NCBI GenBank assembly: GCA_964349465.1
Contig: CAYGGC010000007.1
Coordinates: forward strand, 1-58,669
Source: an uncultured Gammaproteobacteria bacterium
GTDB lineage: Bacteria > Patescibacteriota > Patescibacteriia > SBBC01 > CAIJZX01
Length of the DNA stretch: 58,669 nucleotides
Direction of reading: 5' to 3'
In this document: positions 1-58,669 of the stretch, one piece after another
How positions within the stretch are numbered: position 1 is the first letter of the stretch
How the letters are laid out: every line of letters starts with the position of its first letter
The notes under the pieces: generated by a model
Databases searched by the model: none
What the model was told of the DNA's origin: nothing
Seen by the model: only the letters and a program-made list of their open reading frames with translations
Made by a program: the position numbers and the translations under genes

Positions 1-2
1 GT

Positions 3-1028
3 TATCACTGGGATACAAACTTGCACGAAGTGAAAGCCTTATCATTTTGGATGGCGATGAAATGCGCGGTGGTCGGTATTCCGTACGGTGGTGGTAAAGG
101 CGGTGTGACGGTTGATCCTCGCGAATTATCTGAAGGCGAGCTTGAACGCTTGTCGCGTGGGTGGGTAAACGCCATGTACAAATATATTGGACCGTGGAAA
201 GATGTGCCAGCGCCGGATGTCTACACCAATCCGAAAATCATGGCCTGGATGGTCGATGAATATTCAAAGCTCTCTGGCGAATGGTCGCCGGCCGCGTTTA
301 CCGGAAAACCGATCGAGGTCGGTGGTTCGCAGGGTCGAATGTTTTCGACGAGCCAGGGTGGCTACTATGTCTTCGAAGCGCTCGCGAAGAAAATGAAATT
401 TATTCCGAAAAATACGGCGATCGCGATTCAGGGATTCGGGAATGTCGGCGCTTTCGCGGCGGAAATTTTTCACAAAGCCGGATACAAGATCGTCGCGGTC
501 TCAGACTCGAAAGGCGGGGTTATGAATATGAAGGGTTTGGACGTGCCGGCTGTTTGGAAGCATAAAGAAGCAACCGGTTCGGTCGCTGGGTTTGCCGGTA
601 CAACGCCGATTGATAATAAGAAAATTTTGGAGCTCGCCGTTGACGTCTTGATTCCGAGTGCGCTCGAAAACGTTATCACGGAAAGTAACGCCGGAAAGAT
701 TAAGGCGAAAGTTGTGCTCGAACTCGCGAATGGTCCGACGACACCCGAAGCGGACACAAAACTTTTCAAGCGGGGGATTCCCGTGGTGCCAGATATTCTC
801 GCGAACGCGGGCGGTGTGACCGGTTCCTATTTCGAATGGGTCCAGAACTTAAATGGCTACGCCTGGACCGAGCGCGACGTGCTGGAAAAACTCAAGCCGA
901 TTATGGTCGATTCCTTTGAAGCGGTTTGGGCGATGGCGACGAAACATAAAGTTAGCCTTCGAGTCGGCGCGTACATGGTTGCGGTCGATCGGATCGTGAA
1001 GGCCATGAAGTTGCGCGGGCGGTTGTAA
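3..1028 (+). CDS. gdhA: Glu/Leu/Phe/Val-family (glutamate) dehydrogenase, 5' end cut by window edge
   Basis: Frame is open from nt 3. Glycine-rich catalytic loop IPYGGGKGG, dinucleotide fold IQGFGNVG, C-terminal ANAGGV. Confidence 0.9.
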   Translation, partial: YHWDTNLHEVKALSFWMAMKCAVVGIPYGGGKGGVTVDPRELSEGELERLSRGWVNAMYKYIGPWKDVPAPDVYTNPKIMAWMVDEYSKLSGEWSPAAFTGKPIEVGGSQGRMFSTSQGGYYVFEALAKKMKFIPKNTAIAIQGFGNVGAFAAEIFHKAGYKIVAVSDSKGGVMNMKGLDVPAVWKHKEATGSVAGFAGTTPIDNKKILELAVDVLIPSALENVITESNAGKIKAKVVLELANGPTTPEADTKLFKRGIPVVPDILANAGGVTGSYFEWVQNLNGYAWTERDVLEKLKPIMVDSFEAVWAMATKHKVSLRVGAYMVAVDRIVKAMKLRGRL

Positions 1029-1031
1029 AAA

Positions 1032-1448
1032 GTGATGCCAGTCCCACAAGATTTTCTCGATTCCTCTTATCGCTACGCCCTCGTCGGCGCGTCAGCGAAC
1101 GAAGCGAAATACGGCAACATTGTCTTCAAGGATTTACGGTCAGCTGGTCTGACCGTGATTCCGGTTAATCCAAAATTAAAGGAACTTGATGGCGTGCCAG
1201 CGGCCGCGGCGGTCGAAGAAATAAAACCAGTACCAGATGTCGTTGTCGTGGTGGTGCCACCAAGCATCGGACTCGATATCCTCAGGCGTGCCGCGGCCGC
1301 CGGTATAAAAAAATTCTGGTTTCAACCCGGCGCTGAGTCGGACGAGATTCGTGAAGAAATTGAAAAGTTGGGAGTGACGGCGATGGCTGATGGTTCGTGC
1401 ATTATGGTAGCGCGGCGGAGTTTCGGAATAGAAAAAACCGCCGATTAA
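1032..1448 (+). CDS. CoA-binding domain protein (YccU-like)
   Basis: 138 aa. YALVGASANEAKYGN...IPVNPK pattern of the CoA_binding_2 fold. Starts 3 nt after the gdh stop. Confidence 0.75.
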   Translation: MMPVPQDFLDSSYRYALVGASANEAKYGNIVFKDLRSAGLTVIPVNPKLKELDGVPAAAAVEEIKPVPDVVVVVVPPSIGLDILRRAAAAGIKKFWFQPGAESDEIREEIEKLGVTAMADGSCIMVARRSFGIEKTAD

Positions 1449-1819
1449 CCGCGGCGGTCGGGGAGTTGAAGGTGCTTGATGAGGACGAGACTCAGATAGG
1501 GCTCGTTACGAGCACAGCAGTCGCTGATGAGCGCGCAATGCGTGGCCGTATGATGGAAGATGGCGAAATACTGCCGACCATCAAATTCGATGACTTGACC
1601 ACTACGCTCTTGTCCGTGAAAACGGTTTGCAAGTTGCTCAAGTACCCTCGTCGGAACTTCGCGGTGACCCCAGGTCACGGCGACCGGTACGTTATGCTGC
1701 CGCAGGGCTAGACCCCACAAGTCGCTGGCTTGGTCATCGCTGTATGGCAGGTGCCGTTTCTTGGCGATGGCCAGGGCGCTTACACTGAGCGCGGCGGTGC
1801 ACATCGGGCGTCTCGGCAT
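1445..1819 (-). CDS. hypothetical protein (124 aa, hydrophobic N-terminus)
   Basis: ATG at 1819 is preceded by GGAGGG (1823-1828). It fills an otherwise 500-nt gap. Its stop overlaps the convergent CoA-binding gene stop (TTAA). No family recognised. Confidence 0.4.
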   Translation of the reverse strand: MPRRPMCTAALSVSALAIAKKRHLPYSDDQASDLWGLALRQHNVPVAVTWGHREVPTRVLEQLANRFHGQERSGQVIEFDGRQYFAIFHHTATHCALISDCCARNEPYLSLVLIKHLQLPDRRG

Positions 1820-1945
1820 TGTCCCTCCGTGATGGATTGGTGAACGAATGTGCGCGGAGACTATTGTTCTACGTGGAACAATGACAGATGTCAATGTTGT
1901 ACGGTGTTCGTTGGCACAAACGCGCCCCCAATGTACACTATATAT

Positions 1946-2566
1946 ATGAGTATCACGAAACCGACCCAGGCTGAAGAGCGGGCCCTGTGGGCACTTGGCC
2001 ATCAATACGTAGCCGGTGTGGATGAGGTTGGACGAGGATCCTGGGCTGGGCCGATTGTCGCCGGGGCGGTGATCTTGCCGCCTGATTTTGATCCCAAAGT
2101 CGTGCGCGATTCAAAAACCCTTTCACCAAAACAGCGCGAAAAGATGTTTGTCTATATTACCCGTGGAGCCGTGGCTTGGGCGGCCGGCGTAGTATCCGCT
2201 GAAGAAATAGACCGTGAGGGCATCTCGGCCGCCAATACAAAAGCGATGATCCTCGCCTTAGAACGTTTACCGATTACCCCGGATGCTGTGCTGGTCGATG
2301 CGGTTCGGTTACGGTTTAGGGAGAAACCGGTCAAAGCGGTCATTCGCGGTGACGCGACAATTTTAGCGATCGCGGCCGGGTCGATTGTCGCGAAAGTTGT
2401 CCGTGATACCTTGATGCAAGGCGAACACCGATTATATCCGGCGTACGGTCTGGCTGGGCATAAAGGTTACGGAACAAAAGACCACGAGGCCGCGCTGCGA
2501 ACGCATGGACTCACCCCAATTCATCGGCGGAGTTTCCAACCGATGAAAAGCCTGGTGAACAGATAA
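1946..2566 (+). CDS. rnhB: ribonuclease HII
   Basis: VAGVDEVGRGSWAGPIV (DEVGRG) active-site motif and SKTLSPKQRE. ATG 1946 or 1931 is preferred over the long upstream extension. Confidence 0.9.
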   Translation: MSITKPTQAEERALWALGHQYVAGVDEVGRGSWAGPIVAGAVILPPDFDPKVVRDSKTLSPKQREKMFVYITRGAVAWAAGVVSAEEIDREGISAANTKAMILALERLPITPDAVLVDAVRLRFREKPVKAVIRGDATILAIAAGSIVAKVVRDTLMQGEHRLYPAYGLAGHKGYGTKDHEAALRTHGLTPIHRRSFQPMKSLVNR

Positions 2567-2585
2567 TAATCAATAACCGGTCACT

Positions 2586-4202
2586 CTATTCGGTTCGGGT
2601 GAAGATAAATATTGTGACCAGTGGATCGGTTGTTAGTGTCCAAGGGAGGCCGCGCCACGAGTTTCCATAGTACCCGTTTTTCGGTGATGGTTGCATCGCG
2701 CGGAGGAAGGTAACGGCTGATCCAGGGGGCGAGTAGCGTTTTTGTTCTTCAAACCCCATTTTTCCTAAAGCGTTCCATGTAATGCCAAGCGAGATTTCTG
2801 GAATCGCGATCGGCTCGCCGATGTGCGCACCTGTCATTGTTATTTCTAACGGATGAAAACCTTCACCCTCGGCGTACCATTGCCATCCCCAATGCCCAAG
2901 ATACCAAACCTTTGTTGCCGGGTAGTCTTTCGAAATTTGTTGCGCCGTTGTCTGAAAACTTTTTGCCCAGACCCAGTCGGAAAGAGCTAGCCAACTACCC
3001 AGAAGAACAGTGAGACCAGTGGCGGTTATTAGGCCACGGCGCGAGATTCGGGTGGTCAGAAAAAAAAGCAGGGTAATGAACGGTACTGACAACATGACGT
3101 GTCGCACGGCCATGAACGGTGAAAGTGCGATCGTAAAAACGGCGACACCAACCGACCATAACCCGAGCGGGTAGAGCGCCACGCGTGAGTGTGAGTCTTG
3201 ATGGCGCCAGCTGCGGACAGCAAACACAATCGCTAAAGTTCCAGTACTGAAAAAAATCGCTCGCAGGACAACGTTCATCAGTGTCGTGTCGATAACCATG
3301 GCATGGAGGCCACTGATGAATATCCCGGTCACGATCGCGCCTAGCAGGCTATTGTGCCGTTGGCCGCTGGTCAGAAATGACGGTCGCCACCACCACACAA
3401 ACGGTACACTTGCCCCAAGCGCAGTCATCCAATCATCGAGGCGTAGGATCATCAACCAGAGCGTTCGTCGGTCAGCTGGACGATCAAGCCAGTGCACGTG
3501 GCCGTATTGTGAGTACGTCCAGACCGACCAAGCGAGTAACACGGTTCCGGCGATGGCGATGCCCACCCAAATTTTTCGGTCTTTCGTTCGGATAAGCTCC
3601 CAACAAAAAACCGGTATTAGGATTAAGGCCGTGTACTTCATCAAGAGTGCGCCGCTTGCGAGTATTCCAGCGAGTACTACATGTCGCCAGGAGCGCTGTC
3701 CCCGCGACGGTGCCAGCAGGAGCACCGACCAAAGAGATAAAGCCAGAAGAGGAATATCGGTCATGAGATTTATTCCGGGATAGAACGCCGGACCAAAAAT
3801 TGTCATCAGGCCAATCGGAATCATCATCCCTGGAATACTACGACGCGCAAATTCAACGGAGGCCAACACCGCCGCGAGATGAAAGAGAGCGGTGATGACA
3901 TGAAGTGCGACCGTCGACTGACCGCCGAGCGATACAACGAGAGCGAGGAGCCACATGAAGCCGTGCGGTTGATTCACGAAGGCCACATTCTGCCATAGCC
4001 CAGCCAGGAATATTTTGGACTGCATGATCGAGGCGGGGTGCTGGATGATAACCTTGGCAACATCAAGATAGGCCGTATCATCCATTGTGATCGGCTTGGT
4101 GAGTGTGAGCGGAGTGGAGATGAGCCACAGCAATACCACAACCAAGATTGGTCGGGACAGTAGAGCAAGAAGCCAGCGTGGGCGAGATGGAGAGAATTGC
4201 AT
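2586..4202 (-). CDS. polytopic membrane glycosyltransferase, GT-C (ArnT/PMT, GT39/83-like)
   Basis: Many hydrophobic segments. First-loop motif MDDTAYLDVA is typical of GT-C enzymes. ATG 4202 is preferred because GTG 4298 would overlap the divergent gene. Confidence 0.6.
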   Translation of the reverse strand: MQFSPSRPRWLLALLSRPILVVVLLWLISTPLTLTKPITMDDTAYLDVAKVIIQHPASIMQSKIFLAGLWQNVAFVNQPHGFMWLLALVVSLGGQSTVALHVITALFHLAAVLASVEFARRSIPGMMIPIGLMTIFGPAFYPGINLMTDIPLLALSLWSVLLLAPSRGQRSWRHVVLAGILASGALLMKYTALILIPVFCWELIRTKDRKIWVGIAIAGTVLLAWSVWTYSQYGHVHWLDRPADRRTLWLMILRLDDWMTALGASVPFVWWWRPSFLTSGQRHNSLLGAIVTGIFISGLHAMVIDTTLMNVVLRAIFFSTGTLAIVFAVRSWRHQDSHSRVALYPLGLWSVGVAVFTIALSPFMAVRHVMLSVPFITLLFFLTTRISRRGLITATGLTVLLGSWLALSDWVWAKSFQTTAQQISKDYPATKVWYLGHWGWQWYAEGEGFHPLEITMTGAHIGEPIAIPEISLGITWNALGKMGFEEQKRYSPPGSAVTFLRAMQPSPKNGYYGNSWRGLPWTLTTDPLVTIFIFTRTE

Positions 4203-4281
4203 CAAGGGCAGATGTTTAGCGCGTGAAGGAAGTCTAGCATGTCGCCAAAGAAGAAGAAATTTGCTAGGCTGAAGGTACTCT

Positions 4282-4833
4282 ATGGATACGCCCGTCACAC
4301 TTCTTCAGGCGGCGCCACTGGTACAAAAACTCGGCGTCACGGCCGGTCAAACCATTGGCGATTTTGGCGCTGGCGGATCCGGTCATATCGCGGTTGAACT
4401 TGGTCGGGCGGTTGGCGCCGAAGGGAACGTGCTCTTGTTCGATGTCCAGAAGTCGGCGCTTTCGGCCGCGATGAGTGCGCTACAGACGCATGGTGTTACT
4501 AACGTGCAGACGGTTTGGACTGATCTTGAGGTGTATCGCGGCGCTAGTGGCGTTGGTGAAGCGACGCTTGATGCTGGGATTCTCGTAAACGTACTCCACC
4601 AAAGCAAACAACCGAAAGCCATTTTGGCCGAAGTTGGACGGATGGTCAAATCAGGCGCGCGTTTGCTCGTGGTAGATTGGTTGACCGAAGCCGCGACGCC
4701 GCTTGCCCCGCCACCGGCGATGCGACTTGGCGCGGAACATGTCAGTCAAATTGCCCAAGCTGTTGGCTTTGCGCAGCTTGAGATTTTTTCGGCCGGACCG
4801 TATTACTGGGGGCTGGTCCTGATTAAAACGTAA
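4282..4833 (+). CDS. class I SAM-dependent methyltransferase
   Basis: Motif I DFGAGGSG followed by LLFDV. 183 aa. Confidence 0.75.
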   Translation: MDTPVTLLQAAPLVQKLGVTAGQTIGDFGAGGSGHIAVELGRAVGAEGNVLLFDVQKSALSAAMSALQTHGVTNVQTVWTDLEVYRGASGVGEATLDAGILVNVLHQSKQPKAILAEVGRMVKSGARLLVVDWLTEAATPLAPPPAMRLGAEHVSQIAQAVGFAQLEIFSAGPYYWGLVLIKT

Positions 4834-5184
4834 ATGCCGTCGCCCCGACAACGCCGGGGAACCGAAGCCGAAGATCGAGCGGCTGATTTTTTGATTCAGA
4901 AAGGGATGCGGTTGATTGATCGTCATGTGAGTTCGCGGTACGGAGAAATTGACCTACTCATGCAAGACGGTGAAACAATCGTGGCGGTTGAAGTAAAAGC
5001 CCGCCGTTCAAACGTCGTTGGAACCGCGCTCGAAGCTGTGACGCCAACCAAGTATGAAAAAATTGCGCAGACACTATATATACTGTGTGACGACGGTAAT
5101 TTGAGTGCTGAGAATGTTCGAATTGATTTGGTAACAGTTGAACCGAGTGGCCTACAATATTATCGTGGGATTAGTCCAGACTAG
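4834..5184 (+). CDS. yraN: YraN-family (UPF0102) endonuclease
   Basis: GTEAEDRAADFL...YGEIDLL...VAVEVKAR, a PD-(D/E)xK pattern. The ATG directly abuts the upstream TAA. Confidence 0.8.
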   Translation: MPSPRQRRGTEAEDRAADFLIQKGMRLIDRHVSSRYGEIDLLMQDGETIVAVEVKARRSNVVGTALEAVTPTKYEKIAQTLYILCDDGNLSAENVRIDLVTVEPSGLQYYRGISPD

Positions 5185-5430
5185 TCGTTAGCACATACAA
5201 GGTGTTTGTCGATGGCGTCGGAATTATGTCAAAGTTATTTTACAGTATTTCGTTCGTCTGAAATTTCTTTGTGTTCGACGCTAGGCGGGTGAATTCAAAA
5301 AGAAAATACCTATCTCTCGTACATACAACATGTATTTGATGCAAGCTCTTGACCCTGGTCAAGAGAAGGAGTAGGACTACTCTAATAGTTCATGTGAGCG
5401 CACTTTCCAACTACCCTGAGAGGAGGAGCC

Positions 5431-5643
5431 ATGATAGCGCTACAGATGACGGCCATCAGCCTGATCCAGACAATCCTGGTGGTCGCCATGTACTGGGCCT
5501 TCGTCGTCGTCGTACTTGGCATGTTTGCCCATTGCTACGGCACAGGATTGCCATCGCGGGCGAAAACGCTCGTCCTCTACCACGTTGTTCTGTTTCTTGT
5601 AGGAGCCGCGTTGCTGTGGGTGATCGGCTCTCTCGTCGGGTAG
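5431..5643 (+). CDS. small hydrophobic membrane protein (70 aa)
   Basis: GAGGAGGAG Shine-Dalgarno just upstream of the ATG. Two hydrophobic helices. Confidence 0.5.
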   Translation: MIALQMTAISLIQTILVVAMYWAFVVVVLGMFAHCYGTGLPSRAKTLVLYHVVLFLVGAALLWVIGSLVG

Positions 5644-5692
5644 GTACCGACGTCTTGACGGAGGAAGAGGCGAAAGAAAACTAGGTTATTAG

Positions 5693-5717
5693 CCTTACTA
5701 TCCCGGTAAGGTTTTTT
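5693..5717 (+). terminator. intrinsic terminator
   Basis: CCTTAC-7 nt-GTAAGG hairpin followed by T6. Confidence 0.6.
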
Positions 5718-5719
5718 CT

Positions 5720-5748
5720 TTGACAAAAAAACTACCCTATGCTAGTAT
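5720..5748 (+). promoter_or_regulatory. sigma70-type promoter upstream of nusA
   Basis: TTGACA-17 nt-TAGTAT. Confidence 0.55.
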
Positions 5749-5808
5749 CTGGCTATACCTAGTTCTACCCTGAACTAGTGAATTGTCTTGGAACTAACGT
5801 CTACGCCC

Positions 5809-7179
5809 ATGGCGGATTCCGCCCTCAAACAAGCGATCGAAGAGATTTGTCAGGAAAAGAATATTCCGTACCAATCGGTGATTGAAACAATCGAGGCGGC
5901 CTTAGCCGTTGCGTATCGGAAAGATTTTGGCGAAAAAAACCAGAATATTATTGCCACGTTCGATCCGGAAACCGGTGAGAGCCGGGTGTTTGACCTGAAA
6001 ATTGTCGTCGAGGATAAGCTGGCGAAGGAATATGAAGCCGAGCAAGCCAAGCGCGAAGCGGCCGAAGCTGATGGAACACTTGAAGGGTATCTTGAAGCGA
6101 AGCGTCAGGAAGAAGATGAGCGCCGCATGAAGGCCTTGGCGGACGCCGGCGTGACGCCCGAGCAGTTAGTGTCAGGTCAGGTCCCGACCATCGAAGTTAA
6201 AGATGATCGCTTTGACCCGAAAAAGCATATTGGCTTGGCCGAAGCGAAAAAACTCGGTGATTTTGACTTGGGCGCCGAAATTCGGACGGAACTCTTTCCG
6301 CCGGCGGCCTATGGACGCATGGCTGCGCAAACCGCGAAGCAAGTCATTATCCAGCGGATCCGCGAGGCGGAACGCGACATTGTCTATAAGGAGTATAAAG
6401 GCCGTGAAGGCGAAGTCATTACGGCGATGGTCCAGCGCGTTGAAGGCCGGATGGTCTTTATCGATCTTGGACATACCACGGCGATTATGCCACCGCCAGA
6501 ACAGGTTGAACGCGAACACTATCGTCTCGGCGATCGGATTAAAATTTATCTTGTGGCCGTCAACATGACCCCGAAGGGTCCGGAAATTGTGGTTTCACGC
6601 GCTCATCCGGAAATGGTGCGAAAACTCTTTACGCTTGAAGTGCCGGAGTTGCAAAGCGGCGCGGTGGAAATCAAAGGTATTTCCCGTGAAGCTGGCCTGC
6701 GGACAAAGATTGCGGTTTACTCCGAACAGAAGAATATCGATCCGGTCGGTTCACTCGTCGGTCAGCGTGGGACGCGTGTCCAAACGGTTATTTCCGAACT
6801 CGGCGGCGAAAAGATTGATATTATCGAGTGGAGCGACGATCCGGTGAAATACATCACCAACGCGCTGTCACCAGCCAAAGTCATTTCCATCAAACTCGAT
6901 CACGATACGCACGCGGCGGTCGCGGAAGTCAAAGAAGACCAGTTGTCGCTCGCGATCGGGAAGTCCGGTCAGAACGTTCGCTTAGCTGCGAAGTTGACCG
7001 GTTGGAAAATTGATTTGATTGGGGACGCGACGCCGGAAGCGCCGGCCGCAACCGAAGAAACGGCTACTACGACGGATGAGGTTCCGGCTGAAACACCGGT
7101 TACAGATGAGCCGGCCGAACCAGTCGCCGTCGCCGCCGAACAACCGTCGGAATCAACCGACGCTGAAACTACGTCTTAA
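5809..7179 (+). CDS. nusA: transcription termination/antitermination factor NusA with acidic low-complexity tail
   Basis: NusA N-domain, S1 (GEVITAMVQRVEG) and two KH modules (GQRGTRVQ, IGKSGQNVRLA). ATG 5809; alternative TTG 5788. Confidence 0.9.
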   Translation: MADSALKQAIEEICQEKNIPYQSVIETIEAALAVAYRKDFGEKNQNIIATFDPETGESRVFDLKIVVEDKLAKEYEAEQAKREAAEADGTLEGYLEAKRQEEDERRMKALADAGVTPEQLVSGQVPTIEVKDDRFDPKKHIGLAEAKKLGDFDLGAEIRTELFPPAAYGRMAAQTAKQVIIQRIREAERDIVYKEYKGREGEVITAMVQRVEGRMVFIDLGHTTAIMPPPEQVEREHYRLGDRIKIYLVAVNMTPKGPEIVVSRAHPEMVRKLFTLEVPELQSGAVEIKGISREAGLRTKIAVYSEQKNIDPVGSLVGQRGTRVQTVISELGGEKIDIIEWSDDPVKYITNALSPAKVISIKLDHDTHAAVAEVKEDQLSLAIGKSGQNVRLAAKLTGWKIDLIGDATPEAPAATEETATTTDEVPAETPVTDEPAEPVAVAAEQPSESTDAETTS

Positions 7180-7206
7180 TAAATCTTATTGGTAACTGAA
7201 GTTGAT

Positions 7207-9276
7207 ATGAACTTCGTGTACTTCACGCTCGCAGTCAGTGGACTTGGTCTCGTCGTGACCTGGTTACTGGCGCGACACGTCAACCGTCAAGAAGACGGAA
7301 CGCCAGAAATGATGAAAGTCGCCGACGCGATTCGCGCCGGTGCGAACGCCTTTTTAAAACGACAGTACACCACGATCGGTGCGATCGCGGTTGGTGTGGC
7401 AATTCTCATTGCTGCAATTTATATGTTTACTGGGGATAGCACGAAAGGCTGGCAAACCAGCATCTCCTTCATCATCGGCGCGATCGCCTCGGGCTTCGCG
7501 GGATATATGGGGATGTACGTTTCGGTTCGGGCGAACTCTCGTGTCGCGGCCGCCGCTGCACGACAAAGCATTAACAAAGCGATGACCGTTGCGCTGCGTG
7601 GTGGTGCGGTTGAAGGGATGCTCGTTTCCTCTCTCTCACTACTGGGCATCTCCGCCTTGTTCTTCGTTTTTCAAACCTGGCTGAACTATGATGTTCGGGA
7701 AATCCCGGGCGCGATCATTGGTTTCGGTTTTGGTGCCTCGCTCGTGGCTCTTTTTGCCCAGCTCGGTGGTGGGATTTATACCAAGGCCGCTGACGTTGGC
7801 GCTGACCTGGTTGGAAAAGTTGAAGCTGGAATTCCGGAAGATGACGCACGTAACCCAGCCGTTATTGCCGACCTCGTCGGTGACAACGTTGGTGACTGTG
7901 CTGGACGTGGTGCGGATATTTTTGAATCAACCGCCGCAGAAAATATCGGCGCGATGATCCTCGGTGTTGCCTTGTATCCAGTGTTCGGCGTTGAAGGTAT
8001 TTTGTTCCCACTGGTTATTCAAGCCTTCGGGATGATTGTCTCAGCGGTCAGCGTCTTCTTTGTCAAAACCAAAGAAAATGAAGATCCAATGAACGCGCTG
8101 AACCGCGGGTTCTATATGACGACGGTCTTGGGTGCGATCGCTTTCTACTTTGTCACCCAAGCAATGCTTGGTGAACAGTATCTCTGGTTCTTCGGAGCGG
8201 GGATGATCGGGATGGTAATGAGCATTGTCTTCTTACTCCTGACTCAGTATTACACCGATCACAAATTCCGCCCGGTCAAAGAAATTGCTCGCGCCTCGGA
8301 AGCTTCTCCGGCGACGAACATCATCGCTGGTCTCGCGGTTGGTTTTGAAAACGTGGCCTTGCCAGTTGTAGCGATTGGCGCGGCGCTCTGGGGTTCGTAC
8401 ACCTTAGGCGTCAATTCCGGACTCGAACATGGTGGTCTCTATGGTACCGCCGTTGCGACCATCGGAATGCTCATGAGCGCGATGTACATTTTAGCGATGG
8501 ACACCTTTGGTCCGATCACGGATAACGCAGGTGGTATCGTGGAAATGTCGGATGGCTCGGAATCAACCCGCGCGATTACAGATAAACTCGACTCGGTCGG
8601 GAATACGACGAAAGCGTTGACGAAGGGCTACGCTGTCGGTTCGGCCGCGCTCGCCGCGTTCCTCCTGTTCTCAGCGTATCTTGAAGAAGCCCATCTCACC
8701 TCGGTTAACTTGGCTGATATTAAAGTCTTCGTCGGTGCCTTTATGGGCGGGATGTTGGTCTTCCTCTTCTCAGCCTTGGCTATGCGCGCAGTCGGAAAAA
8801 CTGCTGGTAGCGTTGTCGATGAAGTTCGCCGTCAGTTTAAGGAAAAGCCAGGCATTATGCTCGGAACCGAATTGCCGGACTACGGTCGCGCGGTTGATAT
8901 TACGACCCGTGGTGCGTTGAAGGCGATGGTTTTGCCGGGCGTCCTCGCGATTGCCTTGCCAATTTCCGTCGGCTTGATTCTGAAAGCGGAAGCAGCGGCC
9001 GGGATGTTAATGGTCGGTACGATTACTGGCGTGTTGATGGCCTTGGTCATGAACAACGCCGGTGGGGCCTGGGATAATGCCAAGAAATTCATCGAGTCCG
9101 GTGAATTCAAAGATTCGAATGGTGTTGTTCAAGGCAAAAAGACGCCGGTCCACGCGGCGGCGGTCGTTGGTGATACTGTTGGCGATCCGTTCAAGGATAC
9201 CGCCGGTCCGTCACTCCACGTCTTGATTAAACTCCTCTCGACCTTGATGTTGGTCTTAGCGGCATTGTTCGTCTAG
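7207..9276 (+). CDS. hppA: membrane-bound proton/sodium-translocating pyrophosphatase
   Basis: Canonical motifs GGGIYTKAADVGADLVGK, DNVGDCAGRGADIFES and DTVGDPFKDTAGPS. ATG 7207; alternative TTG 7189. Confidence 0.95.
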   Translation: MNFVYFTLAVSGLGLVVTWLLARHVNRQEDGTPEMMKVADAIRAGANAFLKRQYTTIGAIAVGVAILIAAIYMFTGDSTKGWQTSISFIIGAIASGFAGYMGMYVSVRANSRVAAAAARQSINKAMTVALRGGAVEGMLVSSLSLLGISALFFVFQTWLNYDVREIPGAIIGFGFGASLVALFAQLGGGIYTKAADVGADLVGKVEAGIPEDDARNPAVIADLVGDNVGDCAGRGADIFESTAAENIGAMILGVALYPVFGVEGILFPLVIQAFGMIVSAVSVFFVKTKENEDPMNALNRGFYMTTVLGAIAFYFVTQAMLGEQYLWFFGAGMIGMVMSIVFLLLTQYYTDHKFRPVKEIARASEASPATNIIAGLAVGFENVALPVVAIGAALWGSYTLGVNSGLEHGGLYGTAVATIGMLMSAMYILAMDTFGPITDNAGGIVEMSDGSESTRAITDKLDSVGNTTKALTKGYAVGSAALAAFLLFSAYLEEAHLTSVNLADIKVFVGAFMGGMLVFLFSALAMRAVGKTAGSVVDEVRRQFKEKPGIMLGTELPDYGRAVDITTRGALKAMVLPGVLAIALPISVGLILKAEAAAGMLMVGTITGVLMALVMNNAGGAWDNAKKFIESGEFKDSNGVVQGKKTPVHAAAVVGDTVGDPFKDTAGPSLHVLIKLLSTLMLVLAALFV

Positions 9277-9292
9277 GTCTATTGAATAAAAG

Positions 9293-9318
9293 GCCCCGCG
9301 TAGAGCGGGGTCTTTTTA
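9293..9318 (+). terminator. intrinsic terminator
   Basis: CCCCGC-GTAGA-GCGGGG hairpin followed by TCTTTTT. Confidence 0.7.
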
Positions 9319-9368
9319 TATCATCTACCCCAAGCGAATTCTAGCTTTTTGCGCTATACTAGAGGCCT

Positions 9369-10676
9369 ATGGTCGTCTATCCGGTCCTGCGCAAAACCCT
9401 TCTTCCGTTGCTCCGCTGGCGCATTCGCGAGATTCAGGGACTTGAGAACCTGCCGACCGAGGGTGGGTATATTTTGGCGGCAAATCACCAAAGCTGGATT
9501 GATTCAGCGATTTTGGCTGGTGCTGTCTATCGGAATATCACGAAGTCGCTACGCTTCGTCGCCCAGTCCAGTAAGTACCGGATGTTCGGCGGTATCCCGA
9601 TCAACGAGTACGACAAGAGTAAAGTTCTTGATATCGCCCTTGGGTATTTACAGGGAGGGCATCCGATCGCCATCTTTCCAGAAGGCAACAGCAACAAGAA
9701 TCCTGAACTACGATCCGGGAAAACCGGCGCAGCTCGGTTAGCATTACGTTCGGGTGCTCCGGTAATTCCGGTTGGGATTCAGGGAGTTCAGGGCGTGAAG
9801 GCGTGGCAGGCGATACTCTGGTTCAAAATGTTCTGGAAGCCCTGCCGCGTCGTGATTGGGAAACCGGTCGTGTTTTCGAAAACCGATTTAACCGGTGAAG
9901 ATTCCGAAGCGCTCCAGCACGTGACGCACGAAATTATGCGGCACATCAGCGAGGTCTCGGGAAAGGCATACCAGCCGGGGTCACCGTTTCAACAACTTGA
10001 ACCGTCAAAAATGTTTCTTGAGAAAGTCCTTTGGGGACTGTTTCTACCTTTGCTCCGCTGGCGCGTCCGGGTCGGCGGGACCGAAAATGTACCGGCCTCC
10101 GGCGGCTTTATTGTGGCAGGAAATCACAGTAGTTATTTTGATCCGGCCGCCGTTATGATCGCCGTTATGCGCGCAGGACGACCGCGACCGTTTTTCTTAA
10201 CGAAAGAAAGCATCGCTCGTGTCTGGCGAAAAATCCTTGGGCGAAACGCTTGGCAAGCGTTAGGGATGTTGCCGATCGATAATCATGATAAGTCAAAAGT
10301 ACTTCAGTCAGCCGTTGACCATCTTCACGCCGGCGGTGTCGTCGGAATTTTTCCCGAAGGGACGCGGAACAAGCCAAAATTAAATCCGCAATGGGAAACC
10401 ACGTTGCTCAAGGGCCGGACGGGCGTGGCCAGATTAGTGGTTGCGACAAACGTGCCCGTCATTCCAGCCGCCATCCGCGCGCCGCGTGGCCACGGCCTTG
10501 GGGAAACACTGGTAAGCGTCTTGAAGTTTTGGAAGCCGGTCTACGTCACGTTTGGAGCGCCGGTGGAGATTCCGCTCCAAGCGTCCACCGAGCCGACGAA
10601 GGCCGAACTTGAATTGATTACCAAGAACGTCATGACGGCGGTGGCGGCGATGACGGGTTTGAAATATCCCTACTAA
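9369..10676 (+). CDS. tandem-duplicated (two-domain) lysophospholipid acyltransferase, PlsC/LPLAT family
   Basis: Two complete LPLAT modules. Module 1 has NHQSWID (His codon at nt 9486) and FPEGNSNK. Module 2 has NHSSYFD (His codon at nt 10125) and FPEGTRNK. Both halves open with LLPLLRWR(I/V)R. Confidence 0.85.
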   Translation: MVVYPVLRKTLLPLLRWRIREIQGLENLPTEGGYILAANHQSWIDSAILAGAVYRNITKSLRFVAQSSKYRMFGGIPINEYDKSKVLDIALGYLQGGHPIAIFPEGNSNKNPELRSGKTGAARLALRSGAPVIPVGIQGVQGVKAWQAILWFKMFWKPCRVVIGKPVVFSKTDLTGEDSEALQHVTHEIMRHISEVSGKAYQPGSPFQQLEPSKMFLEKVLWGLFLPLLRWRVRVGGTENVPASGGFIVAGNHSSYFDPAAVMIAVMRAGRPRPFFLTKESIARVWRKILGRNAWQALGMLPIDNHDKSKVLQSAVDHLHAGGVVGIFPEGTRNKPKLNPQWETTLLKGRTGVARLVVATNVPVIPAAIRAPRGHGLGETLVSVLKFWKPVYVTFGAPVEIPLQASTEPTKAELELITKNVMTAVAAMTGLKYPY

Positions 10677-10678
10677 GT

Positions 10679-11299
10679 ATGCGACCGTCCCGCGCTGTAT
10701 ATCAGACCCTTTCGAATATTGTCTATCCGATTTTTCAGGCAAAAATAAAAAAAATTGAAGGGTGGGAGCATGTCCCGCGACGCGGCGGATTTGTCATCGC
10801 GGCTAACCATATTGATTGGCTCGATGGTTTCTATATCGCGGCCGCAGTCGGCGCTCAGCTCAATCGACCAGTGTATTTTTTAACGAAATCAAATAATTAT
10901 TGGTGGACAACCATCACGATTCAGATTCCACCAACCGGTCGAAGTGCGATTGTTGATACGGCGACGGTTCAACTGCAAAAAGGAAAAATTATTTGTAATT
11001 TCCCGGAAGGTGTTCGCAATCTGGAGAAAAGTTTAGCAACAGGAAAAACTGGGACGGCTCGAATGGCGATTCGGGCCGGTGTGCCGGTGGTGCCCCTGGG
11101 TATTCGTTGCGACGCCGGCCGGACTATGGCACAATCGTTACTGTATCTCGCTTCGCCGCAGCACAACGTTTCCCTCCGCTTCGGCGCCCCGATCATGTTT
11201 ACAAAAAATCACGAGCCCTCGCCCATCAACGTTCGTGATGGGACCGAACGGATTATGCGCGCGATCGCCCCGCTCGCGAATAAACACTATTCACACTAA
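10679..11299 (+). CDS. plsC: 1-acyl-sn-glycerol-3-phosphate acyltransferase family protein
   Basis: NHIDWLD (HX4D) and FPEGVRN motifs. Starts 3 nt after the previous stop. Confidence 0.85.
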   Translation: MRPSRAVYQTLSNIVYPIFQAKIKKIEGWEHVPRRGGFVIAANHIDWLDGFYIAAAVGAQLNRPVYFLTKSNNYWWTTITIQIPPTGRSAIVDTATVQLQKGKIICNFPEGVRNLEKSLATGKTGTARMAIRAGVPVVPLGIRCDAGRTMAQSLLYLASPQHNVSLRFGAPIMFTKNHEPSPINVRDGTERIMRAIAPLANKHYSH

Positions 11300-11302
11300 C
11301 GT

Positions 11303-12760
11303 ATGTATCTTCCCTGGCAAACCGTTTCACACTTGAGTCGGAGCGAGCAACAGGAGTTACAGGATAAAAAACTCCGCTGGTTCTTTCGTCACAAACTTCC
11401 CTACTCTCCATTTTTTCGACAACGTCTCGAAGAACTCCGTCTTTCGCCATCGGATTTCAAGACCACCGCCGATCTAGAAAAATTACCACTCATTTCGAAA
11501 GCGGATATTGCTCCGACCGAAGCCGAACGCGCCAAACCGCGCCAGTTTATCTTGCAACCAGACGAGCATCTGCTGAAAAAATATGCGACCAAAAGCGAGT
11601 TGTTGAATCTGGTGAAAATGAAGATAACGAAACAGGACCCGAAACCGGTTCTAGAAAAAGAATATAAGCCGCTTCATATTCATTTTACGACCGGCCGAAC
11701 CGCACTGCCGACCCCGTTTACGTATTCGGCCTACGATCTCGAGATGCTCCGAGAAACCGGACGGCGGGCGTTTAACGTCGCCGGATTTGCGAGCACAAAC
11801 GTTGGCTTGAACGCCTTCCCGTATTCACCACACCTGGGTTTTTGGCTGGCGTACTATGGTCTTCTCGAAGCTGGTATTACCTCGCTCGCAACGGGTGGCG
11901 GAAAAGTGATGGGGACGCAAAAAATTATGGATAGTTTAGAACGACTGAAAGTAAACGTCGTGACGATTATCCCGGGCTACGCCTATCATTTGCTCCGCGA
12001 AGCGGTGAAGCAAAAACGGGATTTTTCGAATCTGAAATATCTGGTGTTCGGGGCGGAGCGGGTTTCTCCGGCGTTCCGTGAAAAGGTCAAAGAACTCTTA
12101 GCCCAGGTGAATGCGACAGAGGTGCAGATTTTAGCGACGTATGCATCAACCGAAGCGAAAACCGCTTGGATTCAGTGTGCCGAGCATACTGGCTACCACC
12201 TCTATCCTGATCTCGAATATATCGAACTAGTTGACGCTGATGGCAGAAGAGTCAAAGAAGGTGAGGCGGGCGAGATTGTCTTTACGGCGCTTGATTGGCG
12301 TGGAACGGTCGTGGTGCGGTACCGTACCGGCGATATGGCCCAGGGAATTGATTACTCGCCCTGTCCAAGTTGCGGCCGGACGGTGCCGCGAATTCTACCG
12401 GATATCCAGCGGAAATCCGATGTCAAAGAATTCAACCTGACGAAAATTAAAGGCGAGCTCGTCAACTTGAATAACATTTTCCCGATCATGTCGAGTATTA
12501 AGGGCGTTGATGAGTGGCAAGTCATTATCCGTAAGCGCAATAACGACGCCTTTGATCTTGATGAAATTGTTATCGCTGTGTCGCCGAAGTCCGGCGCGTC
12601 CTTTGGTGCGCTCGAGGACGAAGTGAAGAAAAAGATGCACGCGGAAATGCAAGTCGGCGTGATCGTTGAAGAAAAAACTACTGAGCAGTTAATCGAAGCT
12701 CTGGGAATGGAAACTGAATTGAAAGAAAAACGCATCGTTGATAGTCGGCCGAAAACGTGA
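11303..12760 (+). CDS. adenylate-forming enzyme, phenylacetate-CoA ligase/CapK (F390-synthetase-like) family
   Basis: HFTTGRTALP (a variant of the SSGTTG-P AMP loop) and RYRTGD motif. 485 aa. Confidence 0.75.
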   Translation: MYLPWQTVSHLSRSEQQELQDKKLRWFFRHKLPYSPFFRQRLEELRLSPSDFKTTADLEKLPLISKADIAPTEAERAKPRQFILQPDEHLLKKYATKSELLNLVKMKITKQDPKPVLEKEYKPLHIHFTTGRTALPTPFTYSAYDLEMLRETGRRAFNVAGFASTNVGLNAFPYSPHLGFWLAYYGLLEAGITSLATGGGKVMGTQKIMDSLERLKVNVVTIIPGYAYHLLREAVKQKRDFSNLKYLVFGAERVSPAFREKVKELLAQVNATEVQILATYASTEAKTAWIQCAEHTGYHLYPDLEYIELVDADGRRVKEGEAGEIVFTALDWRGTVVVRYRTGDMAQGIDYSPCPSCGRTVPRILPDIQRKSDVKEFNLTKIKGELVNLNNIFPIMSSIKGVDEWQVIIRKRNNDAFDLDEIVIAVSPKSGASFGALEDEVKKKMHAEMQVGVIVEEKTTEQLIEALGMETELKEKRIVDSRPKT

Positions 12761-13025
12761 GCCGAGGAAAAATTAATGTTGCCTGGCATAGCACGCATCG
12801 CATGCCAACCAGAGCGACCATCCCACAACGCATAAATTGGCACAAACAACATCAGCGCCAATGTGCCTGCCGACCGATTCCCGTCCTGGTTGAGAAAATG
12901 ATGGCAACGATGGAGGAACGACAACGGTAAAATTCTCGTCCAGGTTGCGTTTTTTGGTAGGTCGTCGTACGATACTGAAATCCTTTTTTGTACTTTTTTC
13001 GGACCGCAACGCTAGTGGAGGGTGC

Positions 13026-13322
13026 ATGACGATAGATATCGAACTGTCCTCAGGGCTGGGGCGGATCGAGCTACTCGGTGTTGAGCTCGAGGGTCGCGGT
13101 GAGCAAGGTTTGATTGCTCGAGGCTTGATGGGCAAATTTCCGGTTCGCGTGAACGTGATCGGACGGATCATCGTCCTAACTGCTGTGCCCGTGCCCGACG
13201 ATGAACGTCGCACGGTCCGGTGGGTGGTGACCGAAAGGTTGTCGCCGAACTGGCTTTCTGTGCCACCTCGTTGGGACTACAGTGAAGCACAATGGACGTG
13301 CCGTGTCCGTCTGCACAAGTAA
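13026..13322 (+). CDS. hypothetical small protein, paralogue A (98 aa)
   Basis: GGAGGG lies 3 nt upstream of ATG 13026. Shares MxID N-terminus and the NW...W(T/I)CR(V/I)R C-terminal pattern with the next gene. Confidence 0.5.
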   Translation: MTIDIELSSGLGRIELLGVELEGRGEQGLIARGLMGKFPVRVNVIGRIIVLTAVPVPDDERRTVRWVVTERLSPNWLSVPPRWDYSEAQWTCRVRLHK

Positions 13323-13328
13323 GCTCGT

Positions 13329-13356
13329 CGTTCAATCGCGGTTGAACGATTTTTTT
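13329..13356 (+). terminator. intrinsic terminator
   Basis: CGTTCAA-6 nt-TTGAACG hairpin followed by ATTTTTTT. Confidence 0.6.
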
Positions 13357-13357
13357 A

Positions 13358-13385
13358 TTGACAAAATCCGCCGACTTGCTAGGGT
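13358..13385 (+). promoter_or_regulatory. putative sigma70-type promoter
   Basis: TTGACA-16 nt-TAGGGT. Confidence 0.35.
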
Positions 13386-13421
13386 GGGGCTATTCGAGGT
13401 TCCATTCACAAGGGGGGCGTA

Positions 13422-13748
13422 ATGAACATCGACGTTCGTTTCACACATGGCCAACAGACCATTGCGCTGGCCGAGGTCAGTCTTGTGGCTCATCAGGCCG
13501 CGAGAATACCGACTGAACATCGGCAACAGTTCTTCGACGTGATGCTCTGGAGGACGCCGACCGGCGGGGTGCTGGTCGCTCTGCTTCCACGTTTTGGCAA
13601 AGTCGCCTGGCGTTGGATTTGTCGACCCCGGTTAGGCGTCAACTGGAAAAAAGCTGATGTCGCGGACAACTCTTCACCGGGACGATGGATCTGCCGCATA
13701 CGTCGCTCGAGTACACCAGAGCGAAAAGGAGGGATAACACATGCCTAA
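13422..13748 (+). CDS. hypothetical small protein, paralogue B (108 aa)
   Basis: AGGGGGG Shine-Dalgarno. Pattern WRWICRPRLGVNW...RWICRIRR parallels paralogue A. Confidence 0.5.
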   Translation: MNIDVRFTHGQQTIALAEVSLVAHQAARIPTEHRQQFFDVMLWRTPTGGVLVALLPRFGKVAWRWICRPRLGVNWKKADVADNSSPGRWICRIRRSSTPERKGGITHA

Positions 13749-14388
13749 CCTTGGGCAGTGGCTGTGGTATTTGTTACAGGAGCCAGGATGCCCGGCGAGC
13801 TTCAAAGAACCGGCGTTTGACGTCGTCCTGGTGCAGGCGTTTGGCCGAAACCATCTTCACGATAATGATTTGGCCAATATGCGCCGGTTTCATGATGAGC
13901 ATGGTGGCAACGACGCCCACACCTTAGCGTGGTGCCGTGATCACGTTGAGCCGGGTGTGCCAAACCGGATATTGGCGTGGCACCTCATGAACATCATGCA
14001 CCATCACGAGGTGCTGGCTTTCGCGCAATGGGAGGTTGTAGCCGCGTGTCCAGCGGATTGGTATGCGGCGCATCACCACCGAGTCGTATGTCTCTGGCCG
14101 CCCGCAACGCCGGGTCAATATTTTTCGACTCGTGACGTGCTCGAGAAGTCCTTCGCCGAGATGCGTCCGCGGGGTCGATCGCGGCCATTGATTCTGGCCC
14201 ACGCTGGACAGGCGATGCGGGTCGCGATGATGATCCGGAAGATGACGGATCGCTGGCCGGCGGTTTGGGTAGATTTACCGGACGACTTTGACCGATCATC
14301 CGTCCAATCGTGGACGCGAAATCGATGGGCGTGGATGATGCACGAGTTTCTGGCCCGCGCTCACCACATTGTTCATGGCTGGGTGTAA
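13741..14388 (+). CDS. W/H-rich hypothetical protein, possibly distant DUF218/YdcF-like
   Basis: AGGAGGG Shine-Dalgarno and an 8-nt overlap with the upstream stop (coupling). VVLVQAFG...STRDVLEKS...LILAHAGQAMRV loosely follows the DUF218 pattern. Confidence 0.5.
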   Translation: MPNLGQWLWYLLQEPGCPASFKEPAFDVVLVQAFGRNHLHDNDLANMRRFHDEHGGNDAHTLAWCRDHVEPGVPNRILAWHLMNIMHHHEVLAFAQWEVVAACPADWYAAHHHRVVCLWPPATPGQYFSTRDVLEKSFAEMRPRGRSRPLILAHAGQAMRVAMMIRKMTDRWPAVWVDLPDDFDRSSVQSWTRNRWAWMMHEFLARAHHIVHGWV

Positions 14389-14405
14389 CACCGTTCTCAT
14401 CAAGG

Positions 14406-14431
14406 GCGGTTTTTTTCTAGAAAAAAACCGC
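14406..14431. terminator. perfect 26-bp palindrome between convergent genes (bidirectional terminator candidate)
   Basis: GCGG-T7-CTAG-A7-CCGC. Confidence 0.45.
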
Positions 14432-14446
14432 GCTGTGAAGCGAGGC

Positions 14447-14653
14447 TTATTCCTGACCATCGCAGTTATCAGCCCGTCCGACGATCGTGGTGGAACCATT
14501 CGCAACCAGGTCGTCAACGCGACTTTTTGTGGATTTGGTGACCTTGGCGCAGGTAAACTGACCAGTGCTGTCGGGCGTGGGTGAGAGGTATCGGCATTGT
14601 GCCTCTCCTTCGCCGTATCGACAGATGCGCATAACATGAACCGATGTGGGCAT
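14447..14653 (-). CDS. small 4-Cys hypothetical protein (68 aa)
   Basis: AGGAGG lies 4 nt upstream of ATG 14653. No family recognised. Confidence 0.4.
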   Translation of the reverse strand: MPTSVHVMRICRYGEGEAQCRYLSPTPDSTGQFTCAKVTKSTKSRVDDLVANGSTTIVGRADNCDGQE

Positions 14654-14790
14654 GGAACCTCCTAGCAAAAGAGCGACGCGGAGGTAACATCGTATCTGGT
14701 ATGAACGTAAAGGTCAAGAAGAGCATACAGTGGTTGACGTATGAAGAAAACTGCGATACACTCTGACCGCCTATTTTTGTATTTTTTCCT

Positions 14791-16086
14791 ATGCAGGTTA
14801 CCGTTGAAAAACAACCGAAGTCCCAGGTCAAACTAACCGTTGAATTATCGGTCGAGCAGATGCAGCCGTATCTTGATCGCGCGGCCGAGAAACTTTCCGC
14901 CCAATATAAAATTGAAGGCTTTCGCCCCGGCAAGGCCAGTCTTGGTATTGTGGTCCAGAAGCTTGGCGCTCAGCATGTTTGGGAAGAGGCAGCCGAACTC
15001 GCCGTTCGAAAAAGTTTTGTCCAGGCACTGACCGATCACCAGATCAAATCCATCGGCCAACCGCACGTTAGCGTGGTGAAACTCGCCGCGGATAATCCAT
15101 TTATCTTTACGGCCCACGTCGCTGTTTTGCCAGAGGTGATACTCGACGACTACAAAAAATATTCAACCAAGGTGACAACGGCGACGGTTGAACCGGCGAA
15201 GGTCGATCAAGCGATTGAAGAACTCCGGGCCATGTTCGCAACTGAGGCACAAGCCGACCGCGCGGCGGTCATGGGCGATAAAGTCGAAGTGGATTTTACC
15301 GTTACAGTCGATAAGGTTCCACTCGAAGGCGGCTCCAGCAAACAGCATCCAGTCATGCTCGGCTCAAAAAACTTTATCCCAGGCTTTGAAGAAAATATTG
15401 TCGGGATGAAAAAAGACGAGCAGAAAACGTTTGAACTTGAATTCCCGAAGGAATACCATAATGCCAGCGTGGCCGGTAAGAAAGCGGAATTTGCCGTGAC
15501 GGTCCGCCAAGTGTTCGCCGTGACGAAGCCGGAAGTGAACGACGACTTTGCGAAAAAAGCTGGCACGTTTGAAAACCTGGCCGCTCTGCGTAGTCAGGTT
15601 GAAAAAAACCTCCTGCAAGAAGCTCAGCAAGCCGAGGATGGAAAATTCGAACGCGCGCTGCTCGATGAGCTCATCAAGCACACAAAATTCTCCGAGATTC
15701 CGGAACTCCTGATCGATTCGGAGTTATCAAAAATGATTCACGAGCTTCAGGAAGAAGTCGGCCGCCAAGGCGCGATTAAATGGGAAGATTACTTGAGCGG
15801 GATCAAAAAGAACGAGGAGGAATTAAAAAAGGAATTTAAACCCCAGGCTGAACGCCGCGTGAAGTCCGCCTTAATCATCCGCACCATCGCCGAAAAGGAA
15901 AACGTTACGGTAGAAGATCCAGCGGTTGAGGAAGAGGTTCAGGCCACTCTTAAAATTTACGATTCAAGTCCCGATTTACGCGAACGGATTGATACGCCAG
16001 ATTATCGCGATTATGTCCGCGGGCTGTTGATCAATCGAAAAGTGATCGAAATGATCAAAGGTTGGGCGACGGCGCCAGCGGCGTAA
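14791..16086 (+). CDS. tig: trigger factor
   Basis: 431 aa. N-terminal ribosome-binding domain (GFRPGKA), central FKBP-type PPIase and C-terminal arm domain. Confidence 0.9.
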   Translation: MQVTVEKQPKSQVKLTVELSVEQMQPYLDRAAEKLSAQYKIEGFRPGKASLGIVVQKLGAQHVWEEAAELAVRKSFVQALTDHQIKSIGQPHVSVVKLAADNPFIFTAHVAVLPEVILDDYKKYSTKVTTATVEPAKVDQAIEELRAMFATEAQADRAAVMGDKVEVDFTVTVDKVPLEGGSSKQHPVMLGSKNFIPGFEENIVGMKKDEQKTFELEFPKEYHNASVAGKKAEFAVTVRQVFAVTKPEVNDDFAKKAGTFENLAALRSQVEKNLLQEAQQAEDGKFERALLDELIKHTKFSEIPELLIDSELSKMIHELQEEVGRQGAIKWEDYLSGIKKNEEELKKEFKPQAERRVKSALIIRTIAEKENVTVEDPAVEEEVQATLKIYDSSPDLRERIDTPDYRDYVRGLLINRKVIEMIKGWATAPAA

Positions 16087-16100
16087 CAACAGAATGAATA

Positions 16101-16129
16101 AAAAACCGGCCAACAAGCCGGTTTTTTTT
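16101..16129 (+). terminator. intrinsic terminator
   Basis: AACCGGC-CAACAA-GCCGGTT hairpin followed by a T-run. Confidence 0.75.
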
Positions 16130-16144
16130 GCGACCACCAATCCC

Positions 16145-16174
16145 TTGACAACTACTTGAGTAATCAAGTAATAT
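16145..16174 (+). promoter_or_regulatory. sigma70-type promoter of the MarR gene (leaderless configuration)
   Basis: TTGACA-18 nt-TAATAT. The -10 box ends 6 nt before ATG 16181. Confidence 0.55.
16153..16170. promoter_or_regulatory. inverted repeat in the promoter spacer, candidate MarR operator
   Basis: TACTTGA-GTAA-TCAAGTA, perfect 7-bp arms. Confidence 0.45.
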
Positions 16175-16180
16175 ACCCAT

Positions 16181-16612
16181 ATGAAACATCTCACTCCTTC
16201 GATCCAATTTTTTCTCCAACTCGCGAAGACCCAAAGTCGTTTAACGAATCGGTTTGATCGCGCCTTGGGCGGGCTGAGCCTGACCGAATTTCTCGTCCTC
16301 TTTAGCCTTGAACAAGCCCCCGATCGTCAACTTTCCCGCATTGCTTTAGCCGAACAGGTTGGATTAACCGCTTCTGGTATCACGAGGATTCTTCTACCGA
16401 TGGCGAAGATTCACCTCGTTAAAGACGGAAAAGCGGCCGATGACGCTCGCGTGCGAATGGTTGAAGCGACCGCAGCGGGTCGAGAAAAGATTCATGATGA
16501 ACTTATTCGGCTTGGTTATATTGCTGATGAACTACTCCTTAAGACAAGCAAAGAAACGCTGAGCAGCATGACCCAATTACTTAAAGACCTCGGCGGTCGA
16601 GCGATGAGTTAA
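16181..16612 (+). CDS. MarR-family transcriptional regulator
   Basis: 143 aa winged-helix pattern: LSLTEFLVLFSL...LSRIALAEQVGLTASGITRIL. Confidence 0.8.
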   Translation: MKHLTPSIQFFLQLAKTQSRLTNRFDRALGGLSLTEFLVLFSLEQAPDRQLSRIALAEQVGLTASGITRILLPMAKIHLVKDGKAADDARVRMVEATAAGREKIHDELIRLGYIADELLLKTSKETLSSMTQLLKDLGGRAMS

Positions 16613-16690
16613 CTTGTAAGTTGTGCGAGTGGTTGCTCGGATATCTAGACTTTGCTACTCTGAACAGTATCATTGACTTTGGCTACGTAT

Positions 16691-17116
16691 ATGATCGATT
16701 GGAATGTTTCGTGGTTACCGGTTCTCAGTGTAACGCTGTTGAATTTTTTTGGTAGCTGGGTCTATTACTCGCCGATGTCGCCGCTGTTTAAAAAGTGGCA
16801 ACTCGCACTCGGAATGGATCCGAATAAACGGACGATGACCGAGGAAGAGAAGAAGAATATGCCCCGACTGTTCGGCGGCGCGATCCTGGCCTCGTTCTTG
16901 ATTGCCTATGGCATGAGCGTTTTTGTTCACTCGCTCGGACTCGAGACGTTTGCGGACGGCGCAATCTTCGGGGTAGTGGCCTGGGCGACGTTTGCGGTTA
17001 CCCTCAGCCTCAATACCCAATTTGAAGGTCGAAAACCAGTCGTCCTCGTTATCAATAATATTCTTTACGTTGTAACGTACGCGATATTCGGCGGTATCTT
17101 TGCGATTTGGAGATAA
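16691..17116 (+). CDS. DUF1761-family membrane protein
   Basis: About 140 aa with four hydrophobic helices. N-terminal NFFGSWVYYSP pattern. ATG 16691; alternative TTG 16673. Confidence 0.6.
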   Translation: MIDWNVSWLPVLSVTLLNFFGSWVYYSPMSPLFKKWQLALGMDPNKRTMTEEEKKNMPRLFGGAILASFLIAYGMSVFVHSLGLETFADGAIFGVVAWATFAVTLSLNTQFEGRKPVVLVINNILYVVTYAIFGGIFAIWR

Positions 17117-17128
17117 TTAGTTCTTGAT

Positions 17129-17160
17129 GAAAGGGCCCCGCCTAAAGGCGGGGCCCTTTC
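17129..17160 (+). terminator. strong intrinsic terminator (left edge of AT-rich islet)
   Basis: 14-bp stem GAAAGGGCCCCGCC-TAAA-GGCGGGGCCCTTTC. Confidence 0.75.
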
Positions 17161-17201
17161 ATATTTGCTTTTCATTTGGGCGGGGTGTAGGCACGGCTAA
17201 G

Positions 17202-17230
17202 TTGAAGTTTTATCGAAAAAAGAGTATAAT
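17202..17230 (+). promoter_or_regulatory. sigma70-type promoter
   Basis: TTGAAG-17 nt-TATAAT. Confidence 0.55.
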
Positions 17231-17275
17231 ATAGATGAAAAATAAGAAAAACAGACCGTTTGTTCCCAAATTTTC

Positions 17276-18457
17276 ATGAAAAAGTCGAGTAATCCGAAGT
17301 TATTTGCTGTAAAAAACATGACCAAGGATTACGTACTATTTGTAAATAGGGGAAATTTGAGGATAGCTCGTGAAAACATGGGCTTGGATTTTTTTGCTGC
17401 ATCAAAAAAAATTACGACGTCAAAAAGAAATTACGTTAAGGAATGGGAAGAAGGTGCCTCACTGCCGAAATGGTCGCAGTTAATCAAACTAGCAAAAGCA
17501 TACAACATCTCTGAACTAGCTCTTTGTAGTAAAGAGGAAATTCAAAAAAACAAAAAGATTACAGATTTTCGAGTTGAAATCAAAGATGACAATAATGAAA
17601 AAGTAAATAAGCTTATAAACATTGTTTCTTCTCGCCAAAGATGGTTGGAAAGAAAAATGAAGGAAGATGGTTTGGCAAAGAATAAACTGGTAGGTTTTGG
17701 AAGAGACATTGATGATCCAATAAAACTGGCCAAGGTGGTAGCCGACGAGCTAGATTTTAATTTGCAGAATATAATAAATTTTTCTGGCAATGATGCGAAA
17801 AAGAAAGCACTCAAATACCTTACTGAAAAAGTTGAGTCTAAAGGAATATTTGTAGGTAAAACTATATCCTATATCAAAGTTGATGTTGAGGATTTACGGG
17901 GCCTTTCGATTAGTAACGATTATTGTCCTTTCATTGTTATCAATAGGAGCGACTCTGTAGCCGCTCAAATTTTCTCTTTAGTTCATGAGGTAACACATGT
18001 ATTTAGAAAAAGTGATGCTATTTCAAATAGCCTGGAATTCAGAAAAGAACAAACTCGCTTAGATCCCGAAGAAAGAATTTGTAATAGTGTTGCAGCCGAG
18101 TTATTGTTGCCCGAATCAGAGTTTACAAAGCCATTTTATGACCGGGAAAATATTTACGAATTTGCTGAAAAGTATAAAGCCAGCCCACTTTTTGTTCTAT
18201 ACAGAATGAAAGAATTGGGAAAGTTAGGTAAAGGAAGTTTTTCCGAATTGGAAAATAGTATTAGAACAGAGACAAATAGAAATTTAGAAGAAAAGAAAAA
18301 ATTGATGATGGGCAAATCAGGTGGGAGCTTCATCAACAACATGAAAGACTCAAATGGAAATTTGTTTAATAACTTTGTGTCTAGCGCGTATTTTGAGAAA
18401 AAAATAGGTTTTATAGAAGCCGCGAATCTCTTGAAATATTCCCCTGAACAGGCATGA
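17276..18457 (+). CDS. XRE-type HTH fused to ImmA/IrrE-family (COG2856) zinc metallopeptidase
   Basis: N-terminal HTH-like segment (LRIARENMGL...LIKLAKAYNISELAL) and HExxH (VHEVTHVF). 393 aa. Local GC is far below the flanks. Confidence 0.75.
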   Translation: MKKSSNPKLFAVKNMTKDYVLFVNRGNLRIARENMGLDFFAASKKITTSKRNYVKEWEEGASLPKWSQLIKLAKAYNISELALCSKEEIQKNKKITDFRVEIKDDNNEKVNKLINIVSSRQRWLERKMKEDGLAKNKLVGFGRDIDDPIKLAKVVADELDFNLQNIINFSGNDAKKKALKYLTEKVESKGIFVGKTISYIKVDVEDLRGLSISNDYCPFIVINRSDSVAAQIFSLVHEVTHVFRKSDAISNSLEFRKEQTRLDPEERICNSVAAELLLPESEFTKPFYDRENIYEFAEKYKASPLFVLYRMKELGKLGKGSFSELENSIRTETNRNLEEKKKLMMGKSGGSFINNMKDSNGNLFNNFVSSAYFEKKIGFIEAANLLKYSPEQA

Positions 18458-18945
18458 CGAGCGGTCTCTCACAAAATACCCTTGTACTTGATACAAATGT
18501 GTTAATAGATTTTGCAATTTGGCTTCCGTTTGAAGTTAATACAACTTTTTGGTCTGTATTAGAGAAAGGCTTAGAACAAGCACGCTGGGTTCTTTTGGAT
18601 GTTGTTGAGCAAGAAATTGTTGGCAAATACGATCAGGATTTAAAGAAATGGTGTAACGAACAAAAAAAACTGGGGTTAGTCACAGCAATTACCCCAGCTA
18701 ATCGCCAAAGAGCAATCGAAATTAATAATCAATACAAAATGGTTGACGATGTTTCAGGAAATTCCGCCGCTGACCCATATATTTTAGCTTTTGCCGAAGC
18801 AGAAAAAATCACTTTGTTTTCTCGAGAAGGTAAACGTGATAATCCCACAAAGTTATACAAGATGGAAGAGGTTGCACTTCTACTTGGAATCAAGTACACA
18901 AGATTACCAAATGCTCTATATAAAGAGTTGAATTACATCAACTAG
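18454..18945 (+). CDS. DUF4411-family PIN-like protein
   Basis: ATGA start/stop overlap with the peptidase gene. LVLDTNVLIDF...FW..L......VV.QEI...AADPYILAFA matches the DUF4411/PIN-like pattern. Confidence 0.7.
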   Translation: MTSGLSQNTLVLDTNVLIDFAIWLPFEVNTTFWSVLEKGLEQARWVLLDVVEQEIVGKYDQDLKKWCNEQKKLGLVTAITPANRQRAIEINNQYKMVDDVSGNSAADPYILAFAEAEKITLFSREGKRDNPTKLYKMEEVALLLGIKYTRLPNALYKELNYIN

Positions 18946-18960
18946 CAATCAAATCCATAA

Positions 18961-18988
18961 AAAACCCCGTCCTCTCGGACGGGGTTTT
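18961..18988 (+). terminator. strong intrinsic terminator (right edge of AT-rich islet)
   Basis: AAAACCCCGTCC-TCTC-GGACGGGGTTTT. Confidence 0.75.
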
Positions 18989-19056
18989 CTTATAGATTCG
19001 TTACGCTCGCATTCCGGCGCCCACCCCGCACCACAAGGGTGCGGGGCAGGTCGGTC

Positions 19057-21126
19057 TTAGGCTCGTCCACCAGCCATTGCTGGCTTTATTATAGGTTTTG
19101 GCAATTCCTCAATCAACGGTGCAGTAAACTGTGAGTTATACAGAGATGCATAGAACCCATTCGCTTTCAGGAGTTCATCGTGCTTCCCTTGCTCGACGAT
19201 GTTCCCGTCTTTCATGACGAGGATCAGGTCAGCGTTCTTGATCGTGGAGAGGCGATGGGCGATGACGAAGCTCGTCTTATCGTGCATCAGGCGGTCCATC
19301 GCTTGCTGGATTAAGATTTCGGTGCGGGTGTCAACTGAGCTCGTCGCTTCGTCGAGGATAAGCATCGGGGTCTTGATCAACATGGCTCGGGCAATCGTCA
19401 GGAGCTGCTTTTCACCTTGCGAAATATTATTCGTTTCCTCATCGAGGACAGTAGCGTATCCCTTCGGGAGGGAATGGACAAAGTGATCCACGTGGGCGGC
19501 TTTGGCCGCAGCAATGATGTCGGCTTCCGAAGCTTCCGGATGGCCGTATGCGATATTCTCGCGGATCGTGCCGTTGAAGAGCCAGGTATCCTGCAAGACC
19601 ATGCCGAAGAGTTTCCGAACATCGGCGCGCGCGAGCGTCCGCGTATCAACACCGTCGATCTTGATTGTCCCGCTCGTCAGGTCGTAGAAGCGCATCAAGA
19701 GGTTGACCATCGTCGTTTTTCCGGCGCCGGTCGGTCCGACGATGGCGACGCGTTGGCCGGGATTCACTTTGGCCGTAAAGCCGTGGATAATCTCTTTTTC
19801 GGGAGAATAGCCGAAGTGGACGTTCGCAAATTCGACTTCGCCACGAACGCCAGTCATGGCTTTCGCCCCGACAGTGTCGGGCGCTTCTTCCGATTCCGCT
19901 AAGAACTCGAAGACGCGTTCAGCCGCGGCCGCGGTGGATTGTAGAATATTCGCGACTTGCGCTGTTTGGACAACCGGCTGGTTGAACTGTTGGACGTAGG
20001 AGATAAAGGCTTGGATGTCGCCGATGTTTAATTTCCCATTTATAGCAAGCCAGCCGCCGACAATCGCGACGCCGACGTAGCCGATGTTTCCGACGAAGGT
20101 CATCAAGGGGAACATGAGGCCCGAGAGGAATTGCGATTTCCAGGCTGTCCCGAAGAGTTCGCGGTTGTGCTTGTTGAAGGTTTTGAGGCTGCGTTCTTGG
20201 CCATTAAAAACTTTCATGACGGTGTGGCCGCCAAACATTTCTTCGATGTGCCCGTTGAGGTGACCAAGCGTCGCTTGTTGTTTCTTGAAGAACGCTTGTG
20301 ACCGCTTCACGAGGAACATCAACAAGCCGAAGCTCAACGGGAGTGTTAAGACCGCGACAATCGTCATCTGCCAACTAATCGTCAACATCATCGCCAAGAT
20401 ACCGACAATCATCGTGGCCGAGGAGATAATCTGGCTCATCGATTGGTTGAGGGTCTGGCCGACCGTGTCGATATCGTTGGTGATACGGCTGAGCACTTCG
20501 CCGTAGGTTGTACCATCAAAATATTTCAACGGCATCCGACCGATTTTCAAAGAAATATCACGGCGGAACTGGTAGGTGATCTTCTGCGAGACGCTGGTCA
20601 TAATCCAGCCCTGGAAGAGATTGAAGATCATGCTGATCACGTACAGCACGACGAGCAGAATCGCTAACGACCGAATACTGTCATAGTTGAATGACGGGCG
20701 GACGGAGAGATCGAGATCAGCAATCGCTGTTTTTACTTTGGCCGGAATATTCTCCGTGGCTGCGGCTGGAAGTTTCGCGAGGTACTCGGCGCCAGTCGTG
20801 CCGGGTGGAATCACCGTGCCGGCCGGGAGTTGAGCGTGGAATTGATCGTAGGTTGAACGGGCAATGAAGTCATCAACAATGTGATTCGTCATATGCCCGA
20901 GGATTTTCGGACTGGCGATTGCGAAACCGGTGCTGGCAATCGTAAAGACGATCACGAGAATCATTTGCCAGCGGTGCGGCCGGAGGTACTGTAAGAGTTG
21001 GCGCATCGTGCCTTTAAAATTCTTGGCTTTTTGCCCACCTTGCATCATCGCCATCGGGTTGCGGCCTATGGGCATGATCGGTTTGGTGGCTTGCTTATCT
21101 TTGTTTACCATTGGTTCGTTGCTCAT
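19057..21126 (-). CDS. ABC exporter, fused permease/ATPase (type I exporter half-transporter)
   Basis: Six-TM domain plus Walker A GPTGAGKT, signature ISQGEKQLL and Walker B LILDEATS. Confidence 0.9.
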   Translation of the reverse strand: MSNEPMVNKDKQATKPIMPIGRNPMAMMQGGQKAKNFKGTMRQLLQYLRPHRWQMILVIVFTIASTGFAIASPKILGHMTNHIVDDFIARSTYDQFHAQLPAGTVIPPGTTGAEYLAKLPAAATENIPAKVKTAIADLDLSVRPSFNYDSIRSLAILLVVLYVISMIFNLFQGWIMTSVSQKITYQFRRDISLKIGRMPLKYFDGTTYGEVLSRITNDIDTVGQTLNQSMSQIISSATMIVGILAMMLTISWQMTIVAVLTLPLSFGLLMFLVKRSQAFFKKQQATLGHLNGHIEEMFGGHTVMKVFNGQERSLKTFNKHNRELFGTAWKSQFLSGLMFPLMTFVGNIGYVGVAIVGGWLAINGKLNIGDIQAFISYVQQFNQPVVQTAQVANILQSTAAAAERVFEFLAESEEAPDTVGAKAMTGVRGEVEFANVHFGYSPEKEIIHGFTAKVNPGQRVAIVGPTGAGKTTMVNLLMRFYDLTSGTIKIDGVDTRTLARADVRKLFGMVLQDTWLFNGTIRENIAYGHPEASEADIIAAAKAAHVDHFVHSLPKGYATVLDEETNNISQGEKQLLTIARAMLIKTPMLILDEATSSVDTRTEILIQQAMDRLMHDKTSFVIAHRLSTIKNADLILVMKDGNIVEQGKHDELLKANGFYASLYNSQFTAPLIEELPKPIIKPAMAGGRA

Positions 21127-22895
21127 ACAGCCACACCTCCTTCCGTCGCGAGCGCACGTGGCGCTGTATCGAGTTCTGTCTCCGATAATTGCGAGAGGGC
21201 GATTTCACGGTAGACTTGGCAGGACTTCATCAGTTCCGGATGCGTGCCCTGACCAACAATCCGGCCTTCATCGAGCACGATAATCTTATCGGCGTTCATG
21301 ATCGTACTGATCCGTTGGGCGACGATCAGGACGGTTTTTCCGCTCGTCGCGTTCTTTAAAGCCGCACGAAGCTTTGCATCGGTCGTAAAATCGAGAGCCG
21401 AGAAGCTATCATCAAAGATAAAGATTTCCGGTTTCCGGGCGATAGCGCGGGCAATCGAAAGGCGTTGCTTTTGTCCGCCCGACAAATTCTTCCCGCCTTG
21501 GGCGACCGAAGCATCAAAGCCACCATCTAATGCGCTGATGAAGTCTTTTGCTTGAGCGATGTCAGCGGCCGCAGCGAGTTCTTCGCGATTCGCGTCCGGC
21601 GCGCCATACCCAATGTTTGAATCAACGGTGCCTGAGAAGAGAACACCCCGTTGTGGCACGAAGCCGAGTTGGCGATAGACATCTTCCAACTTCATGTCTT
21701 TCACATCAACGCCATGAACGCGAACGGTACCGATGGTTGGATCGTAGAAGCGGGGAATGAGATTGATCAGAGTTGATTTTCCGCTACCGGTACTCCCGAC
21801 GAAGGCGGTGATTTGCCCTGGTTCGGCGGTAAAGGTAATGTCGTGGAGAATTGGTGCTTCAGCGCCGCCGTAGGCAAAGGTCACGTGGTCAAATTCGATC
21901 CGGCCCTTCTGCTGTTGATCGATAGCTCGCGGTTCTTTCGGGTCGCGAATCTGTGGATCGGTATTGAGAATTTCGGCTAAGCGTCCAAACGAAACTGAGG
22001 CGCGGGGGACCATGATAATAACCATCGTGATCATGAAGAAGGCGAACATCGATTGCATCGCGTACTGCATATAGGCAATCATGTTGCCGATTTGGAGAGT
22101 GCCGAGGTCGATTTTCTTGGCCCCGAACCAAACAATCCCGAGCATGGTCATGCTCAAGATGAAAAACATGAAGGGCATCATAATCGTGTTGACCCGATTG
22201 ATGAACAAGTTGATCCGGGTTAACTCGTCATTCGCCGTATCAAACTTTTTTTCTTCAGCCGGACCGCGGCTGAACGCGCGAATAACGCGTAAGCCGGTTA
22301 ACATTTCTCGAGCAACGAGATTCATGCGATCGGTCAGTTTTTGTAGGAGACGGTATTTTGGTACGGCGATGATAAAGACGGCGGTAATAATGGCGATGAC
22401 GTTCCCGACCGCGGCGGCCATAATCCAGGTCATCGACGGCGCGGTGTGATAGGCTTTGACGATCGCCCACGTTCCCATGATTGGGGCCATCAGCGACATC
22501 CGCAAAATCATGACCAAGACCGTTTGGATTTGGGTGATATCATTTGTCGTCCGGGTAATGAGCGAGGCGGTTGAGAATTGATTGAACTCAGCGAGTGAGA
22601 ATTGTTCAACCTTCGCAAACGCGGCGGCTCGAATATCGCGCGAGTACCCGGCGGACATGCGGGACGCGAGCCAACTGGTGACGATGCTCGAAAGCCCGCC
22701 GGCAAGTGAAAACGCGAGCATGGCCGACCCGGTGACCCAGACAAAGTGCAGGTCTTCACCTACAATGCCTTTGTTAATAATTTTGGCCATGTAATCGGGC
22801 AACATTAACGACGCCGCGACGCTGCCCGTCACCGAAGCTACGAGCAGGACGAGGTACCACCAATAGGGTTTGAAGAGCCGGAGGAGGTGGCGCAT
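21123..22895 (-). CDS. ABC exporter, fused permease/ATPase (heterodimer partner)
   Basis: GSTGSGKST, LSGGQKQRL and IFIFDDSFS motifs. 4-nt overlap with the downstream partner. Confidence 0.9.
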   Translation of the reverse strand: MRHLLRLFKPYWWYLVLLVASVTGSVAASLMLPDYMAKIINKGIVGEDLHFVWVTGSAMLAFSLAGGLSSIVTSWLASRMSAGYSRDIRAAAFAKVEQFSLAEFNQFSTASLITRTTNDITQIQTVLVMILRMSLMAPIMGTWAIVKAYHTAPSMTWIMAAAVGNVIAIITAVFIIAVPKYRLLQKLTDRMNLVAREMLTGLRVIRAFSRGPAEEKKFDTANDELTRINLFINRVNTIMMPFMFFILSMTMLGIVWFGAKKIDLGTLQIGNMIAYMQYAMQSMFAFFMITMVIIMVPRASVSFGRLAEILNTDPQIRDPKEPRAIDQQQKGRIEFDHVTFAYGGAEAPILHDITFTAEPGQITAFVGSTGSGKSTLINLIPRFYDPTIGTVRVHGVDVKDMKLEDVYRQLGFVPQRGVLFSGTVDSNIGYGAPDANREELAAAADIAQAKDFISALDGGFDASVAQGGKNLSGGQKQRLSIARAIARKPEIFIFDDSFSALDFTTDAKLRAALKNATSGKTVLIVAQRISTIMNADKIIVLDEGRIVGQGTHPELMKSCQVYREIALSQLSETELDTAPRALATEGGVAV

Positions 22896-22897
22896 AG

Positions 22898-23140
22898 TTA
22901 GGCGTTCTTTAAGACGTCGCGGATATTTTCTAATTTGGCACTTAGTTTTTCCGCAATTTTTTCAAGTTGTTCAAATTTTGCGAACGTGACCATATTTCCG
23001 CCCATCCCAAAGACGAGGAGCTTATCGCCGGATCGTAGCTTCAGCGCTTTTCGAGCTTCGGCGGGGATAACCACCTGGCCTTTTTCGCCGATGGTCGTTG
23101 TACCGTAGAAATGTTTGTGATGATGATCGGTTGATTTCAT
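22898..23140 (-). CDS. AbrB/MazE/SpoVT-family DNA-binding protein
   Basis: Swapped-hairpin motif GQVVIPAEARKALKLRSGDKLLV. ATG 23140 is preferred; alternative start 23188. Confidence 0.7.
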   Translation of the reverse strand: MKSTDHHHKHFYGTTTIGEKGQVVIPAEARKALKLRSGDKLLVFGMGGNMVTFAKFEQLEKIAEKLSAKLENIRDVLKNA

Positions 23141-23248
23141 AGGGATTGAAAATCCTACAAGTAAGAAATGTAGGAAATACAATATCATGTCATTCAGTAA
23201 TGGTCAAGTTCGGCCACGATGACCGGAAACCTGCTATACTCCAGCCCC

Positions 23249-24811
23249 ATGACCCAAGCTACTGCTCTCGAGATTCTCCAAACCGGCGCGAATGTTTTTT
23301 TAACTGGCGAACCGGGCTCGGGGAAAACCTACCTCGTGAACCAGTATGTCCAGTATTTGCGTGAACACCAGGTCGCTGTCGCGATCACCGCCTCCACTGG
23401 CATTGCCGCCACCCACATTGCCGGTTCGACAATTCACTCCTGGAGCGGCATTGGGATTCGCCGAAGTTTAACAAAACACGACCTCGAAGCGCTGACGACG
23501 ATGGAGCGGTTGGTTAAGCAAATCACGAACACACGCGTGTTGATTATCGACGAAATTTCGATGCTCGACGCGGGCCTGCTCGATATGGTCGAGGAGGTTT
23601 GCCGCGTGATTCGTCGCGACGAGGCGCCCTTCGGCGGGTTGCAGGTGGTTGTCGTCGGTGATTTTTTTCAGCTCCCGCCGATTTCGAAGTTTGGCGAACC
23701 CGACGCGCAATTTGCTTTTTCGGCACGGGCCTGGACCGAAGCGATGTTTGAAGTTTGCTATCTGACTGAACAACATCGGCAATCCGACGCGGCGCTGTCC
23801 GGAGTCTTAGGCGCGATTCGCCGCGGCGAAGCGCCGGCCGAAACCCATGAGCTCCTTAAAACCCGACAGGTCACCGCCGGACCGGCGCACGCCGAAACCA
23901 CCAAGCTCTACGCACATAACGCCAACGTCGATGAAGTTAACGCCGAACGCTTAGCAACTCTGCCCGGCGACGTTCATCAGTTCACTATGTCGCACCGCGG
24001 TCCAAAAGCTAAGGTCGAACAACTTGTCCGCGGGTGTCTTTCGCCGGAAGTGCTGGAATTGAAAATTGGAGCGGTTGTGATGTGCACGCGGAATAATCCG
24101 GAGCGTGGGTATGCGAACGGGACACTCGGTACCGTCGTGCAATTTAGCGCCGCCGAAGGGTATCCAGTCATCAAGACGCGAACCGGCCGGACGATGACGG
24201 TCGAGCCAATGGAATGGGCAATTGAAGACGGCGAGCATGTGACCGCGAGTATTGAGCAAGTGCCATTACGGCTGGCCTGGGCGATCACCGTTCATAAAAG
24301 TCAGGGCATGTCCCTCGATGCGGCCGTGATGGACCTTTCGCGATCATTCGCTTTTGGCCAAGGTTACGTCGCCTTGTCGCGCGTTCGGACCTTGGAGGGG
24401 TTGCATCTTCTCGGTTGGAATGAACGCGCGTTGCAAGTCGACCCGCAGATTCAAGAACAAGATCGAACCATGCGGGCGGCGTCTGTTGCGGCCGAAGAAG
24501 CTTGGCGGGCCCTCCCGACATCCATGAAACAAGAACGGCAGGAAGATTTTCTCCGGCAGAGCGGTGGAAAAATTCATGTCAAACCTTCAACCGTTGTGCC
24601 TGGGGCCGTGGTTGATGTTCCGCCCCATACGAAACGCCTAGCGGAGATTCGAGAACAATATCCGCGAGCGTATACACCCTGGACCGCTGAACAAGACACT
24701 CGTCTTCTTGAGTTGCATCAGGCCAACGCCACCATGAAATCCATCGCGGCCGACTTACAGCGTCACCCTGGCGGGATTCGGGCGCGTCTGAAAAAACAGG
24801 GGCTGATGTAA
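23249..24811 (+). CDS. SF1B DNA helicase, Pif1/RecD family, with C-terminal HTH-like tail
   Basis: Walker A GEPGSGKT, Walker B LIIDEISM, FFQLPP and VHKSQG motifs. Confidence 0.85.
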   Translation: MTQATALEILQTGANVFLTGEPGSGKTYLVNQYVQYLREHQVAVAITASTGIAATHIAGSTIHSWSGIGIRRSLTKHDLEALTTMERLVKQITNTRVLIIDEISMLDAGLLDMVEEVCRVIRRDEAPFGGLQVVVVGDFFQLPPISKFGEPDAQFAFSARAWTEAMFEVCYLTEQHRQSDAALSGVLGAIRRGEAPAETHELLKTRQVTAGPAHAETTKLYAHNANVDEVNAERLATLPGDVHQFTMSHRGPKAKVEQLVRGCLSPEVLELKIGAVVMCTRNNPERGYANGTLGTVVQFSAAEGYPVIKTRTGRTMTVEPMEWAIEDGEHVTASIEQVPLRLAWAITVHKSQGMSLDAAVMDLSRSFAFGQGYVALSRVRTLEGLHLLGWNERALQVDPQIQEQDRTMRAASVAAEEAWRALPTSMKQERQEDFLRQSGGKIHVKPSTVVPGAVVDVPPHTKRLAEIREQYPRAYTPWTAEQDTRLLELHQANATMKSIAADLQRHPGGIRARLKKQGLM

Positions 24812-24842
24812 TCGCGGGAGTGGAGTGATACACTCTCTATAT

Positions 24843-25091
24843 ATGTATTATCTCTATATTGTGCGTTGCCGCGACGGGACATTCTATACTGGTATTACCA
24901 CAAATATTGCTCGGCGGATTAAGGAGCATAATGATTCACCAAAAGGAGCGAAATATACCCGGTCGAGGCGCCCGGTTGAGCTTGTCTATCAACGTCGTTT
25001 TCGGACGCGGGCCAACGCGAGTATCGCCGAAGCAAACATGAAGCGTCTGAGCCGAATGCAAAAAGTTTTTCTCATCACTCAAGCGACATAA
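24843..25091 (+). CDS. GIY-YIG nuclease family protein (UPF0213)
   Basis: YYLYIVRCRDGTFYTGITTNIARRIKEHN. Confidence 0.85.
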   Translation: MYYLYIVRCRDGTFYTGITTNIARRIKEHNDSPKGAKYTRSRRPVELVYQRRFRTRANASIAEANMKRLSRMQKVFLITQAT

Positions 25092-25173
25092 CGTATCGGC
25101 GTGTCCATTTTTTACTTTCACTTGAATCTGCTACACTACTGGTAGTCGTTGATGCGCATAACAACTTTCTTGT

Positions 25174-26022
25174 ATGAAAATTGGAGCCCACGTTTCAATC
25201 GCCGGTGGAATATTCAATGCCCCAAAGCAAGCGCATAGTTTTGGTTGTGAGGTCTACCAGGTTTTTACACGTTCACCCCAAGGTGGCCCGGCGCCAAAAT
25301 TGACACCAGAAATCCTGAAACAGTTCAAATCCGAAAATGAAAAATACGGGTTTACCGATTGGGCAGTCCATACCCCATATTTTATTAATTTTGCCTCGTC
25401 GAATCCACGCATTAAAAAAGGCTCAGCCGTCATTATTCGGGAAGAGTTGGAACGGGCGAGTTTGATTGGCGCGAAGCATCTGATGACGCATCTCGGCTCA
25501 GGCAAAGACGTTGGTCATGACGCGGCGTTGCAACTAGTCATCGATGGTGTTGGGCAAGCCTTAAAAGGTTATAGCGGACCGACACAGTTTTGTTTTGAAA
25601 TATCGGCTGGCGCCGGCGCTTCGATTGGTTCAAGTTTTGATGATATCGGCGAGATGATTCGACAGATTGAAAAGAATGATAAAAAGCTGAAGAACACCAT
25701 TGGTGTGTGTTTTGATACCTGTCACGCCTTCGCGCAAGGGTACGATCTTCGTGACGCAAAAACAGTGAACGCCACCCTCAAAGAGTTCGATGCGAAGATT
25801 GGACTCGAGCGCTTGCAGTTATTTCATGGCAACGATAGTAAATTCGGTTTTGGCGAGCATAAAGACCGTCATGAGCACATCGGTGATGGCAATATTGGCA
25901 AAGCTGGTTTTACCGCTATTCTGAATCATCCGAAACTAAAAGATCGGAACGTCTATCTTGAAACCGAGCACGATAAGGTCAAACAGGATATCGCGACGTT
26001 AAAAAAACTACGGAAGAAATGA
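25174..26022 (+). CDS. nfo: endonuclease IV (AP endonuclease family 2)
   Basis: 282 aa TIM-barrel pattern: KIGAHVS, HTPYFINFAS, THLG and the C-terminal LETEHD segment. Confidence 0.9.
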   Translation: MKIGAHVSIAGGIFNAPKQAHSFGCEVYQVFTRSPQGGPAPKLTPEILKQFKSENEKYGFTDWAVHTPYFINFASSNPRIKKGSAVIIREELERASLIGAKHLMTHLGSGKDVGHDAALQLVIDGVGQALKGYSGPTQFCFEISAGAGASIGSSFDDIGEMIRQIEKNDKKLKNTIGVCFDTCHAFAQGYDLRDAKTVNATLKEFDAKIGLERLQLFHGNDSKFGFGEHKDRHEHIGDGNIGKAGFTAILNHPKLKDRNVYLETEHDKVKQDIATLKKLRKK

Positions 26023-26639
26023 TTCGTCGTCAGTGGCTTCTTCTAGTTGGCGCGGCCCTTGTCCTAGGGATTTTTATCGTCGCGACGCCGTGGCCGACTG
26101 ACGTTCTTGCGCTTCCATTAGTAACCAATGAATCGCCAAAACCAGCCGATGTAATTATTGTCCTGGGGGCTGGCACGCGCCGCGGAGTGGACCCATTACC
26201 GACGCAGGCGAAACTACGGACGGATAAAGGCATTGAGCTGTGGCGCACTGGACTCGCGCCGAAGGTGATGATTTCAGGCGGCAAGAGCAAGGTCACTGGT
26301 TTGATCGAATCAAATATCATGGCCGGGTATGCCATCGATCGCGGTCTGGCGAGCGAAGATATTATTCTTGAAGAGCGTTCAACGAGTACGAGAGAAAACG
26401 CTGAGCAGTCGTTGCGATTGATGACCGAACAGAAGTTGTCTTCTGCAATCGTTGTAACAACCTCGTATCATACCTGGCGGTCTTGTCGGGTTTTTCGAGC
26501 GCTCGATGCAAGCGTTCAATGCGTGGCGGCACAAATCCACCCGGTTCCTGAAAACTTTTATGAACGGATGGTGAATTTTCGCTCGGTTGTGCGAGAGTAC
26601 GGTGCAATTATTCTGTACGTTTTTCGGGGGTATCTCTAA
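26019..26639 (+). CDS. YdcF/ElyC (DUF218) family protein
   Basis: N-terminal TM segment, IIVLGAG and STSTRENA...VVTTSYHTWRS. Confidence 0.75.
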   Translation: MIRRQWLLLVGAALVLGIFIVATPWPTDVLALPLVTNESPKPADVIIVLGAGTRRGVDPLPTQAKLRTDKGIELWRTGLAPKVMISGGKSKVTGLIESNIMAGYAIDRGLASEDIILEERSTSTRENAEQSLRLMTEQKLSSAIVVTTSYHTWRSCRVFRALDASVQCVAAQIHPVPENFYERMVNFRSVVREYGAIILYVFRGYL

Positions 26640-26641
26640 AG

Positions 26642-26670
26642 TTGTCCGACCGGTGTATTTTTAGTATACT
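26642..26670 (+). promoter_or_regulatory. sigma70-type promoter
   Basis: TTGTCC-17 nt-TATACT. Confidence 0.4.
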
Positions 26671-26727
26671 CAGGCGGTATGATCATCGCCAGATCCTTCG
26701 CTAATATCAGGACGACTGCTTGAATAT

Positions 26728-27222
26728 ATGACTATTGCAGTCGTTTCCGATATACACGATAATGTGGCGGCCTGGAACATCCTTCTGCGGGAGTTTGCCG
26801 CGCGCAACATTGCCACGGTTATTAACTGTGGCGATACTTGCGCCCCGGCGATGTTGAAGGAAATGTCAACGTCATTTCCGGGAAAAATCCATACGATTTT
26901 CGGAAATGTGGCGGATCGAAAAAAGGAAGAAGAAGCTATTCATGATTTACCAAACGTCGTCCACTACGGCGACCAAGGTGAGGTAACACTTGATGGTCGG
27001 CGGATCTACTTCAATCATTTTCCAAAAAACGCTGAAGCGAAAGCCGCGACCGGAGATTTTGATATTGTCTGCCATGGACACACGCACTTCAAGCGCTGGG
27101 AAGGAATTGGCGAGACATATATTTTAAATCCCGGGACAGCCGGTGGAATGTTTCAATATCCGTCCTTCGCGACCTTGAATCTTCAAACTCTTGAGCATGA
27201 ATTTATTGATCTGACGATATGA
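26728..27222 (+). CDS. YfcE/MJ0936-type metallophosphoesterase
   Basis: VVSDIHDN, NCGD and CHGHTH motifs. Confidence 0.8.
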   Translation: MTIAVVSDIHDNVAAWNILLREFAARNIATVINCGDTCAPAMLKEMSTSFPGKIHTIFGNVADRKKEEEAIHDLPNVVHYGDQGEVTLDGRRIYFNHFPKNAEAKAATGDFDIVCHGHTHFKRWEGIGETYILNPGTAGGMFQYPSFATLNLQTLEHEFIDLTI

Positions 27223-28007
27223 AGCACTCCATTGGTATAATCGGGTACGGGATGGTTGGTGGCGCGGTTGGCGCTTGGTTCAAAAAAGCGAAAGTATTTG
27301 ACCGCTCAAAGTTTCCGGATGGCCTAGCAGACGTGAACCAATGCGACATTGTGTTTATCTGTGTTCCGACGCCGTATAAAAAAGCTACGGGCTATGATTA
27401 TCACGCGATTGAGTTAACAGCCAAGCGTTTGATTGGGCACAAAATTGTCGTCTTGAAATCAACCGTACTTCCGGGGAAGACGGCTGAATTACAAAAGAAA
27501 TTTCCGCAACACACCTGGCTGTTCAATCCCGAATTTTTACGTGACAAAACTGCGGTAGAAGATTTTTTGAAATCGGATCGTCAGATTGTGGGAATGGCCA
27601 AAAAAACCGCTAAGCACCTCGCCGCCGCGAAACTGGTAATGAAACTTCTACCCAAGGCGCCATATCAAGCGATCACCACCTCGACTGAGGCTGAGTTGAT
27701 TAAAGAGTTTGCGAACGCGTTCTTGGCGACGAAAGTTGTGTTCGCAAATATGATGTTTGACGTCGCGAAGCAGGTTGGGGCGGATTACGAACAGGTCCGC
27801 CAAGGTGTCGGGAACGATCCTCGCATTACCACGAGCATGATGAAAATTTTCCTCGACGGCTTTCGCGGGTATAGTGGAAAATGCTTCCCGAAAGATATGG
27901 GTGCGATGATTGTCTGGGGGAAGAAAACAAAGCATCATTTGCCGTTACTGGAAATAGCTGACGCGATCAACTGGAAACTTCTTCCGAAGGCTCAACGGAA
28001 GCGATAA
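27219..28007 (+). CDS. short UDP-glucose/GDP-mannose dehydrogenase-family protein
   Basis: Rossmann IGIIGYGMVGG and catalytic-Cys motif GYSGKCFPKD. Lacks the usual C-terminal domain (262 aa). Confidence 0.7.
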   Translation: MKHSIGIIGYGMVGGAVGAWFKKAKVFDRSKFPDGLADVNQCDIVFICVPTPYKKATGYDYHAIELTAKRLIGHKIVVLKSTVLPGKTAELQKKFPQHTWLFNPEFLRDKTAVEDFLKSDRQIVGMAKKTAKHLAAAKLVMKLLPKAPYQAITTSTEAELIKEFANAFLATKVVFANMMFDVAKQVGADYEQVRQGVGNDPRITTSMMKIFLDGFRGYSGKCFPKDMGAMIVWGKKTKHHLPLLEIADAINWKLLPKAQRKR

Positions 28008-28013
28008 CCCCTT

Positions 28014-28607
28014 ATGGCTATTTCGGCGTCGGCGAAGAAAAAGCTCGAGGCCTTATCAACGGCGATTCACAACTGTACCGCCTGTCCGCTGGCGGCAGGT
28101 CGGTTGACCGCCGTGCCTGGTGATGGAGATCCCGCCTCAGAGATTTTGTTTATCGGCGAAGGACCAGGAAAAAAAGAAGATGAAACAGGCCATCCGTTCG
28201 TCGGTGCGGCCGGAAAATTTTTGGACGAAATGTTGAAGGCGATTGGAAAAACGCGGGCTGAGGTGTTTGTCACAAACGTGGTGAAATGTCGGCCGCCAGA
28301 AAATCGCGATCCCGAGCCAGAAGAAATTACAACCTGTACCGATCGATTTCTCTGGCAGCAAATTGAATTAATGAATCCAAAATTGATTGTGACGCTCGGT
28401 CGTCATTCGATGGGATTATTTTTACCGCCAGAGATGAAAATAAGTCAGGTGCACGGCCAACCGAAAAAGGTGAAGAACCGCGTGGTTCTACCGTTATATC
28501 ATCCGGCGGCCGCCCTGTATAACGGCGGGATGCGTGCGACGCTACTGTACGATTTTAAAAAAATACCGTTGGTCGTAAAAAAAATCGATGCGAAAACAGC
28601 GCACTAA
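28014..28607 (+). CDS. family 4 uracil-DNA glycosylase
   Basis: CTACPL Fe-S cysteines, GEGPG, HPFVGAAG and HPAAALY. Confidence 0.9.
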   Translation: MAISASAKKKLEALSTAIHNCTACPLAAGRLTAVPGDGDPASEILFIGEGPGKKEDETGHPFVGAAGKFLDEMLKAIGKTRAEVFVTNVVKCRPPENRDPEPEEITTCTDRFLWQQIELMNPKLIVTLGRHSMGLFLPPEMKISQVHGQPKKVKNRVVLPLYHPAAALYNGGMRATLLYDFKKIPLVVKKIDAKTAH

Positions 28608-29139
28608 TCTCCCGCCGGGTTTTAAGAAAATCGGGCCCACGACCTGGATGGAAATTTGGCGTCGATGGCAACGCGTGGAAGGGCGGCTAACAAAATGGCG
28701 ACCCCATTTTCGACGCGAGGGATTTCGAACTTGGGCTGAATGGCGGGAGGCGGTTGTGGTCGCGCCGTTTGATCTGACACGGCGTCAATGGTCGGTCTAC
28801 CGAGTCACCGACGCGCAGGTTATTCCAACCTGGTCCGGCGGACCGTTTCCGCGCTGGATAGCCGGACCGTACCGCGGGGCACAGACTCGAACATTTCGTT
28901 GGCTTGCGTCGACTGGGCGGACGAACGAAGACGTCCGTACACGAACAATACAAAAACTGCCGACGACGATGTTTATGTTTGGTCTGCGTTATCGGGGGAA
29001 GATTGTCATTCTCGACGGTATGCATCGCTGTGCTGAAATTACCCGACGAGTTCAGCGTGGCGAACCGGTTCCGGTCACGATCACGCTCGCCGTAGCGAAT
29101 GTTAAAAAACTGCCGAAGGTTAAGCCGTGGTTGCGGTAG
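28588..29139 (+). CDS. W/R-rich hypothetical protein with ParB/Srx-like DGxHR motif
   Basis: 183 aa. ILDGMHRC resembles the ParB-like nuclease signature. 20-nt overlap with the udg gene. Confidence 0.45.
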   Translation: MRKQRTNLPPGFKKIGPTTWMEIWRRWQRVEGRLTKWRPHFRREGFRTWAEWREAVVVAPFDLTRRQWSVYRVTDAQVIPTWSGGPFPRWIAGPYRGAQTRTFRWLASTGRTNEDVRTRTIQKLPTTMFMFGLRYRGKIVILDGMHRCAEITRRVQRGEPVPVTITLAVANVKKLPKVKPWLR

Positions 29140-29373
29140 GCTTGATTTCCGAATTATCGTGTGGTACAGTACGCCAGCCAATGAGGAATAATGGCCATCC
29201 CGCTTTACAGCGGGATAAACTCCGCCAAGTGGGTCGAGTCCAAGAGGACGAGACGGTCAGGAGCGAACCGGCATCAGCCGGAGAGCGTCCGATGATCTGC
29301 CCGTGGCAGATCATCGCTGACCAGGAAAGGCACGGGTCTATCCCTCATAATACCGTAGAGCAAAATATCTTTC

Positions 29374-29448
29374 GGCCACGTAGCCAAGTGGTAAGGCACG
29401 GGTCTGCAAAACCTGTATTCGGCGGTTCGATTCCGCCCGTGGCCTCCA
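29374..29448 (+). tRNA. tRNA-Cys(GCA), CCA encoded
   Basis: Cloverleaf folded by hand: acceptor GGCCACG/CGTGGCC, anticodon loop CTGCAAA, T-loop GGTTCGATTCC. Confidence 0.9.
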
Positions 29449-29467
29449 AAAAATTGCAGTACACCAT

Positions 29468-29542
29468 GCGGGTGTAGTTCAGTGGTAGAACGCTTCCTTG
29501 CCAAGGAAGAGGTCGCCGGTTCGATCCCGGTCGCCCGCTCCA
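29468..29542 (+). tRNA. tRNA-Gly(GCC), CCA encoded
   Basis: Acceptor GCGGGTG/CGCCCGC, anticodon stem-loop CTTCC-TTGCCAA-GGAAG, T-loop TTCGATC. Confidence 0.9.
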
Positions 29543-29545
29543 AAA
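29502..29545 (+). repeat. direct repeat copy 1 (attL-like, inside tRNA-Gly)
   Basis: CAAGGAAGAGGTCGCCGGTTCGATCCCGGTCGCCCGCTCCAAAA, identical to 33078-33121. Confidence 0.9.
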
Positions 29546-29631
29546 GTAATAAAGATAGGCATAAACTAACATTTACGCCTGTTTCGTGTACCTCTTCCGA
29601 ACGGGAAGTGAGCGTCACGACCTACTCCAGT

Positions 29632-29670
29632 AATCACAACCACTTCTGTGGCCGGGAAGTGGTCGTGATT
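29632..29670 (+). other. 15-bp imperfect hairpin just inside the island
   Basis: AATCACAACCACTTC-9 nt-GAAGTGGTCGTGATT (one mismatch) followed by TTTT. CGGGAAGTG is repeated at 29602 and 29652. Confidence 0.4.
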
Positions 29671-29780
29671 TTCGGTACAGCACTTTCTTGCGCGTCGCGT
29701 ATCGCAGGATGAGAAGCCAACAACACACCAACCCCGCTTACTAGACAAGACGATGGTAATATGTTCTCATTGCTTTGTTT

Positions 29781-30767
29781 ATGATTATTGATCTGCGTGA
29801 ACCATCTGAAGAAGAGTACCGCTTTGCAACATATCTGCACTATGTTGATAGTCTTCGCAACCTCATCACTTATTACCACAACCCACTCGGGGCGCTTTTG
29901 ATGCTCTGTCGTGACTCGACACACTTCGCGCACATTCAACGCAACACTAGCGCAGATATTGCCCGGATAGCACTAAAGCTGCGTAATGCCTGGTCAACGG
30001 AATTATCGTTGCGCTTTACGGGCCTGTTAGGCAACGGGCTTGTGCGGTATGCAAATCATTGGGCACCTGTTCAGACCTACTACTCTGCGTATCTTGCCGC
30101 TCAGGGATTTTTTCTGGCATGTAACCGATCTGAATCTCGGAGTCATTCATCCGGGCTATCTCAACTGGCAGCTGACATTGGCGATGGCCGGTTAATCATG
30201 CCCGCACCGTTATCAGCCCTTTCAATTTCAACGACCATAACAGACACAACGGGGTTTTCCGAGGTTCCGACAAATATCACGATAACGCCGGTCAGTTCAA
30301 TAGCCCATACTAGCAGTAATAATTGGTGGAACCTCTATGCTCTAGCATTGCGAACAACCAGGGAGCGCCTCCTAGAGGAGCGGGTTGACCAATGGCGACG
30401 ACAAAACAAGACTGCTGGGGGTAAGCCGCGAAAGAATGTTCCTGCTTCAGTACGATCGGATCAAGACACTGCCCTGCGTCCTGTCTCAATATTTGATTTC
30501 TTGTACAGGATGCGCATCCGTTCCAATTATCGTGACGCCGACACGTTCTTGGAACAACGTGTTTCAGACCAGGAAGCTGCGCAGTTTAACACGGCGTTAT
30601 TAGATATTGAGTATACGCTTTTATTAGTACTTGAAGCGCACATAAGACAACATATTGGTCGCGACGCTTACGCAAATATTGTGCAAGACTTTGTTGCGAA
30701 GGTACCTGATATTGTTGAGACTATCCCGGTTGAACAGCGCCTTCAATTAATAGAGCAGTACTGCTAA
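29781..30767 (+). CDS. island protein A, uncharacterised (about 328 aa)
   Basis: Long ORF preceded by an extended -10 (TGGTAATAT, 29754-29762). No Shine-Dalgarno and no family recognised by eye. Contains a FLYRMRIRSNYRD segment. Alternative start TTG 29775. Confidence 0.6.
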   Translation: MIIDLREPSEEEYRFATYLHYVDSLRNLITYYHNPLGALLMLCRDSTHFAHIQRNTSADIARIALKLRNAWSTELSLRFTGLLGNGLVRYANHWAPVQTYYSAYLAAQGFFLACNRSESRSHSSGLSQLAADIGDGRLIMPAPLSALSISTTITDTTGFSEVPTNITITPVSSIAHTSSNNWWNLYALALRTTRERLLEERVDQWRRQNKTAGGKPRKNVPASVRSDQDTALRPVSIFDFLYRMRIRSNYRDADTFLEQRVSDQEAAQFNTALLDIEYTLLLVLEAHIRQHIGRDAYANIVQDFVAKVPDIVETIPVEQRLQLIEQYC

Positions 30768-30964
30768 CTTCACCTGAAGGGCCATGAGGCGACCGTGAGT
30801 CTCGAGGGAAGGAAGTGCCACGCACTACGTTCTGTGTCACTTGACGTACTGCTACTTTTATGTTAGTAATATTCGTTATTGTTGTTATTTCCCGCCCATT
30901 TACAAACGCGTCTATGACGCTATATACGACATAACACCAATCGCTAACGCCTTCCTATTGGAGG

Positions 30965-32887
30965 ATGCACGTGAGAATTACTCCTCGTCCTTATCAACGG
31001 ACAGCAGTGCAGGCAGCCCTCAAGGCTCTTCGGGGACGATTCAAAAAAGCCCTCGTGGTCTTGGCAACTGGTCTGGGAAAGACGTACACCGCCGCTTTCA
31101 TCGCGCAGGAATTTCGCGCGAAACGCATTCTGTTTCTCGTGCACAACAACTTCATTCTTGACCATGCCATGTCTGAATTCAGCCATGTCTTCGGTGCGAA
31201 GACGAAGATGGCAATGTTCAACGGCATGTCCAAGAACGGATCGCCTGAAGCAGACATTGTCTTTGCCACCTGGCAAACGATGGGCAAGAACCTGAAACGA
31301 TGGCGACGCGATCATTTCGATCTCGTCATCGTCGATGAAGCGCACCACACGGAGGCCGAAACGTATCGACCGGTTGTTGAATATTTCACCGGGCCGAAGC
31401 TCGGCATCACCGCTACGCCAGACCGCTTGGACAAAGCGGATATCCGTGACATTTTCGGCTCAGAAGTCGCCAACATCACCCTCGAAGAAGCGATAGCCCG
31501 CGGGTGGCTACCTCGGATCGAGTATCACGTCATTACTGACGAGAGTCTCGATGAGGACGCCTTGCAGCAAATCGCTCGCGAAATCCGAGAGGCGCGGAGG
31601 CGCTTCACGATGGCGGAGGTCAACCGCCGCATCTTCATTCGCAAGCGTGATAAGGAGATTGCTCGGATCATTAATGGCTACACTGAAAAGGCCATTGTGT
31701 TCTGCGCCTCCATCAAACACGCCGAGCGGATGAATAAGTCACTTGTCCTTTCCTCAGTCTTTCACTCAGAAGCTGGGAGTGGACAGAAAGAGGTCTGGCA
31801 CAATAACCAGGTTGCACTTGAAGGACTCAAGAATGGAACCATCCGTCGCATTTGCTCCGTCAATGCGTTCAACGAAGGAGTAAATGTTCCCTCAGTTGGG
31901 CTAGTGGCATTCTGTCGAGTCACCAGCGCGCAAACGATCTTCCGGCAGCAGTTGGGCCGGGGGCTTCGTCCGGGTAAGGACAAGCTCATCGTCCTCGACT
32001 TCGTTGGGAACCTGGAGCGAATCCAGCAAGTGCAGGCGATGATGAATACTACCGCTGATATGCACGAGCAATTTACTCCACAACAAGATCGCGAGCGCGA
32101 AGGGTACGAACGTCAGCGGTTTGAAGTCTCCGGAGCTGGATTCGAGTTCACATTCTCTGACCGAATCGTGGACTTGATGAAGATTCTGGAACATGTCGAA
32201 AGCGACTTCTACCCCACGTGTCAGGAGGCAGGTAATGCTGCTGTGGCTATGGGCATTAAAATAGCCCGAGAGTATAAACTGCGATATAAGGAAGACCCTC
32301 GATTGCACTCAAATCCGAAGGTGCTTTATGGGGATTTTCCATCCTGGCCAGAGTTTCTTGGTCGGCCCAAAGTTGCGCCTTACGGTTCATGGCAAGAGGC
32401 TAGCAAAGCTGCCATTCACCTCGAGGCCACTTCAGCCAAGGAATACTTCGCAGCCATCGCGCGAGATCCTCGCTTGCCTTCCAATCCATACGTCTACTAC
32501 GAAGACTTTCCAGGGTTCCCGGTATTCCTTGGAAAGTCGGTAATAGATCATTATGGCACCTGGGAGGAGGCGAGCACGGCGACAAGGCAGCTAGGCATTA
32601 ACACTCAAACTGAATACTCCGTGTATCACAAAAAGGATCCCCGCCTACCCTCGTCTCCTCTTAGTAAATACCAAGACTTCCCGGGCTGGGATGCGTTCTT
32701 CGGAAGGGAGAAGAAGAGGCTCTACTCCACATGGCTTGATGCAAGTCAGTCCGCCATCTCGCTAGGGTTTAAGTCCAAATCGGAATACTCATTAGGGTAT
32801 AAAAGAGATCCTCGGTTACCGGCTTCCCCTGGCGAGGCATATGAAGACTTCCCAGGCTGGAAGAAGTTTCTCGGAAAGGAGAAATAG
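30965..32887 (+). CDS. SF2 helicase (ResIII/DEAH + helicase-C) with four C-terminal tandem repeats
   Basis: PYQ (Q-motif), Walker A ATGLGKT, DEAH, TATP and QQLGRGLR. GGAGG is followed by ATG 30965 and GTG 30971. Confidence 0.85.
   Translation: MHVRITPRPYQRTAVQAALKALRGRFKKALVVLATGLGKTYTAAFIAQEFRAKRILFLVHNNFILDHAMSEFSHVFGAKTKMAMFNGMSKNGSPEADIVFATWQTMGKNLKRWRRDHFDLVIVDEAHHTEAETYRPVVEYFTGPKLGITATPDRLDKADIRDIFGSEVANITLEEAIARGWLPRIEYHVITDESLDEDALQQIAREIREARRRFTMAEVNRRIFIRKRDKEIARIINGYTEKAIVFCASIKHAERMNKSLVLSSVFHSEAGSGQKEVWHNNQVALEGLKNGTIRRICSVNAFNEGVNVPSVGLVAFCRVTSAQTIFRQQLGRGLRPGKDKLIVLDFVGNLERIQQVQAMMNTTADMHEQFTPQQDREREGYERQRFEVSGAGFEFTFSDRIVDLMKILEHVESDFYPTCQEAGNAAVAMGIKIAREYKLRYKEDPRLHSNPKVLYGDFPSWPEFLGRPKVAPYGSWQEASKAAIHLEATSAKEYFAAIARDPRLPSNPYVYYEDFPGFPVFLGKSVIDHYGTWEEASTATRQLGINTQTEYSVYHKKDPRLPSSPLSKYQDFPGWDAFFGREKKRLYSTWLDASQSAISLGFKSKSEYSLGYKRDPRLPASPGEAYEDFPGWKKFLGKEK
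32210..32884 (+). repeat. four tandem ~57-codon repeats (W-x-E/D-A...EY...DPRLP-x-x-P...Y-x-DFPGW-x-x-FLG)
   Basis: Read directly from the translated helicase C-terminus. Resembles the so-called integrase-repeat unit. Confidence 0.8.
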
Positions 32888-32917
32888 GCAGGAGTCTAAC
32901 TGTTCATTAGTGCTACA

Positions 32918-32952
32918 ACCGGCAAAGGTATAATCCTCTGCCGGTCTTTTTT
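32918..32952 (+). terminator. intrinsic terminator after the helicase
   Basis: ACCGGCA-14 nt-TGCCGGT followed by CTTTTTT. Confidence 0.55.
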
Positions 32953-33077
32953 ATCCGCTCTCGACAGGTACCGCGATCTGGCATACACTACGTGCGTCGT
33001 TCTTATTCATCCCTGTTACGTAACGATCCGCTTCAATTGAGTCGGATCCGACGCACTCTTCTCGCCTGTTGTACTGG

Positions 33078-33121
33078 CAAGGAAGAGGTCGCCGGTTCGA
33101 TCCCGGTCGCCCGCTCCAAAA
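33078..33121 (+). repeat. direct repeat copy 2 (attR-like tRNA-Gly 3' fragment)
   Basis: Perfect 44-bp copy of 29502-29545 with no 5' half of a tRNA. Confidence 0.9.
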
Positions 33122-33131
33122 AAATCTCACT

Positions 33132-33632
33132 ATGAAAATTTTTCTCACGGGGCAACCTCATGCGGGTAAGTCAACTTTACTGCATAAGGTGATTGAAAAC
33201 GTTCAAGCCAAAAATGGCTTTCTGTCACCGGCAGTCATGGCGGACGGACAACGCATTGGTTTTGATATTGTTAGCGCCCGCGGAACAATCGTTCCACTCG
33301 CCAGAATAAATTCTTCTTCTAGAACGAGAGTTTCTCGTTACGGTGTTCATGTGCTCGCAATCGACGATCTTCGTTCCGAACTCCTAAGTATTCAACCAAG
33401 CGATCTTTTATATATTGATGAGATTGGGCAAATGGAATTTCTTTGTCCTTCGTTTGAAAAAGTCCTGCATCAGTATCTCCAGTCGAACAACTCATTTATT
33501 GGAACATTGTCTGCGGTATATTCAAACCCAGTTATTGATAGCATACGATCAAACCCACAATATACAGTAATTGAAATCACCCCAGAAAACCGTGACCAGG
33601 TTGCAAAGGATATAATAAAAATGTTAGGGTAA
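33132..33632 (+). CDS. P-loop NTPase, THEP1/NTPase_1-like
   Basis: MKIFLTGQPHAGKST Walker A and YIDEIGQME Walker B. The upstream ORF extension merely reads through the tRNA fragment. Confidence 0.7.
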   Translation: MKIFLTGQPHAGKSTLLHKVIENVQAKNGFLSPAVMADGQRIGFDIVSARGTIVPLARINSSSRTRVSRYGVHVLAIDDLRSELLSIQPSDLLYIDEIGQMEFLCPSFEKVLHQYLQSNNSFIGTLSAVYSNPVIDSIRSNPQYTVIEITPENRDQVAKDIIKMLG

Positions 33633-33642
33633 ACATCGTTAC

Positions 33643-33728
33643 GCCGCCGTGGTGGAATGGTATACACGAGGGACTTAAAATCCCTTGCCCGCAAGGGCTT
33701 GTCGGTTCGACTCCGACCGGCGGTACCA
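33643..33728 (+). tRNA. tRNA-Leu(TAA), long variable arm, CCA encoded
   Basis: Acceptor GCCGCCG/CGGCGGT, anticodon stem-loop AGGGA-CTTAAAA-TCCCT, variable arm GCCC-GCAA-GGGC. Confidence 0.9.
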
Positions 33729-33870
33729 AATAAATAGGTTGCGCGTGTAGCGCAACAAGAAGAATGACCGTGGGAGAGAGGAGAAGGGCCGAGGACGAAT
33801 TGCCAGTGGCAATTCACCGCAGGCCCAGGGTCGACGAGACGCGGAGCTAGACGAGTCGACCGACTCCGAC

Positions 33871-33893
33871 CGGCGGTACCAAAAAAAACTCTT
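33871..33893 (+). repeat. 23-bp copy of the tRNA-Leu 3' end
   Basis: CGACTCCGACCGGCGGTACCAAA, identical to 33708-33730. Confidence 0.85.
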
Positions 33894-33940
33894 AAACAAA
33901 ACCACCTCGATGAACTCGGGGTGGTTTTGCCATGCTTGTT

Positions 33941-34477
33941 TTAAATGATTTCGATCGTGACCGTTCGGACTCCCCACTGCATTGCTTGCGCGCGAGTGGT
34001 CATCCAAATATCGATCTTGCGAGTGCCCCAGCGGGCGTTCATTCGGTCTTCGATGGTAAAGACTTTATCACCGAAGTATTCTGGAATCCGCACTTTCGTC
34101 CCGAACGGTATACCGTTCATGGCGAGCATCCCATCATGGACTTTCGCGCCGGAAGCGGCGGTAAACGGATCCCCATCCGTCTGATCGACCGTCGAACTAT
34201 AGGCGCTGGCGCGGACCACAAGTCGTTTTTTGACTGGCTTGTCGGCGACGGCCGGTAGTTTCACGGTTGGTTCGGGTTCAGTCACGGTGACCGGCGCCTC
34301 CACCACCTGTGCGATTTCAGCGAGACTGTTAGCAGGGGTTGGTTCTGGCGCGGCCGCGGCGGCCGACTGGATTTGCGGAAACGAGAGATTGAGAATGAGC
34401 GAGGCGAGAGCCAGCGTAAACAGATGCTTGAGACGCTGGCGAATCTTGCGTCGGAACATACGTCGTCGAGTCAACAA
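33941..34477 (-). CDS. secreted 3D-domain protein (MltA-like fold, cell-wall hydrolase type)
   Basis: Signal-anchor N-terminus. RASAYSSTVDQTDGDPFTAASG...IDIWM 3D-domain pattern. ATG 34459 is an alternative start. Confidence 0.8.
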   Translation of the reverse strand: MLTRRRMFRRKIRQRLKHLFTLALASLILNLSFPQIQSAAAAAPEPTPANSLAEIAQVVEAPVTVTEPEPTVKLPAVADKPVKKRLVVRASAYSSTVDQTDGDPFTAASGAKVHDGMLAMNGIPFGTKVRIPEYFGDKVFTIEDRMNARWGTRKIDIWMTTRAQAMQWGVRTVTIEII

Positions 34478-34606
34478 TAAGACCGAGAGCTGATTTTCTC
34501 CGTCACAATGTCATTTTTTGCTCCGGCGGATCATAGCCCAGCTCTGATCCAAAGAAACAACCCTAGAGACACTAGGGTAGCTGGGAGCCGACACCTTATA
34601 CGAAAA
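34478..34606 (-). promoter_or_regulatory. structured 5' leader (pseudoknot candidate) of the 3D-domain gene
   Basis: On the minus strand, GCTCC/GGAGC closes the structure. CCCAGCT/AGCTGGG, the CCCTAG-TGTCT-CTAGGG hairpin and GGATC/GATCC interleave within it. A downstream CAGCTCT offers an alternative pairing. Confidence 0.35.
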
Positions 34607-34673
34607 AGCCCATTTTGTCAATGGTCGGATTGGGTTACACGACCGAATTTTGGCTAAGATAAAAGAAAACCAC

Positions 34674-34706
34674 CGCATTGTCGCAGTGGTGTTTTTAGTC
34701 TAGCCT
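34674..34706 (-). terminator. intrinsic terminator
   Basis: Hairpin ACCACTGCGACAATGCGGTGGT followed by TTTTCTTTT (minus strand). Confidence 0.55.
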
Positions 34707-34711
34707 GAGCC

Positions 34712-35389
34712 CTAGCGCGGCGCTTCGCCACGGGGTGGTCCAAGGACCTCGACCGTCAGCCGTTTCAGGCCCCAGTTCTCCGCGTGGCGGACATGGAGCA
34801 GCCAGAGGTCAATGCGATTCCCGAATTTCGGGGCGGTTTCGTCCTCGACACGGAAGACGACGGTGTTGAACGGCGCAGGCGCGTCCGGGAGCCGAAAGAG
34901 CGTGCCCTTCGGTAAGAAGTTACAGGCCGCGTCCCCGAAACGGACGAGGTGATTCTTGCGAATCTCCCAGGGCGTTGAATCGGTCTGCCGGCGTTCACTG
35001 TTGTAACTCGAGACGACGATGTCTCGATAGACGCGGCGAACGGTGTAATTCGGGTTCCGCATAACCGCCGGCCCCATCGATGGATCCGGGTGCTGATATG
35101 CTTCGTGCCGCGGCGCGAGCGTATCACCGAAGGTTGGTTCCGAATCTTGGATGGGGGTTGTCCGGCTCACAACTCGCCAGCGCTGGCCATACTCATTGAG
35201 CTGGCTCGTCGACTGGGCGCCGGTTGCCGTGGTGTGCGATTCGCCTTGGGGCAGAACAACCCAGTACTGCCGCGTCAGTTGATACGACGAGTACGGAGCT
35301 CGCGTGAGTGGCGCGACAATGCGGATGCTTTGCGCGTCCGCAACTCCAGGCATCAAGCCCAAAATGAGTAGCCACATGATTCGTTTCAT
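34712..35389 (-). CDS. secreted 3D-domain protein (second copy)
   Basis: Signal peptide MKRIMWLLILGLMPGVADA, GGGAGGA Shine-Dalgarno, and VVSSYNSERRQTDSTPW...RIDLWL. Confidence 0.7.
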   Translation of the reverse strand: MKRIMWLLILGLMPGVADAQSIRIVAPLTRAPYSSYQLTRQYWVVLPQGESHTTATGAQSTSQLNEYGQRWRVVSRTTPIQDSEPTFGDTLAPRHEAYQHPDPSMGPAVMRNPNYTVRRVYRDIVVSSYNSERRQTDSTPWEIRKNHLVRFGDAACNFLPKGTLFRLPDAPAPFNTVVFRVEDETAPKFGNRIDLWLLHVRHAENWGLKRLTVEVLGPPRGEAPR

Positions 35390-35426
35390 GCACTATCCTC
35401 CCAAAGGAGTGTGAGTAGAAAGAACA

Positions 35427-35450
35427 CAGGGGTCACAATTGTGACCCCTG
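35427..35450 (-). terminator. perfect palindromic hairpin
   Basis: CAGGGGTCAC-AATT-GTGACCCCTG. Confidence 0.5.
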
Positions 35451-35517
35451 ATGCTAGATGAAAATGGAGAGTATGTCAACCCAGCACCCTTTTGCCATCG
35501 GCCAAAGTGGTGCTGGG

Positions 35518-36426
35518 TCAACCCCGTTGCTCGACGAGTGCTCGTTCAATTTCCTCTGCGGTCTCGCGCAGCGGGCCGACGTAGTTGAGCTTGAGACTGG
35601 CCGCCATAGCCGCGTAGTGACCAGCCTCGGCGGCGGAATCTGTTTCCATCCGCTTCGCGAGGTAGGCACCAATGAAGGTGTCGCCGGCGCCGGTTGGGTC
35701 AACGAGCTGGCGAGGGGCATAGGCGGGAATATCAAACCCTTCGTTTGTCTCAGCGAGGTAGATAAACGCTCCGCGGCTCCCCTGGGTGACAATAATTTCT
35801 CGTGGCCCTTGATCAGCGAGGTCGCGCGCCAGAGATAAGACGCTTTCGCCGTTGGCGAGCGGGACAGCGATATCTTCCTCGGAAAAAAATACCGTTTCAA
35901 CGTGCTTGAGGAATTCGGCTTGTCGCGGCCAGGGCCAGCGTGGTTGAAGAGTACCGTCGTCGCTGAGTGTCCGGAAACATTTACCGATATTAACACTCAC
36001 TTTAATCCCTAAGTCATGGGCGAGATAATTGACCGTGGCCAGCGAGATCTTTTCTTCAAGATCGGGCGCGAGCAACACCCCGTCACTCTCGGCGATCGTG
36101 GCGCGCATTGATTCGTCGAGATCCTGTGGCTCAATGGGTGTGCGGTCGAGCTTCGTGGTCGCGATCGTCGTATCGCCTTGGTGAATATTCGTATTAACTG
36201 TCCCCGTCGCCATGGGGATGGTTTGGATCGTAACCGGGTAGTCGTAGAGTGACGCAAGGAGTTCCTGGTCTTCCGCTGGAAGCCAGGTAATCAGTGACAC
36301 ATCAACCTCGCCGCGAGCTGCCGCGGCGGCCATGAAGAGTCCTTTGCCGCCAACGGATTCGCTGGCGGTTCCGTTTGGGAGAATATTTTTATCGCGACAA
36401 AGATATCCGAAAATGGTTAAACGCAT
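35518..36426 (-). CDS. PfkB-family carbohydrate/nucleoside kinase
   Basis: DPTGAGDTFIGAYLA signature and N-terminal GG motif (SVGGKGL). Confidence 0.85.
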   Translation of the reverse strand: MRLTIFGYLCRDKNILPNGTASESVGGKGLFMAAAAARGEVDVSLITWLPAEDQELLASLYDYPVTIQTIPMATGTVNTNIHQGDTTIATTKLDRTPIEPQDLDESMRATIAESDGVLLAPDLEEKISLATVNYLAHDLGIKVSVNIGKCFRTLSDDGTLQPRWPWPRQAEFLKHVETVFFSEEDIAVPLANGESVLSLARDLADQGPREIIVTQGSRGAFIYLAETNEGFDIPAYAPRQLVDPTGAGDTFIGAYLAKRMETDSAAEAGHYAAMAASLKLNYVGPLRETAEEIERALVEQRG

Positions 36427-36430
36427 ATAA

Positions 36431-37063
36431 TTACTTGCGACGGGAGATAAGTCGGCGGATCGTCGCGCGGAGTGACTGTCGACGCTCAGGGGTTTTTATC
36501 ATTTCTAAAATCCCTGGTGCAATTGACAGGAGGATGATGACCGCTAGTACCGGTAATAAATATCGGTCGATGCCGGGAACTGTTCCACCAAGCCAAAAAC
36601 CGAGGAATGGCATGCCGAGTCCCCAGATCGTGCCGCCGATAATATTGTAGGAAAGAAATTTTCGATATGACATCTCACCCATACCAGCGACGATTGGTGC
36701 GAAGGTTCGGACCACCGGCACGAAACGAGCAATGATAATCGTTTTGCCGCCGTGCTTCGCATAAAATTGTTCGGCGCGATGGAGGTTTTCTTTTTTGAAA
36801 AAACGTGAGTCTGGTCGGTCAAACAGGCGACGGCCCCAGCGGTGCCCGAAGGCATAGCCAACACTATCACCGGTTACGGCGGCGATCCAGCAAATTCCGG
36901 CCATCAGCGTGATGTCAAAGAATCCCTGGGAGGCGAGGAACCCGGCGGTGAAGAGGAGCGAGTCGCCCGGCAGGAAAAAACCAATCAGGAGTCCGCTTTC
37001 GGCAAAAACAATTGCCCCAACACCGAGATAGCCAACGGATTGAACGAGGGTTTCGAGAGTCAT
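36431..37063 (-). CDS. DedA/VTT-domain membrane protein
   Basis: FAESGLLIGFFLPGDSLLFTAG motif. Confidence 0.85.
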   Translation of the reverse strand: MTLETLVQSVGYLGVGAIVFAESGLLIGFFLPGDSLLFTAGFLASQGFFDITLMAGICWIAAVTGDSVGYAFGHRWGRRLFDRPDSRFFKKENLHRAEQFYAKHGGKTIIIARFVPVVRTFAPIVAGMGEMSYRKFLSYNIIGGTIWGLGMPFLGFWLGGTVPGIDRYLLPVLAVIILLSIAPGILEMIKTPERRQSLRATIRRLISRRK

Positions 37064-37142
37064 AGAAAATTGAGGATCAACAGCGTTCGTGATAAACTAG
37101 ATTCAAAGTATACTTGATTTTTCTCTATCATTCAATAAACGT

Positions 37143-37673
37143 ATGTCTAGTTCATCACATCGTTACCGACCATCGTGGGATGATTATTTTATGGCGATAG
37201 CGCGAATTGTGGCGACGAGGAGCACTTGCGACCGACTAGAATCGGGTGCGATTCTGGTTAAGAATAAACGGATTATTTCCTCTGGGTACGTTGGTTCGCC
37301 ACCTGGTCTCCCACATTGCGATGATGTCGGGCATTTAATGGAAGAAGGTCATTGTGTTCGAACCATTCACGGTGAACATAATGCTATCTTGCAAGCCGCG
37401 ACAGCACCTGGAGCCTCAACCGAAGGTTCAACCATGTATACAAAATATACTCCTTGCATTCATTGTTCAAAATATGTGGTGGCGGCGGGAGTAACGCGGG
37501 TTGTCGCCGGAAAAATTTACCGCAACACAAAAGCTGTTGAATATTTACGACAGGCCGGTATCACGGTTGATATTTACGAACGAAATCCAGAATGGGACGC
37601 ACGATTGATTGAGGTATTTTCGAAGGACATCGATGTTCGTCAACCAAAAGAAGGCGACGTTGAGGTTGGATAA
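37143..37673 (+). CDS. dCMP deaminase (ComEB-type cytidine/deoxycytidylate deaminase)
   Basis: HGEHNA and PCIHCSK zinc motifs. Confidence 0.85.
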   Translation: MSSSSHRYRPSWDDYFMAIARIVATRSTCDRLESGAILVKNKRIISSGYVGSPPGLPHCDDVGHLMEEGHCVRTIHGEHNAILQAATAPGASTEGSTMYTKYTPCIHCSKYVVAAGVTRVVAGKIYRNTKAVEYLRQAGITVDIYERNPEWDARLIEVFSKDIDVRQPKEGDVEVG

Positions 37674-37900
37674 AATATCGCCGAGTTGATGGCTCGTAGA
37701 CGCTGATGTGAAGAAGGGTGTGGCGGCTTGAATGGTGCTTCTGCATCCATCCAGAAGCGCTGTCTTTGTGTCGAGATACTTAATAACTGGCAACCCATGA
37801 AGGCTTTTTTGGTGTATACTAGAAGAGTTAGGTATAGTTTCGATGGATTTCCTATGGATTATCATACGATCTCAAACAAACGAAAGGAGGTGAAACAACA

Positions 37901-38146
37901 ATGAAAATGTCTCCTCTCGACAAAGTGGGAATGTTACTCCTCATGATTGGTGGTTTAAACTGGGGTCTTGTCGGTTTTTTCGATTATAACCTCGTCGGAT
38001 CAATTTTTGGCGATGACTCCATGATCGCTCGCGTTGTCTACGGACTCGTCGGCCTCGCCGCGGTTTGGTCACTCGTGAAGATGTTTGCCATGATGGGCGG
38101 TGAAAAAAAGAGTACCCCGTCAATGCCAACACAACCAGGAATGTAA
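37901..38146 (+). CDS. DUF378-family small membrane protein
   Basis: AAAGGAGGTG Shine-Dalgarno and IGGLNWGLVGFFDYNLV. Confidence 0.8.
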   Translation: MKMSPLDKVGMLLLMIGGLNWGLVGFFDYNLVGSIFGDDSMIARVVYGLVGLAAVWSLVKMFAMMGGEKKSTPSMPTQPGM

Positions 38147-38159
38147 ATTTCCCAGGTGC

Positions 38160-38190
38160 AAAAAACGCTCCGTTCATCGGAGCGTTTTTG
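38160..38190. terminator. bidirectional intrinsic terminator
   Basis: AAAAACGCTCCG-TTCAT-CGGAGCGTTTTT. Confidence 0.75.
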
Positions 38191-38943
38191 TTATTGAGGC
38201 CGGCCGATAATGAGCGGCTCGGCGGGGTTCAGGGCGTAGTGCTGAATTTCTTTGGCGGTCAGCCAGCTCTCAAGCGCGGGGGTGGAAATATCCCAACCCG
38301 CTTCACGCAGACGATCAAAGAGGTCGCGGCCATAGATCCGAATATGATCGGTTTGGCCAAACCGGCGCAGGAGCTCTTGGGGGTCGGTGATGGATGGATC
38401 TTCGTCGGTCGTGGCACGGGACAGATCAACGGGAGTTTGGAGGATCGCCCAACCACCGGATTTCAAAATGCGGCGCACTTCGCGCATGGCTTGAAGATCG
38501 TTCGGGATATGCTCAAAGACGTGATTACAAAAAGCGACATCGAACGATTCATCGGTTAACTCCAATTTTGTCACATCCATTTTTTTCATCGCCAAGGGCG
38601 ACACTAAATCAATCGAGAGATAGTCGAGGTTGGCGAGCGCATGAAGCTTGCGTTGCATAAATTCTTCTGGGGCGACATCGAGAACCGAAAGGTTGGCCGA
38701 CAGAAAATTCGTTTGGCGCTGGAGATAGAGCCACACCATCCGATGGCGTTCAAGCGAGCCGCAATTTGGGCAACGCGCATTTGGGCGTTTCGCTACTCCA
38801 GCTGGGAGGAAACGAGAAAAACTATGATCACAGCACGGGCAGGTGACCACCGTCCCACGCATCGTCAGCGCCCGGGCACGTTCAAACAGCCGTCGAAGAC
38901 GGTAGCGGAGTCCGCCGGGAGTGAGTTGCTGAACCGAAGGCAT
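38191..38943 (-). CDS. class I SAM-dependent methyltransferase with N-terminal Cys4 zinc ribbon
   Basis: CPCC...CPNC, VLDVAPEE and FCNHVFEHIPND...LKSGGWAIL. Confidence 0.75.
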   Translation of the reverse strand: MPSVQQLTPGGLRYRLRRLFERARALTMRGTVVTCPCCDHSFSRFLPAGVAKRPNARCPNCGSLERHRMVWLYLQRQTNFLSANLSVLDVAPEEFMQRKLHALANLDYLSIDLVSPLAMKKMDVTKLELTDESFDVAFCNHVFEHIPNDLQAMREVRRILKSGGWAILQTPVDLSRATTDEDPSITDPQELLRRFGQTDHIRIYGRDLFDRLREAGWDISTPALESWLTAKEIQHYALNPAEPLIIGRPQ

Positions 38944-38954
38944 AAATATTTTTT

Positions 38955-38976
38955 TGGAGCGGGTAAGGGGAATCGA
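38955..38976 (-). repeat. 22-bp copy of the tRNA-Gly(TCC) 3' end
   Basis: TGGAGCGGGTAAGGGGAATCGA, identical to 39113-39134. Confidence 0.85.
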
Positions 38977-39112
38977 TCCATGGGCAGCGGCGACTTGTCA
39001 CTGGCAACTCGCCGGACGTTCTCCCGCTATACGGCGTGATCACTCCTGCCCTTCGATTCCGAATACTGGATGAGCGCTGGACTGCTTACGTAAAAATTAT
39101 TATTTGTATATG

Positions 39113-39186
39113 TGGAGCGGGTAAGGGGAATCGAACCCCTGGCAACAGCTTGGAAAGCTGTGGTATTACCATTATACGATACCCGC
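39113..39186 (-). tRNA. tRNA-Gly(TCC), CCA encoded
   Basis: Minus-strand fold: GCGGGTA acceptor, ACAGC-TTTCCAA-GCTGT anticodon arm, AGGGG-TTCGATT-CCCCT T-arm. Confidence 0.9.
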
Positions 39187-39193
39187 ATGAAAA

Positions 39194-39222
39194 ACTTTAC
39201 TTTTTATGTGAAGAGTTTTGAA
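39194..39222 (-). promoter_or_regulatory. promoter directly abutting tRNA-Gly(TCC)
   Basis: Minus strand: TTCAAA-17 nt-TAAAGT, then 7 nt to the mature 5' G. Confidence 0.45.
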
Positions 39223-39290
39223 CTATCGACGACCGGTGAGCGACGGCCCCTCGCTGCGCTCGTAGCACCGTCGCTCCCGTCTCGTCCCAC

Positions 39291-39313
39291 GAAAAGCCAA
39301 GTAGTTGGCTTTT
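39291..39313. terminator. hairpin AAAAGCCAA-GTAG-TTGGCTTTT
   Basis: Perfect 9-bp stem with flanking A/T runs. Confidence 0.5.
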
Positions 39314-39368
39314 CTTGTGGACTCGACCAATGATATGATACCCGCAGGCGCGATCGAGTATAGCGTAT

Positions 39369-39638
39369 CTAGTCGCGCACTTCAAGTCCCGGATAAGGGG
39401 GATTGTTTTCGTATAGTCGGCGTCGATCGCGAGTGTAAATAAATACGGAAACCATAACAATCAGTCCAAGGCCGAGAAACATCAGCGACCAAAAAGCAAT
39501 CGTCAGGAAGAAGGAAATTCCTATTGACGCTAACGCCAAAATAATTACAATCGTCCCGGGAAGAACCCGGCCGTGGCGTTGTCGAAGCACGGTCGCTCGG
39601 CGAGCCAGCAGGAAGGTCACCAGTTGTCGTTGGCTCAT
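39369..39638 (-). CDS. small two-TM membrane protein
   Basis: 89 aa. Start overlaps the upstream ATL gene stop (4-nt ATGA overlap). Confidence 0.5.
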   Translation of the reverse strand: MSQRQLVTFLLARRATVLRQRHGRVLPGTIVIILALASIGISFFLTIAFWSLMFLGLGLIVMVSVFIYTRDRRRLYENNPPYPGLEVRD

Positions 39639-40000
39639 ACAGAATGAAGGTTAGCCGACTGATTGTTGTATAGCGTAGGACGCCAGCCGTAGGTTTTCAA
39701 GTCGACATAAAAATTTCCTTCACGGAGCATTACATCAACACCTTCAGATCGCAAGACATCGGCCTGCAAGGATTTTGGGACACTCATACTCTCAATCGAA
39801 ATCATACCCGCTTGATTAATGACGCGTTGCCAAGGAATTTTTGAATTTGGCTTAAGCGTTCGCAAGGCCCAACCGACAATACGGGCCGACCGAGGCGAAC
39901 CACAAAGCGTTGCGATTTGCCCATAGGTTGCGACTTTGCCTTTCGGGATACGTCGGACTTGGGTGTAAATACGGAAATAGAGGTTTTGACCGCGGGGCAT
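39635..40000 (-). CDS. alkyltransferase-like (ATL) protein, MGMT DNA-binding fold without the acceptor Cys
   Basis: YGQIATLCGSPRSARIVGWAL helix-turn-helix. PWQRV replaces the PCHRV active site. Confidence 0.75.
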   Translation of the reverse strand: MPRGQNLYFRIYTQVRRIPKGKVATYGQIATLCGSPRSARIVGWALRTLKPNSKIPWQRVINQAGMISIESMSVPKSLQADVLRSEGVDVMLREGNFYVDLKTYGWRPTLYNNQSANLHSV

Positions 40001-40014
40001 ATATATAGTGTAAC

Positions 40015-40044
40015 AAAAAATCCTCCGTTGCGGACAACGGAGGA
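40015..40044 (-). terminator. intrinsic terminator
   Basis: TCCTCCGTTG-CGGA-CAACGGAGGA with a T6 tail on the minus strand. Confidence 0.75.
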
Positions 40045-40051
40045 GGAGGGG

Positions 40052-41449
40052 CTAGTCGGCGGCGCCGACCGTAGCGGTTGAGGTGTTGTTCTGACTGCGC
40101 CTCAGAATGGTGGCCAAGATTGGCGGTGTCAGGAGGGTCGTCAGGATAACCATCACTACAATGATCGAGAAGAGCCGTTCGTCGATCACGCCGAGTTGAC
40201 GGCCGATCGCAGCAAAGATCAAACCGACCTCACCGCGTGGCACCATGCCCCAAGCCACCTGCCACTTGTTGACCGGTCCGGCGACGACACCCGCGACGAG
40301 CTTCGTGACGAAGGCGAGAGCCGTGATTACCAGCGCGACTCCAAGGATGCTGGGATCGGCCAGTGTCTCGAGTCGAACGTTCATGCCAGTCATGACGAAG
40401 AACAAGGGGACAAAGATCGCGCCGATCGGTTCGATCAAATCCTCAACGTGACGGTGTGCGTAGTGACGAACCGCGGTTCGCAACTTTTCCTTTGTCGTCG
40501 GCGCGGCGTGTTCGCTGATCTGTCGGAGCTCACGAATAATTGCCGGGTCGTCGAAATGTCGGAAGTGAACAGGGTCAAGTACGAGACCCGCCGCGAACGC
40601 GCCGACGATCGGCGCAAGGCCAATCTGTTCAGCGATCCAGGCGACGATCAGAAAGAATCCGAAAGCCAGAGTCAGTTTCATCCCTGGACCTGAATTGACG
40701 CGAGACAGGAGCCAGCCCAAGCGTGGCGCGAGCAACTGACCAAGTACGATCGCGCCGGTCAGAAAAGCCAGGGCTTTGCCAGCGATCAATGCGATCGTAA
40801 CGAGACTGACGCTGCCGGATGTCACGATGGCCGAGACGACGGCCAAAATAACGAGACCCATCACATCGTCGATGACGGCGGCGCCGAGCACAATCTGCGC
40901 TTCCGGCGTGCCGAGTCGGCCGAGATCTTTGAACACCCGGGCCGTGATGCCGACTGATGTGGCTGTCAGTGCCGCGCCTAGAAAGAGGTAGGTATTCGAT
41001 GAGAGACCGGGTAAAACTATTGGGCCAACGACCCATGTTCCAAGGATGAACGGGGCGACGACGCCGACCGTCGCGACGGCGAGGGCGCGAAGGCCAACTC
41101 GCCGCATCCGTTTAACGTTTGATTCCAGACCAATCGTGAACAGGAGGATACCGACTCCGAGTTCAGCGAGGAATTTCAGAATTTCATCATGCCGCATCGG
41201 TTCGAAGGCTGTGATTCCGACTAGCGCGAGATTTCCGAGCAGGACGCCGGCGACCAGTTCGCCGAGCACGGCTGGCTGTTTCCAGCGCTCGATCAGGCTC
41301 GCGCAACGGGCGACAAGCAGGAGAACGGCGATGGCGAGGAACGTCGGGCCGACGGTCCGGTGGCCAGCTTCGGCACCAAACGCGGTAACCGGCCACAAAG
41401 CCAAAAGCCCAATCAACCACCAGGAACATGTACTGAACCATTGGATCAT
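40052..41449 (-). CDS. cation:proton antiporter (CPA2/Kef-NapA type)
   Basis: 465 aa with about 12 hydrophobic segments and the Na_H_Exchanger pattern. Confidence 0.8.
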   Translation of the reverse strand: MIQWFSTCSWWLIGLLALWPVTAFGAEAGHRTVGPTFLAIAVLLLVARCASLIERWKQPAVLGELVAGVLLGNLALVGITAFEPMRHDEILKFLAELGVGILLFTIGLESNVKRMRRVGLRALAVATVGVVAPFILGTWVVGPIVLPGLSSNTYLFLGAALTATSVGITARVFKDLGRLGTPEAQIVLGAAVIDDVMGLVILAVVSAIVTSGSVSLVTIALIAGKALAFLTGAIVLGQLLAPRLGWLLSRVNSGPGMKLTLAFGFFLIVAWIAEQIGLAPIVGAFAAGLVLDPVHFRHFDDPAIIRELRQISEHAAPTTKEKLRTAVRHYAHRHVEDLIEPIGAIFVPLFFVMTGMNVRLETLADPSILGVALVITALAFVTKLVAGVVAGPVNKWQVAWGMVPRGEVGLIFAAIGRQLGVIDERLFSIIVVMVILTTLLTPPILATILRRSQNNTSTATVGAAD

Positions 41450-41572
41450 ATTACCTCCGTGTAGGGGTTTATCGATGACGTGCGTGGAAGGTGCGGTCCA
41501 GTTCGCGAGTGTAACGCGACCAGAATGGATAGCCTACTGGGGTGCCGGAAAGTTGTCAATTTTCTTCAGCCA

Positions 41573-41601
41573 TTGACAGTTTTATTTTACCTCGTTACAC
41601 T
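41573..41601 (+). promoter_or_regulatory. sigma70-type promoter
   Basis: TTGACA-17 nt-TACACT, overlapped by the inverted repeat TTGTCAAT/ATTGACAG. Confidence 0.45.
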
Positions 41602-41634
41602 TTCTTTCCTGAATCAGACTTTTCCGCAGTCCCT

Positions 41635-42105
41635 ATGACTCCGAACTACACGGTTGCCGAGTACATGCAAACTGATGTCGTGTCGATACCCGACACGGCT
41701 ACGCTACGCGAATCAATTCGGTTAATGGTCGAAAAAAACATTAACAGCCTGGTGGTTGTTGATGCCTCATCAACGGTCGTTGGCATGTTGTCGAGCATTG
41801 ACGTTATTTCGTACGTTGTCCCAGATTATCTTGAAGAAGACAAACACCTCGCCGCTTTTGAGTCACGGGACGTTTTTGCCGAACGGGTCCAAGAAATTGG
41901 CAATCAACCGATCACCAAATCAATGAGCGCGCAGGTGAAGACAATCAAAGCATCGCACACTCTAATTGAGGCTGCTGCTTTGTTGTCTGAGCACCGTATT
42001 AATCAACTGCCGGTAGTTGATGATCACGGCAAGCTTATTGGATACATTGGCCGTTCAAGCGTCAAGAAAGCGATTGGTGACGTTTTCGCAGAACATCCAG
42101 AATAA
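41635..42105 (+). CDS. CBS-pair domain protein
   Basis: Two CBS motifs (VVSIPDTATLRESIRLM...SLVVVD and VKTIKASHTL...QLPVVD). Confidence 0.8.
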   Translation: MTPNYTVAEYMQTDVVSIPDTATLRESIRLMVEKNINSLVVVDASSTVVGMLSSIDVISYVVPDYLEEDKHLAAFESRDVFAERVQEIGNQPITKSMSAQVKTIKASHTLIEAAALLSEHRINQLPVVDDHGKLIGYIGRSSVKKAIGDVFAEHPE

Positions 42106-42109
42106 ACCC

Positions 42110-43384
42110 ATGGACACGACCTTTCTCCTCGCGGTAGGAGTTTTTCTCGCTTCGTACGCAATTATCATCTCCGAACGGATTCACCGGACCGTCGTCGCAT
42201 TAAGCGGGGCGATTTTAATGATCCTCCTTGGGATTATTAACCAAGAACACGCGATTGAAGGTGTGGATTTTAATACGCTCGGACTGTTGATTGGGATGAT
42301 GATTATTGTTGGGATCGCGAAAGATTCTGGCATGTTCCAATACGTCGCGATTTGGGTGTCGAAACTCGGTCGAGGAAAACCGGTCCCGATTTTTATGTTG
42401 CTGACACTGACGATTGCGCTTTTCTCTGCGTTACTTGATAACGTGACAACCGTATTATTGATGATTCCGGTCACGTTTGTTATCGCCAATAACTTAAAAA
42501 TTCCCCCGAAAGGTTTCCTCATCGGTGCCATTTTACTTTCAAATATTGGTGGTACCGCAACGTTGATTGGCGACCCGCCGAACATTCTCATCGGCAGCGC
42601 GGCCAACCTTTCCTTCAACGACTTTCTCATTAACCTGGCGCCAATCTCATTGGTGATTACCGCTGTGACAATTTTGATGCTCCGCTGGTGGTACCGAAAA
42701 ACGTTAGTGGCGCAACCGGGTGCGGCGGAAGCAATTATGGCCTTCAAGCCGGCCGAAGCAATTTCCGATAAAAAATTGTTAGTAAAATCGCTCATTGTCA
42801 TCGGCCTGGTACTCGCTGGCTTTGTGACACATAGCATGACACATCTGGAGGGCGCGACCATCGCCTTAGCCGGCGCGGCCTTAATGTTCCTCTTGACCAT
42901 GAACGATCCGGAGCATCATCTGAAGGAAGTGGAATGGACGACAATTTTCTTCTTTGTCGGTTTGTTTATTCTGGTGACCGGCTTGGAAGAAGTTGGGGCG
43001 ATCCGGATGATGGCTGAAAAATTACTCGAGGTAACGGGCGGCGATCCAACTGCGACTACCCTGACCGTCCTCTGGGGCTCAGCAATTTTTTCCGCGATCG
43101 TTGATAATATTCCGTTCGTCGCGACGATGATCCCCTTAATTAAAGACATTGGCGCCATCAGCGGTCTCGCCCTCGGGCCGCTATGGTGGGCGCTGGCGCT
43201 TGGTGCCGACATTGGTGGAAATGCGACGATCATCGGCGCTTCGGCGAATGTCGTCGTGAGCGGCATGGCTCATCGCGAAGGGTATAAACTGGGCTTCCTC
43301 GAGTACATGAAAGTCGCCGTGCCGATGACGGTTGTCGCCCTACTTCTCTGTACCGTCTACGTATATTTCCGTTACCTAACCTAA
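42110..43384 (+). CDS. ArsB/NhaD (SLC13/CitMHS-like) permease
   Basis: 424 aa polytopic protein. LLDNVTTVLLMIP and DNIPFVATMIP repeated-hairpin motifs. Confidence 0.8.
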   Translation: MDTTFLLAVGVFLASYAIIISERIHRTVVALSGAILMILLGIINQEHAIEGVDFNTLGLLIGMMIIVGIAKDSGMFQYVAIWVSKLGRGKPVPIFMLLTLTIALFSALLDNVTTVLLMIPVTFVIANNLKIPPKGFLIGAILLSNIGGTATLIGDPPNILIGSAANLSFNDFLINLAPISLVITAVTILMLRWWYRKTLVAQPGAAEAIMAFKPAEAISDKKLLVKSLIVIGLVLAGFVTHSMTHLEGATIALAGAALMFLLTMNDPEHHLKEVEWTTIFFFVGLFILVTGLEEVGAIRMMAEKLLEVTGGDPTATTLTVLWGSAIFSAIVDNIPFVATMIPLIKDIGAISGLALGPLWWALALGADIGGNATIIGASANVVVSGMAHREGYKLGFLEYMKVAVPMTVVALLLCTVYVYFRYLT

Positions 43385-43605
43385 CTGGCGATAAACCGAA
43401 ATCGCGGAACCTCGCGACCGTCGACCTCGACGGTTTCTTTGAACATTCTGGCCGGCCGAACCCAGATGCCGCGGTCACCGTACAGGGCCTGATAGACGAC
43501 CAGCGGTTCAAGCGTCTCGCTGTGTCGCGCAACACTTAAGACGCGATAGCGGTTGCCTTTATAGTGCTCGTACTCGCCGAGGGTAATTTCTGGTAATTCA
43601 TCCAT
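43381..43605 (-). CDS. DUF1653-family protein
   Basis: GEYEHYKGNRYRVLSVARHSETLEPLVVYQALYG pattern. Confidence 0.75.
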   Translation of the reverse strand: MDELPEITLGEYEHYKGNRYRVLSVARHSETLEPLVVYQALYGDRGIWVRPARMFKETVEVDGREVPRFRFIAS

Positions 43606-43658
43606 AGGAAAAGTGTAGCCCCCACACCAATTGTTTGCAATTGGTGTGGGGGTAGCAT

Positions 43659-43692
43659 AAAAAAACCAGCGGTCAGGCTGGTTGTGGGGTGA
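43659..43692. repeat. 34-bp repeat copy 1 (hairpin AACCAGC-6 nt-GCTGGTT plus A7)
   Basis: Identical to 44948-44981. Confidence 0.85.
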
Positions 43693-43758
43693 AGGCAGTT
43701 CAAGCACATTCGAAATTCAGTAGAAAACTTGTGTTCTAGAATCTTTCCACAGCCCTAG

Positions 43759-43786
43759 TTGACTCAAATACAACAGGGAGTATAGT
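43759..43786 (+). promoter_or_regulatory. sigma70-type promoter, leaderless configuration
   Basis: TTGACT-16 nt-TATAGT. The -10 box ends 6 nt before ATG 43793. Confidence 0.5.
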
Positions 43787-43792
43787 AAGGTC

Positions 43793-44440
43793 ATGAAGAA
43801 GCTATCACTCATCATTGCAATTGCGGCGATATTCGGCGGCGCTGGTTTAGCGTTCGCGCAGTCGCCCGCGCTAATCAATGCTCAGAATCGAGCCGAGGAT
43901 ATCCGAACTAATGCCCAACAACGCGCCAAGGAAATTCGGAACGCGGCTAGCGAGCGCGCGGTTGAACTGCGGAACATAGCCCAGGAGCGCATGGAAGCGG
44001 GTCAACTCCGCGCCTGCCAAAACCGCGAAGCTGCTATGCGGCGAATTATCGCGCGGATGAGTGCCCGGGCGGAACGACATCTCGGGGTCTTCGATACGAT
44101 TGCCGAGCGAGTTAAGAATTTCTACGTTGAGCGTGATCGGACGCTCGCAAACTACGACGCTCTGGTGGCGGAGGTCGACGCGAAACGGGTTGTGGCAGTC
44201 GCCGCGGTTGAGGCGATGCAGGTATTTGAGGGCTTCGACTGCGACGGCGAAGCGCCGAAAGCAATGGTCGACTTTTTCCGTCAGGGACACCGGGACGTGA
44301 TCGAAGCGTTGCAAGGGTATCGGATGGCGATCAAGAACCTGATCGTCGGCGTCAAGTCGATTCAGGGTCAGGAGTCGTCCGCCAACAACAACACTAATAC
44401 GAACGTGAACGATAACACTAACCAGGAGACCGGATCATGA
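43793..44440 (+). CDS. secreted helical repeat protein with N/T-rich tail
   Basis: Signal peptide MKKLSLIIAIAAIFGGAGLAFA. Repeated RAxExRNxAxER segments. Confidence 0.6.
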   Translation: MKKLSLIIAIAAIFGGAGLAFAQSPALINAQNRAEDIRTNAQQRAKEIRNAASERAVELRNIAQERMEAGQLRACQNREAAMRRIIARMSARAERHLGVFDTIAERVKNFYVERDRTLANYDALVAEVDAKRVVAVAAVEAMQVFEGFDCDGEAPKAMVDFFRQGHRDVIEALQGYRMAIKNLIVGVKSIQGQESSANNNTNTNVNDNTNQETGS

Positions 44441-44748
44441 CCCAACGACTCGGCAATACGACTGTTATCAGTATTCTGATTGTGTTGATTGTCGTTGCGA
44501 CGGGCATCGTTTGGTACTATGGTTTCGCTCAGCCAGCTGCCGCGCCGACTAACACGGTTGATCCGGTGACAAATACGAGTACGCTTGACCCGGCGGATGA
44601 AGCGCAACTGAATGTGGAAACGCCGAACTCCCCAACGGTGACCACAACCGAAGATCTCGACACCGCCTCGACCACGCTCGACCAGGTTGACCTGAACGCG
44701 GGCCAGATGGACAACGATCAGCTCGGGTCGTATGCTGACGAGTTTTAA
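44437..44748 (+). CDS. membrane-anchored acidic T/D-rich protein
   Basis: 4-nt ATGA overlap with the upstream gene. One N-terminal TM segment. Confidence 0.55.
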   Translation: MTQRLGNTTVISILIVLIVVATGIVWYYGFAQPAAAPTNTVDPVTNTSTLDPADEAQLNVETPNSPTVTTTEDLDTASTTLDQVDLNAGQMDNDQLGSYADEF

Positions 44749-44754
44749 TTAGCG

Positions 44755-44949
44755 TTACCCCGCCCGGCTTATGGTGGCCGGACGGATCCAAATGCCGTGG
44801 TCGCTATATAACGTTTGATAGACAACCATCGGCTCAGGCGCTTTACTGGGCCGAGCGACACTCAAGACGCGGTTACGCTGGTCTTTGTCATGTTCGTATT
44901 CGCCGTGGGGAATAGCTGAGAACGGTTCCGTACCAAAAGCACGCCACAA
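44755..44949 (-). pseudogene. degenerate DUF1653 paralogue
   Basis: GEYEHDKDQRNRVLSVARPSKAPEPMVVYQTLYSDHGIWIRPA parallels 43381-43605, but it is truncated at the C-terminus and has a poor N-terminus. Confidence 0.5.
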
Positions 44950-44981
44950 AAAAACCAGCGGTCAGGCTGGTTGTGGGGTGA
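44948..44981. repeat. 34-bp repeat copy 2 (terminator hairpin of the YkuK-like gene)
   Basis: AAAAAAACCAGCGGTCAGGCTGGTTGTGGGGTGA. Confidence 0.85.
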
Positions 44982-45480
44982 GGGCCGGGATGGCCGTGTG
45001 ACGGTGGGCGACGCGCGAGGCGGCGATGGCTTCCGGTTTGATTGCGGCCGGAAAGCCAAAGTCTTCGACCATGCCGACGACTTCGGTGATGACCTCGCGG
45101 GTCGCGCCGTCGTTGCCGACGTCGAGATGGATACCGATACCGTCGTGGAGCATTTCCCGGACGATCCGGTTGGCGAGGAGGCGCCGGGCATGGCGGAGCG
45201 AGCGGTCTGCTTCGGCGCGCATCCGGTGCCGCAGAGACGGAAACGGTCCGGCCAGTTTCCGTTGCCAGAAATAGATCGCCCCATTTCCGACGCGGTGAAC
45301 AACGAGGGCGGTGACGAGATAGACCGGTCCATCATGATTCGGCATCGAATCGGTACCGATCATAACCCGGTACTGGCGGCTCGGGTCCTCCTGCATGAAG
45401 CGGCGGATCTGCTCGATCATGACGGTTTCCGCTTGTCGTCCGTGCGTTGGGCTGTACCACAAACGATCCTGACGGAACAT
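44962..45480 (-). CDS. YkuK/DUF458 RNase H-like family protein
   Basis: GGAGGGA Shine-Dalgarno. IGTDS...VVHRVG...IHLDVG..GATR pattern. Confidence 0.65.
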   Translation of the reverse strand: MFRQDRLWYSPTHGRQAETVMIEQIRRFMQEDPSRQYRVMIGTDSMPNHDGPVYLVTALVVHRVGNGAIYFWQRKLAGPFPSLRHRMRAEADRSLRHARRLLANRIVREMLHDGIGIHLDVGNDGATREVITEVVGMVEDFGFPAAIKPEAIAASRVAHRHTAIPALTPQPA

Positions 45481-45543
45481 AGGTCCCTCCGATGGTAAAA
45501 CGTGCGATTGATAGATTCAGTATACGCCTAGTGAGACGAGTTG

Positions 45544-45930
45544 TCAGTTGCCGTGCCGGCGTTTTTCCCATTTGCGCACTTCGGCTTCGGTTAACCCGAG
45601 ATAATGGGCGATTTCGTGATGAACCGTGTCGAAGACCTGGGCTTTGATTTTTTCCGGATCGGAACCGCTGACTGTTTCAATCGCGTCTTGAAAAATCGTG
45701 ATTTTATCGGGCAGAGCAAAAGAATAATTTGGCCCACGACTTCCAAGTGGAACACCTTGGTAAAGGCCCAGGAGTAACCCGCCACCACGAATCCCAAATT
45801 CACCACGACGTAAGGGCCGACCATTTTCCACGACAAAAGCGACATTGTCTAATTTCGCGCCAACTTTCGGCGGGATGGCGTTAATGGCTTGTCGAACGAG
45901 TTCTTCAAATTCATCACGAATCATAACCAA
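45544..45930 (-). CDS. zincin-like metallopeptidase family protein (DUF1025-type)
   Basis: C-terminal HHEIAHYLGL HExxH motif. 128 aa. Confidence 0.7.
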   Translation of the reverse strand: MVMIRDEFEELVRQAINAIPPKVGAKLDNVAFVVENGRPLRRGEFGIRGGGLLLGLYQGVPLGSRGPNYSFALPDKITIFQDAIETVSGSDPEKIKAQVFDTVHHEIAHYLGLTEAEVRKWEKRRHGN

Positions 45931-45969
45931 AGTATAGCAGATGAAATTGTAGGGACGATTGACTCTTCA

Positions 45970-46518
45970 ATGCGTGAAGGGTACGCTGGAGACAGTCACA
46001 CGTTCCTTGTAGCATGTTCCTGCGAAACGCCAAACGTGGAGGGCGCCATGAAAAGCATCGCGTTTTTCAGTCGCACCTGCACCGTACCGGGCGGTTCCAA
46101 GGTCAATCCCGAAGGAGGTCCCCTTCGACAGGCGCTGATTAGCCGCGTCGTCTATCATGTCTACGCGGAAGATCGCGCGATCGTCTACTCGGGTATCGAT
46201 CTGGGTATGCCGACGAAAGTCGCCGCTCGCCGGATCATCGAACTGATTCTTGCTCGAGAAAAGTTAGAACCCGCTGGCTGGTCGTTCTTCGACCTCCTGA
46301 CGTCGATGCATGGCGACGATGTTGAGCCCGGGGAATACGAGTTCCACGTCGTATCGTGGCGACTCGAAGAAAACCAAGTGATTATTGAAGGGAGTGTCGA
46401 AATTGACTGCCCCGAGGTGGTCTACGATCGCTTCGATCGGTACATCAACAGCCAGTATTACGCCGACCCCGACGCGGTCATGCCGACTCCGGATGCGGAG
46501 GATGACGAAGAAGACTAA
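45970..46518 (+). CDS. hypothetical acidic-tailed protein
   Basis: Long ORF with an uncertain start (45889, 45970 or 46048). Followed by a terminator. Confidence 0.45.
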   Translation: MREGYAGDSHTFLVACSCETPNVEGAMKSIAFFSRTCTVPGGSKVNPEGGPLRQALISRVVYHVYAEDRAIVYSGIDLGMPTKVAARRIIELILAREKLEPAGWSFFDLLTSMHGDDVEPGEYEFHVVSWRLEENQVIIEGSVEIDCPEVVYDRFDRYINSQYYADPDAVMPTPDAEDDEED

Positions 46519-46520
46519 AC

Positions 46521-46546
46521 GAGAGTCCCACCGACTCTCTTTTTTT
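46521..46546 (+). terminator. intrinsic terminator
   Basis: GAGAGTC-CCACC-GACTCTC followed by T7. Confidence 0.75.
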
Positions 46547-46550
46547 ATCA

Positions 46551-46589
46551 AAAACCCCGCCGTCCTGAGCTTGTCGAAGGACGGCGGGG
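46551..46589 (-). terminator. intrinsic terminator of the heliorhodopsin gene
   Basis: CCCCGCCGTCC-13 nt-GGACGGCGGGG with TTTT on the minus strand. Confidence 0.6.
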
Positions 46590-46605
46590 TTGAAAACCGA
46601 AGGGG

Positions 46606-47394
46606 TTATGGGCGGAGTGTGCCGCTAAACATTTGCCACGCGAGCAACGATTTTGCGACGAGGGACATAATCATGTAGGTCCGTTCGCCATAGAGATAGT
46701 TTTTCCACGAACCAACTTTTTTGTACTGAAGCACCATAGTAATCGCGAAGACGTTGAACGTCGCGAAGATCGTAAAGACAATGGCGTAGACAAAGCCTGG
46801 GACGGTGACGCCGGTTGAATTGATGGCGGCAAAAAAAGCGGCGAAGATCGCGAGCCACGGCATTGCTCCGGCGAAGACCCCAATATTATACGATAGCCAA
46901 CTGGTTTTCTTCGTGGTTTGGTTATGGACCTCCATTACCAAACCCATGAGGTTCATAATCGCGTTGATGGCAAACATCATTGCCAGCATCCAAAAATCAT
47001 AGATGCCGCAGAGCATCGCGATGACGACAATCATCACCGAGGACGACAGCATGTATTCAAACCAGCGTAACTTGTTCATTCCTTTGGCCAGATTTGCTTC
47101 ATACCAGGTTCGGCCCGGACCAGCCAGGATAAAATGGGCGAACGCCGACAGGAACAAGAAAATCGCGACGGTTGGTCCGAGGCGGAGATTGAACCACACT
47201 TCTGGCGTTGGCGCGACGCCAAAGACGGGGTTATTCGGGTCGATTTTTAAGTATTGCGTCGTGACTGGTAACGACGAGTCATTGCTAATGACAACCATGA
47301 TCACGCCTTGCACAAAATGCAAAACGGCCATTGACCAGTTCCAGGCTCGTAACGACGCGTAGTTCGCCTTCCCACTAAAAATACTTTTTGCCAT
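46606..47394 (-). CDS. heliorhodopsin
   Basis: Seven hydrophobic helices. Family signatures as I recall them: SLRAWNWSMAVLHFVQG, WFEYMLSSSVM, MEVHNQT, and YGERTYMIMSLVAKSLLAWQMFSGTLRP (retinal lysine in SLVAKS). ATG 47394 is preferred. Confidence 0.85.
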   Translation of the reverse strand: MAKSIFSGKANYASLRAWNWSMAVLHFVQGVIMVVISNDSSLPVTTQYLKIDPNNPVFGVAPTPEVWFNLRLGPTVAIFLFLSAFAHFILAGPGRTWYEANLAKGMNKLRWFEYMLSSSVMIVVIAMLCGIYDFWMLAMMFAINAIMNLMGLVMEVHNQTTKKTSWLSYNIGVFAGAMPWLAIFAAFFAAINSTGVTVPGFVYAIVFTIFATFNVFAITMVLQYKKVGSWKNYLYGERTYMIMSLVAKSLLAWQMFSGTLRP

Positions 47395-47524
47395 ATATGT
47401 TTGTTTGTAGTTATCTTTTTTGAGGGTAGCAGAAATATATGAATCGGGCAAGGCCGGTGTTTTTGCTATAAGATCAACCCGGCATGGTACAATTAGCTCA
47501 TTCATTATCTAAGAACGTAAAAAA

Positions 47525-47905
47525 ATGCTCAACGACTTCAAAGCTTTCATTATGCGTGGGAACGTCCTTGATCTCGCGGTCGGGGTGATCATCGGTGGCG
47601 CTTTCGGGAAAATTGTCACGTCCCTCGTGAATGATGTTCTCATGCCATTCATTAGCGTCTTGGCTGGCGGGATCGATTTCAGCACGCAGAAAGTAAAAAT
47701 TGGCGGCAGCGTTGCTGAACCCGTGTATCTAGCCTGGGGAACATTTGTCCAGTCAATGATTGATTTCTTGATCATCGCGGTATCAATTTTTATGTTCATC
47801 CGGATTATCAACCGTTTCCATAAACCCGCGCCAGCTGGATTGCCGGCGCCGTTGTCAAAAGATCAGCAGCTGTTAACCGAAATCCGCGACGCGTTAAAAA
47901 AGTAG
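47525..47905 (+). CDS. mscL: large-conductance mechanosensitive channel
   Basis: FKAFIMRGNVLDLAVGVIIGGAFGKIVTSLVNDVLMP. Confidence 0.95.
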   Translation: MLNDFKAFIMRGNVLDLAVGVIIGGAFGKIVTSLVNDVLMPFISVLAGGIDFSTQKVKIGGSVAEPVYLAWGTFVQSMIDFLIIAVSIFMFIRIINRFHKPAPAGLPAPLSKDQQLLTEIRDALKK

Positions 47906-47911
47906 TTCTGT

Positions 47912-47950
47912 AAAAAAACAGTCCCGCCGAATGGCGGGACTGTTTGTATT
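47912..47950. terminator. bidirectional intrinsic terminator
   Basis: ACAGTCCCGCC-GAAT-GGCGGGACTGT flanked by A7 and a T-rich run. Confidence 0.75.
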
Positions 47951-47956
47951 TGAAAG

Positions 47957-48193
47957 TTATTTTTTGACGACGACGATGGTACACTTCGTTACCAGCGCAG
48001 CAACGGTGCCAACCACGGCCAAGGGAAAAGCGACGAGAGCGCCAACGGCACCGACCGTGAGTGGCAGCTGAACGATTTCCTTACCCTCTTCATTCTTAAT
48101 GATAATCATTCTCGCATTGCCTTCGGCGATGATTTCTTTCACTTTTTTGATCAGGTCGTCGCCGGAAACTTTAAATTCTTCTTGGTGGTCCAT
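47957..48193 (-). CDS. DUF4342-family protein
   Basis: FKVSGDDLIKKVKEIIAEGNARMIIIKNEEGKEIVQLPLTVG. Confidence 0.7.
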   Translation of the reverse strand: MDHQEEFKVSGDDLIKKVKEIIAEGNARMIIIKNEEGKEIVQLPLTVGAVGALVAFPLAVVGTVAALVTKCTIVVVKK

Positions 48194-48278
48194 CGAGGTT
48201 GAAGGTTAGCGGGTGAGATGGTGAGCGTACTGCGTCCGGCGGAATTGTCAATCCTGTGTCGATAAAAAAACCGTCGTT

Positions 48279-48731
48279 TTAACGTCGACGACGACGTTTG
48301 TTGCGACGACGGTAGACCTCTTTGATGTGCGCGTTGAGCTTTGCGTCGGCAAAACCCGGAACATTCGGGCGGTCGGGATCCTTACCTCGGAGGGCAATCA
48401 AATCCCGTCCGGTCATGACAATCTCGAACCGACCATTACTGATCTGGAGAAACTTGACGTATCCCGCCGGGGCCCACTGCGCCGCGATATAAATCATCGC
48501 TTCTTCCGGAGTCATATTCCGGAAAATGTAGTGCCAGGCCTGGTGCAACCGTTCCGGGACAACCATCAGGTTCCCGGGTTTGGTCTCACCGCCACGGCTT
48601 CGGGGAATGAGATGGTGATCTGTGTCGGGTCCGTGGGGGCGAGTTGGCTGAGGAGTCTTGCCAGGCTTGAGCGGTGGCGCTTCGGCGTAGCGTGAGACAA
48701 TGAGCTTGTGAATATCCGAACGTCGGCCCAT
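48279..48731 (-). CDS. small HNH-like protein with basic tail
   Basis: HHLIPRSRGG...N...H motif. 150 aa. Confidence 0.5.
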   Translation of the reverse strand: MGRRSDIHKLIVSRYAEAPPLKPGKTPQPTRPHGPDTDHHLIPRSRGGETKPGNLMVVPERLHQAWHYIFRNMTPEEAMIYIAAQWAPAGYVKFLQISNGRFEIVMTGRDLIALRGKDPDRPNVPGFADAKLNAHIKEVYRRRNKRRRRR

Positions 48732-48778
48732 ATGTCCTCCGATGGGTGGTAGAAGGAGCTGTAGTATCTACCGGTAGT

Positions 48779-49390
48779 CTAGTCCGATCGACGGCGTTTT
48801 GCAAGATAACCAACCAGCGAATAGCGCCAACAACTCATCACATGATCGTTGATGAGTCCGGTGGCTTGCAGATGGGCGTAGGCAATAGTTGGCCCCATAA
48901 ATTGAAAACCACGTCGTTTCAAGTCAGCTGAGATCGTTTCAGCAAGCTTGGTAGTGGCTGGAAGATGGCGCTGATGTTTCCAGCGATTCACCACCGGTTG
49001 GTTGCTAACAAACCCCCAAAGATATTTTGAAAACGTCCCAAATTCGTTTCGGACGACTATAAATCTTTTCGCATTATTTATTGTGGCGACAATTTTCTGA
49101 CGGTTACGAATGATGCCGGGATTGTTTAACAAACGTGCTACATCACGTGAGGTATACTTTGCGACCTTGGCATATTCAAAATTCGCAAAAGCTTTTTTGT
49201 AGGCTGATCGCTTACGAAGGACGGTTATCCAACTCAACCCGGCTTGAGCGGACTCCAGGACAAGAAATTCAAACATCTTCCGATCGGACCTGACCGGCAC
49301 GCCCCACTCATGGTCATGATAGCGGACATAGAGTGGATCGGTACCGCACCAGGCGCAACGAACCAGGTTTTTTTGGTTTTTCTTGGCCAT
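48779..49390 (-). CDS. tag: DNA-3-methyladenine glycosylase I
   Basis: RCAWCGTDPLYVRYHDHEWGVP and LESAQAGLSW. Confidence 0.9.
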   Translation of the reverse strand: MAKKNQKNLVRCAWCGTDPLYVRYHDHEWGVPVRSDRKMFEFLVLESAQAGLSWITVLRKRSAYKKAFANFEYAKVAKYTSRDVARLLNNPGIIRNRQKIVATINNAKRFIVVRNEFGTFSKYLWGFVSNQPVVNRWKHQRHLPATTKLAETISADLKRRGFQFMGPTIAYAHLQATGLINDHVMSCWRYSLVGYLAKRRRSD

Positions 49391-49393
49391 GGG

Positions 49394-50080
49394 TTACCCA
49401 GTAATATCCTTTCGCCGAACCTCTTTCCATTCGCCGACGGCCAGTGTGCCTAGCGCTAACTTGTTCATCCGGATGCGCGTGAGTTTTTTTACATCGCCAT
49501 GGGCGCGCCCAATCATTCGTCGGATCTGTCGTTTCCACCCTTGGTGGAGCGTCACGCGATAGACGGCCGGTTCCACTTCGATGATCGAGTCAAATCGGGC
49601 ATATCCTTCTTCGAGCTTGATGCCGCGCTGTAAAATCATAATGGCTTGCGCGTCGAGCTGTTTCGCGGTTTGGATTTCATACTCTTTCGAGTGCTCAAAT
49701 CGAGGATGGGTCAGCTCGTTCGTGAGGGCTCCATCGTTCGTCAGGAGAATGAGTCCGTCCGAATCTTTATCCAAGCGGCCGGCTATAACGAGGTCGCGAC
49801 TGTTCGGGACGAGATCATAAACGGTTTTTTCGGTTTTGTATTGGGCCCGGGTGCAGACAATACCGGCGGGTTTATGAAATGCTATATACCGAAAAGTGGT
49901 AACCGGAAGAATGCGCTGACTATCAACTTCAACCTTGTCCTTGACCGGGTCAATACTGGTGCCGAGTTTCGTAATCTTTTTTCCATTCACAAACACCCGC
50001 CCACTGATAATGAGTTCTTCGGCTTTACGGCGTGAGGTGACGCCCGCGCCAGCAATGAATTTTTGGAGACGTTCAGTCAT
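49394..50080 (-). CDS. RsuA/RluB-family pseudouridine synthase
   Basis: S4 domain (RLQKFIAGAGVTSRRKAEELI) and catalytic GRLDKDSDGL. Confidence 0.85.
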   Translation of the reverse strand: MTERLQKFIAGAGVTSRRKAEELIISGRVFVNGKKITKLGTSIDPVKDKVEVDSQRILPVTTFRYIAFHKPAGIVCTRAQYKTEKTVYDLVPNSRDLVIAGRLDKDSDGLILLTNDGALTNELTHPRFEHSKEYEIQTAKQLDAQAIMILQRGIKLEEGYARFDSIIEVEPAVYRVTLHQGWKRQIRRMIGRAHGDVKKLTRIRMNKLALGTLAVGEWKEVRRKDITG

Positions 50081-50360
50081 GCGAGGATATGTTTCTCTGA
50101 CCTGCCCAGCGACCTTCAACATAGACCAGGCGCCACCAGAGCCGTCCGATAAAAAAACCGAGCCCGCCAGTAACCACGAACACCGCCAGTCGCCAAGGAT
50201 CCACGAACGAGAAATTGTCCAGCTGTTCAGTACGATCGACAACGATCAGGAAGAGAATTTGCGCAAAGACACCGAGCCACATCCACAAAAGTACGGTGGC
50301 GGTAAGATAGATTGGTCGTTTCCAGCTTGGCTGAGGCCCGAGCGGTGGGTGGCGAAACAT
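50073..50360 (-). CDS. small membrane protein
   Basis: Three hydrophobic helices. 8-nt overlap with the downstream pseudouridine synthase start. Confidence 0.45.
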   Translation of the reverse strand: MFRHPPLGPQPSWKRPIYLTATVLLWMWLGVFAQILFLIVVDRTEQLDNFSFVDPWRLAVFVVTGGLGFFIGRLWWRLVYVEGRWAGQRNISSHD

Positions 50361-50382
50361 TGCGTGATCATAGCACAGTTTA

Positions 50383-50391
50383 TGATATACT
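50383..50391 (+). promoter_or_regulatory. extended -10 promoter of msrA, leaderless configuration
   Basis: TGATATACT ends 6 nt before ATG 50398. Confidence 0.45.
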
Positions 50392-50397
50392 GTGAGC

Positions 50398-50940
50398 ATG
50401 AATACTTATGAAATAGCTACTTTCGGTTCAGGCTGCTTCTGGTGCAGTGAGGCGATTTTTCTCGACCTGCGAGGCGTCCAACGAGTCACCTCCGGTTATG
50501 CTGGCGGGGCGATGCCTAATCCTTCCTATGAGCAGGTGTGCAGCGAGACGACTGGCCACGCTGAAGTCGTTCAGATTGAATTTAACCCGGCCGTTATTTC
50601 CTACGAACAATTGCTCGAAGTTTTTTTCCTAACTCATAATCCAACGACGCTCAACCGACAAGGAAATGATGTTGGAACACAGTATCGATCGGTAATCTTT
50701 TATCACGATCATCAACAACAGTCTGTGGCCGAAACCGTTTTGAAAAAAATCAACGCGGAAAAAATTTACGACGCGCCAATCGTAACCACAATTGAGTCCT
50801 TTACGAATTTCTACCCGGCTGAAGATTACCACCAACAGTATTTCGCAAAAAACCCAGATCAACCATATTGCCAGGTCGTCATAGATCCGAAAGTAGCGAA
50901 GTTTCGTAAAAAATTTTCACAGCTTCGAAAGGCACCGTAG
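50398..50940 (+). CDS. msrA: peptide-methionine (S)-S-oxide reductase
   Basis: GSGCFWCSEAIF active site and GHAEVVQIEF. Confidence 0.95.
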   Translation: MNTYEIATFGSGCFWCSEAIFLDLRGVQRVTSGYAGGAMPNPSYEQVCSETTGHAEVVQIEFNPAVISYEQLLEVFFLTHNPTTLNRQGNDVGTQYRSVIFYHDHQQQSVAETVLKKINAEKIYDAPIVTTIESFTNFYPAEDYHQQYFAKNPDQPYCQVVIDPKVAKFRKKFSQLRKAP

Positions 50941-51003
50941 TGCTCTCATACGAGAAGGCTCGTGGGGTTGACAAAAACGTTGATTCATGGTAGTTTCGAC
51001 TCT

Positions 51004-52548
51004 ATGAAATATTATTTTCGATTCACTCTAGCGCTCAGCCTGCTCTTGAGCATTACCGCCTCGCCGGTTTTGGCACAGGAGGTTTTGGTACAACCAAAGA
51101 AAACCCCCGTACCAACAACGTGTGATCTTTGGACCTGCCAGTTACCAAAAGAGATTATGGTGACGGAGCGATTTTTGCGAGATCGGAAAAACGGTTTTCC
51201 GTACACGCCCGAACCAAGAAACCTGACACCGTTTGTCGAAGTTCTGCGTCTCAATCAATTGTCACAAACCATGGGCTACCTGAACTTGTACCGTTCAAGT
51301 CGCTATGCCTTGTATCGGGATGAGGCACTAAATCGTGTTGAGTATTTTTTGTCGCTCGGTCCCACAGCGCTCGGTAACGGGCCGCGCGATGGCATGATTG
51401 CGTATATGTATCTCGACGCATATGACTTGTTTCACGATGGTCGATATTTGAATGCGGGGTTGGCAATAGCCGATACGTGTGCTGGGTTACCGGACAAAGA
51501 CTTAGTGATGAACGGTGGGCTCATGTGTGCACTCGGGCTTGGTGCGGCGTACCGAGCCACTGGTAGTACGATCTATCGTGACGCCTCACGCCGAGTGACC
51601 GAGAATACCGCTCCCAAGCAATTTCCCGACGGCGCCTTTCCACACTTACCAACCCTGGCGGGTGGAAAAAACATTGGGTACACGACATGGATGGTGACAG
51701 AGATGCTCTTGCTTAGTGAGTTTGATCCGCAAGATCCGAATACGGACTTTTTGATGCTGAAGTCAGCGAATCTCATTTCGCAACTTATCGACGCCCAGGG
51801 CCAGCTCATTACCCAAACGGCCACGGAGAATTATGCTTCTGACCCGGGTAATGAGAATGTCGGGTATGGAACTGACACGGCCGGTTTATTTTCGGTGGCC
51901 TTGACGATGATGGCGACAGGCCGGAAAGACCTTGCTTCGCGATCGTTAAAAAATGGTTTTTCTCACCGGATGGGCGGCGTCAATAATGGCGGATACCCTG
52001 ATGTCTATAATCCCACTGTCTGGCCAATTCCGAATGCCTGGGCGAATGGAAGTCCCTCAGTCCTGCGGACATCATTAATTTTTTGGTTCATGACAATGTA
52101 CCAAAAATTTTCACCGTCGTGCACTAACGGACCAACCACTTCGTGCATGACCTCAGCCACAAATTGTAGTGCGGCGATGGCCGCGGTCGGAGCCTGCACA
52201 CCACCGGTGAGCGGGACGCAAACGTGTATTGGTGGTCGGTATACCGCCTGTCTTGACATTCCGCGAACGAGCATGCAATTTGGTCAGGCCTGCGGCGAGT
52301 CGACGAGTTGTGCTGATTTTGGGAATAGCGCCTGTTATCAGGTGTGTACCTTATATGGTTCAAAAATTTGTTACAACGGACAGTGCGGCGACGTGTGTCG
52401 TGACGTGAATGCCTACGGTCAGCCAGTGCCAACCTGCACGACGACCTGTTACGACAATCAGAGCTGTCTCGAACCCGCCCCGGTGACCGAGGAGCTTGAT
52501 CTCCCGTCGGTGACCATGTGTCGGCAGCTGAGTTTTTCTAGAACGTAA
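51004..52548 (+). CDS. secreted protein with Cys-rich C-terminal module
   Basis: Signal peptide MKYYFRFTLALSLLLSITASPVLA. The last ~145 aa contain about 25 Cys. Confidence 0.6.
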   Translation: MKYYFRFTLALSLLLSITASPVLAQEVLVQPKKTPVPTTCDLWTCQLPKEIMVTERFLRDRKNGFPYTPEPRNLTPFVEVLRLNQLSQTMGYLNLYRSSRYALYRDEALNRVEYFLSLGPTALGNGPRDGMIAYMYLDAYDLFHDGRYLNAGLAIADTCAGLPDKDLVMNGGLMCALGLGAAYRATGSTIYRDASRRVTENTAPKQFPDGAFPHLPTLAGGKNIGYTTWMVTEMLLLSEFDPQDPNTDFLMLKSANLISQLIDAQGQLITQTATENYASDPGNENVGYGTDTAGLFSVALTMMATGRKDLASRSLKNGFSHRMGGVNNGGYPDVYNPTVWPIPNAWANGSPSVLRTSLIFWFMTMYQKFSPSCTNGPTTSCMTSATNCSAAMAAVGACTPPVSGTQTCIGGRYTACLDIPRTSMQFGQACGESTSCADFGNSACYQVCTLYGSKICYNGQCGDVCRDVNAYGQPVPTCTTTCYDNQSCLEPAPVTEELDLPSVTMCRQLSFSRT

Positions 52549-52560
52549 CCGTCGCGTGCG

Positions 52561-53070
52561 TTATATCTTTCGACTATCGTAGGCCCAGTGGAGAAGCGCC
52601 TGCCGCTGCCGCGGTCGGCAGTGAATATCGGCGCGCCGGCAATGCCGAACAATTTGTCCGACGTGTCGTCGGATGGCTTTCCAACGCTTGATTTGCTTTT
52701 CGTCATACCCGGGAATCCGCCGGCCCATATAATAGCGGCAATACCACTGGAACCAGCCGCGAGGATCGTCAGGATGAATCCAGCCGCGTTTTTTCCAATC
52801 AGCCAAAGATAAACTCGCATCAACCCCAAAGTAGTTGAGTTTGGGGTTTTTCTTGAGTGGTGAAAGTTTTGCCTTCGTAAACCAATCAGTCGGAAATTCT
52901 TTTCGGCAGTCGGTCATGTATTTACCACCAAATATGCCGAGGGCTAACATTTGTTTCGGTGTTAGAGCAGGTTTAAAGCCTACGGCAAAATTCTTCCCAA
53001 CCGGTTCAGTCCGCAGATAGCGGTATTTTTTTTGCATTCGGTCGTTAACAGTGACGCGGTTTGACGGCAT
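52561..53070 (-). CDS. conserved-looking hypothetical protein (169 aa)
   Basis: GWIHPDDPRGWFQWYCRYYMGRR segment. Family not recognised. Confidence 0.55.
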   Translation of the reverse strand: MPSNRVTVNDRMQKKYRYLRTEPVGKNFAVGFKPALTPKQMLALGIFGGKYMTDCRKEFPTDWFTKAKLSPLKKNPKLNYFGVDASLSLADWKKRGWIHPDDPRGWFQWYCRYYMGRRIPGYDEKQIKRWKAIRRHVGQIVRHCRRADIHCRPRQRQALLHWAYDSRKI

Positions 53071-53121
53071 GTTTATAGTATAGCAAACACGCCCGGGAAA
53101 GGCGTGTTTGTTGCGCGGCGA

Positions 53122-53459
53122 TTATGAGTTGGCTATTGTTTCACCTAGTGAGCCAAGGCGGTAGCGATCAAGATCACTATAGGCTTGAGACGAATGACCG
53201 CCCCGTCCATCCATGGTCGCAAAGGCTTGAGTTGCGTCCGTGCCGCAAACTCGCAAGATCTCTTGCGTGCCGCCGGGATGCTGGCCTATGTAGTCGGTTA
53301 CATCATAGAACTTCCCACTGATCAGCAACCAACAATCGTTGCCGCTTGCGTGTTTGGCAAGTTCAGTGGCTGTGAGTGTGACCGGACCTGTACTCGGCGA
53401 CTAAGACGAGCACGCCGCGCCGAAGATCAGTAGTCCGAGGAGAGCCGGGATAATAAACT

Positions 53460-53463
<4 letters not shown>
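53122..53463 (-). pseudogene. cytochrome b5-like heme/steroid-binding lipoprotein interrupted by an in-frame TAG
   Basis: ATG 53463 is followed by a 20-aa lipoprotein-type signal (LIFGAAC) and then TAG at 53401-53403. The same frame continues into TATELAKHASGNDCWLLISGKFYDVTDYIGQHPGG. Confidence 0.6.
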
Positions 53464-54179
<716 letters not shown>

Positions 54180-55589
54180 TCAACCAGGCCGGGAACGCTG
54201 AGCCGATGATCGCGACGAACACGGCCGCCTCGAGACCATAGAGAAGAATGTGCCAATCGATGATGGCTTGCAGGTCTTGAACCGCACCCTGCACTGCGCG
54301 AAAGCCTCCAACCGCAAAGCGAACAGCGCCGCCACCTGGTCCGTCAATCCGAGTTGGTCCATTAGCCGCGCCCTGGCTGGATGTTAATAAGGCTTTCAAG
54401 ATTGGATTACTCAGGACGAAACCGAGAACGGTACCGACCACGCTGCCGAGTAGCGATAGCATAACTGATTCGGTCATAAACTGCGCCACGATCGTACGGT
54501 CACCAGCACCGATGGATTTTAAGACCGCAATTTCCTTACGGCGTTCGCGGACGATCATCATCATAGTGAGCAGTGTGATGACCGTTGCTGCAATAAGTGC
54601 GCCGAAGAGACTGGTAGCAGCGATAGTCCGAATATTTTCTAACGACGTGATGGCCTCGGCGACAGTATTTTCTGATGATGTGACATCAGCGGCATCACCT
54701 AACTGCTTGGTTATGGACGAGGTCACGGTTGAAAGATTTTCGACTGAGTCAACGTGAGCGACAATTGAGGTGACCTGATCAACCTGATCAGAAATTTTTT
54801 GCAACGTTGCTAGCGGGAAAACAACCGAATTATTAGCGAACTGGTTCCCAGCATCGTAAATTCCGGTGACAGTTAGGGTCGTCGCATAGGCGGTAAATGT
54901 TGATCCGACAACCAGGGAATTTTTTTCAGCAAGAGTGGTTCCTACCATAGCCACGCTTTCTGTTGCCCCAGCCGTAAAAGCTTGCCCGCTCGAGAGGGTG
55001 AGTGATGAGCCAATCATGCTCCCCGGGTTGGCCGGATCGTTTGTCCCAACAGCAAAGATTGGAGGAGAAAAATTCTCTGGTAGGTCGGTGGTCGTTTGAG
55101 TTGAGGAACCGCTACTACCAGTCGGCGCTCGGAAGGCGCGGAAACCACGTCCGCCGAGGGTGCCGGCCTCAGTTGCACTTTGTAGCGAAGTGGTATCGGT
55201 GTTGAGCTGGGCATCAATAGTGGCCACGACGCTCGTCACGTGGTTGAGTTGCTGAATATTCGTAACGTTGGCGGTGGTTAATGGTTCACCGCCACCAAGA
55301 AACCCTCGGGCTCCAGCCGGTGCCACGGTCACCGTGTTCCCGATGGAGGATTTTACTTCGGCAATTCGGTTATCAACCGCGCTTCGCGCCGCGAGCATTA
55401 CGACCACCATCCCTAAACTAATTCCAAGAATGGCCGTGACCGAGATTGTGCGAAGTGGGTTTCGAAAGGTGTTTCTTGTTCCTCGAGAAAAAGCGCTCAT
55501 AACAGTATAAAAAATGAATAAACGAGTTCGTCGCAGTCAGGCCGATCCGCCGGAGGTGAGTGGCGTGGCCTGACCGCAACAAAAACGTG

Positions 55590-56063
55590 TTAGTGGCGTC
55601 CGTGTGGCCCACCGAAGCCGAGACCACCCATCAAGGTGCTACTCTGCGCTTCTTTGTAGGCCGCGTCAGCCTCGGTCTGGGTCATATACCCAACCTTGAC
55701 CATGCTGTCGAGCTGGGTTTTCATCTCAGCTAGACGGCTTGCCTTTTCTTCGGCGTACGTGACCCCATGCTCAGCGGCGATCTGGTACATCGGCGTTCCG
55801 GACTCAAGAGCGGTTTGTACTTCGGTCGCGGTCATGCCGAATTTTGTGGCTAGTTCCGCTAGGTCTTTGCCATGATGCCGCCCAATACCAGTCACTGGCG
55901 TTGTCGTTGTTGCCGCGGTGCTCGTCGAGGTAGTTGCGGTTACAGCGGTGTCAACGGCCGTACTCGCCGTATCAGCCGTTTGCGCTCGGCTGATACCAAT
56001 ACCAGCTAAACCGATGGAGCTTGCGAGGACAGTAGCCACCACGAACGTATTTGTATGTTTCAT
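55590..56063 (-). CDS. secreted T/A-rich hypothetical protein
   Basis: Signal peptide MKHTNTFVVATVLASSIGLAGIGISRA. Start 56063 is preferred. Confidence 0.5.
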   Translation of the reverse strand: MKHTNTFVVATVLASSIGLAGIGISRAQTADTASTAVDTAVTATTSTSTAATTTTPVTGIGRHHGKDLAELATKFGMTATEVQTALESGTPMYQIAAEHGVTYAEEKASRLAEMKTQLDSMVKVGYMTQTEADAAYKEAQSSTLMGGLGFGGPHGRH

Positions 56064-56186
56064 GCGGATATCGCTTAAGAATGAAGTGATTGCTCTGCCT
56101 GCAGACAGGCTCTCACTCTGTACTACGATGACCGCGGATTTTTGTTTCAAAAAACCCCCGCGATCGCGGGGGCGGAAGTGACGTAG

Positions 56187-56936
56187 TTAGTACAGGTCGG
56201 GTGGCGGAGGAAGGTTTTCGTGGTAAACGCGGAAAGGTTGACGATCGGGAAGTTCATCGGCGTCGTGGATCGCGACGGCGGAAATTTTTCCATCATCCTG
56301 CTTACCCAAGACAACAATCTCATCGCCAACTTTTGGATCCCAGTCGGCCGGTAAGCGCGTCGCTTCGCTAATAGTCACTTTAACTTTTTTTTGCCCGACA
56401 GTAACCGTGAGGTCTTGCTCCCCAATCTTGGTGATGGTGGCGGCCGTCACAACGCCTTGGGCGATGCCAGCTTGTCCGCGATAGAGTCTACCAACGAAGG
56501 GAACTGGCATGCCGTCAATCTGGCGATTCGTAAGGCGATCGTGGACGCGAGTGGTGTCGGTGACGAAAGCGGCGGTCACAAAGGCGAAGAGAAACACGCC
56601 CAAGGTCATGGCTAATGGCCAACGATACAGTTTAGTGTGACGTCGGAGGAGATAGATGAAGGCGATGATGCCGAGTACAATAAACACTAGGTGCCACCAA
56701 GGGAAAATACGAGCGAAGACGCGATAGCCGTCCGGGCCAAGTGCTGGTAGAGCGGAAAATTTAGCACTGCGCCAGAGGAAGGTAACGAAACTGGCGATAT
56801 AAACGAGGCCAACAGCGACCAACACAATTGCCGCACCAACCGCGAGGTGATCGAGCCAAAAGCGCCACTTCGGCCGGATGGCAACCGTGGATTGAAGCTT
56901 GTCAAGGAAAGATTGTGGGGGATGCTGATCGGTCAT
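56187..56936 (-). CDS. membrane protein, putative anti-sigma factor by position
   Basis: 4-nt overlap with the upstream ECF sigma gene. Several TM segments and a C-terminal beta-rich domain. Confidence 0.5.
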   Translation of the reverse strand: MTDQHPPQSFLDKLQSTVAIRPKWRFWLDHLAVGAAIVLVAVGLVYIASFVTFLWRSAKFSALPALGPDGYRVFARIFPWWHLVFIVLGIIAFIYLLRRHTKLYRWPLAMTLGVFLFAFVTAAFVTDTTRVHDRLTNRQIDGMPVPFVGRLYRGQAGIAQGVVTAATITKIGEQDLTVTVGQKKVKVTISEATRLPADWDPKVGDEIVVLGKQDDGKISAVAIHDADELPDRQPFRVYHENLPPPPDLY

Positions 56937-57571
56937 GATAGTTCAGGGGCGATGGTTGATCGTAAAAGTATGAGTCCACGTTTGATGCGAATACTAACCG
57001 TACCAGTCGGAAGATGGAGAACATCGGCGATGTCGCGGTAGGATAACTCTTCTTGGTACCGTAGGACAAGTGGTTCGCGATACTTCGACGGTAGACGGTC
57101 GAGATGTGTTTCGAGGAGTTGCCGAATCGAAGCGAGCTCCACTTCGGTATCAGGCCGCTCTTTGGCGATCGGGTGGGGAAACAGGACTTCTGGATCAAAA
57201 AACGGGAGTGGCCGACGGCCAAGGGTTTTGGCGTGGTCGACGATAGTGTTATGCGCAATGCGGTAGATCCAAGGAGAAAAACGACGGTTGGGATCAAAAC
57301 CATTCAGATTTGTGTAGGCTTTCAGGAGCGCATCTTGGACAATATCTTCGGCCTCATTCGTATTCGGTAAAATCCGCCGAACATAGCGCAGGAGTTTTTG
57401 CCAATATCGTTCGGCTAAGACGGTATACGCCAATTGCAGTCCGTGCTGGGCGCGCCGAACCAGTTGCTCATCTGGCATGCTTTGGATCTCGGCTGGGGTC
57501 ACAGTCGCTTCGGCAATGGGCTCAAACGGTGGCATCCAGGCGGCGTAACGAATAAGCAGGGAGGTACTCAT
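56933..57571 (-). CDS. ECF-type RNA polymerase sigma-70 factor
   Basis: Region 2 (DIVQDALLKAY) and region 4 HTH (LSYRDIADVLHLPTGTVSIRIKRG). Confidence 0.85.
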   Translation of the reverse strand: MSTSLLIRYAAWMPPFEPIAEATVTPAEIQSMPDEQLVRRAQHGLQLAYTVLAERYWQKLLRYVRRILPNTNEAEDIVQDALLKAYTNLNGFDPNRRFSPWIYRIAHNTIVDHAKTLGRRPLPFFDPEVLFPHPIAKERPDTEVELASIRQLLETHLDRLPSKYREPLVLRYQEELSYRDIADVLHLPTGTVSIRIKRGLILLRSTIAPELS

Positions 57572-57704
57572 CCCTTATACTACGATATAGACCTCGAGTT
57601 TGTTTCGTGGAGTCTACTACATTACGTAGTAATTAACAAGGAGAAAAAGAGAGATGTCAAGTTAACTTGACATACGAAATGTCGCCCCGTATACTACATT
57701 GAGT

Positions 57705-57908
57705 ATGGCAAAAAAGCTTATGAATGGGGTCAGACATTGCCGCGAAATGAAAGGCGTAACCCAGGAAGAGGTCGCGAAGCAGGTTGGGGTAAGTCGGCAA
57801 ACGATTGTTGCGATCGAAAAGGGAAACTATATTCCGTCGGTCGCCTTAGGAATGGATCTAGCTAGATTGCTCGGGTGTAGCGTCGAGTCCTTATTTTTCT
57901 GGGAGTAA
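57705..57908 (+). CDS. XRE-family HTH transcriptional regulator (small, YozG-like)
   Basis: MKGVTQEEVAKQVGVSRQTIVAIEKGNYIPSVALGMDLARLLG. Confidence 0.85.
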   Translation: MAKKLMNGVRHCREMKGVTQEEVAKQVGVSRQTIVAIEKGNYIPSVALGMDLARLLGCSVESLFFWE

Positions 57909-57911
57909 TAT

Positions 57912-58256
57912 ATGCGTAAACTTCTTCTTATCGCAACCGGCGCTATTATTGTGGAAGTGCTGTCGATGCAAGTCAAGGTCATGCATTTACCAACGAGACT
58001 TGGCCGAGATTTTGGTATTATCGCCGCGCTGTTAGTCCTAGCCGCGGTTTGGGAAAAAGCCAAGCCTGATGAGCGCGATCGAACTATTACCTGGTCATCA
58101 AGCCACGTAGCTTTTCTCAGTGTGGCGACAGTCCTTGTCGGGATTCTCTTCTACGAAACCCTCAGTGGCGCCGTCCAGCCAACGACGTTATATGCGATCG
58201 TAGCCCTACTGGGTGGAAAAATTATTGGCCGGTACCTGGCCCAAAGAAAACAATAA
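57912..58256 (+). CDS. small membrane protein co-transcribed with the XRE regulator
   Basis: 114 aa with four hydrophobic helices. Starts 4 nt after the XRE stop. Confidence 0.55.
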   Translation: MRKLLLIATGAIIVEVLSMQVKVMHLPTRLGRDFGIIAALLVLAAVWEKAKPDERDRTITWSSSHVAFLSVATVLVGILFYETLSGAVQPTTLYAIVALLGGKIIGRYLAQRKQ

Positions 58257-58294
58257 ATGATCAACGCTGTTACCACTAACGAAAGGACATATTT

Positions 58295-58669
58295 ATGAAA
58301 CCAGTCCCGATGATTGCCGTGATGATTGCGGTGCTAGCCGCCATTGGCGGAATTGGCTATATGGCTACACGAGATACGAAAAAAGAGGTTCTGATAAATT
58401 CGACGAGTCCGACGAACCAGGATACGGTTGAAGCCGATGGGACAATTGTAAGTCCAGACGGGACTATGGTAAAACTCGATGGAACCATGGTCAAACCGGA
58501 TGGCACGATGATAAAACCAGATGGGACAATGATTGGCCCGGATGGTCAGTTGATTAATGATAATACAAATAGCACGACGACCAATACGAACACTTCGCCA
58601 ACCAACACCAATACCACGACGTCGTCAGCTGGTCCGGCGAAATATGTTTCTTACTCCTCAACCGCTTTG
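58295..58669 (+). CDS. membrane-anchored protein with DGTM heptad repeats, 3' end cut by window edge
   Basis: ATG 58295 after AAAGGA. Frame is open to the window end. One N-terminal TM, then six heptads (58436-58561) and an N/T-rich tract. Not in the supplied ORF track because no stop is reached. Confidence 0.6.
   Translation, partial: MKPVPMIAVMIAVLAAIGGIGYMATRDTKKEVLINSTSPTNQDTVEADGTIVSPDGTMVKLDGTMVKPDGTMIKPDGTMIGPDGQLINDNTNSTTTNTNTSPTNTNTTTSSAGPAKYVSYSSTAL

Follow-up and report, generated by a model that had tools for sequence, protein, structure and literature searches.

The AT-rich islet at positions 17117–19056 of the window (the whole stretch of 58,669 nucleotides that we analysed) carries a cassette of two overlapping genes, which we consider likely to be a horizontally acquired, self-contained type II toxin-antitoxin (TA) or abortive-infection-type module. 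Its first gene, ORF A, encodes a predicted antitoxin in which an HTH domain is fused to an ImmA/IrrE peptidase, and its second, ORF B, a predicted DUF4411 toxin. The locus, 1.8 kb long and part of a candidate-phyla-radiation (CPR; Patescibacteria) genome, is a well-delimited, recent import of such an HTH-ImmA/DUF4411 pair, and comparison with relatives places both borders of the insertion. Pairs of this type have been predicted before, tested in part and solved structurally, and the present findings overturn nothing in current understanding; they describe one clade of this TA class that is widespread, and strictly two-gene, across Patescibacteria.

Composition and borders of the islet

The GC content of positions 17163–18960 is 35–37%, compared with 52.2 ± 2.2% elsewhere in the window. 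The 500-bp windows from 17501 to 19000 have GC fractions of 0.336–0.372, and the remaining ones range from 0.43 to 0.62, except for the window 17001–17500 (0.392), which straddles the left edge of the islet. Over its full extent (17117–19056), the islet has a GC fraction of 0.369, ∼7 sd below that of all other 1940-bp windows (mean 0.522, sd 0.022, minimum 0.476). The values for third codon positions (GC3) are 0.32 in ORF A and 0.31 in ORF B, versus 0.56 in the trigger factor gene and 0.68 in the ABC gene. The AT-rich islet described in the earlier note is thus borne out. Its borders are marked by the following features.

17127–17162, + strand: terminator hairpin at the left border; 17-nt perfect inverted repeat (ΔG −34.6, z −7.5)
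18961–18988, no strand assigned: terminator hairpin at the right border (core positions); folds on both strands (ΔG −24.7/−33.6, z −7.7/−8.3)
19001–19022, no strand assigned: 22-nt relic of the ancestral ABC 3′ end; 21/22 positions match the ABC termini of relatives L051 and L055
19024–19046, no strand assigned: hairpin with a 9-bp stem; like the relic, it separates the terminator from the actual ABC stop (19057)

The left hairpin is GC-rich, resembles host DNA and is not part of the cargo; it acts as intrinsic terminator for DUF1761, the host gene that stops at 17116. An analogous hairpin is found 3′ of DUF1761 in L051 and L055, and nucleotide synteny with the relatives stops at 17116. The right hairpin is a bidirectional terminator common to ORF B on the + strand and the convergent ABC-transporter gene on the − strand, and the relatives have a hairpin in the equivalent position 3′ of their ABC gene. 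The relatives carry equivalent hairpins at the same places. Both hairpins are terminators of the flanking host genes and lie outside the imported DNA. The two strong hairpins reported earlier are present and frame the slot, but they belong to the host and not to the cassette. The ABC relic and the adjacent small hairpin (19001–19046) are probably a recombination scar.

The closest host relatives retain DUF1761 and the MazE-ABC-ABC block with different genes in between. This empty-slot comparison was made via ABC-transporter homologues (86–88% identical); a search for identical flanking proteins gave the same assembly only, so no empty site was obtained that way. As the flanks are kept and the contents differ, the slot is a variable one that received the cassette by import, and horizontal acquisition of the cassette, which had been proposed from base composition, is supported by both composition and synteny. 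No convincing direct repeats or target-site duplications flank the islet. The neighbouring genes encode the trigger factor, MarR, DUF1761 and ABC exporters. A defence-island context was considered and rejected: these neighbours are housekeeping genes, and the PADLOC matches of the ABC and PIF1 genes reflect generic ATPase/helicase similarity.

Promoter candidate and gene overlap

17202–17230, + strand: σ70-like promoter candidate, TTGAAG-17-TATAAT, matching 10/12 consensus positions
18454–18457, + strand: ATGA start/stop overlap of ORF A and ORF B, from the ORF coordinates

The open reading frames 17276–18457 (the longest form of ORF A) and 18454–18945 overlap by ATGA as was originally noticed, indicating translational coupling of ORF A and ORF B. 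Overlap of the two genes is found in 85/85 unique cassettes, by 4 nt in 62 of them and as ATGA in 61. The promoter attributed to the islet does exist as a motif, although it is weak evidence alone because the region contains 8 such sites, compared to 5.8 expected by chance. Among 37 relatives, 19 have a −10-like hexamer 4–12 nt 5′ of the ATG, in a leaderless arrangement unlike that of the candidate in the window. The regions upstream of ORF A from 37 loci show just this positional enrichment of −10-like hexamers; they are not alignable, so that no conserved operator was identifiable among them, and they share no palindrome.

The HTH-peptidase protein ORF A

17318–18457, + strand: ORF A, predicted antitoxin/regulator, 379 aa
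17357–17533, + strand: HTH (XRE/Cro-C1 type) DNA-binding domain of ORF A, assigned from structure and homologues
17861–18211, + strand: Peptidase_M78 domain of ORF A (PF06114)
17984–17998, + strand: HExxH motif (H-E-V-T-H) of ORF A, invariant in 71/71 unique homologues
18320–18370, + strand: C-terminal motif GG-x3-N-x-M-[KR]-D-S-N-G-x-L-F-N of ORF A, near-invariant in 71 homologues

The first protein had been given as 393 residues, which corresponds to the longest ORF, from the alternative in-frame start at 17276. Comparison within the family supports ATG 17318 as the start, and hence a predicted length of 379 residues; this start is the gene call of the public collection and agrees with the N-termini of 37 relatives. 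ORF A consists of an XRE-type HTH, a helical linker, a Peptidase_M78 domain (ImmA/IrrE, COG2856) and a conserved C-terminal tail. The peptidase domain with its VHEVTHVF motif, both recognised earlier, is matched by Pfam PF06114 with an E-value of 6.8e-16 and 58.6 bits, versus a cut-off of 22. The putative third zinc ligand is the glutamate of AAELLLP, which is found in 63/71 unique homologues. In the AF2 model (pLDDT 80.3), the peptidase core is nearest to CapP (7t5t), IrrE (3dti) and PprI (8sln).

The N-terminal HTH is below threshold in Pfam (HTH_19, HTH_31 and HTH_3; E ∼0.02, ∼15 bits versus 23–30), and several homologues of ORF A have PF01381 or PF13560. The N-terminus of the model superposes onto the DNA-binding domains of P22 c2 and DdrO with TMt 0.72–0.81 (∼0.8 for P22 c2) and an rmsd of ∼2 Å, and it aligns with the HTH of chain A of PDB entry 9vzy (9vzy_A; E 3e-6). 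The structural model, the 9vzy_A match and the Pfam HTHs of the homologues agree, which confirms the predicted XRE-like HTH that had been read from the sequence.

The C-terminal motif is also present in 9vzy_A (GGGNwYRNTVRD). It corresponds to the sole internal stretch with pLDDT <50 in the monomer model (residues 333–347, 379-aa numbering). The motif is a candidate toxin-binding (neutralising) segment.

At least nine PADLOC RmrA models match ORF A, the best being PDLC03954 (E 2.3e-16 over residues 25–332, in output that carries no curated cut-off), and the protein falls into phrog_2439 (E 3e-39). With NCBIfam NF052239 (spr1629 family repressor/antitoxin), ORF A scores 35.7 bits against a cut-off of 335, below the equivalog level; judged by this profile, it is just a distant relative of the spr1629 family. 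For annotation, ORF A is better called an RmrA-type antitoxin/regulator than just an ‘XRE regulator’.

The DUF4411 protein ORF B

18454–18945, + strand: ORF B, predicted toxin, 163 aa; DUF4411, VapC-like PIN fold
18490–18492, + strand: candidate catalytic residue D13 of ORF B, invariant in 86/86 unique homologues
18613–18615, + strand: candidate catalytic residue E54 of ORF B, invariant in 86/86 unique homologues
18772–18774, + strand: candidate catalytic residue D107 of ORF B, invariant in 86/86 unique homologues
18826–18828, + strand: candidate catalytic residue E125 of ORF B, invariant in 86/86 unique homologues

The assignment of the second gene product as a 163-residue, DUF4411-type PIN-like protein, made from its LDTNVLIDF and AADPYILAFA motifs, holds. 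Residues 11–151 match PF14367 (DUF4411) with an E-value of 4e-15 and 56.4 bits, versus a cut-off of 23.5, and the match to the PIN family PF01850 is borderline (E 6.4e-5, 24.0 bits versus 23.6). The AF2 model has a pLDDT of 87.7 and a pTM of 0.84. In a Foldseek search of the PDB, the top 25 matches are all PIN-domain proteins (TMt up to 0.68), mainly VapC/FitB TA toxins, together with Nob1 and uncharacterised archaeal PIN proteins. ORF B does not lack the PIN acidic residues, whose absence had been named as a reason to abandon this assignment; all four are present, and the D/E/D/E positions are also conserved in 9vzy_D. ORF B belongs to phrog_11126. The PADLOC check suggested earlier gave a divided outcome, in which ORF A matches RmrA models and ORF B has no RmrT match at E ≤ 1 in PADLOC-DB 2.0. 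ORF B can be annotated as a predicted PIN toxin that current PADLOC models overlook.

Relationship to known systems

The closest described architecture is that of the DUF4411.1 systems of Matelska, Steczkiewicz & Ginalski 2017 (PMC5499597), a predicted ‘three-component’ TA composed of DUF4411.1 and a fused HTH-DUF955 (COG2856, ImmA). As in the cassette, a single-domain DUF4411 PIN-like gene with four acidic residues lies directly 3′ of a fused HTH-Zn-peptidase gene. That study and Makarova 2009 (PMC2701414) were computational surveys of the genomes then available, whereas the cassette described here belongs to a distinct, CPR-rich subfamily.

A structure is available for a homologous pair. PDB entry 9vzy contains three chains of a 393-residue HTH cro/C1-type protein and six chains of a DUF4411 protein, and 9vzz contains the DUF4411 family protein alone. 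ORF A is similar to 9vzy_A over the HTH, the peptidase region and the C-terminal GGN motif (E 3.6e-21), and ORF B to 9vzy_D and 9vzz (E 3.2e-12), with the D/E/D/E positions kept. The chain lengths in 9vzy (393 and 162 residues) are similar to those of ORF A and ORF B. The similarity is distant and at the profile level only, and the 9vzy sequences look high-GC in origin. Both entries are probably newer than the Foldseek library (up to April 2026), as they are absent from the Foldseek PDB matches. Our literature search found no publication for 9vzy/9vzz and no recent mechanistic work on Rosmer-type systems.

RosmerTA, a system of a Zn-peptidase antitoxin and a variable toxin, has been shown to act in phage defence with other toxins (Millman 2022; Ernits 2023, PMC10440598). 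It resembles the cassette in its two-gene operon, its antitoxin with an HTH and an ImmA-type Zn-peptidase, and its swappable toxin partner. In contrast, ORF B fits no RmrT model in PADLOC 2.0, and that resource would therefore not label the pair as RosmerTA. The validated RmrT toxins either depolarise membranes (Kita RmrT D5) or have no known function, and PIN nucleases are not among them (Millman 2022; Ernits 2023, PMC10440598). By analogy, the cassette would work like RosmerTA, though it is not callable as a member with PADLOC models. The statement in the earlier note that this pairing lacks experimental characterisation must be withdrawn, given the architecture of Matelska 2017, the validation of RosmerTA with other toxins, and the solved complex 9vzy.

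With VapBC and FitAB, the cassette shares the toxin fold and its catalytic D-E-D-E/D constellation (best matches Rv0301, FitB, VapC11 and VapC15), the antitoxin-first order of overlapping genes, and a likely binding of a PIN dimer. It differs in its antitoxin, which is a multidomain HTH-metallopeptidase of ∼380 residues instead of an RHH/AbrB/Phd protein of ∼70–90 residues, and in its toxin family, DUF4411 being a separate Pfam family with borderline similarity to PF01850. The combination of an M78 metallopeptidase with an XRE repressor is also known from the CBASS regulators CapH/CapP, from DdrO/IrrE (PprI) and from ImmR/ImmA. In those systems, however, protease and repressor are separate proteins; IrrE has an HTH-like domain of its own, yet cleaves the separate DdrO. 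Each of them governs a large regulon, a defence operon or a mobile element, and a one-to-one pairing with a small PIN gene occurs in none.

The roles of the two proteins could in principle be assigned differently. The original assignment, by Makarova 2009 (PMC2701414), placed COG2856 among the predicted toxins and noted frequent fusion to the cognate antitoxin domain; on that model the Zn-peptidase domain would be toxic, the fused HTH its antitoxin, and the PIN protein an accessory or a second toxin. We regard this reversed or three-component assignment as highly improbable. The ΔrmrA construct could not be transformed (Millman 2022), and Ernits 2023 (PMC10440598) described ImmA as a hub antitoxin linked to PIN-like domains, with the ImmA node validated as an antitoxin by NetFlax; both results identify the Zn-peptidase protein as the antitoxin. 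Moreover, stand-alone COG2856 genes were non-toxic in S. pneumoniae, and COG2856 proteins were likewise non-toxic in E. coli (PMC4257102), and PIN domains are established TA toxins. The S. pneumoniae result is compatible with an antitoxin role, yet it also shows that class predictions can fail.

Proposed mechanism

The domain identities, the intact active sites, the strict linkage and overlap of the genes, the foreign composition, the position in a variable slot and a solved complex of homologues are established here; toxicity, the segment that neutralises the toxin, what the peptidase does and cuts, the trigger and the RNA that is targeted are inferred. In the proposed scheme, both genes would be transcribed from the cassette's own promoter, and their translation would be coupled via the ATGA overlap. 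ORF A may bind ORF B directly, probably as one antitoxin per PIN dimer, and hold the nuclease inactive; the evidence for such a complex is the homology to the co-deposited chains of 9vzy. The contact would probably be made through the conserved C-terminal GG..N.M[KR]DSNG.LFN segment, and the N-terminal HTH of ORF A would repress the operon. The M78 peptidase could respond to a trigger, possibly infection by a phage or damage to DNA (e.g. ssDNA, as for CapP and PprI), and may then cut the antitoxin/repressor, acting on its own chain or on a partner molecule. Another route to toxin release would be a simple halt in antitoxin synthesis. The freed, Mg2+-dependent PIN nuclease (D13, E54, D107 and E125) would cleave RNA (tRNA, rRNA or mRNA), resulting in growth arrest.

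A stronger version of this scheme assigns to the M78 peptidase, with its invariant, intact active site, the role of a dedicated infection or damage sensor, which would cut the fused antitoxin at or near the C-terminal GG..N.M[KR]DSNG.LFN segment or the HTH linker, and so control the PIN nuclease in a widespread abortive-infection defence of CPR bacteria. We find this version doubtful and offer it tentatively. If it were true, a single polypeptide would combine repressor, sensor-protease and neutraliser in the control of a PIN nuclease, and would provide abortive-infection defence to ultra-small episymbiotic bacteria, about whose phages almost nothing is known.

A rival to an addiction-type TA pair is a stress- or damage-responsive switch similar to CapH/CapP or DdrO/IrrE, in which ORF A silences transcription of the PIN gene until it cleaves itself, with no stoichiometric neutralisation. 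The nearest peptidase structures, CapP and IrrE/PprI, are indeed signal-activated proteases that cleave XRE repressors, the invariance of HExxH implies that catalysis is under selection, and a generic regulator was floated for Xre-COG2856 by Makarova 2009 (PMC2701414). A pure switch is nevertheless unlikely, as a single PDB entry contains homologues of both proteins in a 3:6 chain ratio, and the universal translational coupling fits stoichiometric co-production. In addition, the tail of ORF A is strongly conserved and disordered alone, a behaviour typical of antitoxins whose folding depends on binding.

Linkage and distribution of the pair

The order ImmA then DUF4411 is found in 34/34 CPR genome loci and, in a search from ImmA, also in 4/4 distant loci. 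In a search from DUF4411, ImmA lies directly 5′ of DUF4411 in 76/76 metagenome loci. The co-conservation of the pair, on which the earlier proposal depended, is thus evident. Members of the clade are 44–57% identical to each other and 28–31% identical to ImmA homologues of Firmicutes and Proteobacteria; by these identities, the clade is a distinct subfamily, largely of CPR/Patescibacteria. The cassette is >5 points more AT-rich than its flanks in 26/38 loci. Traits expected of a TA module are apparent here: the pair is compact, co-directional and overlapping, it is patchily distributed in unrelated contexts, and close relatives lack it in this slot.

Foreign composition would also be expected of a degraded prophage or integrative element, of which ORF A might be the remnant ImmR/ImmA-type immunity region and DUF4411 an unrelated passenger. 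ImmA/ImmR modules do control mobile elements (Ernits 2023, PMC10440598), both proteins belong to PHROG families, and a single distant ImmA/DUF4411 pair is located on an unverified faecal phage contig. However, no integrase, excisionase, att-like direct repeats or other element genes are present in or adjoining the islet, and the repressor domain is fused to the peptidase instead of being encoded by a separate gene as in an ImmR/ImmA module. The same bare two-gene unit recurs in more than 100 loci with unrelated neighbourhoods, always paired, and neither profile found a CPR-type cassette among the 2.9 million viral contigs of IMG/VR. We give this remnant hypothesis very little credence compared with a self-contained TA cassette. 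A search of PLSDB also found no CPR-type cassette on plasmids.

One metagenome copy (L079) has a disrupted ImmA gene beside an intact DUF4411 gene; provided that the disruption is genuine and not an artefact of assembly, this copy shows that the toxin can be tolerated. The cultured Minisyncoccus archaeiphilus PMX.108 has the cassette (L032) at ∼550.7–552.3 kb of NZ_AP038758.1 and is a possible native test system for it.

The islet and its genomic slot

The cassette comprises two genes, one encoding a protein with an N-terminal HTH and a Peptidase_M78 domain (ORF A, a member of the COG2856 or ImmA/IrrE family, hereafter ImmA), and the other a 163-residue DUF4411 protein (ORF B). The best-supported interpretation is a type II toxin-antitoxin (TA) or abortive-infection-type module. 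The earlier note's account of the islet and its functional interpretation hold up, and each of the three refuting conditions it named turned out in its favour.

Features of the islet
17127–17162, left hairpin, 17-nt perfect stem (dG −34.6 kcal/mol, z −7.5)
17202–17230, promoter-like site by sequence match, TTGAAG-17-TATAAT
17276–18457, ORF A as longest ORF, overlapping ORF B
18454–18945, ORF B, its start overlapping the ORF A stop as ATGA
18961–18988, right hairpin, folding on both strands (z −7.7 and −8.3)

The two strong hairpins and the promoter-like site described in the earlier note were recovered, as was the abrupt drop in GC content. The interval 17117–19056 has a GC content of 0.369, compared to a mean of 0.522 (sd 0.022, minimum 0.476) for other 1940-bp windows. 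In 500-bp windows, GC is 0.336–0.372 from 17501 to 19000 and 0.43–0.62 elsewhere, except for 17001–17500 (0.392), which straddles the left edge of the islet. GC3 of ORF A and ORF B is 0.32 and 0.31, compared to 0.56 and 0.68 for the adjoining trigger-factor and ABC genes.

As the flanking ABC transporter homologues (65–88% identity) are named Patescibacteria, the host belongs to that group (candidate phyla radiation, CPR). The closest host relatives, L051 and L055 (ABC gene 86–88% identical), still have the MazE-like/ABC/ABC block, along with the DUF1761 gene located left of the islet. The ImmA/DUF4411 pair is absent between the ABC gene and DUF1761 in both, where four to six unrelated small genes with host-like GC (0.56 and 0.50) are found, and nucleotide similarity to the window stops at 17116 and resumes at 19094. 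Close relatives differ in what this slot holds. The relatives have their own GC-rich hairpins 3′ of DUF1761 and 3′ of the ABC gene, which identifies the islet hairpins as host terminators framing the variable slot. The low GC and GC3, together with the absence of the pair from the slot of both relatives, uphold the horizontal acquisition proposed earlier.

In other genomes, the cassette neighbourhoods are unrelated (e.g. adjoining infC-rpmI-rplT), and cassette GC averages 35.5% versus 44.0% in the flanks (8 points lower; >5 points lower in 26/38 loci). Neither an integrase nor repeats nor other genes of mobile elements were found with the islet, and no CPR-type pair was identified in the viral contigs or plasmids searched. 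A distant pair is present on one faecal contig of unverified phage origin.

The slots of L051 (8077–10974) and L055 (8083–12351) contain small hypothetical genes with no Pfam matches, of which a 111-aa and a 205-aa gene are common to both. In the window, region 19001–19046, on the right-hand edge of the islet, resembles a scar left by recombination. It begins with a 22-nt copy of the relatives' ABC-gene 3′ end (21/22; the reverse complement codes GAGMRA-stop), beyond the real ABC stop at 19057, followed by a hairpin with a 9-bp stem, CCCCGCACC/GGTGCGGGG (19024–19046).

Structure and conservation of the two proteins

ORF A matches Peptidase_M78 of Pfam (E 6.8e-16), a full-length 'transcriptional regulator' family of PHROGs (E 3e-39) and, below threshold, XRE-type HTH models; its score for the NCBIfam spr1629 antitoxin equivalog is far below cut-off. 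In the AlphaFold model (pLDDT 80.3), the N-terminal domain can be superposed onto the DNA-binding domains of P22 c2 and DdrO, and the structures nearest to the peptidase core are CapP, IrrE and PprI, in agreement with the domain assignment of the earlier note. The ATGA overlap of the two genes stands. For ORF A, ATG 17318 (379 aa) is a better-supported start than the proposed longest-ORF start (393 aa), judging from the publicly available gene call and from where 37 relatives have their N-termini.

The HExxH motif is invariant in 71 copies, and hardly any variation is seen in a C-terminal motif, GG-x3-N-x-M-[KR]-D-S-N-G-x-L-F-N. This motif is also the sole interior part that the monomer model predicts with low confidence. 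Such a combination would be expected if this part of the antitoxin folded upon binding the toxin, and the motif is a candidate neutralising segment.

ORF B matches DUF4411 (E 4e-15), with a marginal match to PIN as well. Its model (pLDDT 87.7, pTM 0.84) resembles VapC/FitB PIN toxins most closely, and Asp13, Glu54, Asp107 and Glu125 are invariant in 86 unique copies, consistent with the PIN-like assignment made previously.

Linkage and distribution

The nearest relatives of both proteins (44–57% identity) are almost all from Patescibacteria/CPR metagenome-assembled genomes, and the pair is indeed co-conserved. Among GTDB species representatives, a DUF4411 ORF lies directly 3′ of ImmA in 34/34 CPR loci, leaving out those cut by a contig end, and also in all four distant ImmA loci (Bombilactobacillus, two Sutterellaceae and a Clostridia MAG). 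Conversely, ImmA is directly upstream of DUF4411 in 76/76 metagenome loci having upstream sequence. The genes overlap in 85/85 unique cassettes, 61 of them as ATGA.

Two metagenome copies look disrupted, which could reflect decay or assembly errors: in L079 (1871–3486), an in-frame stop interrupts ImmA, whose C-terminal frame is lost, alongside an intact DUF4411 gene, and in L109 (1790–3456) the DUF4411 gene has no N-terminus.

Comparison with known systems and proposed mechanism

The premise that this pairing lacks experimental characterisation is outdated. COG2856-Xre fusions linked to PIN toxins were predicted as three-component TA systems (Makarova et al. 2009, PMC2701414), and DUF4411.1 was described downstream of fused HTH-DUF955 (Matelska et al. 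2017, PMC5499597), exactly the arrangement seen here. [quoted passage not shown] 2022). The ImmA domain was placed as a hub among antitoxins, with links to PIN-like domains, and a phage-borne RosmerTA was validated (Ernits et al. 2023, PMC10440598). ORF A matches many PADLOC models of the RosmerTA antitoxin RmrA (best E 2.3e-16, near full length). The pair resembles RosmerTA in its proposed working, but cannot be called a member by PADLOC models, since ORF B matches none for RmrT.

PDB entry 9vzy, for which our literature search found no paper, contains three chains of a 393-aa 'HTH cro/C1-type domain-containing protein' and six of a 162-aa 'DUF4411 family protein'. The former is homologous to ORF A (E 3.6e-21, C-terminal motif included) and the latter to ORF B (E 3.2e-12). 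By homology, these chains support a probable ORF A–ORF B complex, and their 3:6 ratio would suit a single antitoxin bound to each PIN dimer. In the mechanism we propose, the HTH of ORF A would repress the operon, and ORF A would neutralise the PIN nuclease through direct binding. By analogy with ImmA/ImmR, IrrE/DdrO and CapP/CapH, the intact peptidase might effect release by self- or trans-cleavage upon a signal, and the freed PIN domain would then cleave RNA; toxicity, trigger, peptidase substrate and RNA target are all putative. The cassette is a newly found, cleanly delimited example of a known, partly characterised class. What it modestly adds is a clade spanning the CPR, its setting in a variable slot and a candidate motif for neutralisation.

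Additional observations

The arm of the left terminator at 17136–17146 has a third copy, TTTGGGCGGGG, 28 nt further downstream (17175–17185), which could pair alternatively with the 5′ arm. A 14-codon mini-ORF, MKNKKNRPFVPKFS (17235–17279), starts 4 nt 3′ of the TATAAT box, and its TGA overlaps the in-frame upstream ATG 17276 of ORF A as ATGA. The mini-ORF may encode a leader peptide or have arisen by chance, and is relevant to the choice of the ORF A start.

A −10-like hexamer ends 4–12 nt 5′ of the ImmA ATG in 19/37 relatives (L010–L044); 21 such hexamers fall in the 0–9 nt bin, compared to 2–11 per other bin. This pattern points to transcripts with no leader, or almost none, in half of the family, though not for the window copy. 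Three related Parcubacteria/Paceibacterota loci (L013–L015) have a common 14-nt long-range inverted repeat, GCAACCAACTCAAGT ... ACTGAGTTGGTTGC, upstream of the cassette, flanking a terminator hairpin directly 5′ of the ImmA promoter.

The small MazE/AbrB-like (SpoVT-type) gene at 22898–23188 (minus strand), upstream of two ABC genes, accompanies the ABC-ABC operon in every relative examined. As no toxin gene adjoins it, it is more likely a regulator of this operon than an antitoxin. At 23219–25091, a PIF1-family helicase gene precedes a small GIY-YIG nuclease gene; the PADLOC matches here reflect no more than generic helicase similarity.

A homologous pair (ImmA 50% identical) is present in the cultured CPR organism Minisyncoccus archaeiphilus PMX.108 (NZ_AP038758.1, about 550.7–552.3 kb; L032), a possible native experimental system.

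Follow-up and report, generated by a model that had tools for sequence, protein, structure and literature searches.

A candidate split HEPN protein and an INT_rpt helicase share a small tRNA-Gly island without being a conserved pair

Introduction

Do two genes that are the only cargo of a small tRNA-associated island form a dedicated defense system, or are they neighbors through history? The question is raised by an island in a 58,669-nucleotide stretch of DNA (the window, by which we mean that whole stretch), in which a gene for a 328-residue protein, here called protein A, is followed by a gene for an SF2 helicase. A preliminary description had regarded protein A as unrecognizable and, by analogy with Hachiman, had proposed that the pair represents an undescribed two-gene anti-phage system.

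Results

The coordinates and shared orientation of the 2 genes agreed with the preliminary description, and the tRNA island itself proved to be real, as the 3' half of tRNA-Gly is repeated on both sides of the insert (Table 1). The left repeat copy covers the tRNA from its anticodon arm through its 3' end, together with the following AAAA. The 2 copies are identical at 46 of 47 positions (47 of 50 if extended), lie 3,576 bp apart, and are far longer than expected by chance. Within this ~3.58-kb interval, the co-oriented genes for A and the helicase are the only cargo: no further ORF had a family match, and a 106-aa ORF (30841-31161) had no match in Pfam. A tblastn search using four query proteins, which is of limited sensitivity, found no integrase- or recombinase-like sequence in the island or the window; a tblastn search with an integrase N-terminal fragment found no remnant in the left island end; and neither cargo gene matched a recombinase domain in Pfam. 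A promoter and terminator scan found no terminator and no clear promoter in the spacer separating the 2 genes. A terminator-like hairpin that starts 32 nt past the helicase stop was read from the sequence, having been missed by the terminator scanner because its stem contains one mismatch. Since this hairpin is the sole terminator-like structure downstream of A, the 2 genes may be co-transcribed.

Table 1. Positions of island features within the window
Feature	Position	Strand	Basis or remark
tRNA-Cys	29374-29448		Precedes tRNA-Gly(GCC)
tRNA-Gly(GCC), putative integration target	29468..29542	+	ARAGORN; Rfam tRNA 69.8 bits
Direct repeat, left copy (attL-like), 47 nt	29499..29545		Repeat search
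Island left end, non-coding	29546..29780	+	Terminator-like hairpin 29639-29663, then T-run (terminator scan)
Gene A, 328 aa from ATG	29781..30767 (ORF 29775/29781-30767)	+	ORF; matches database copy P0001
Core of protein A (residues)	helix-1 ~60-82; helix-2 95-113; His122; insert ~136-236; helix-3 237-257; helix-4 263-292
Codons for predicted HEPN helix-2 (PVQTYYSAYLAAQGFF, Y100 and Y101) through His122	30063..30146	+	PDB 9xbd/9xbc alignment
Codons for insert, residues 136-236	30186..30488	+	AF2 secondary structure; between the halves of the predicted HEPN core
Codons for residues 241-254, LYRMRIRSNYRDAD, predicted HEPN helix-3 motif	30501..30542	+	Residue conservation
A-helicase spacer, 197 bp	30768..30964	+	GGAGG just before helicase start
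Helicase gene, 640 aa	30965..32887	+	ORF; LATGLGKT, DEAH, TATP, QQLGRGLR
Intrinsic-terminator-like hairpin, CCGGCAAAGG-TATAAT-CCTCTGCCGG, then TCTTTTTT	32919..32952	+	Read from sequence
Direct repeat, right copy (attR-like), 47 nt	33075..33121		98% identical to left copy
NTPase_1 gene	ATG 33132		Just downstream of right repeat copy; Pfam 1.4e-38

Protein A, which contains FLYRMRIRSNYRD, matched nothing in Pfam, NCBIfam or PADLOC. Its AF2 model is all-alpha (pLDDT 92.1, pTM 0.91); the helices follow the order expected for HEPN, with a kink where the SNY motif lies. A Foldseek search with this model returned no significant global match; the match to 2hsb was local only (probability 0.72, target TM 0.45, rmsd 2.7 over 76 columns). 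The profile of the A family matched the HEPN proteins 9xbd/9xbc of the PDB at E = 2e-3, as well as AF0298, and comparison of the family with HEPN using hhalign gave a probability of 81%. PF05168 was the sole Pfam family to recur among A relatives, through weak matches in 11/21 and 41/137 members. When the insert was removed in silico (residues 139-233), PF05168 matched across the joint in 8 of 10 members, the window protein among them. The best of these relatives, at 28.8 bits, was the one member above the gathering score of 22; the window protein, which had no full-length match, gave 16.6 bits (E = 0.0089). Single-sequence searches thus miss the putative HEPN core because a long conserved insert interrupts it.

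This insert, of about 100-115 residues, is conserved, helical and well predicted, and carries a near-invariant motif, L190-x-T192-T193-R194 (T193 in 136/137 members, R194 in 131/137). The Ser/Thr-rich central linker previously ascribed to protein A lies within it, and is instead part of a well-predicted conserved insertion in a model with an overall pLDDT of 92. Outside of the insert, Y100, H122 and R243 are present in all 137 members, and the helix-3 motif of the family reads R243-x-R245-x-R247-S-N-Y-x-[D/E]252, with R245 in 136/137, R247 in 125/137, N249 in 127/137, Y250 in 136/137 and D/E252 in 129/137. Helix-2 bears an invariant YY, and His122, an alternative His that comes after it, is matched in the alignment by the His of 9xbd ('SSHSAV'). 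In this motif Rx4[D/E] replaces Rx4-6H, whose His is absent from A, a departure from canonical HEPN. A D-for-H variant of the motif is recorded for HEPN-T (PMC3710099), so that the substitution counts against a canonical HEPN but not against membership of the HEPN-T clade. Taken together, these findings suggest that the core of A is an AF0298-like HEPN-T domain, split in two and with Asp/Glu in place of the motif His. They bear out an earlier tentative hint of HEPN-like helices, and of the claim that A is unrecognizable they leave standing the part that concerns curated families and named defense systems, while the HEPN-T-type core could be recognized by way of the family. As A lacks the canonical catalytic His of Rx4-6H, any RNase activity is one that we infer.

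Relative to HEPN-T proteins (PF05168; AF0298, PDB 2hsb; 9xbd/9xbc), A shares a helix-2 of the form 'YYA...A...G....H' followed by a helix-3 of the form 'R..S[DN]Y.D', a tendency of its relatives to cluster with restriction-modification (R-M) operons and, in one case, a relative placed beside a minimal nucleotidyltransferase (MNT). It differs in being ~328 rather than ~120 aa long, in having a ~60-residue N-terminal helical extension, and in its insert, which at ~115 residues is conserved and bears its own LxTTR, whereas published inserts are at most ~60 residues and poorly conserved; the window protein, moreover, falls under the Pfam threshold.

The A family comprises at least 1,332 clusters at 50% identity, made up of all-alpha proteins of ~325 residues. 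It spans bacteria and probably archaea, and none of the curated libraries searched (Pfam, NCBIfam, PADLOC) contains it. A-family genes have no conserved neighbor, as 170 of 178 neighbors were singletons, and by raw counts the only recurring neighbor classes in the census of A loci were methylases and REases. The arrangements observed were hsdM-DUF1016-hsdS-A-MNT-hsdR-RadC (locus L121), hsdS...A-hsdR-RadC (L122), hsdR-RadC-A, an Eco57I/TaqI-type methylase gene overlapping the start of A, Dam-AlwI-A, and A placed downstream of genes for DUF1156 and DUF499. A ResIII-type HsdR gene is found a short way downstream of the A relative in L121 and L122, and in L035 the A relative lies two genes downstream of one. 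Relatives of A are therefore repeatedly embedded in R-M operons, without a fixed partner gene, and for this reason a defense-type role for A is plausible. To this extent the defense reading of the locus holds for A, but not for A and the helicase as a pair.

The downstream gene encodes an SF2/ResIII helicase, as had been described: the motifs ATGLGKT, DEAH, TATP and QQLGRGLR were all found, and Pfam returned ResIII (7.7e-35), Helicase_C (2.3e-8) and four INT_rpt repeats (1.2e-29). Residues ~1-360 form the ResIII and Helicase_C motor and residues ~410-640 hold the INT_rpt repeats, which the preliminary description did not mention. The gene carries 171-nt internal repeats, and no nuclease domain was found in the protein with Pfam. 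Its database copy, P0022, is 638 aa long, which places the start at a GTG at 30971, six bases after GGAGG. In PADLOC the helicase matched mREase_IV across the motor core only (positions 219-562 of the 953-position model), with restriction motors at 2.4e-46 compared to E = 0.014 for HamB. Residues 3-352 align with residues 219-563 of 953 of PDB 7clg (E = 1.1e-44), RadD is the next match, and the motor also aligns with a type I R subunit. The helicase family has more than 2,600 relatives, of which the best 120 all carry INT_rpt; the closest are 52-72% identical and are distributed across Parcubacteria-type lineages. The family is widespread in Parcubacteria-type (CPR) genomes, and searches of viral contigs and phage records yielded no close relative. 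Its members have varied neighbors, and occur without A beside genes for NusA, ThrRS, RpoB, TopA/Mfd and RuvB.

Several known systems share features with the locus. The helicase has its motor in common with SauUSI (7clg, a type IV restriction enzyme), EcoAI-type HsdR and RadD. A SauUSI-like type IV enzyme was rejected, as the helicase lacks the N-terminal nuclease and the C-terminal target-recognition domain and ends in the INT_rpt array. A type I HsdR was likewise rejected, given the lack of HSDR_N, a score of 154.8 bits against the NCBIfam EcoAI-type model with a cut-off of 550, and an island in which only two ORFs have family matches. The likeness to Hachiman, namely a small protein and an SF2 helicase encoded by two genes on a mobile island, fails for both components: A had no DUF1837/HamA match in PADLOC or Pfam, the helicase matched HamB only at the E value given above, and the pair is not conserved. 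The helicase also shares INT_rpt, at 38-40% identity over ~230 residues, with the GmtZ/VPA1269 integrases; GmtZ is required for circularization of the Gamma-Mobile-Trio island. The helicase differs from these in having no tyrosine-recombinase domain, and we rejected a Gamma-Mobile-Trio island since there are no GmtY/GmtX genes, the tRNA repeats are direct rather than the inverted repeats of that island, and INT_rpt is all that is shared.

Long, near-perfect direct repeats flank 3 of 12 helicase loci, the window counted. In L017 a 41-45 nt repeat of a tRNA-like 3' end, with a spacing of 3,693 bp, is accompanied by an integrase N-terminal remnant. In L012 a 35-39 nt repeat at a terminator hairpin has a spacing of 2,280 bp, and the helicase gene is the sole gene. 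Large serine recombinases were found near the helicase in L014 and L117-119, and in L014 the helicase gene is followed by one for DUF4145, a different member of the HEPN superfamily.

Discussion

We favor, with moderate confidence, an account with four parts: an integrase-less insertion, 2 genes that do not form a dedicated system, A as a latent HEPN RNase, and a helicase that travels independently. Positions 29546-33121 would be a small insertion at tRNA-Gly(GCC), probably decayed or trans-mobilised, and A and the helicase would be neighbors through history rather than a dedicated system. The reading originally proposed, a two-gene defense system in which the SF2 motor would detect foreign nucleic acid or move along it while A would serve as effector, draws on the co-orientation of genes 197 bp apart with a terminator after the helicase and none found between, on their status as the island's only cargo, on the similarity of the motor to restriction motors, and on the A relatives near HsdR and the DUF4145 gene of L014. 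This reading now appears quite improbable, as the pair was seen nowhere else: the helicase family was found in none of 87 A-family loci nor in the further A loci L121-L123 (~90 in all), and a six-frame search found no A-family gene in 12 other helicase loci. Furthermore, A has no conserved neighbor, the helicase occurs alone beside genes such as that for NusA and as sole gene of a repeat-flanked cassette in L012, and the true HsdR genes of L121 and L122 lie outside this helicase family by both profile and BLASTP. The A relatives near HsdR (L121, L122, L035) and the DUF4145 gene after the L014 helicase leave room for a looser coupling between helicases and HEPN proteins, which may exist.

It is unlikely, in our judgment, that the helicase with its INT_rpt repeats provides the island's central function, a mobile-element one such as mobilization, replication or att-site handling, with A an incidental passenger. 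The 3 repeat-bracketed helicase loci, the nearby large serine recombinases, and the presence of INT_rpt in VPA1269/GmtZ-family integrases of Gamma-Mobile-Trio islands would fit such a role, but most helicase loci lack a flanking repeat, the helicase has no recombinase catalytic domain, and close relatives are missing from the viral contigs and phage records searched. Decayed ordinary integrase-bearing islands account for the repeats equally well, and L017 retains an integrase fragment. A bolder proposal, to which we assign still lower probability, is that the INT_rpt helicase defines integrase-less CPR islands of 2.3-3.7 kb with att-like repeats, either helping to move or maintain them by means of its SF2 motor and GmtZ-like INT_rpt array or acting as a common motor for interchangeable HEPN effectors (A here, DUF4145 in L014). 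If so, the window pair would be one case of a modular arrangement of helicase and variable HEPN rather than a fixed two-gene system. Under the account that we favor, the helicase gene would travel alone into small repeat-flanked islands.

What, then, might A do? We propose that A is a latent, metal-independent HEPN-type endoribonuclease, which would back up restriction as a toxin or through abortive infection, in the manner of PrrC, RloC and Abi2-type HEPNs, and would be switched on once infection or anti-restriction disturbs the cell. In EcoprrI (the prr locus), the PrrC gene is flanked by the hsdS-type and hsdR-type genes, and the restriction complex keeps PrrC in a latent state that ends when an anti-restriction peptide of a phage activates the nuclease. 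An HEPN-type A relative fills the same hsdS-hsdR slot in L121 and L122, and our best guess, by analogy, is that A is likewise a latent RNase backing up restriction, with PrrC latency and activation proposed as the model for how it works. The resemblance is positional, and functional by analogy only, as PrrC and RloC have an N-terminal ABC-ATPase/P-loop, whereas A has neither an ATPase family match nor sequence similarity to either, and the window lacks hsdM and hsdS genes. Stand-alone HEPN proteins of the Abi2/AbiD/AbiF and DUF4145 families also occur in or beside R-M operons (PMC3710099). A is similarly stand-alone and R-M-linked; it differs in that those families retain the canonical Rx4-6H and gave no recurrent match among 137 A-family members (E <= 0.1).

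A might instead be a catalytically dead, HEPN-derived scaffold, either a nucleic-acid binder or a regulatory or specificity subunit of R-M. This would agree with the missing canonical His, with the existence of HEPN domains that are inactive binding modules (PMC3710099), and with the often solitary occurrence of A without an evident antitoxin, which is more easily tolerated if A is non-toxic. We regard it as rather unlikely, since R243, R245, R247, N249, Y250, D/E252 and H122 fit the AF0298-like HEPN-T pattern, which is deemed potentially active through an alternative His, and inactive HEPNs usually lose these conserved residues (PMC3710099). Very unlikely is a role for A as the toxin of an HEPN-MNT (type VII toxin-antitoxin) module that has lost its nucleotidyltransferase antitoxin or has it encoded elsewhere. 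HEPN-T domains classically partner minimal nucleotidyltransferases (PMC3710099), and the A relative in L121 is directly followed by a 101-aa NTP_transf_2 gene. However, no adjacent MNT gene is present in the island, that of L121 is the only one seen beside an A relative, searches for its relatives in the other 87 A loci (phmmer) and the window (tblastn) found none, and A-family genes have no recurrent small neighbor.

Adjacency on a tiny island was insufficient here to define a system. Protein A nevertheless provides a handle on a large family (>1,000 clusters at 50% identity) missed by all curated libraries searched, and as an R-M-embedded putative HEPN it adds a candidate effector class to defense-system catalogs. 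It offers a testable PrrC-like model, in which an RNase would back up restriction, while the helicase suggests that genes may flow among the reduced-genome Parcubacteria-type (CPR) bacteria by way of small integrase-less islands.

Organization of the island

The preliminary description had proposed that protein A, the product of the upstream gene in a tRNA-Gly island, and the SF2 helicase encoded downstream of it form an undescribed two-gene defence-type system. Both genes lie where it had placed them, and the helicase motifs that it quoted are present. The island is likewise real: the copies of its tRNA-Gly repeat are 3,576 bp apart, and the interval holds no further ORF with a family match. 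The database copy of the helicase is 638 aa long, which implies a GTG start at 30971, after GGAGG. Within the island we found neither a recombinase, by Pfam or by tblastn of limited sensitivity, nor an integrase remnant, by the same tblastn search. A terminator scan found none between the two genes, so they may be co-transcribed. Base composition was rejected as a marker of origin, as GC and GC3 of both genes fall within the host range and are uninformative.

Coordinates and gene content of the window island and of related loci
Locus	Feature	Position	Strand	Description
Window	tRNA-Gly(GCC)	29468-29542
Window	Direct repeat of tRNA-Gly end	29499-29545 and 33075-33121		47 nt, one mismatch; extended 47/50
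Window	Gene A	29781-30767	+	328 aa
Window	Helicase gene	30965-32887	+	640 aa
Window	Intrinsic-terminator-like hairpin	32919-32952		3' of helicase; read from sequence
L012	Helicase cassette	3271-5589		Helicase homologue (3467-5449) as sole gene
L014	Probable integrated element	3674-9425		tRNA-Ala, large serine recombinase (531 aa), Rep (REP_ORF2-G2P), INT_rpt helicase, zinc-ribbon + DUF4145 (HEPN-superfamily) gene
L017	Helicase island	6205-10171		Repeat 41-45 nt of tRNA-like 3' end, exact over 41 nt, copies 3,693 bp apart
L004	A relative			5 bp after DUF499 ATPase gene; DUF1156-type methylase gene further upstream
L006, L007	A relative			13 bp after Dam methylase(s) + AlwI endonuclease
L035	A relative			hsdR-RadC-A
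L121	A relative			hsdM-DUF1016-hsdS-A-MNT-hsdR-RadC
L122	A relative			hsdS...A-hsdR-RadC
L123	A relative			4-bp overlap with the stop of an Eco57I/TaqI-type methylase gene

Two further features of the window were recorded. The 3' end (33708-33734) of a tRNA-Leu(TAA) gene at 33643-33728 recurs 153 bp downstream at 33861-33887 (27 nt, 96% identity), and may be the scar of another integration/excision event right beside the tRNA-Gly island. At 17276-18945, where GC falls to 36% versus 52% window-wide, an overlapping gene pair encodes a 393-aa ImmA/IrrE-type metallopeptidase (Peptidase_M78, 6.8e-16) and a 163-aa DUF4411/PIN-like protein (4e-15), making it a candidate for a second horizontally acquired toxin-antitoxin or defence-type module.

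Protein A and the HEPN-T clade

Protein A had been regarded as unrecognisable. This holds for the curated libraries, as A has no match in Pfam, NCBIfam or PADLOC and none to a known defence system; it does not hold for profile comparisons, which relate A to the HEPN-T (AF0298-like) clade. Its sole PHROGs match is PHROG 20225, of unknown function (E = 0.029), and PADLOC returned only sporadic weak matches for 137 relatives, HEPN_IX in 3 of them. Only 20 relatives, all of them hypothetical, turned up among 5.8 billion proteins in a word-indexed search, while searching 1.84 billion cluster representatives exhaustively with a profile gave 1,332 matches at E <= 1e-3, of which 530 reached E <= 1e-30; nearly all of the best 150 of the 1,332 matches are full-length, at about 305-350 aa. 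Given this number of matches and the lack of a curated family, the A family is large but uncatalogued. By tblastn, A found nothing in 50,697 phage and 72,556 plasmid records, and no relatives were found in IMG/VR. Some paralogues occur in pairs ~1-2 kb apart, tandem at L029 (4218-7234) and divergent at L067 (4300-6951). The L121 contig encodes, at 1-384, a tRNA-splicing endonuclease in which the tRNA_int_endo domain is duplicated, and this gene suggests an archaeal host; the family therefore probably spans bacteria and archaea.

The AlphaFold2 model of A, built from a 21-sequence alignment, is entirely helical (pLDDT 92.1, pTM 0.91). Foldseek gave no significant global match to it in PDB or BFVD, so that an obvious fold of a phage structural or housekeeping protein is excluded. 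Among the local matches only that to the HEPN protein AF0298 (2hsb; probability 0.72, rmsd 2.7 A over 76 columns) was meaningful. PF05168 (HEPN) was also the sole recurrent Pfam family, matching 11 of 21 and 41 of 137 family members (best E 8e-5). Family profiles matched two PDB "HEPN domain-containing proteins", 9xbd and 9xbc, with E between 2e-3 and 4e-3, and AF0298 more weakly; comparing the family with the aligned 9xbd segment in hhalign gave a probability of 81%. When residues 139-233 were deleted in silico from ten members, 8 matched PF05168 across the joint, at profile positions ~23-110 of 117. One deleted member passed the gathering threshold (28.8 vs 22 bits), and the window protein gained its PF05168 match only after the deletion.

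Y100, H122 and R243 are invariant in the 137 sequences, R245, R247, N249, Y250, T193 and R194 are nearly so, and position 252 is Asp or Glu in 129. Helix-3 regions are distorted in some HEPN domains (Anantharaman et al., PMC3710099), and the modelled helix of A is broken at its SNY motif in a similar manner. With R247-x4-D252, and with His122 after helix-2, A matches the HEPN variant published in that paper. Two features of the family are new: its members are ~325 aa long where HEPN-T proteins have ~120 aa, and the segment between His122 and R243 is a conserved insert of 106-137 residues with an LxTTR motif of its own. Protein A is probably HEPN-T-derived, and its conserved polar cluster is intact. 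None of the papers searched names 'UPF0332' together with HEPN.

Gene neighbourhoods of A relatives

We collected 80 metagenomic loci, gathered with the 21-sequence alignment, and 10 loci with Pfam-annotated genes, which reduced to 68 non-redundant contexts. All-against-all BLASTP of the 178 neighbouring ORFs left 170 as singletons and yielded only four two-member clusters, and a conserved partner gene for A was therefore rejected. Among the loci with Pfam-annotated neighbours, A relatives lie repeatedly inside restriction-modification (R-M) operons; other loci are ordinary. In a blind census, the neighbour families occurring more than once were mostly DNA methylases, and UvrD-type helicases with PD-(D/E)XK nucleases, RadC and radical-SAM proteins recurred too; restriction endonucleases (ThaI, AlwI, McrBC) appeared as single matches only. 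These raw counts are suggestive of an enrichment of R-M genes among the neighbours, short of proof. In these loci the A family is partner-less and linked to R-M genes. PrrC occupies the hsdS-hsdR position in the EcoprrI locus, the same slot that is held by the A relatives of L121 and L122. RadC-like JAB-domain genes lie within one or two genes of A relatives at four loci, directly upstream of A in L001 and L035 and after hsdR in L121 and L122.

The helicase and its islands

The helicase carries ResIII (7.7e-35) and Helicase_C (2.3e-8) domains, followed by four C-terminal INT_rpt ("integrase repeat unit") repeats (1.2e-29) that were absent from the preliminary description. Its motor aligns best with residues 219-563 of the 953 of the type IV enzyme SauUSI (7clg; E = 1.1e-44), and next with RadD and a type I R subunit. 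PADLOC and NCBIfam also indicate a restriction-type motor, with scores far below family cut-offs, and neither a nuclease nor a target-recognition domain is present. Members of the family abound in Parcubacteria, Saccharibacteria and related lineages, and the best 120 relatives all have INT_rpt. Viral contigs gave only motor matches at 26-36% identity, save one 54-residue fragment at 57%. INT_rpt is common to the helicase and to VPA1269/GmtZ-family integrases of Gamma-Mobile-Trio islands on plasmids, and GmtZ is required for circularisation of those islands. On Marinobacter plasmid pMAQU02 (L124, NC_008739.1 127256-131077) and other Pseudomonas plasmids, INT_rpt repeats with 38-40% identity to the C-terminus of the helicase sit near the N-terminus of these integrases, and occur also in short 'integrase repeat-containing proteins'. 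None of the papers searched mentions the integrase repeat unit.

Long near-perfect direct repeats bracket 3 of 12 helicase loci, counting the window along with L017 and L012. The L017 island holds a 95-aa integrase N-terminal (SAM-like) fragment, a helicase homologue with a frameshift, and a 137-aa ORF. It has only the helicase coding sequence and tRNA T-arm similarity in common with the window island, and shared island ends were rejected. L012 is a single-gene cassette without a recombinase, and its repeats (perfect over 35 nt, 39 nt with mismatches, forming a terminator-like hairpin) are 2,280 bp apart. Large serine recombinases lie nearby in L014 and L117-L119. Together, the bracketed loci and these recombinases indicate that the helicase spreads independently on small islands. 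Most simply, such islands are read as decayed or trans-mobilised integrative elements; a direct part for the helicase in island mobility would be the more novel, unproven reading.

The tRNA-like halves of L017 are ~197 nt apart, the 5' half at ~6205-6241 (anticodon loop TTGGTAA) and the 3' half at 6438-6478; ARAGORN and Rfam called neither a tRNA nor a group I intron there, and the 197-nt interruption had no Rfam match. L014 is a second case of this INT_rpt helicase adjoining a HEPN-type gene, of a different family than A. At L117-L119, an identical 699-aa helicase (P0052) is recorded for 24 contigs of various samples, a TARA ocean sample among them, and is always accompanied downstream by genes for an N6_N4 methylase, an HTH protein and a large serine recombinase; this resembles a widely spread element or organism.

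Relationship between A and the helicase

Neither set of loci conserves the pair, an outcome that the preliminary description had itself named as refuting its reading; a two-gene system is not supported, and that interpretation is upheld only in part. In the A loci, a profile built on the family of the window's helicase found no member, a negative that covers that family and not every SF2 motor, the profile being blind to true HsdR proteins. On the helicase side (eight species-representative genomes and four further loci, homologues 54-67% identical), neither tblastn nor a six-frame HMM search detected an A-family gene in the 12 other helicase loci, and no window flanking gene recurs next to the homologues. 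The neighbours there include NusA, ThrRS, RpoB, TopA/DprA/Mfd, a RuvB-like ATPase, an ABC transporter, ribosomal protein L10, an N6_N4 methylase and serine recombinases. A functional link would draw on A adjoining a restriction-like motor that lacks a nuclease, and on nothing beyond that adjacency; we consider such a link improbable. A adjoins an independently mobile helicase.

Implications for the A family

The A family is probably a new and large branch of the HEPN-T clade, split by an insert and linked to R-M loci; in the window, A has no R-M partner, its neighbour being the nuclease-less motor. Like HEPN RNases, A would probably dimerise to form a composite site, and its conserved insert may serve in regulation or in recognising the substrate. 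We infer that A is a latent endoribonuclease that would either back up restriction as a second line of defence or make the R-M locus or the island addictive to its host.
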